A stretch of DNA of 20,000 nt from an uncultured virus (IMG/VR IMGVR_UViG_3300043499_000172) (IMGVR_UViG_3300043499_000172), one strand, 5' to 3'; shown: positions 1-20,000, numbered from the stretch's first letter. Program-made: numbers and translations. Notes: generated by a model from the letters alone, not told the origin.

Positions 1-1326
1 CCGCAATCGCTTGAGGTCGTCGACCGTATCGTGAGCGATGCAGACATGGATCATGACGTGATTGCTTTGGCCCGGACGGTGGATACGCGCCACCGTCTGG
101 TCCCAAAGCTCCGCCGACCACGTCGGGGCGATCCACGCCATGCGCGAGCCGCCGTGCTGCAGGTTCAGGCCATGGCCACCGGACGCCGGGTGCAACGCGA
201 AGATGGGCAGCTGGCCCTTGTTCCAAGCCTCGATATGCTTGTTCGCCTGTGCGTCGCTAACGCCGGAGCCGAGATAGGGGAGATCGCCGAAAAGGCGTCG
301 CAGCATGGCGAGATCCTCCTGAAACTCGTACACGATGATGAGCGGCTCACCATCCAGATCATCGACCAGTTCCGAGATCCATGACGCCTTCTCGTCGTGC
401 AGCGTGTGCGCGCCGGAAGCGCCGTCGTCATCGTACATGAAGCCGTTGGCGGCCTGCGCCAGCTTGCCGGTCGCCACCGCCTTGCTGACCGCGATGATGC
501 GATCGCCTTCCACGAGGTCGGCGAACAGCTTCCTCTCCATGCGGTCATAGGCGTTGCGGGCGACATACGGCAGCCGCACCTCGTCGAGCAGCACCGAGAT
601 CTCTGGCAGCTCCGGCATCTCGTTCTCGCCGAGCGCGATCGACACGGTCGCGGCGTCGGCCTGGATGATCGGCGCATGGCCGGGCAGCACCCGCCACTGG
701 TAGCCGTTGCGGTCGATCGGGTAGAAGTGCTGCTTCTGCCATGTGTAGAACGACTTGCCCCACAGCTTGCCGTCGGTGATCACCTTGAGCGGCGTGAACA
801 GGTCGAGCAGGCTGTTCGGGTTCGGCGTGCCGGTCAGGCCCCAGCGGTTGCGGAACCGCCCGGCGATCTTGGCCAGCGCCTTGCCGCGCTTCGACTTGGG
901 GTTCTTCAGCTTCGAGGTCTCGTCGATCACCAGAAGGTCGAAGATCGGGTGGTCCTCGTCCCAGCCGGCGATGATGTCGAGCAGCCACTGCACGTTGTCG
1001 ATGCCGATGATGGTCAGCCGGCGCTTGCTGGCGTCCTTCAGCTTGGCCATGCGCTCCGCAGGGCTGCCGTCGAGCACGGCGTGCTTGAGCCACTTGGTGT
1101 GCTCCCACGCCTCGATCTCGGCAGGCCAGACGCTGAGCGCGACGCGCTTGGGCGCGATGATCAGGGCGTGGCGGATCTCGCCGTCGGCGATCAGCTCGTC
1201 GATCGCGGTCAATGTCGAGATCGTTTTCCCGGCCCCCATTTTCAGGACAGCCATCGCCTCGTCGTGCTCATACAAATGCTTGACGACGCGCTGCTGGTAG
1301 CCGCGTAGCTCGTTCTTCTTGCGCAT
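1..1326 (-). CDS. SNF2-like (superfamily 2) phage DNA helicase, 3' end runs off the window
   Basis: Not in the ORF track because no stop lies in the window. Manual translation from ATG 1326: MRKKNELRGYQ (Q motif), MGAGKT (Walker A), IIAPKRV, LVIDETS (Walker B), GLTGTP (motif III), HPASGGHGLNLQ (motif V), QTVARIHRPGQ (motif VI). Confidence 0.95.
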   Translation of the reverse strand, partial: MRKKNELRGYQQRVVKHLYEHDEAMAVLKMGAGKTISTLTAIDELIADGEIRHALIIAPKRVALSVWPAEIEAWEHTKWLKHAVLDGSPAERMAKLKDASKRRLTIIGIDNVQWLLDIIAGWDEDHPIFDLLVIDETSKLKNPKSKRGKALAKIAGRFRNRWGLTGTPNPNSLLDLFTPLKVITDGKLWGKSFYTWQKQHFYPIDRNGYQWRVLPGHAPIIQADAATVSIALGENEMPELPEISVLLDEVRLPYVARNAYDRMERKLFADLVEGDRIIAVSKAVATGKLAQAANGFMYDDDGASGAHTLHDEKASWISELVDDLDGEPLIIVYEFQEDLAMLRRLFGDLPYLGSGVSDAQANKHIEAWNKGQLPIFALHPASGGHGLNLQHGGSRMAWIAPTWSAELWDQTVARIHRPGQSNHVMIHVCIAHDTVDDLKRLR

Positions 1327-1327
1327 C

Positions 1328-2389
1328 TCAGATCTTCCCATCCCGTGAGGCAGCCGACACGAGAGCCTTGGGCACGCCGACCAAGCGCAGCGGCATCGTC
1401 TCGGCGATGTCGAGCAGCTTCTGCATGCCGGTGCGGATCTTGTCGCGATCCTCGGCGAGCCGTGCGGCATCGCGCCGAACCTCCTGCTGCGCCGCCACCA
1501 GCTTCTGCAGCAGGTGCTCGGTCGCCGCCGTCGACGTCGCCAGGTCTTCAGCCCGCTTCTCGAAGGCGGTGTGGTTGTCGTGCAGCGTCGCCAGCTCCCT
1601 GACGAAGGTCGCCGCCTCCGGGTCGTCGCCGCTCGAGCCGGGGTAGAGGTGCTCGCGCTCGGTGGTCACCCATTCGAGCGGCAGCTCCAGCTCGACGGCG
1701 ACCTTGGCGTCGCTCCATCCCGATCGGTAGCGGGCGGCCGGCTCGTCGAAATTGTCGCCGATCTTCATGCCGATGAGCAGTCTGTCGGTGCCGGTCTGCG
1801 GTCTCGCCGCTGCCGCCGGCTTGGCTGCTGCTGCTGCTACCGGGAACGTCACGGGCGTCGGCTTGTGCTCTTTCATGTGAACGACCTTCCTGCATTGCGG
1901 GCATTTGTCGGAAGCCGGGTCGCCGCCCACGAGCCAACCCTCCTTTTCGAAGTAGTGGTCGGTGTCCATCTCGCCGCGCCGCAGGTGGTAGGCGCACTCG
2001 GAACACTGGCTGCAGACGATCATCGCCTTCTGCACGGTGCGCCCGGCACCGTCGCGGATCGGCATGATCGGGAAGTCGCGCTGCTTGCGCCGGGTGGTAG
2101 ACATCATCGCGACTCCGCGTGCATAGGCTCGGAAGGGGGGTGGCTGCAGGTTGTAGATCGCGTCGCCGCACTCGCCGTGGATGACCACGCCGAGCAGCTC
2201 CTGACGCAGCTTGGTGAGCGGAAAGGCCTTGCCCTCGTACCACTGCAGGAAGGATTCCCAGCTCACCTGCGAGACCTTGCGCTCGGCGAGGCGGCCATTG
2301 AGGTCGCGCCAGACGCCGCGCAGGCTGCGGCCAGCGAGGCCGCGCCGCATCAGCTGCGAAAGTCGCTCGCGCAATGCATCAGTCGTCAT
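1328..2389 (-). CDS. Multidomain hypothetical protein (HTH-like N-terminus, Zn-ribbon, second HTH-like segment, coiled coil)
   Basis: 353-aa ORF fitting tightly between polA and the helicase. Contains CSQC...CPQC, an Ala-rich linker, the segment GWSDAKVAVELELPLEWV, and a heptad-like C-terminus. Confidence 0.8.
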   Translation of the reverse strand: MTTDALRERLSQLMRRGLAGRSLRGVWRDLNGRLAERKVSQVSWESFLQWYEGKAFPLTKLRQELLGVVIHGECGDAIYNLQPPPFRAYARGVAMMSTTRRKQRDFPIMPIRDGAGRTVQKAMIVCSQCSECAYHLRRGEMDTDHYFEKEGWLVGGDPASDKCPQCRKVVHMKEHKPTPVTFPVAAAAAKPAAAARPQTGTDRLLIGMKIGDNFDEPAARYRSGWSDAKVAVELELPLEWVTTEREHLYPGSSGDDPEAATFVRELATLHDNHTAFEKRAEDLATSTAATEHLLQKLVAAQQEVRRDAARLAEDRDKIRTGMQKLLDIAETMPLRLVGVPKALVSAASRDGKI

Positions 2390-2392
2390 GTT

Positions 2393-4600
2393 TTACAGCC
2401 CCCACGACCCCTTGCTCTTAGAATACCACCTACCGATCGTCGTGTCGGCGGCGATCGGCAGCCCGCCGGTCCAGCTGAAGCCGCGCTCCATCAGCTCCTG
2501 CAGCCGGGCCGCGGCTGCGTGAGCATCCCGCTCGGCAGGCTCGACCAGCACCTCGTCGTGGGTGTGCAGGGCGACCGGCATCCATGAATATTCATCGTCG
2601 CTCAGCCGCACCAAGGTGCCGCGCAAAAGGTCCGCGGCGGCCGCCTGGACGACGTTCTCGCAGGCCAGTCCCGGCCACAGCTTGACGCGGCTCATGTCGC
2701 GGCTGAAGCGCATCTCGCGCTTGCGGCCGATGACCTGGTCGTTGTCGTCGAGCACGTCGACGAGGTCCTCGCGGATGTTGCGGTAGGTCAGGCAGCGGCC
2801 GCTCGGCAGGATGCAGATCAGCGACCCGCCGAGATAATCGCTGATGTAGACGTAGCTGACACGGCCAGCCTCGCAGACGGTGCCGGGGCGTTCCATGGCG
2901 GTATTGAGGGCGCCCCACAGGCCATAGCTGGCGTAAGCATCGTGCTTGCCCCAGAAGCGCGTCGCCCAGCGGTTCTTCTCGCGCCACTTCTGGACGAAGG
3001 CGCTGGCGACCTCCTCTTCGATGTGGATGCCGTAGCTGGCGGCCATCGACAGCAGCGCGTTGGTGGATCCGCCGAATCCACACGCGAGTTCTACCACCTT
3101 GCCACGCTGGCGGACCTCCTTCTGGGCGGCCTCCTCCAGCGAGACGTTGGACAGGTCGGCGGCGGTGCGGGTGTAGATGTCGAACTTCTCGGTGCCGTCG
3201 TCGACCGCCCGGAAAATGTCGAGGCGCTCGTCGGCCTCCGGGTCGTTGGCCAGCCACGGCACCAGCCGCGCCTCGATGTTGGCCCAGTCGCCCCACACGA
3301 AGGCGCAGCCCTTGTCCGCGGTAAAGGCGGGGCGGATCAGCAGCGACAGCTTGCGGCTGATCGGCGTGTCGTCGCCGAGCATGGCGAAGGCGCCCGGCTT
3401 GATGCCAGCCACCAGGGCGTCGATCGCGTCCATCTCGTAGGGGCTGGCGTCGCGCATCAGATTGTGGACCTGGACGCCGCGGGCGCTGAAGCGGCCGGTC
3501 TGCATGGCGCCGTTGAAGACGTACTGGCCGCGCACGACGCCGTCGACGTGCTGGTGCAGCAGCTTGGAGAACTTCGCCGGGGTCTTGCTGCCACCGTAGA
3601 GGCGGATCTGCAGAACCCGCAGCGCGGCGCGCAGGGGGTCTGTGAGCGTTTCTCGGGCTTCGAGGTAGGCAATGAGCCTGACGACCCGGTCGCGCGTCAG
3701 CGACATCTTCTTGGGCCGTGTGACCTCGCCGGTCTCCTCGTCGAACTCCTCATAGCGCTTGACCAGCATGTCGCGGCCGGCGGGCGGTAGGACGCTGTAG
3801 AGCCAGTTGATGATGCGCGCCACCTGATCGACGGTGGTGACGGTGCCGGAAGTCAGCTGCTCGAGGTCGTCGGCCGAGATGCGCTGCGCGGCGAGCGCCA
3901 TCTTGGCGGCGGCCTCGACCAGCGGCAGGTCGATCATCACGCCGTCGTCGTTGATCTGCTCGGCGGCCCAGTATTCCTTCCACTCGGCGAGCGGCAACTG
4001 GCGGGTCGACAGGAACAGCTCGCGCATGGCGACGATGTCCTGCGCGGCGTAGACCTGGAAGTCCTGCCACTCCTGTGGGTGCGACTGCGGCGTGGCGGTC
4101 GATTCGGGAAGGCAGAACAGCTTGATCAGCGCCTTGCCGCGTTTGTCCTTCATCTGGTCGGTGCCGACGCCGGCGTAGCGGGAGGCGAGGTCGAGCGCCG
4201 CAGGCAGGCCGGCGGCCGCAGCCTGGACGCGGCTGTCGATGATCATGTGCGGCAGCATCGGCGGGAAGCCGCGCGTCGCGTTGTTCCAGATCGATCGATC
4301 GAAGAAGGCGTTGTGGGCGCAGAACACGGTCTCGCCGGCCGCCGCGCGGTAGAAGAATTGCTGCAGCTTGTTGGGCACGTCGGCCCACGCCAGCGGCGCG
4401 TCGAAGCTGCCGACGGCGGTCACCGCGACCGGGCTGCCGCCGATCGCCCACGCCAGCACGACGGCGTCGGCGTTGCGGCTGTAGCGGTCGGCGCCGGCCG
4501 ACAGGATCGGCAGGTCGCCGATGGTCTCAAAATCGATGAAGCAGATGTTGCCGAGGGCGAATGTCGCCCCCGGCTCGCGGTCGTCGACGCGGCTGAGCAT
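2393..4600 (-). CDS. polA: DNA polymerase family A with 3'-5' exonuclease domain (735 aa)
   Basis: ExoI FIDFET, ExoII AHNAFFDR, ExoIII YAAQDI; TGRFS; motif A DWANIEAR, motif B RQRGKVVELACGFGG, ENVVQAAAAD, motif C HTHDE. Start placed at ATG 4600, just after the upstream stop at 4602. Confidence 0.96.
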   Translation of the reverse strand: MLSRVDDREPGATFALGNICFIDFETIGDLPILSAGADRYSRNADAVVLAWAIGGSPVAVTAVGSFDAPLAWADVPNKLQQFFYRAAAGETVFCAHNAFFDRSIWNNATRGFPPMLPHMIIDSRVQAAAAGLPAALDLASRYAGVGTDQMKDKRGKALIKLFCLPESTATPQSHPQEWQDFQVYAAQDIVAMRELFLSTRQLPLAEWKEYWAAEQINDDGVMIDLPLVEAAAKMALAAQRISADDLEQLTSGTVTTVDQVARIINWLYSVLPPAGRDMLVKRYEEFDEETGEVTRPKKMSLTRDRVVRLIAYLEARETLTDPLRAALRVLQIRLYGGSKTPAKFSKLLHQHVDGVVRGQYVFNGAMQTGRFSARGVQVHNLMRDASPYEMDAIDALVAGIKPGAFAMLGDDTPISRKLSLLIRPAFTADKGCAFVWGDWANIEARLVPWLANDPEADERLDIFRAVDDGTEKFDIYTRTAADLSNVSLEEAAQKEVRQRGKVVELACGFGGSTNALLSMAASYGIHIEEEVASAFVQKWREKNRWATRFWGKHDAYASYGLWGALNTAMERPGTVCEAGRVSYVYISDYLGGSLICILPSGRCLTYRNIREDLVDVLDDNDQVIGRKREMRFSRDMSRVKLWPGLACENVVQAAAADLLRGTLVRLSDDEYSWMPVALHTHDEVLVEPAERDAHAAAARLQELMERGFSWTGGLPIAADTTIGRWYSKSKGSWGL

Positions 4601-4601
4601 G

Positions 4602-5426
4602 TCAGGCGCGCGACGGCCGCTGGCGACGCGGAGCTGCACCGGCGCGCTGCACCACCTCCGGTGGCACGCTGGCGGCGCCACCGGCGTCGGCCTGCGGCTC
4701 CGGCGTGTCCACGGGAGCCTGCTCGGCTGCCGTAGGCGCACCGGACAGCGGCGCCTTGGCCTTCTTGGCGGGCTGCTTGCCGGCGGCAGCCACCAGTGCC
4801 GGCTTGCCGGCCTTGCCGAGGCGCTCGCCGTTGATGTCCATCCAGCCGGTGATCAACAGGATCGGGAAGTAGGTGCGGCCGTAGGCCTTGTGATCGTAGT
4901 AGTCCTGCTGCAGCTGGACGATCGCCACGATGTGGGTGCGGTTGCCCTCGTCGATCTGCTGGGTGATGGAACCCAGCAAGGCGTCGAAGGCCTTCAGGCC
5001 GCCGAGGCTCGGCGTCTTGTAGATGACCTCCTGGCCGGCGTCGTCGCCGTTCAGGCACTTCATCTCGCAGGTGCGCTGCTCCTTCCACTCGCCGCCGGGG
5101 ATGTAGGCCGGCAGCTCGGGCTTGGGGTTGAGCACCGACGTCATGGTCTCGCCGAGCATCTGGTTCTTGGCGTTGCCGTCGTTCTTGGCCCAGTTGACGT
5201 AGCCATGGGCGATCGAGTGTGGGTTGATCGCCCACTCGCTGCCCTGCTGGACGTCGTCGTCGTTCTGGCCGAACACCCACTCGCCGCTCTTCAGCAGCCG
5301 CAGGATCGGCTTGCCACCCGGAAGGATGGTCGAGGCGCGCGACACCGCGACGCCGGCGCGGAAACGATCCGCGAATTCGGTGGAGACGGCTCCACCACCA
5401 TTAGCACTACCAACTTCATTGGCCAT
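4602..5426 (-). CDS. Putative single-stranded DNA-binding protein
   Basis: 274 aa from ATG 5426. Occupies the slot between exonuclease and polA where SSB-like genes usually lie in such modules. GEWVFG, HGYVNW and YDHKAYGRTYFP motifs, then a low-complexity Ala/Pro/Lys/Arg tail. Confidence 0.7.
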   Translation of the reverse strand: MANEVGSANGGGAVSTEFADRFRAGVAVSRASTILPGGKPILRLLKSGEWVFGQNDDDVQQGSEWAINPHSIAHGYVNWAKNDGNAKNQMLGETMTSVLNPKPELPAYIPGGEWKEQRTCEMKCLNGDDAGQEVIYKTPSLGGLKAFDALLGSITQQIDEGNRTHIVAIVQLQQDYYDHKAYGRTYFPILLITGWMDINGERLGKAGKPALVAAAGKQPAKKAKAPLSGAPTAAEQAPVDTPEPQADAGGAASVPPEVVQRAGAAPRRQRPSRA

Positions 5427-5514
5427 TTTTCGTATCCCTGTTCCTGTCCATGTCACCTGTCTGCGGCCGGCAACCACGCCGTCGAAACCGTACTAAAAGA
5501 CTTTACGTCTCTTA

Positions 5515-6693
5515 CTACAATCCTTTGAGCGCCGTTCTGAGGTCGGCGATGGCCGTGGCGTGCGTCGCCGTCGGCCGGTCGTCGTCGTCATGCGCTAGTG
5601 TAGTACCAGTCGACACCATTTGGAAGAGGCTTTCCGGCACCGCGAGCTTTTTCGGCTTGAGCGCGTCCTCGACCTGCTTGACGCTCTTCAGCTCGGGCTT
5701 GGTGTAGATGTCGGCGTGCTCGACGCCGGCCCGCATCAACGCCTCGGCGGTCTCGCCGTCGCTACCGATCCACTTGCGGGTGCCGCGCTTGGGCACCAGT
5801 TTCCAGCCGCCGATCAGACCGCCGTCGGTCAAATAGAGGTGGGCCTGACGACGGATCTCCTCCGCCCATGTCTCGGCGAACTCGGCAACCGCCAAGGCGC
5901 GCGTCAGGAAGGTCGAGTACTCGGCCTGCGCGGCGGGCGTCTGCGAGCCGCGCAAGGCGGCCTTGTTGGGGTCGAGGGCGCTGAGATCGAGCAGCGGCCC
6001 GGTCCACAGCTTGCAGGTCACCTTGCAGCGCGCGAAGCGGCAGTGCTCGCCGCGCTCGCGGTGCGGGTCGCGGCCGATCGCCTCGATGTAGGCGTTGGTC
6101 ATGCTCTCCTTGAACTGGTCCAGCTCCTCGTTGTCGGTGACCACCTCGGACACCGAATCCAGCCGCGGCTGGATGATCACCAGGACGATCTTCTTGCCGT
6201 TGAACAGCTTGGGCCGCTGCGCCCGCGCGCAGATGGCGTAGAAGGCCAGCTGCGGGTTGACCATGTCGGAGCCGTCGGGCAGCTCGTAGAGCGCGCTGAC
6301 GGGCACGCCGGAGCCGAATTTCCAGTCGACGACGAGGACGTGGGTCTTGGACGACAGCACCAGGTCGCAGGTGCCGAACGAGCCGGGCACGCCGGGGAAC
6401 GGGATGGTCTCCTCGATCGCGTTGATCCTGAAGCCGCCGCCCCACGCCTTCTTGAGGGCGTGCAGCGACGTCAACGCCTTCTGGAGCGTCGCCTCCTGCT
6501 CCTGCTCGAGCACGATGTTCATCTCCATGCCGGTCAGGCGGGCCGAGATGACCTCGTGCAGCATCGAGCCTTCGTCGGCGTAGATCGACGAGGTGTCGGT
6601 GTCGGGGCTGCGCATCAGCTCCTGGTGGGAGGCAGGACAGGCAAGCAGGCGCTGGGCGTTGCTGCCGCCGAGGATGGTCGAGTGACTGGTCAT
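5515..6693 (-). CDS. Cas4-like PD-(D/E)XK exonuclease (DUF2800-type)
   Basis: 392 aa from ATG 6693 (ATGA overlap with upstream stop). GGSNAQRLLACP, EGSMLH, GTCD...VVDWKFG, QLAFYA, IIQPR, and C-terminal Cys cluster GEHCRFARCKVTC. Confidence 0.9.
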   Translation of the reverse strand: MTSHSTILGGSNAQRLLACPASHQELMRSPDTDTSSIYADEGSMLHEVISARLTGMEMNIVLEQEQEATLQKALTSLHALKKAWGGGFRINAIEETIPFPGVPGSFGTCDLVLSSKTHVLVVDWKFGSGVPVSALYELPDGSDMVNPQLAFYAICARAQRPKLFNGKKIVLVIIQPRLDSVSEVVTDNEELDQFKESMTNAYIEAIGRDPHRERGEHCRFARCKVTCKLWTGPLLDLSALDPNKAALRGSQTPAAQAEYSTFLTRALAVAEFAETWAEEIRRQAHLYLTDGGLIGGWKLVPKRGTRKWIGSDGETAEALMRAGVEHADIYTKPELKSVKQVEDALKPKKLAVPESLFQMVSTGTTLAHDDDDRPTATHATAIADLRTALKGL

Positions 6694-6890
6694 TTCCGTC
6701 CCTTCATTCTGTCGTTGAAAACCTTGTCGACGTATACGGAGAGCGCTGCCATCACCGACGGCTCCAGCGCGATACGGTTGGTGATCTCGACGCCGTTGGT
6801 GGTCTCCAGCCATAGCTGGAAACCGTCGAACGAGGCGTAGAGGCCGTCACCGAGATACTCGGTCCGCGTGCCGGTGAATTCGATCGCCAT
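6690..6890 (-). CDS. Small hypothetical phage protein (66 aa)
   Basis: YLGDGLYASFDGFQLWL...IALEP; start/stop overlaps on both sides. Confidence 0.85.
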   Translation of the reverse strand: MAIEFTGTRTEYLGDGLYASFDGFQLWLETTNGVEITNRIALEPSVMAALSVYVDKVFNDRMKGRK

Positions 6891-7090
6891 CAGTCGGCCT
6901 CCACTTCTTCATCGGTCCAGTACTGACTGTCCACCAGGACGTCAGGCCGAACGCGCTTCTTCTTCTCGTCCTCGCAGGCGGCGCAGACGCGCGCCACCTC
7001 GATGCCGCGGGCGTCGCGCAGCCAGTGGCTGAGCAGCCCTGAACCGCACGGGCAGGGCCGTGCGCGCGGTTCAATCCACCCTGGCGTCAT
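6890..7090 (-). CDS. Small Zn-binding protein with SEC-C-like CPCGSG motif (66 aa)
   Basis: MTPGWIEPRARPCPCGSG...VCAACE; GGAG RBS upstream of ATG 7090; TGATG overlap downstream. Confidence 0.8.
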   Translation of the reverse strand: MTPGWIEPRARPCPCGSGLLSHWLRDARGIEVARVCAACEDEKKKRVRPDVLVDSQYWTDEEVEAD

Positions 7091-7451
7091 CGTTCTTGTC
7101 TCCCGCTCTGTAGTTGCGCAGGCGCGGCCGGCGCAGCGCCCGCGTCTCGAAGAAGCCGCGCATATGCGGATGCTTGTCCATGACCCAGCGCGCGAGATCG
7201 GGCGCCCACTTGTCGTTGATCTTGAACGGCTGGTTCTCCACGCCCTTGTACTGGTACATGAAGTGCCAGCGCATGAGGTTGATGATGGCCCTCGCGCCGT
7301 AGCGCCTGGTGCCGTCGGCGTATAAGTCGAGCGCCATTTTCTCGAACAGCTGGCAGACCTCGACCGGGATGTCAGCCGGGTAGAAGCCATCGAGTGGCTG
7401 CAACCGCCAGTTACGGTCGACGAACAGGCTGCCCGAGAATATGCGGGGCAT
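7071..7451 (-). CDS. Hypothetical phage protein (126 aa)
   Basis: ATG 7451 directly after the DUF932 stop; FEKMAL...YGARAII..MRWH...FKINDKW...GFFETR pattern. Confidence 0.8.
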   Translation of the reverse strand: MPRIFSGSLFVDRNWRLQPLDGFYPADIPVEVCQLFEKMALDLYADGTRRYGARAIINLMRWHFMYQYKGVENQPFKINDKWAPDLARWVMDKHPHMRGFFETRALRRPRLRNYRAGDKNDDARVD

Positions 7452-7452
7452 G

Positions 7453-8274
7453 TCACGCGAGCCTCTCCGCGAAGCCCTCCGCCATCGCCCACAGCTCGCG
7501 GTTGAGGCGCAGGTTGGCGTCGATGCCGGTGACGGCGCGCGACGCGAAGCGGCGGTTGCGGCGGCTGGCGATCGCCTCCACCAGACCGCCGGCGATGACG
7601 TTCTCCTGCACGATATTGAAGATCGTCCACAGGTCGCGGCCATTGTCGGCGGGGCGGCGCGGGATCAGCAGCTGGTGGTCCTCGATGCGGTCGTCGTCGC
7701 CGAACCGCAGCTTGTTGGCGGCGTGCGCCAGCAGCCGAGCCTGGACGTCGTCGAGGCGGATCTTCGACCAGCGGGCCGGCGCCTCCATCACCTTATCGGC
7801 GTGGCGGGCGATCTCGTAGGTGCCGGCGAGCACGCGATCGAGGACATCGTCGCCGCTGTGGCGGATCATCAGCGCGCCGAAATCATGGCTCTTGACGACC
7901 ATGCCGTTGAGGCAGGCGAGGCGGAAGATGCCGCAGTCGAGGCGGAACCCCTTGGTGCCGTCGTTGGCGTTGGTGAGGATGGTCTCAAGCACGCTGTCGC
8001 CGACCTTGGTGAGGCGGCTGGTGTCGCGGTGGCGGAACTTCAGCATGTGCTTGGTGTAGCGAGCGCGGTCCGGCGTGCGGGTGCGGCCCTGGCCGGCGCC
8101 GTAGCACTCCCAGCCCTCGTTGCGCAGCGCCCGCACCGCGTGGATGGTCGGGATGGCGCGGAAGCGCTCGGAGCGGCTGCGGTGGGCGCTGTAGGTGAAT
8201 ACCGACGGCGCGCGCTGGTAGAGCTGCTCGTCGTCGAGCGGCTCCGGCGAGTAGAATTGCGGCCGCATGTTCAT
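7453..8274 (-). CDS. DUF932/DUF945-family protein (YafZ/YubP-like)
   Basis: APSVF...SRSERFRAIPT...LRNEGW...YTKHMLKFRH...NANDGT...GIFRLACLNGMV...RRPADNGRDLWTIFNIVQEN...LNRELWAMAE; ATGA overlap at 8274. Confidence 0.9.
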   Translation of the reverse strand: MNMRPQFYSPEPLDDEQLYQRAPSVFTYSAHRSRSERFRAIPTIHAVRALRNEGWECYGAGQGRTRTPDRARYTKHMLKFRHRDTSRLTKVGDSVLETILTNANDGTKGFRLDCGIFRLACLNGMVVKSHDFGALMIRHSGDDVLDRVLAGTYEIARHADKVMEAPARWSKIRLDDVQARLLAHAANKLRFGDDDRIEDHQLLIPRRPADNGRDLWTIFNIVQENVIAGGLVEAIASRRNRRFASRAVTGIDANLRLNRELWAMAEGFAERLA

Positions 8275-8495
8275 GTCTTTGCCCCCTCTGTGGCGATGTG
8301 GATGACGGCGCCGGTGGCGGCGTCGTAGCGGTAGTTGGCCGGGCGCTCGTCGGCGACGACGCGGTAGTTTTCGCACTGCGTCCAGTTGTACATCTTGTTG
8401 TAGCCGGCGCTCGACGCCTCGGCCTCGGTCGCGAAGCAGACCGCGTTCGGATACCAGTGGCCGGCGACCTGCACTTCGTAACGATAGCTGCTCAT
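8271..8495 (-). CDS. Small hypothetical phage protein (74 aa)
   Basis: TAGGAG RBS; WYPNAVCFATEAEA...YRVV...PANYRY. Confidence 0.85.
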   Translation of the reverse strand: MSSYRYEVQVAGHWYPNAVCFATEAEASSAGYNKMYNWTQCENYRVVADERPANYRYDAATGAVIHIATEGAKT

Positions 8496-8513
8496 GTTGG
8501 TACTCCTAGTTGA

Positions 8514-8912
8514 CTATTCAGAGAATTGACAGCCGGCGATGTACTGGTAGTTGTACGACGCCGCGTAGGCCGAGTTGTCATAGCCGCGCTCGGCCCACAT
8601 CTTGATGCACATGTTCTTCGCCGACCGGCAGCCCTTGACGAAGGTGGTGCCGGCCGGCGCCTTGTGGCGCTTGCTGCCGCTGCACTGGATCACCGTCAGG
8701 TGGCCGGGGAAGTCGTGGCGGTAGGACCTGGGCGGGGCAGCGACCTCGAAAGGTTCGTGGTCCCAACCCATGCAGTGGGCGCGCTCGTGCTCGAAGACCT
8801 CGCGGGTGCCGTCGGTGACGATCGTGCACCTGCTGCTGGTCGAGCCGTCGCACGACACCAGCGTCGCGGCGGCCGCCAACAAGGCCAGCAGTGTTGACTT
8901 ATAAGTCATCAT
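8514..8912 (-). CDS. Putative lipoprotein with HExxHxxGxxH zinc-binding (metzincin-type) motif
   Basis: Signal peptide MTYKSTLLALLAAAATLVS-C (lipobox-like); HERAHCMGWDH at 8789-8757; 7 Cys. Start at 8912 or 8909. Confidence 0.75.
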   Translation of the reverse strand: MMTYKSTLLALLAAAATLVSCDGSTSSRCTIVTDGTREVFEHERAHCMGWDHEPFEVAAPPRSYRHDFPGHLTVIQCSGSKRHKAPAGTTFVKGCRSAKNMCIKMWAERGYDNSAYAASYNYQYIAGCQFSE

Positions 8913-9438
8913 GCCACTCCATCGGGTCGAAGAAGTTGACGCCGGGGCCGACCAGCTTTTCCTTGCTCATGTCGATGTCGTCGCGGGCCAGCAGCCGGTT
9001 GTTGTCGGGGTTGACCTTGAGGCGGGCGACCCAGCGCGTCATCTTCTTGCCGCCGTCGCGCGAATAGGTGCCGACCATCAGGGCGTCCTCGCGGCCTGGC
9101 ATGTCGCGGACCTGACGGCCCTGCCGCTCGCCGGGCGCGACCTGGGCGACCCACACCTCGGAGATGAACGACAGCATGGTCAGTCTGGTGTCGAGCAGGC
9201 ACACCCCGCGCACCACGTCGAAGATCGCGTGCTTGACCCGCTCGCTGGTGAAATGCGCCTCCATGACGTGGACGGTGTCGCCCCACCACATGTTGAAGAA
9301 GGTCACCGGGTTGTCGTCATTGCTGCGCTTGGCGGCGAACCGCTGCTGCGCGAAGGTGATGTTCCATTCGTGAAACTGGTCGATCGTCATCGGCGTGAAG
9401 CGGTGCGACGGATGCCAGTGGATCGGCGCCTCGTTCAT
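8899..9438 (-). CDS. Hypothetical phage protein (179 aa)
   Basis: ATG 9438 overlaps the upstream TGA; GAGG RBS; FISEVW...PGREDAL motif. Confidence 0.8.
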   Translation of the reverse strand: MNEAPIHWHPSHRFTPMTIDQFHEWNITFAQQRFAAKRSNDDNPVTFFNMWWGDTVHVMEAHFTSERVKHAIFDVVRGVCLLDTRLTMLSFISEVWVAQVAPGERQGRQVRDMPGREDALMVGTYSRDGGKKMTRWVARLKVNPDNNRLLARDDIDMSKEKLVGPGVNFFDPMEWHDDL

Positions 9439-9737
9439 GGCTGCGCCCCCGCCTCTGTGCAGGCAAAGCACCGGACCTTCTCGGCGTCGGCGGGCACGCG
9501 GGCCTGCAGGTCCTTGCCGCACACGCAGCAGATCGCCGGCTTGACCGCATTTCGTGGCGGCTTCAGCGCGGCGACCAGCTTGCGCGCCTCGTCCATCTCG
9601 AAGCCGCTGCCCTCGTAGAAACTGCCGATCTTGGACGGATAGACGCGGCGGCAGGCCTTGTGGCCGCAGCCGCACAGGCGCCACGCGCCGAGCAGCGGGT
9701 GGGTCGGCAGGCTGTCGGTATCTTCTTGTGGGGTCAT
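9435..9737 (-). CDS. Cys-rich (putative Zn-finger) hypothetical protein
   Basis: CGCGHKAC and CCVC...CFAC. GGAG RBS before ATG 9737; alternative start 9755 (TGATG overlap). Confidence 0.7.
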   Translation of the reverse strand: MTPQEDTDSLPTHPLLGAWRLCGCGHKACRRVYPSKIGSFYEGSGFEMDEARKLVAALKPPRNAVKPAICCVCGKDLQARVPADAEKVRCFACTEAGAQP

Positions 9738-9754
9738 TTGCACGATCTCCATCA

Positions 9755-9943
9755 TCACCGCTGAAAGAACCAAATCAGCTCGTCCCGGTACTTTGTGAGC
9801 AGGATAGCCACAGGGCGGGGGATTTCGCGTCTCCCAGCGCGCCAGTGCATTACGGCGTACCGCGTCACCCCCAGCTTTTCGGCGGTGGTTTTCACCCGCC
9901 ATTTGAACGTCTTCTGGTAGTCCTTGAACTGGGCGGGGGTCAT
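9755..9943 (-). CDS. Small Cro/XRE-like helix-turn-helix protein (62 aa)
   Basis: MTPAQFK...TAEKLGVTRYAVMHWRAGRREIPRPVAILL; GAGGA RBS and ATGA overlap. Confidence 0.85.
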   Translation of the reverse strand: MTPAQFKDYQKTFKWRVKTTAEKLGVTRYAVMHWRAGRREIPRPVAILLTKYRDELIWFFQR

Positions 9944-10419
9944 TTTGTGTCCTCTGTCAGGTAGGTGATCTCGATCGGCACGGCGACGAGCATGTCCTGG
10001 CTGCGGCCGACGTCGTGCACCGTCGTCTCCTCGCTCGGCTCGATGCCGGCATACCAGTCGCCCTTCGAGCGGTCGGTGACATGCAGGCCGCGCGACCACT
10101 GGGTGATGAAGCCGACCGCCGCGCGGCGGCTGCGGAAGAGGCGCGGGATGCCGCCATCGAAGTAGCCGTCCTCGGTCGGGTCCCAGAACGAGCCGCCGCG
10201 GCCGTATGCCTGCGGCAGCATGAAGCCGGTGGCGACGTGCCTGACGACGTATAGCGCCGCCGGTGGGGATGCTTCGCCGACGGCCGCTAAACCGTCTCCA
10301 CACCTCCCACCGACTTGCCTCTGCGCGTCGCGCCGCGCTCGGGCCGATTCGTGAATGCGTTGCTTGGACCGCTCGTAGGCCGCCTCGAGTTCGGCGAGCA
10401 TCTGCTCGAGATTGGACAT
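9940..10419 (-). CDS. Hypothetical protein (159 aa)
   Basis: ATG 10419 one base after the upstream stop; GGSFWDP...PRLFRSRRAA...W motif. Confidence 0.7.
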   Translation of the reverse strand: MSNLEQMLAELEAAYERSKQRIHESARARRDAQRQVGGRCGDGLAAVGEASPPAALYVVRHVATGFMLPQAYGRGGSFWDPTEDGYFDGGIPRLFRSRRAAVGFITQWSRGLHVTDRSKGDWYAGIEPSEETTVHDVGRSQDMLVAVPIEITYLTEDTK

Positions 10420-10420
10420 G

Positions 10421-10654
10421 CTACCAGCCTCTTTCCTTGACCGCTGCAAGGCGCTGCTTGCTCAGCACGAGCATGTGCGCCTTGCCTGCCTCGGTCAGTT
10501 CGAAGCCTCTCGGGTTGCGCTGCACGAGACCGGCGCGCTCCAGGCGCTCGGCCATCGCCCACGCCGCCTTGGTGCCGGGGATGTGGGTGCCGAGCTTCTC
10601 GATGGACGCCATGCGCATGGCGGCAGCTTCGCCGAACTTAGGGAGACGGGCCAT
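10421..10654 (-). CDS. Small winged-helix-like protein (77 aa)
   Basis: RLERAGLVQR...FELTEAG resembles the recognition helix plus wing of MarR/PadR-like folds; GGAGG RBS. Confidence 0.7.
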   Translation of the reverse strand: MARLPKFGEAAAMRMASIEKLGTHIPGTKAAWAMAERLERAGLVQRNPRGFELTEAGKAHMLVLSKQRLAAVKERGW

Positions 10655-10879
10655 TTACCAGCCTCCCCAGGCAGGCCCGAACTCGTGCAGGTCCAGCTCC
10701 TTGCCGATGCGCTTGACCGCCTCGTAGGGGTCCTCGCCCTGCTCGCGCAGGTGGTCGAGATCCGCCTTGGCGTCGTCGACCAGCTCCTCGTAGCTCCACC
10801 ACCAGCGGGCGGCGCGACGCGCCTCCTTCCACCAGAGGTCCGGCGCCATCGGCATCGGCAATTGCACCAACGCGGCCAT
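10655..10879 (-). CDS. Small Trp-rich hypothetical protein (74 aa)
   Basis: GGGAG RBS before ATG 10879; abuts both neighbours. Confidence 0.7.
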   Translation of the reverse strand: MAALVQLPMPMAPDLWWKEARRAARWWWSYEELVDDAKADLDHLREQGEDPYEAVKRIGKELDLHEFGPAWGGW

Positions 10880-10880
10880 C

Positions 10881-11099
10881 TCAATCGTCTCCCGTGCGTT
10901 CAAGGAGGATGCGCGCGAGTTCATCGTCGAGGTCGTTGACCACTTGCTGCCAGTGCAGCTCGACGTCGAGCACGTCGTGCTCCGGCTGCGTGGCCAGCGC
11001 CCACTTGCGGACATGCTCCTCGGTCGGAGCGTCGACGACAGTGTGGCTGACGACGGTGTAGTCCTCTTTCCAAGCCCATTTGACGATCCAGCGCGGCAT
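10881..11099 (-). CDS. Small hypothetical protein, first gene of leftward operon (72 aa)
   Basis: ORF downstream of a leftward promoter and an ACAGGAAACAGGGAT leader. Confidence 0.75.
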   Translation of the reverse strand: MPRWIVKWAWKEDYTVVSHTVVDAPTEEHVRKWALATQPEHDVLDVELHWQQVVNDLDDELARILLERTGDD

Positions 11100-11132
11100 G
11101 TATCGAATCCCTGTTTCCTGTTTGCAGTCGTT

Positions 11133-11162
11133 GTTGTATGCGTACTAGGAGACACATGTCAA
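11133..11162 (-). promoter_or_regulatory. Putative sigma70-type promoter for the leftward operon
   Basis: Minus strand TTGACA (11162-11157), N18, TACAAC (11138-11133); same geometry as the promoter at 14919. Confidence 0.65.
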
Positions 11163-11476
11163 GCACCCGCGAATCCGTCATCGAGCAATACCTTGTCGAC
11201 TGCGTCGAAGCGCTGGGCGGCGTCGCCGAGAAAACGCGCGCCGGGACGCGCGGCTACTTCGACCGCGTCGTGGTACTGCCTGGGGGACGGATTATTTTTT
11301 GCGAGCTGAAAAAGCCGAAAGGATCGCGAACTGCTGTGCACCAGAGCGCGCGCCACACAAGATATAGACGGCTGGGCGCCGAGGTGGCGCTGATCAAGAC
11401 GGTGGCCGACGTTGACCGCCTGCTAGCTGCGGGCGTAGACAAGAAGCCCAATCAGACGAGCAACCAGGATACATGA
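11156..11476 (+). CDS. VRR-NUC domain nuclease (106 aa)
   Basis: RESVIEQYL...GGVAEK...GYFDRVVVLPGGRIIFCELKKPKG...HQ...LGAEV; TAGGAG RBS before ATG 11156. Confidence 0.92.
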   Translation: MSSTRESVIEQYLVDCVEALGGVAEKTRAGTRGYFDRVVVLPGGRIIFCELKKPKGSRTAVHQSARHTRYRRLGAEVALIKTVADVDRLLAAGVDKKPNQTSNQDT

Positions 11477-11484
11477 AACAGTTA

Positions 11485-11518
11485 GGCCGGGCGACGCTGT
11501 TGGGGCGTCGGCCCGGCC
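11485..11518 (+). other. GC-rich stem-loop in the primase leader
   Basis: GGCCGGGCGACGC-N7-GCGTC(G)GCCCGGCC: 13-bp stem with one bulge, no U tract. Confidence 0.55.
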
Positions 11519-11556
11519 CGATATGAAGGCCCCTACCGCTAAGAAAGGTCCATTCA

Positions 11557-14145
11557 ATGGCGCAACCATTACAGCCTAAAATCGTCCGCGACAATAAGCA
11601 TCCGCTCCTACAACGACGTCTCGCTGCGTCAGCCAATGGCTGGACGATCAATCCCAGCGTCTTCAAGATCGGCTGCAAGGGGTGGCCACGCCTGCCCTGC
11701 GACGAGGCAGCGATCCGCACGCACAAGCAGTGGCGGTCGCTCTATCACGACGGCACCGCCGTGCGGGTGGTCGGCAAGCTGGCGGTCTACGACTGCGACG
11801 TGTCGATCGACTGGGTCGCCGACCTGATCCTCGACGACCTGTTCTCGATCGACCCCGACGCCTTCAACGCCGCGGTGGTGCGCGATTCGGAGCGCGTCAG
11901 CCAAGCGCTGTTCTTCCGCACCGCGACGCCGTTCGGGCATATCTTGACCCACCACTACACGGCACACCCCGAGCTGTTGCCGCAGCTCGAGGCCGCCTAC
12001 GACATGAAGGTCGGCAACATCGAGGACGACGAGGACCAGGTCAACCTGATCCGCAGCCTGCACAAGCAGCTCGACCCGCAGAAGGTCGAGACCTACGGCC
12101 CGCTGTCGAAGGGCCGCCACTTCCAGTACGAAGGCACGCACTCACCGGGGCGCCAGTACCGATGCGGCGAGCGAGCGCCGTGGAACACCAAGGTCGACGA
12201 CCTGCCGCTGCTGCCGCTCACCCCCGAGGCGCTGGTCGAGCGCGCCGAGGCGATCCTCGCAGCCAACCTGACGCTGATACCAGAGCGCGTCGACAAGGGC
12301 GGCGAGGTCGTCTACGACCTGACGCCGGAGACGATGTTCTATCCCAAGGAAGGCATGCCCGGCACGGTCGCCGAGCTTGCCGACGGCCTGGAGTGGGATG
12401 CCTTGAACGGCATCTACGGCTGCCTGCCGTCGACGCGCGCATCGCAGAGCCAAGGCAACTGCAAGCTGTTCGTGACGCGGCGTGGGCGCATTGCCGTGCA
12501 GAACTGGGCGAACAACGGCCGCATCCACTACATGGTCTCAGATGCGCCGCCACCGCCCTTCGAGCTGCCGCAGAGCACCATCGACGCGCTGCGCGAGATA
12601 CAGCCGGCCAAGCCGGCCGAGCCGGACCCGGTGCCGCCGCGCGCCGAGCTGTCGCCCACCGCGACGCCCGAGGAGGCGCTCGACTTCCTGCTGATGAACT
12701 ACGCCTTCGACTACCACTCCGGCATGGTGGCGCGGCTGTACGGCACCGACATCGAGACGACGTTCATCAAGCTGGAGACCTTCCACAACCGCTACGCAGC
12801 CTACCGCTTCCCGCCTGGAGGCGGCGCGCACCAGCGGCCGACCGTGCCGACGCCGGTGTCGCGCGTCTGGCTGACGCGGCCGCAGCGCATCACGGTGGCA
12901 TCGACGCGGTTCCGGCCGGACAAGGCGTTCCCGCTCTACGAAGACGGCGGGCAGACCTTCAAGAACGTCTGGCAGGCGCCGCAACACCGCGGCGATGCCG
13001 ACATATCGTGGCTGATCGACAGCTTCTTCCCGGTGTTCATCCCCGACAAGGCCGAGCGCGACTGGTATCTCAACGTCACCGCGCACCGATGGGTCAACCC
13101 GGCGATACCGGGGCCGAGCGTGGTCATGGTGGCGCATGGCGCGGTGACCGCGACAGGATCCGACTACGGCACCGGGCGCAGCGGCTGGTTCGACTTCATG
13201 GCGCGGCTGTGGGGCCGGCAATACGTCCGCAACGAGGACTTCTCGGTGGTGGTCGGGCAGAACAGGCAGGGCGACTTCACATCGTGGAAGGCGTTCAAGC
13301 GGCTGATCACCATCGACGAGGCCAAGACGGCGCCTGAGCAGAACACCATGCGCGGCGGCAACGCCACCTACGAGCTGCTCAAGACCATGGTCGATCCGTC
13401 GCCGCGCTGGCGCACCTTCAAGGTCAAGTTCGAAAAGCCTTTCGAGGACTTCGACTACGCGCCGATCGACATCGCGTCGAACCACCAGGGCGCCGTGGCG
13501 GTGCCGCCGGGCGACAGGCGGTTCGGGGTGATCAACAACGGCCGCCCGCTGACGCCGGACGAGGCCAAGCGCTTCTACGCGATGATCGACCAGCCGGGCG
13601 TCATGGCGGCGTTCGCGCGATGGTGCGAGGCACGGGATCTCAGCAGCTTCAACCCCTACGCGCCACCACCGATGTTCAAGGCCAAGGCGCGCATGCAGGC
13701 GCTGTCGACGACCGAAATGGACAGCATCTTCACCGAGATGGCGAAGCGGTTCGGGCAGATGTTCACAAAGTCACAGGCGCGCGATTACGTGCTCAACCGG
13801 ATGGAGACGCGCCCCCACTCCTATGACACCACTTTCGACAAGCGGTTCGACGCTGCGTTCAGGGACTACTGCACGGCGCTGCGCGATCAGAGCGACGGCG
13901 AAAATCTCGACATCAAAGTGCAAAGACCGGGTCAGAGCGGCACCGTGAAACGCGAACGCGCGCATACTTTCGACGCGCGAAAAGTGGACCTTTTGTCCCT
14001 GCTCAAACCGCACGCGAGAGCCGCGGAAGTGGCAAAAAGTGAAAACGCGATCAAAATCGAGGCGCCGTTCAAGGTCGTGGAGGGCGGCGCTGACCAAAAC
14101 GCCCCTGATAGCAGGGACGATGTCCCTAAGCAGGGTCGCGACTAA
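11557..14145 (+). CDS. Primase-helicase: Prim-Pol/AEP-like N-terminus plus SF3 (D5/DUF5906-like) helicase
   Basis: N-terminal KGWP...AVYDCDV (DxD)...FQYEGTH; C-terminal GTGRS (Walker A variant), ITIDE (Walker B), IASNH (motif C), DRRF. AAGGT RBS. Confidence 0.85.
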   Translation: MAQPLQPKIVRDNKHPLLQRRLAASANGWTINPSVFKIGCKGWPRLPCDEAAIRTHKQWRSLYHDGTAVRVVGKLAVYDCDVSIDWVADLILDDLFSIDPDAFNAAVVRDSERVSQALFFRTATPFGHILTHHYTAHPELLPQLEAAYDMKVGNIEDDEDQVNLIRSLHKQLDPQKVETYGPLSKGRHFQYEGTHSPGRQYRCGERAPWNTKVDDLPLLPLTPEALVERAEAILAANLTLIPERVDKGGEVVYDLTPETMFYPKEGMPGTVAELADGLEWDALNGIYGCLPSTRASQSQGNCKLFVTRRGRIAVQNWANNGRIHYMVSDAPPPPFELPQSTIDALREIQPAKPAEPDPVPPRAELSPTATPEEALDFLLMNYAFDYHSGMVARLYGTDIETTFIKLETFHNRYAAYRFPPGGGAHQRPTVPTPVSRVWLTRPQRITVASTRFRPDKAFPLYEDGGQTFKNVWQAPQHRGDADISWLIDSFFPVFIPDKAERDWYLNVTAHRWVNPAIPGPSVVMVAHGAVTATGSDYGTGRSGWFDFMARLWGRQYVRNEDFSVVVGQNRQGDFTSWKAFKRLITIDEAKTAPEQNTMRGGNATYELLKTMVDPSPRWRTFKVKFEKPFEDFDYAPIDIASNHQGAVAVPPGDRRFGVINNGRPLTPDEAKRFYAMIDQPGVMAAFARWCEARDLSSFNPYAPPPMFKAKARMQALSTTEMDSIFTEMAKRFGQMFTKSQARDYVLNRMETRPHSYDTTFDKRFDAAFRDYCTALRDQSDGENLDIKVQRPGQSGTVKRERAHTFDARKVDLLSLLKPHARAAEVAKSENAIKIEAPFKVVEGGADQNAPDSRDDVPKQGRD

Positions 14146-14290
14146 CACATTGATATCATTGACTGCATCGTCGTAGTGCCCCTGTGCCCCTTCTAAATCA
14201 TAAAAAGTATGTACTTCATAAGTGGTGAGAGTGTGTGCGTAGGATTTCGGATGCCTCCGCGCGCGCGAGGGAAGGGACACAGGGACAAAT
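14100..14290. other. Putative replication origin (short inverted repeats, AT-rich core, IHF consensus)
   Basis: TGCCCCTGTGCCCCTT (14177-14192) and AAGGGACACAGGGACA (14272-14287) are a 14/16 inverted pair around an AT-rich stretch; TATCAATGTGTTA on the minus strand (14155-14143). Confidence 0.55.
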
Positions 14291-14335
14291 CCGCCGACCC
14301 GCCCATGTTGGGCGCCAACACGAGAGGAGAAGATA

Positions 14336-14764
14336 ATGTTCTACAAGGTCAACATGCGACACTGCATCAACCTCGATCATGTGGTCGAGATCATGACGAC
14401 GGATAAGCCCGCCGCCGATGGACGCTATTGCCGAACGTTCCTGATGGCGGACGGCAGCAGGCTACAGGAATTCTCGGTCAACCCGATGGACAACGACAGC
14501 CTGCCGCGTCCGATGATCGCGGCGCAGCCGGGCTACTTCGCGATCTCGTTCATCCAGGACGACGAGGGGCTGCATGTCTACCGGACGCCAATCATCGGGT
14601 GGGCGTGGTCTGAATACGGTGGCTATATCGAGGGCGTGTGCCTGGACAGCGAGGAAGACACCCGCACGATCGTGTGGCCGGACGGCACGGTCCACGCCGG
14701 CTGGAGCACTGTGTTCCCCAACGAAGCATCGTGGCTGGCTGAAGCGACACAGCCAGTCGCTTGA
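14336..14764 (+). CDS. Hypothetical protein (142 aa)
   Basis: AGGAG RBS; IAAQPGY...PIIGW...IVWPDGTV pattern. Confidence 0.85.
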   Translation: MFYKVNMRHCINLDHVVEIMTTDKPAADGRYCRTFLMADGSRLQEFSVNPMDNDSLPRPMIAAQPGYFAISFIQDDEGLHVYRTPIIGWAWSEYGGYIEGVCLDSEEDTRTIVWPDGTVHAGWSTVFPNEASWLAEATQPVA

Positions 14765-14767
14765 TGC

Positions 14768-14811
14768 TCGGCTCGCCAAACTGGCATTGAGGGTCGGCTC
14801 GCCAAACTGGC
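14768..14811 (+). repeat. Two exact 18-bp direct repeats TCGGCTCGCCAAACTGGC
   Basis: Copies at 14768-14785 and 14794-14811 with an 8-bp spacer. Confidence 0.9.
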
Positions 14812-14825
14812 CAGCCGCCTCGCCC

Positions 14826-14847
14826 GCGGCGCGCGCGCGCGCGCCGC
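14826..14847. repeat. Perfect 22-bp palindrome containing (GC)8
   Basis: GCGGCGCGCGCGCGCGCGCCGC is its own reverse complement. Confidence 0.9.
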
Positions 14848-14918
14848 CCCCGCGAGGGCGCCCGCCGGCGCCTTCCGCTGATGCTCCAGGCCGCCCCAAG
14901 GCCGCAGAAAACAAGGGG

Positions 14919-14948
14919 TTGACAGCTCTCCGAGCGTGGTCCTAGAAC
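14919..14948 (+). promoter_or_regulatory. Putative sigma70-type (early) promoter
   Basis: TTGACA (14919-14924), N18, TAGAAC (14943-14948); A-rich tract upstream; GAGGAG RBS and ATG 15013 downstream. Confidence 0.7.
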
Positions 14949-15012
14949 CACATCAGGCCCGGCGGTTCACCGGGTCCGAGAGACCTGTTCAACCGGCCGA
15001 GGAGCCAGCGCA

Positions 15013-16365
15013 ATGACCTACTTTTCTTTCACCGACAGCGGCGACGCCTACGACGCCTGCCAGTGCAACGAAGACCTGACCACCGGCACGGTGTTGAAGG
15101 TCCGCGACGACAGCTACTACGGCCGCGTCACCGGCCGCGACGAAGACGGCTTCCGCGTTCGCGAGTTCAGCGAGCCGATCAGCGTCACCATTATCGGGCT
15201 GGCGTGGGCGTGGCCGATCGCGGTCACGATCGAGGCCGGCGAATTCCACGGCATCGAGGAGGACACCGGAGCCTATGCCCGTGTCATCGCCGATGCCGGC
15301 TTCACCCGCGAGCAGATCGCCGAGGCGGTGGCGATCGCCGACAGCCTGTCCGCTCCCGTCCGCCCGATGTTCCGCATGTGGTTGGCGGCGCAGGCCGAGG
15401 CCGAGGCCGATCGCCTGGAGGCCGACACCGATTTCGATTTCGGCGACGACATGGCCACCCCGGCGGCGGAGATGCGCAGCAATGCCCACATTGCCAACGG
15501 CGGCGAGCGCGGCGGCGGCAGCGACGCCGTCGCCTGCCCCAAGTGCGGCGGCGCCGGCCGCGTCCAGTGGGGCGAGTGCTTCCGCTGCAAGGGCAGCGGC
15601 CGCGTCGGCAAGCGCAGCGCAGCCGCATCCAAGGCCCGCGCCACCCGCGACGCCAATGAGGAGGACACCAAGCGCAGCCAAGCGCGATTGGTGGCGCGGC
15701 TCGAAGAGGTGCAGGAGTGGAACGGCTACGCCCAGAGCCTGCTCGCCAAGGTGGACACCTACGGCACCCTCAAGTCGTGGGATGTCGAGAAGGCCACAGC
15801 CATGCTGGACAAGCTCGACGCCGGCAAGGCCGAGCGTGCGGCCGGCAAGGCCGAGGCCCGCGTGGCGGCGGCGCCTGCGATCGATAATATCGGCGCCATC
15901 GTGGCGCTATTCGACAAGGCTGGCCAGCGCATCGCCAAGCGGCCCATCTTCCGCACAACCGAGATCACGATTTCGAAGGCGCCCGATGCCGGCAAGAACC
16001 CCGGTGCGCTCTACGTCAAGCGCACCTCCGACAAGGCCTATTGCGGCAAGATCGTTGGCGGCCGATTCCTGGCAGGCCACGGCGCCCCTGATGTGACCGA
16101 GGCCCTGCGCGCGGTGGCGGTTGACCCGACCGGCGAGGCGATCAGGTACGCCAACGAATTCAAAGCCTGCTGCTGTTGCGGCACCGTCTTGCGCAACCCG
16201 GTTTCGGTGGCGGCCGTCGTCGGCCCGATCTGCGCGAGCAACTGGGGTCTCGAGCATCTGCGCATGGCAGCGGCCGAGATGCTCCAGGACGAGCGCGACA
16301 TGGACGCGCGCATCAACGATGCGAACCTAGTCGCAACGATTATGAACCCATCGGGTGAGGCATGA
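15013..16365 (+). CDS. Multidomain protein: N-terminal unknown domain, DnaJ-type Zn finger, C-terminal DUF6011-like Zn ribbon (450 aa)
   Basis: CPKCGGAG...CFRCKGSG; GKNPGALYVK...YCGKI; CCCCGTVLRNPVSVAAVVGPICA. Confidence 0.85.
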   Translation: MTYFSFTDSGDAYDACQCNEDLTTGTVLKVRDDSYYGRVTGRDEDGFRVREFSEPISVTIIGLAWAWPIAVTIEAGEFHGIEEDTGAYARVIADAGFTREQIAEAVAIADSLSAPVRPMFRMWLAAQAEAEADRLEADTDFDFGDDMATPAAEMRSNAHIANGGERGGGSDAVACPKCGGAGRVQWGECFRCKGSGRVGKRSAAASKARATRDANEEDTKRSQARLVARLEEVQEWNGYAQSLLAKVDTYGTLKSWDVEKATAMLDKLDAGKAERAAGKAEARVAAAPAIDNIGAIVALFDKAGQRIAKRPIFRTTEITISKAPDAGKNPGALYVKRTSDKAYCGKIVGGRFLAGHGAPDVTEALRAVAVDPTGEAIRYANEFKACCCCGTVLRNPVSVAAVVGPICASNWGLEHLRMAAAEMLQDERDMDARINDANLVATIMNPSGEA

Positions 16366-16397
16366 GGCAGCACCCACAACGCGAGGAGAAATCGCAA

Positions 16398-16715
16398 ATG
16401 AGCAACCCCGACATGATCAGCGAGCGCGACGCAATCGCCTATCTCAGGCAGCGGTTCCCCGAGGCGCGGCTTGAGTTCATCACCACCGGCGGCACCGGCG
16501 GCGGCATGGTCACTGGCCACATCTTTCACGTTGGACGGTCGAAGCATGCGGCCGGCTACCACATCCGGCGCGACATGCTGGAGTTGTTCGCGGACGGCAT
16601 CCAGTACAGCCGCGACAAGGCAGCGCAGCGCAAGGCCGAGCGCGAGCGCATCGCAACCCTGCGCAGGCACGAGCGCATGGTGGCCGACTACGTCAGCGAG
16701 GGGCTGGGAGAATGA
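16398..16715 (+). CDS. Hypothetical protein (105 aa)
   Basis: GAGGAG RBS before ATG 16398; alternative start 16362. Confidence 0.75.
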   Translation: MSNPDMISERDAIAYLRQRFPEARLEFITTGGTGGGMVTGHIFHVGRSKHAAGYHIRRDMLELFADGIQYSRDKAAQRKAERERIATLRRHERMVADYVSEGLGE

Positions 16716-16888
16716 GCCATCACCAGAAGCGCGAGACCTGTGAGGCGTTGGACGCCGTCCTGATGGACGTGCTGCGCCTGAAGCAGGAAGAGGCGTGGCG
16801 CGTCACAGAGGCCTTGCATGCCTATGCGCAGGCCATCGCGGACGATGAAATAGACCGGCTTTTCAATCGCGGCGACTACCGCGGCTGA
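16712..16888 (+). CDS. Small hypothetical protein (58 aa), absent from the ORF track
   Basis: Manual translation MSHHQKRETCEALDAVLMDVLRLKQEEAWRVTEALHAYAQAIADDEIDRLFNRGDYRG; ATGA overlap with the upstream stop. Confidence 0.7.
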   Translation: MSHHQKRETCEALDAVLMDVLRLKQEEAWRVTEALHAYAQAIADDEIDRLFNRGDYRG

Positions 16889-16965
16889 GTGTCATCTAGT
16901 ACTACATCGAGACCGGCCGCCGAGGCGGCGGCCGGGAACAGGAAACAGGAACAGGAAACAGGACC

Positions 16966-17157
16966 ATGAAAACCGTGACCATCGAATGTTGGGACATCAG
17001 CGGTAACCGCTGGCGCCCCGTCGGCACCGCCATCAGCCACATGCGGGCGCAGCACTACATCAACGAGCAGAAGGCCAAGGGGCTGCAGGCCCGCTATCGC
17101 GTGACCCGCGACGGCATCGTGCTGGCCGCTCCGAGCATGCGGAGGGCGCAGGCATGA
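16966..17157 (+). CDS. Small hypothetical protein (63 aa)
   Basis: Preceded by tandem ACAGGA repeats; ATGA overlap with the next gene. Confidence 0.75.
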   Translation: MKTVTIECWDISGNRWRPVGTAISHMRAQHYINEQKAKGLQARYRVTRDGIVLAAPSMRRAQA

Positions 17158-17960
17158 TCCGCACAGCAGCAGAGATGCGCAAGGCGTTGCGCAAAGGCAC
17201 ATGGTGCGGCGTGATCCTCTACGAGGGCGCTAGCCAGCTCGACGGGGCGCCGATCGTGGCGATCGCCAACAAGATCACCAAGGCCAGCGCCAACAGCAAG
17301 ACCGGCGCCATGGTGCAGACCTTCGTTATCCGCTCCGATACCGATCCCATGGCCGCACTGGCCAGCGGCGCCGATGCCAGCATATGCGGCGACTGCCAGC
17401 ACCGGCCGAGGGTGATCAATGGCAAGCGCAAACGCACTTGCTACGTCAACGTCGGCCGCTCCGTCCGCAGCGTGTTCGAGGCCTACAAGCGCGGCCGCTA
17501 TGCCCGCCCCGGCATCGACTACGACCCGGCGATCCTGCCCGACCTATTCGCCGGACTGGCGTTCAGGTGCGGCACCTATGGCGACCCAACGGCGGCGCCC
17601 TATCAGGTTTGGCGCCGCGCCACCGTCAAGGCCGCGGCGATCAATGGCTACACGCATCAGTGGAGGCAGGGACGGTTTGCGCCGTTCCGTTTCCTGTGCA
17701 TGGCCAGCGCCGACAGTGTCGCCGACCTGGAGGAGGCGCACGCCAAGGGGTGGCGCACGTTCCGCGTCCGGCATGCGTCAGAGCCTGTGCTGGCCAAGCG
17801 CGAAAAAACCTGCCCGGCCAGCGCCGAGGCAGGCCACAGGACCACATGCGACAAGTGCCAGGCATGTGGCGGATTGTCCGCAAAGGCGCGCGTTTCCATG
17901 GTGATCGTGGCGCACGGCTCGACCGCCAAACATTTTCAACCACAGGAGTTAGCAGCATGA
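17154..17960 (+). CDS. Cys-rich phage protein, possibly Fe-S binding (Gp88/radical-SAM-like) (268 aa)
   Basis: ILYEGASQLDGAPIV, NSKTGAMVQT, ICGDC...CYV, RCGTYGDP, GYTHQW, MASAD, GWRTFRV, CPAS...TCDKCQAC. The CDS is secure; the function is speculative. Confidence 0.8.
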   Translation: MIRTAAEMRKALRKGTWCGVILYEGASQLDGAPIVAIANKITKASANSKTGAMVQTFVIRSDTDPMAALASGADASICGDCQHRPRVINGKRKRTCYVNVGRSVRSVFEAYKRGRYARPGIDYDPAILPDLFAGLAFRCGTYGDPTAAPYQVWRRATVKAAAINGYTHQWRQGRFAPFRFLCMASADSVADLEEAHAKGWRTFRVRHASEPVLAKREKTCPASAEAGHRTTCDKCQACGGLSAKARVSMVIVAHGSTAKHFQPQELAA

Positions 17961-18142
17961 CCGAGGACTTTAAGTGGCGCTTGTTTTGGTCAGAGCCGCA
18001 CAAGCGCGCGGCGATCGTCACAGCGCAGGGCTACACGGTTTGTCAGCCCAAGCTGAGCCAACAGGTGGCCGCCGGCATCGTCGGCGAGCACAACCGGCTG
18101 GTGGCACTGATGGAGCAATATCGAAAGGATGGGCTGCTATGA
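17957..18142 (+). CDS. Small hypothetical protein (61 aa)
   Basis: AGGAG RBS; ATGA overlaps at both ends. Confidence 0.75.
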   Translation: MTEDFKWRLFWSEPHKRAAIVTAQGYTVCQPKLSQQVAAGIVGEHNRLVALMEQYRKDGLL

Positions 18143-18345
18143 GTTGGGTTATCGTGTTCGACACGCTCTGCACCGGCTTCGAGCCGATCCGCGATGGCGA
18201 GACCAATGAGCCTTGCACCTATGCGACAGAGGCAGAGGCGCAGGCCGAGATCGATCTGGATCCAGAATTTTACGCTGATTGTTGGCCGGCGCCGATCGAT
18301 GAGATTGGCCACAAGGCGATTTTTCACGGGAGGACAAGCGCATGA
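18139..18345 (+). CDS. Small acidic hypothetical protein (68 aa)
   Basis: AAGGA RBS; ATGA overlaps; YATEAEAQAEI motif. Confidence 0.75.
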   Translation: MSWVIVFDTLCTGFEPIRDGETNEPCTYATEAEAQAEIDLDPEFYADCWPAPIDEIGHKAIFHGRTSA

Positions 18346-18731
18346 CGACCAACACCGAGTTGCTGTTGCTGGCACTGCTCAGCGAGGCGCGCGACCTGAT
18401 CGCGGAAGCGATGGACGCCCACATCTACGACGCAGCCAGCGGCGAGGCGCCCGACGCCGATTGCGGATATGCCGACTTCCTGCAGCGCGTCGAGCGCGTC
18501 CTTGCGCGTGAGCAGCCGCAGGAGCGGCAGCCTTTCACGGTCGTGGCCACCTATGCGACGCCGAGCGGTCGTTGCGGCCGCTGGGAAGGCCGAGTCCTGG
18601 CGACAGCCGACACGGTCTATGCCGTGGCCGAGGCAGCGCTGCGCAGGCAGCGCAAGATCGGCGGCAAGATGGACATGCAGGCATTCGGCCGTGACGAGGC
18701 AACGCAGCGCATGGCCCCCGTCCGCGCCTGA
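18342..18731 (+). CDS. Hypothetical protein (129 aa)
   Basis: GGAGG RBS; ATGA overlap; followed by a terminator. Confidence 0.8.
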   Translation: MTTNTELLLLALLSEARDLIAEAMDAHIYDAASGEAPDADCGYADFLQRVERVLAREQPQERQPFTVVATYATPSGRCGRWEGRVLATADTVYAVAEAALRRQRKIGGKMDMQAFGRDEATQRMAPVRA

Positions 18732-18754
18732 CCCGGCAGCACCGACCTCGAGCT

Positions 18755-18788
18755 AACGCCCGGCCCCGTGCCGGGCGTTTTCGTTTGT
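18755..18788 (+). terminator. Rho-independent terminator
   Basis: AACGCCCGGC-CCCGT-GCCGGGCGTT perfect 10-bp stem followed by TTCGTTTGT. Confidence 0.85.
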
Positions 18789-18833
18789 GCTAGCGTTCTG
18801 GCCACACAGAGGCCCACAGGACGAGCGAGACGC

Positions 18834-19490
18834 ATGAACCGGCACATTCGACCACCCAAGGCGCCCGCGCGCGCTGGCGGCCCCTCTGAGCGGCCGCTAA
18901 CGCCCAAGCAAGAGCGGTTTGTGCAGGAGTATCTCACCGACCTACACGCCACCAACGCAGCCAAGCGGGCTGGATACGCCCCGAAATATGCCGACAGGCA
19001 AGGCCCAGCCTTGCTAGTGGACTCTAGAGTTCACCAGCGTATCGCCGAGGCGCAAGCGCAGCGCCGCGCCCGCGTCGAGGTGGATTCGGACTTCGTCCTT
19101 CGCCGCCTTCTCGAGGAAGTGAACGCCGATGCCGGCGACCTCTATGACGACAACGGCCGCCTTCTCCCGGTCAAGCAATGGCCCGAGGCGTGGCGCCGCG
19201 GGCTGGTCAGCACGATCCGCACCACCAAGCTATACGGCCGCGGCGAGGATCGCGGGACGGAGATCGGCGAACAGGTGGACGTCGTGCTCGTCGACCGCGC
19301 GCGGCGCCTGGAACTGCTAGGCAAGCACATCAAAGTAAATGCCTTCAGCGACAAAGTAACAATCGGGCTGGAATCGCCCCTGCAAGAACTGTTTAAGCAG
19401 ATCGCAGGCAACGTAATCCGGCCGCGCGACGGCCAGGATGCGCGCGTGATCGAGCATCAGCCGCTGGATCCAGAGGACAATGCAACCTAG
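18834..19490 (+). CDS. terS: Terminase small subunit (218 aa)
   Basis: LTPKQERFVQEYLTDLHATNAAKRAGY...LL...I...VLRRL...LELLGKH pattern; CAGGA upstream of ATG 18834. Confidence 0.93.
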   Translation: MNRHIRPPKAPARAGGPSERPLTPKQERFVQEYLTDLHATNAAKRAGYAPKYADRQGPALLVDSRVHQRIAEAQAQRRARVEVDSDFVLRRLLEEVNADAGDLYDDNGRLLPVKQWPEAWRRGLVSTIRTTKLYGRGEDRGTEIGEQVDVVLVDRARRLELLGKHIKVNAFSDKVTIGLESPLQELFKQIAGNVIRPRDGQDARVIEHQPLDPEDNAT

Positions 19491-19493
19491 CAT

Positions 19494-19684
19494 GGGCGCA
19501 GCGTAGGGGCGCAGCGCAACCGCGGGGTTGCAGGAGGCCGCAGGCCGGGAGGCGCCTCGCTTCGCTCGGCGTGCGGCGTGCTCGCTTCGCTCGCACTAGT
19601 TAGTGGTCGAAGAGAGTGCACTCGCTTCGCTCGTGCCTCGTCGCGCTGCGCGCTCCTCGCTGTGGTGTTCGCTGCGCTCACGAG
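19494..19684. repeat. Array of GNA-triloop mini-hairpins, including three exact CTCGCTTCGCTCG copies
   Basis: Copies at 19556-19568, 19581-19593 and 19621-19633, plus GCA-loop variants on both strands. Confidence 0.85.
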
Positions 19685-19887
19685 TCTTTGCTGGGTCCCG
19701 GCCCTGGCGGGCCGGGGGTGGCATCTGGATGAGCGTTGGAGTCCCACGATCGGATTCCTCTGATTAGTCCGTCGGCCTCACGCCCCATTTGAGCGGGTCC
19801 CTTTTGCCCCCCTACCAGGAGACACCAAAAACGAATTACCTCCCCTAACGCCGGTGGTCTCATCTCACCAACCACCAAACCGCGTAC

Positions 19888-19960
19888 CTGAAGGTGCGCC
19901 ACCCGCCGCACTTTCAGGGACGTCAAGGGACCGAAGGTCGCCCGCCCCCCGCACCTTCAG
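19888..19960. repeat. Three 11-bp repeats CGCACCTTCAG (one inverted, two direct)
   Basis: CTGAAGGTGCG 19888-19898; CGCACTTTCAG 19907-19917; CGCACCTTCAG 19950-19960. Confidence 0.8.
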
Positions 19961-20000
19961 TCCCGCCCCGTGAGAAAACCCCGCACCGCATGCTACCAGT

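What the first reader, a model, noticed from the sequence alone, without database searches (positions are those of the whole stretch)
19494..19684. Hairpin array with covarying stems and a constant GA-GC-GNA-GC-GA cap, switching strand just after terS
Seen: the 11-mer TCGCTTCGCTC occurs three times, each closed by a different complementary stem: CGCC[..]GGCG, GTGC[..]GCAC and GCAC[..]GTGC. On the minus strand the cap reads GAGCGAAGCGA. Two more minus-strand variants have a GCA loop (GA-GCGC-GCA-GCGC-GA near 19641-19655; GAGCGCAGCGA near 19669-19679). Left of about 19550 the same kind of loop is on the plus strand (GCGCAGC twice, GGCC-GCA-GGCC). Established: d(GCGAAGC) is an exceptionally stable DNA mini-hairpin, tandem GA/GA forms sheared pairs in DNA, and, from memory, GAGCGCAGCGA occurs in the ColE1/pBR322 primosome-assembly-site region. 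Inference: stem covariation indicates selection on strand-specific structure. The array may be a back-to-back single-strand initiation signal (PriA or phage primase) used for terminal-repeat duplication or packaging-coupled replication. I consider this the best candidate for an undescribed element here.
Basis: partly seen in the sequence, partly recalled or inferred. Interest (0 to 1): 0.78.

Follow-up and report, generated by a model that had tools for sequence, protein, structure and literature searches.

The report
Capped DNA hairpin cluster after terS
Just behind a soil phage's small terminase gene lies a conserved, non-coding row of tiny hairpins that all carry the same unusually stable cap; the same capped hairpin turns up in many unrelated phages and bacteria and beside the ColE1 replication origin, so it is probably a folded-DNA signal, but its job is unproven.

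Summary
Window 19552-19682 carries five hairpin units. On the plus strand each reads TC, a 2-4 bp stem, TNC, the matching stem, TC. On the minus strand this is GA-stem-GNA-stem-GA. Short outer stems of free sequence close each unit. No frame is conserved, and there is no Rfam or tRNA match. All eight sequence-distinct relatives (TerS 65-100% identical) keep 1-7 such units at the same place: after terS, before a GC hairpin and a promoter-like block, with terL 1.6-1.9 kb further on where the contig reaches it. Paired positions change only by double, compensating changes. The four clamp bases and the loop ends never change.

The cap is not private to this phage. It occurs in clusters in at least 95 other viral sequence groups (GC 26-67%). 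It is a dispersed, REP-like repeat of 100-450 copies in five bacterial genomes. It occurs once in ColE1, about 135 nt downstream of the inferred origin on the displaced strand.

I read it as a strand-specific folded-DNA signal. The structure is about 0.85 likely. A single-strand initiation role is about 0.3 likely and untested. Rivals are a packaging accessory, REP-like passenger DNA, an RNA 3' element and protein-binding repeats. The plus-strand half is lineage-specific. Contigs read through the array.

The parts
18768..19490 (+). terS (small terminase subunit), last gene of the plus-strand replication/early block
   Evidence: PF03592 Terminase_2, E 2.3e-29; phrog_51
19494..19546 (+). Lineage-specific repeats with GCA loops on the plus strand: GGGCGCAGCG twice, AACC-GCGG-GGTT, GGCC-GCA-GGCC. 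They have no GA clamp.
   Evidence: Kept in L001-type sequences, replaced by unrelated AT-rich repeats in L205, L207 and L208.
19552..19572 (-). Capped hairpin 1: outer stem (G)CGCC/GGCG(T), cap TCGCTTCGCTC on the plus strand, GAGCGAAGCGA on the minus strand
19578..19596 (-). Capped hairpin 2: outer stem GTGC/GCAC, same cap
19618..19636 (-). Capped hairpin 3: outer stem GCAC/GTGC, same cap
19640..19656 (-). Capped hairpin 4: the inner stem is lengthened to 4 bp (TC-GCGC-TGC-GCGC-TC). L002 has TC-GGGC-TAC-GCCC-TC at the matching place.
19666..19682 (-). Capped hairpin 5: cap TCGCTGCGCTC closed by GT/AC. This is the unit best kept across all relatives.
19697..19716 (.). GC hairpin CCCGGCCC-TGGC-GGGCCGGG followed by a G run. 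It has no T tract. An equivalent hairpin sits at this place in every relative.
   Evidence: (I17); no terminator-like site by the scan
19736..19764 (+). Conserved promoter-like block TTGGAG, 17 nt, TCTGAT (TATGAT in L002), ahead of the late genes of relatives
   Evidence: Alignment A1. The consensus scan did not call it. Calling it a promoter is my inference.

Best explanation
The stretch is a non-coding cluster of five small DNA hairpins sharing one structural cap. On the minus strand each unit reads: outer stem, G-A, a 2-4 bp inner stem, a G-N-A loop, the inner stem, G-A, outer stem. By established DNA chemistry this is a GNA mini-hairpin clamped by two sheared G.A pairs. On the plus strand the same places would be T.C/C.T mismatches. 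So the minus strand, which is the template strand of terS and the late genes, is the strand built to fold. This strand assignment is inferred from chemistry, not measured. I propose that these hairpins form when the minus strand is single-stranded or is extruded from supercoiled DNA. They would resist coating by single-strand-binding protein. They would then serve as a single-strand initiation signal, a place where a conserved replication factor starts synthesis towards the late genes. That factor could be the host primosome (PriA type), primase with SSB, or the phage's own primase. Shown: the structure, the covariation, conservation of position, and wide distribution of the cap. Inferred: which strand folds, that it acts as DNA rather than RNA, and the initiation role. 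Odds: about 0.85 that it is a selected folded-strand structure, and about 0.3 for the initiation role.
For: Structure. Pair counts stand far above shuffled and slid controls. 31 of 31 cap-shaped words have a complementary inner stem, and there are no single-mismatch variants. Compensated variants exist: TCACTTCGTTC in L002 and L207, TC-CC-TAC-GG-TC in L207, and 4-bp inner stems in the window and L002. The clamp bases and loop ends are invariant in all 27 units.

Conservation. All 8 sequence-distinct relatives (TerS 65-100% identical) carry 1-7 units between terS and the GC hairpin. The array is not coding.

A partner not tied to one phage. The same cap in pairs or clusters was found in at least 118 viral loci. 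These make 96 nucleotide groups, one of which is this clade, with GC 26-67%. The first outer pair is Watson-Crick in 80% and the second in 63%, against 26-28% in the slid control, and all four pair types occur.

Precedents. A review (PMC13037366, passages) places GNA mini-hairpins at the G4 complementary-strand origin, in RSF1010 ssiA (RepB' primase) and in N4 virion RNA polymerase promoters. The exact cap C-GAGCGTAGCGA-G occurs once in ColE1. It lies about 135 nt past the origin I infer from RNAI at 645-749 on the minus strand, on the displaced strand. ssiA is said to lie within 419 nt of the RNA/DNA switch (PMC3167613, passages). phiX174 has GCGAAGC at 2358-2364 in the F-G gap. That the primosome site lies in that gap is my recollection.

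The phage encodes its own family A polymerase, helicases and a primase-like protein.
Against: No experiment or read-level datum bears on priming here. All listed runs are stored as contigs, so they show no molecule ends and no strand. Known initiation signals have 1-3 hairpins, not 5-7. In five bacterial genomes the cap is a dispersed repeat of 100-450 copies in both orientations. That looks like REP-type DNA, for which no priming role is known. In other phages the arrays show no consistent orientation to flanking genes. In AT-rich groups, where ORF calls are most reliable, 9 lie with the T-rich strand as sense and 7 the other way. Whether the ColE1 cap lies inside the functional ssiA was not shown. 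GCGNAGC in phiX174 as a whole is at chance level (3 found, 2.86 expected). Nearest-neighbour folding gives the minus strand only a small advantage over the plus strand. The G.T versus A.C test for the folding strand was uninformative.
Confidence: 0.3

Rival explanations
1. REP/BIME-like passenger DNA. The units belong to a class of small palindromic repeats that spread or expand by duplication. They may be mobilised by a host tyrosine (Y1) transposase, or they may bind a general host factor such as gyrase. They sit in the one long gene-free gap that tolerates them and have no phage-specific job.
For: The cap is a dispersed repeat in bacteria: G005 has 211 copies, G006 103, G007 456, G003 307 and G004 231. 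Genome loci show it inside tandem clusters of one unit. All five of those genomes hold 1-2 Y1_Tnp genes. In one of six such loci (L415) three caps lie just beside the gene. Copy number in the phage clade varies from 1 to 7. There is no orientation rule relative to genes in other phages.
Against: In the phage records the motif is confined to this one site. All 6 matches in G001 are in the array. In G002, 3 of 4 are in the array and the fourth has no hairpin flanks. The position and the last unit are kept across relatives whose neighbouring non-coding DNA cannot be aligned. The units of one array have different stems, unlike copies of one REP consensus. GTAG or CTAC is not enriched beside caps. 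All units point the same way, unlike the inverted pairs of REPINs and BIMEs. No Y1 transposase was found among the window ORFs scanned.
Confidence: 0.25
2. Packaging accessory. The gap behind terS holds the packaging start (pac or cos region). TerS binds the lineage-specific repeats at 19494-19546, and the easily extruded hairpins help terminase cut or process the DNA.
For: The array abuts terS in all 8 relatives. The repeats directly after the terS stop codon differ between lineages, and so does the N-terminal helix-turn-helix part of TerS. In 7 of 66 other viral loci the nearest ORF is a terminase (TerL in L082, L083, L095, L113, L124, L139; TerS weakly in L115). In five of these the array lies upstream of terL (120 of 131 flanking ORFs were scanned). 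In G001 and G002 the GC skew of same-strand genes turns from mostly positive to mostly negative near the array.
Against: An identical cap in phages with unrelated terminases, in bacteria and in ColE1 does not fit a terminase-specific site. Most arrays in other phages are not beside terminase genes (59 of 66). In five records classed as having direct terminal repeats the arrays lie 1.9-35 kb from the ends. Contigs of runs X1 and X3 read through the array, although that does not exclude headful packaging. The skew shift may reflect gene content.
Confidence: 0.22
3. RNA element. The units fold in the terS transcript and, like REP sequences, protect its 3' end or help end the early operon before the late promoter. 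The plus strand is pyrimidine-rich and could load Rho.
For: The array starts 60 nt after the terS stop codon and precedes a strong GC hairpin. As RNA the plus-strand units fold at -5.2 to -8.5 kcal/mol. The plus strand of 19550-19690 is A-poor (11 A, 47 C, 46 G, 37 T).
Against: The invariant bases would be U.C and C.U mismatches and a UNC loop in this RNA, and nothing known selects for these. On the other strand they are the stable G.A and GNA motifs. No terminator-like site was found and no Rfam family matches. In other phages the cap shows no preferred orientation to transcription.
Confidence: 0.1
4. Double-stranded binding sites. The 13-mer is a repeated recognition site for TerS or for an activator of the late promoter about 70-200 bp downstream.
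For: There are 4-7 direct repeats of one word at 15-47 bp spacing, all in one orientation, upstream of a conserved promoter-like block.
Against: Duplex recognition does not explain compensating double changes in the inner stem or complementary flanks of free sequence. It also does not explain the same word in unrelated phages and bacteria.
Confidence: 0.08

Closest known systems
Natural d(GCGNAGC) mini-hairpins at start sites on single-stranded DNA: phage G4 complementary-strand origin, RSF1010 ssiA, phage N4 virion RNA polymerase promoters (review PMC13037366, passages seen)
   Same: A GNA loop closed by C-G on one strand only. The known natural uses are starts of RNA synthesis on folded single-stranded DNA. 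The hairpin is small and its stem sequence is free.
   Different: Here each loop also carries a conserved pair of G.A clamps. The units come in a row of 5-7. The phage records seen show no N4-type RNA polymerase, but that search was uninformative. No activity has been tested.
ColE1/pMB1 ssiA, the PriA primosome assembly signal downstream of the plasmid origin (PMC3167613, passages seen)
   Same: ColE1 holds the same 13-mer form, C-GA-GC-GTA-GC-GA-G, at 1331-1343. It lies about 135 nt past the inferred origin, on the strand displaced by Pol I.
   Different: ColE1 has a single copy with only one outer base pair. Whether it lies inside the functional signal was not established here. The phage array is multi-copy and no origin is known nearby.
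REP / BIME / REPIN repeats of bacteria
   Same: Short imperfect palindromes in gene-free DNA, often in clusters just after a gene. The same cap forms high-copy dispersed families in bacteria, once beside a Y1 transposase gene.
   Different: The phage has a single site. All units point one way. The stems differ between units. There is no GTAG tag enrichment and no transposase in the window.
Packaging sites built of repeats near terS
   Same: The location next to terS, and several short repeats flanking a central zone.
   Different: Those sites are duplex protein-binding repeats without selected hairpins. Here the pairing itself is conserved and the cap is shared with unrelated phages.
Phage T7 concatemer-junction hairpin model
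   Same: A DNA hairpin near the packaging genes, proposed to act in DNA maturation.
   Different: No terminal repeat or end is indicated here. The terminase and phage type are different.

Membership tests
d(GCGNAGC)-type mini-hairpin (structural class) | A G-N-A loop closed by a C-G pair on a short GC stem | tested here: met
   All 27 distinct units have C-(G N A)-G on the minus strand. N is A, C or U/T.
d(GCGNAGC)-type mini-hairpin (structural class) | Exceptional thermal stability of the folded strand | not testable with these tools
   Nearest-neighbour models lack the special terms. They give -3.5 to -4.7 kcal/mol as DNA for the three units capped GAGCGAAGCGA (h1-h3).
Single-strand initiation signals (PriA-type pas, G4-type, RepB' ssiA) | A strand-specific hairpin structure kept by selection | tested here: met
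   Covariation. One orientation throughout the clade.
Single-strand initiation signals (PriA-type pas, G4-type, RepB' ssiA) | Supports priming or primosome assembly on SSB-coated single-stranded DNA | not testable with these tools
   Needs an M13 complementation test or an in vitro priming assay.
Single-strand initiation signals (PriA-type pas, G4-type, RepB' ssiA) | Lies at or beside a replication origin, on the displaced or lagging-strand template | tested here: inconclusive
   The origin of this phage is unknown. GC skew changes sign near the array in G001 and G002, but only weakly.
REP / REPIN / BIME | Many dispersed copies in the genome that carries them | tested here: not met
   One site only in the window and in G001 and G002. 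The host genome is unknown.
REP / REPIN / BIME | A conserved GTAG-type tag beside the palindrome | tested here: not met
   GTAG or CTAC is not enriched within 20 nt of caps: 12-19 of 275 viral and 9-14 of 349 genomic instances. GTAG does follow some units in L002 and L206.
REP / REPIN / BIME | A cognate Y1 (RAYT) transposase, typically flanked by the repeats | tested here: inconclusive
   None among the window ORFs scanned. In bacteria with many caps, 1 of 6 Y1_Tnp loci has caps beside it.
REP / REPIN / BIME | Units in inverted pairs or alternating orientation | tested here: not met
   All capped units of the clade point the same way.
N4-type hairpin promoters | A template-strand hairpin with a 5-7 bp stem and a 3-nt purine-centred loop upstream of a start site, read by a virion RNA polymerase | tested here: inconclusive
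   The hairpins are on the template strand of the downstream genes. [quoted passage not shown]
pac/cos site | Virion DNA ends or a packaging series start at the site | not testable with these tools
   Only contigs, not raw reads, were on hand. The tool listed no place where molecules begin or end.
Intrinsic terminator | A GC-rich hairpin directly followed by a T tract | tested here: not met
   0 terminator-like sites on either strand of 19200-20000.
Rfam RNA families / tRNA | A match to a curated model | tested here: not met
   0 matches at E up to 1 in 18500-20000. 0 tRNA or tmRNA genes.

The most novel reading that the evidence does not exclude
The G.A-clamped GNA cap is a portable loading signal for a conserved bacterial replication factor, independent of the host. 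That factor could be PriA-type primosome assembly, or primase acting beside SSB. ColE1 uses one copy. Phages of unrelated hosts place rows of copies at chosen gene boundaries to start synthesis on a displaced strand. The REP-like families that carry the cap in bacteria would then be dispersed replication-restart sites.
Probability: 0.12. Interest if true: 0.85.

Novelty: new variant of a known kind. Interest (0 to 1): 0.6.

Why it matters
Small, very stable DNA hairpins are known from a handful of classic start sites (G4, RSF1010, N4, ColE1). This finding shows one exact structural form: a GNA loop plus two G.A clamps on stems of free sequence. That form is under selection at a fixed place in a phage lineage. 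It recurs in about a hundred unrelated viral sequence groups and as a high-copy repeat in bacteria. If one conserved factor reads it, this would give a simple, testable sequence rule for where DNA synthesis or another single-strand transaction starts in many phages. It might also give a function for a class of bacterial palindromic repeats. If the units are only passenger DNA, it still shows that REP-like repeats settle in phage genomes, which is not the usual view.

Tried and rejected
- **Own genome:** none is held, and the metagenome record behind L201 is not held.
- **DNA similarity to isolated phages:** no match for 18700-20000. The nearest isolates by TerS (Microcystis phage Mwe-JY25, Ochrobactrum phage POI1126) have genes directly after terS and no array.
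- **tRNA and Rfam:** nothing found.
- **Conserved ORF across the array:** rejected.
- **Promoter and terminator scan:** 0 and 0.
- **RNA evidence:** no RNA holder is listed. All four runs laid were contigs, so they say nothing on ends, strand or expression. In run X5 the assembly breaks inside the array (19553-19610) with a poly-G loose end, which I take as an assembly artefact.
- **Host search:** TerS against 401 genomes of one class gave one distant match at 44% identity, so the host remains unknown.
- **RNA polymerase family PF00940 in G001 and G002:** nothing found, but the control rang nowhere, so this is uninformative.
- **GTAG tag:** not enriched.
- **Strand test by G.T versus A.C:** the counts (13 versus 1) match what base composition predicts, so this is uninformative.
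- **Orientation to flanking ORFs in other phages:** mixed. ORF calls in GC-rich loci are crude.
- **Nearness to contig ends:** no consistent pattern in records with terminal repeats.
- **The 'reversed pattern' control of the genome search:** not independent for this near-symmetric word. A cap preceded by C also matches the reversed pattern, so the control understates the enrichment.
- **The 862-aa ORF (11557-14145):** no Pfam or PDB match and only a weak PHROG primase hit.
- **Literature:** full-text searches for the cap on either strand and for four bacterial variants found only primer lists and unrelated papers. I therefore found no description of this capped hairpin in that open library. 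Subscription journals were not searched.
- **Earlier scan notes by sequence:** none.
- **Global folds of 241 nt:** both strands fold somewhat better than shuffles (z -2.6 and -3.1), which does not separate them.

Full report
**Setting.** The window comes from an uncultured soil phage, and no whole genome is held for it.
- The minus strand of the left half encodes an SNF2-type helicase, a family A DNA polymerase, a DUF2800 nuclease and a DUF932 protein.
- The plus strand from about 11.1 kb encodes a small nuclease, an 862-aa primase-like protein and several unknowns.
- The last gene on the plus strand is terS, at 18768-19490 (PF03592, E 2.3e-29).
- From 19491 to the window's end no credible gene follows.
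- In the two closest viral contigs (L001 and L002, TerS about 75% identical) the same gap is 400-700 nt long. A few small genes follow, and terL lies 1.6-1.9 kb after terS. These two records are 53% and 58% complete by CheckV.

**The observation.**
- Read on the plus strand, five units share the plan: outer stem, TC, inner stem, TNC, inner stem, TC, outer stem.
- They lie at 19552-19572, 19578-19596, 19618-19636, 19640-19656 and 19666-19682.
- The first three have the identical 13-mer with outer stems CGCC/GGCG, GTGC/GCAC and GCAC/GTGC.
- The fourth has a 4-bp inner stem. The fifth is closed by T-A instead of C-G.
- Left of 19550 there are GCA loops on the plus strand, but they lack the TC/TC (GA/GA) clamp.

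**Is it selected?** A metagenome scan added the same phage (L201), more L001-type copies and four more distant relatives (L205-L208, TerS 65-74% identical).
- Every one of the eight sequence-distinct members has 1-7 capped units after terS.
- In every member a GC-rich hairpin, a G run and a conserved TTGGAG-N17-T(A/C)TGAT block follow.
- I aligned 27 distinct units by the cap. In them 87.7% of pair cells form standard pairs, against 70.7% after shuffling (0 of 500 shuffles reach this).
- Five of six pairs change on both sides. Sliding the partner drops pairing to 11-56%.
- Caveat: the units are partly paralogues, and I picked them with a pattern that included two variant caps I had already seen.
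- I therefore also scanned the arrays for every word of the form TC-xy-TNC-zw-TC. All 31 have both inner pairs complementary, and no word lies one mismatch from the cap.
- The variants are all double changes: TCACTTCGTTC in L002 and L207, and TCCCTACGGTC in L207.
- The clamp bases and the loop ends are invariant in all 27 units.
- No frame is conserved. L002, L206 and L208 have stops in all six frames across the array. There is no Rfam or tRNA match.

**Which strand, and DNA or RNA?**
- On the minus strand the invariant bases make two adjacent G.A pairs and a G-N-A loop closed by C-G. By established nucleic-acid chemistry both are unusually stable, above all in DNA. A review describes the GCGNAGC mini-hairpin (PMC13037366).
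- On the plus strand the same bases are pyrimidine mismatches with no known stabilising role.
- This argues that the minus strand is the functional one. It is antisense to terS and to the late genes, and no leftward promoter was detected. So I favour DNA over RNA.
- This is inference. Nearest-neighbour folding barely separates the strands. The G.T versus A.C test was explained by base composition. No RNA data were available.

**The cap is widespread.** I scanned for two caps 8-38 nt apart.
Together with L001, L002 and the window these loci fall into 96 nucleotide groups, one of which is this clade, with GC 26-67%.
- Some hits are tandem duplications of one unit, but many are independent hairpins with long, unrelated stems.
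- Across 274-280 distinct viral instances the first outer pair is Watson-Crick in 80% and the second in 63%, against 26-28% for a slid partner. All four pair types occur.
- Most phage records carry one cluster of 2-7 caps, nearly always in one orientation.
- In five bacterial genomes the cap is a dispersed repeat of 103-456 copies on both strands. The tool's reversed-pattern control partly counts the same elements and so understates the enrichment.
- All five genomes have one or two Y1 transposase genes. One of the six loci has three caps beside the gene.
- So as a class this is REP-like DNA. The phage array itself fails several REP criteria: it is a single site, the units point one way, the stems differ between units, and there is no GTAG enrichment.

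**Context in other phages.** I scanned 120 of 131 flanking ORFs from 66 loci. The 11 left out came from short loci.
- A terminase is the nearest gene in 7 loci, and in five of these the array lies upstream of terL.
- Replication or recombination genes are nearest in about 10 loci.
- Most neighbours are of unknown function.
- Orientation relative to flanking genes is mixed.

**Links to known start signals.**
- The review lists GNA mini-hairpins at the G4 complementary-strand origin, in RSF1010 ssiA and in N4 early promoters.
- RNAI lies at 645-749 on the minus strand. RNA II therefore runs rightward. With its textbook length of about 555 nt (recalled), the origin is near 1200. That puts the cap about 135 nt downstream, on the strand displaced by Pol I.
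- A paper states that Pol I extension exposes the PriA signal ssiA, and that ssiA lies within 419 nt of the RNA/DNA switch (PMC3167613, passages). Whether the cap is part of ssiA was not shown.
- phiX174 has GCGAAGC in the F-G gap, but the motif count in that genome is at chance level.

**Ends.** Logan contigs of two runs (X1, X3) cross the array and continue 1.6-8 kb past position 20000. Nothing forces a physical end here, and headful packaging cannot be judged from contigs. In G001 and G002 the GC skew of genes on the same strand shifts from mostly positive to mostly negative around the array. This is weak and confounded by gene content.

**Verdict.** The structure is real, selected and strand-asymmetric (about 0.85). 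Its job is open.
- The same cap serves phages of unrelated hosts, bacteria and ColE1. I therefore favour a partner that is conserved across bacteria, or pure DNA mechanics, over a phage-specific protein.
- Every documented natural use of this loop type is a start of synthesis on single-stranded DNA. I therefore put a single-strand initiation role first at 0.3.
- The other readings are REP-like passenger DNA (0.25), a packaging accessory (0.22), an RNA 3' element (0.10) and duplex binding sites (0.08).
The 'back-to-back' design and the terminal-repeat idea are not.
- Earlier notes of this scan report similar mini-hairpin arrays on other DNA: at a phage end, at a presumed origin and in REP-like families. 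I did not check those claims.

Noticed in passing
window 19736-19764; L001 about 5985-6015; L002 about 5900-5930: A conserved block TTGGAG, 16-17 nt, T(A/C)TG(A/T)T lies downstream of the array in all relatives. Repeated GGGTCCC words follow it. It looks like the late-operon promoter with regulator sites. The consensus scan did not call it in the window.
   Followed up: partly
window 19883-19965: Two adjacent hairpins of about 40 nt (arms 19883-19898/19907-19922 and 19927-19938/19953-19964), which also form a 28-nt direct repeat. L001 and L002 have two different hairpins at the matching place. This may be a leader structure of the late transcript.
   Followed up: no
window 19494-19546; L205 1955-2070; L207 600-680; L208 480-570: The DNA between the terS stop codon and the first capped unit holds repeats that differ by lineage: GGGCGCAGCG here, AGTATA-type in L205, ATGCAC-type in L208. 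The TerS helix-turn-helix region also differs between lineages. These repeats are candidates for TerS or regulator sites.
   Followed up: partly
window 18768-19490 versus L001 7348-9198 and L002 7556-9115: In this clade terS is split from terL by 1.6-1.9 kb of non-coding DNA and small genes. terS closes the replication-gene block instead of opening the late operon.
   Followed up: partly
window 19970: The window has G here. All four laid runs have T, and the near-identical contig L201 has C and ends 7 nt further on. L203 also ends in this gap. This may be contig-end error or a variable site.
   Followed up: no
G001 and G002 (L420-L423), around 17-19 kb: The GC skew of genes on one strand changes from mostly positive to mostly negative near the array, while the AT skew keeps its sign.
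   Followed up: partly
L284, L296, L298, L303, L337; L308, L313; L285, L291, L316 (genome contigs): Bacteria of several phyla carry tandem or dispersed repeats in which the cap sits on stems of the type GATTGC../..GCAATGAC, GATTCC../..GGAATGAC or GATTCT../..AGAATGAC. Full-text searches for four such words found no description.
   Followed up: partly
L415 2228-2307 (G003:C5 about 1161278-1161357): Three capped hairpins, each preceded by CCCTAC on the purine strand, lie just beside a Y1 transposase gene of an acidobacterial genome. This is the layout expected of a RAYT with its REPs.
   Followed up: partly
L419 (ColE1) 1331-1343; L424 (phiX174) 2358-2364: ColE1 has the full clamped cap about 135 nt past the inferred origin, on the displaced strand. 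phiX174 has GCGAAGC in the F-G intergenic gap.
   Followed up: partly
L169, beside its capped hairpins: A GTTTCACGTGAAAC palindrome directly follows a capped unit. It resembles a parS-type partition site (name recalled).
   Followed up: no
window 11557-14145: An 862-aa ORF has no Pfam or PDB match and only a weak PHROG primase hit (E 7.6e-07). It may be a new primase-helicase.
   Followed up: partly
L085 group; uncultured phage cr6_1 (NC_055894.1) about 91.9-92.7 kb: In a group of crAss-like gut phages, one long AT-rich hairpin carries two caps in its loop. It lies between a sigma factor/ubiquitin-like gene and a virion protein gene.
   Followed up: partly
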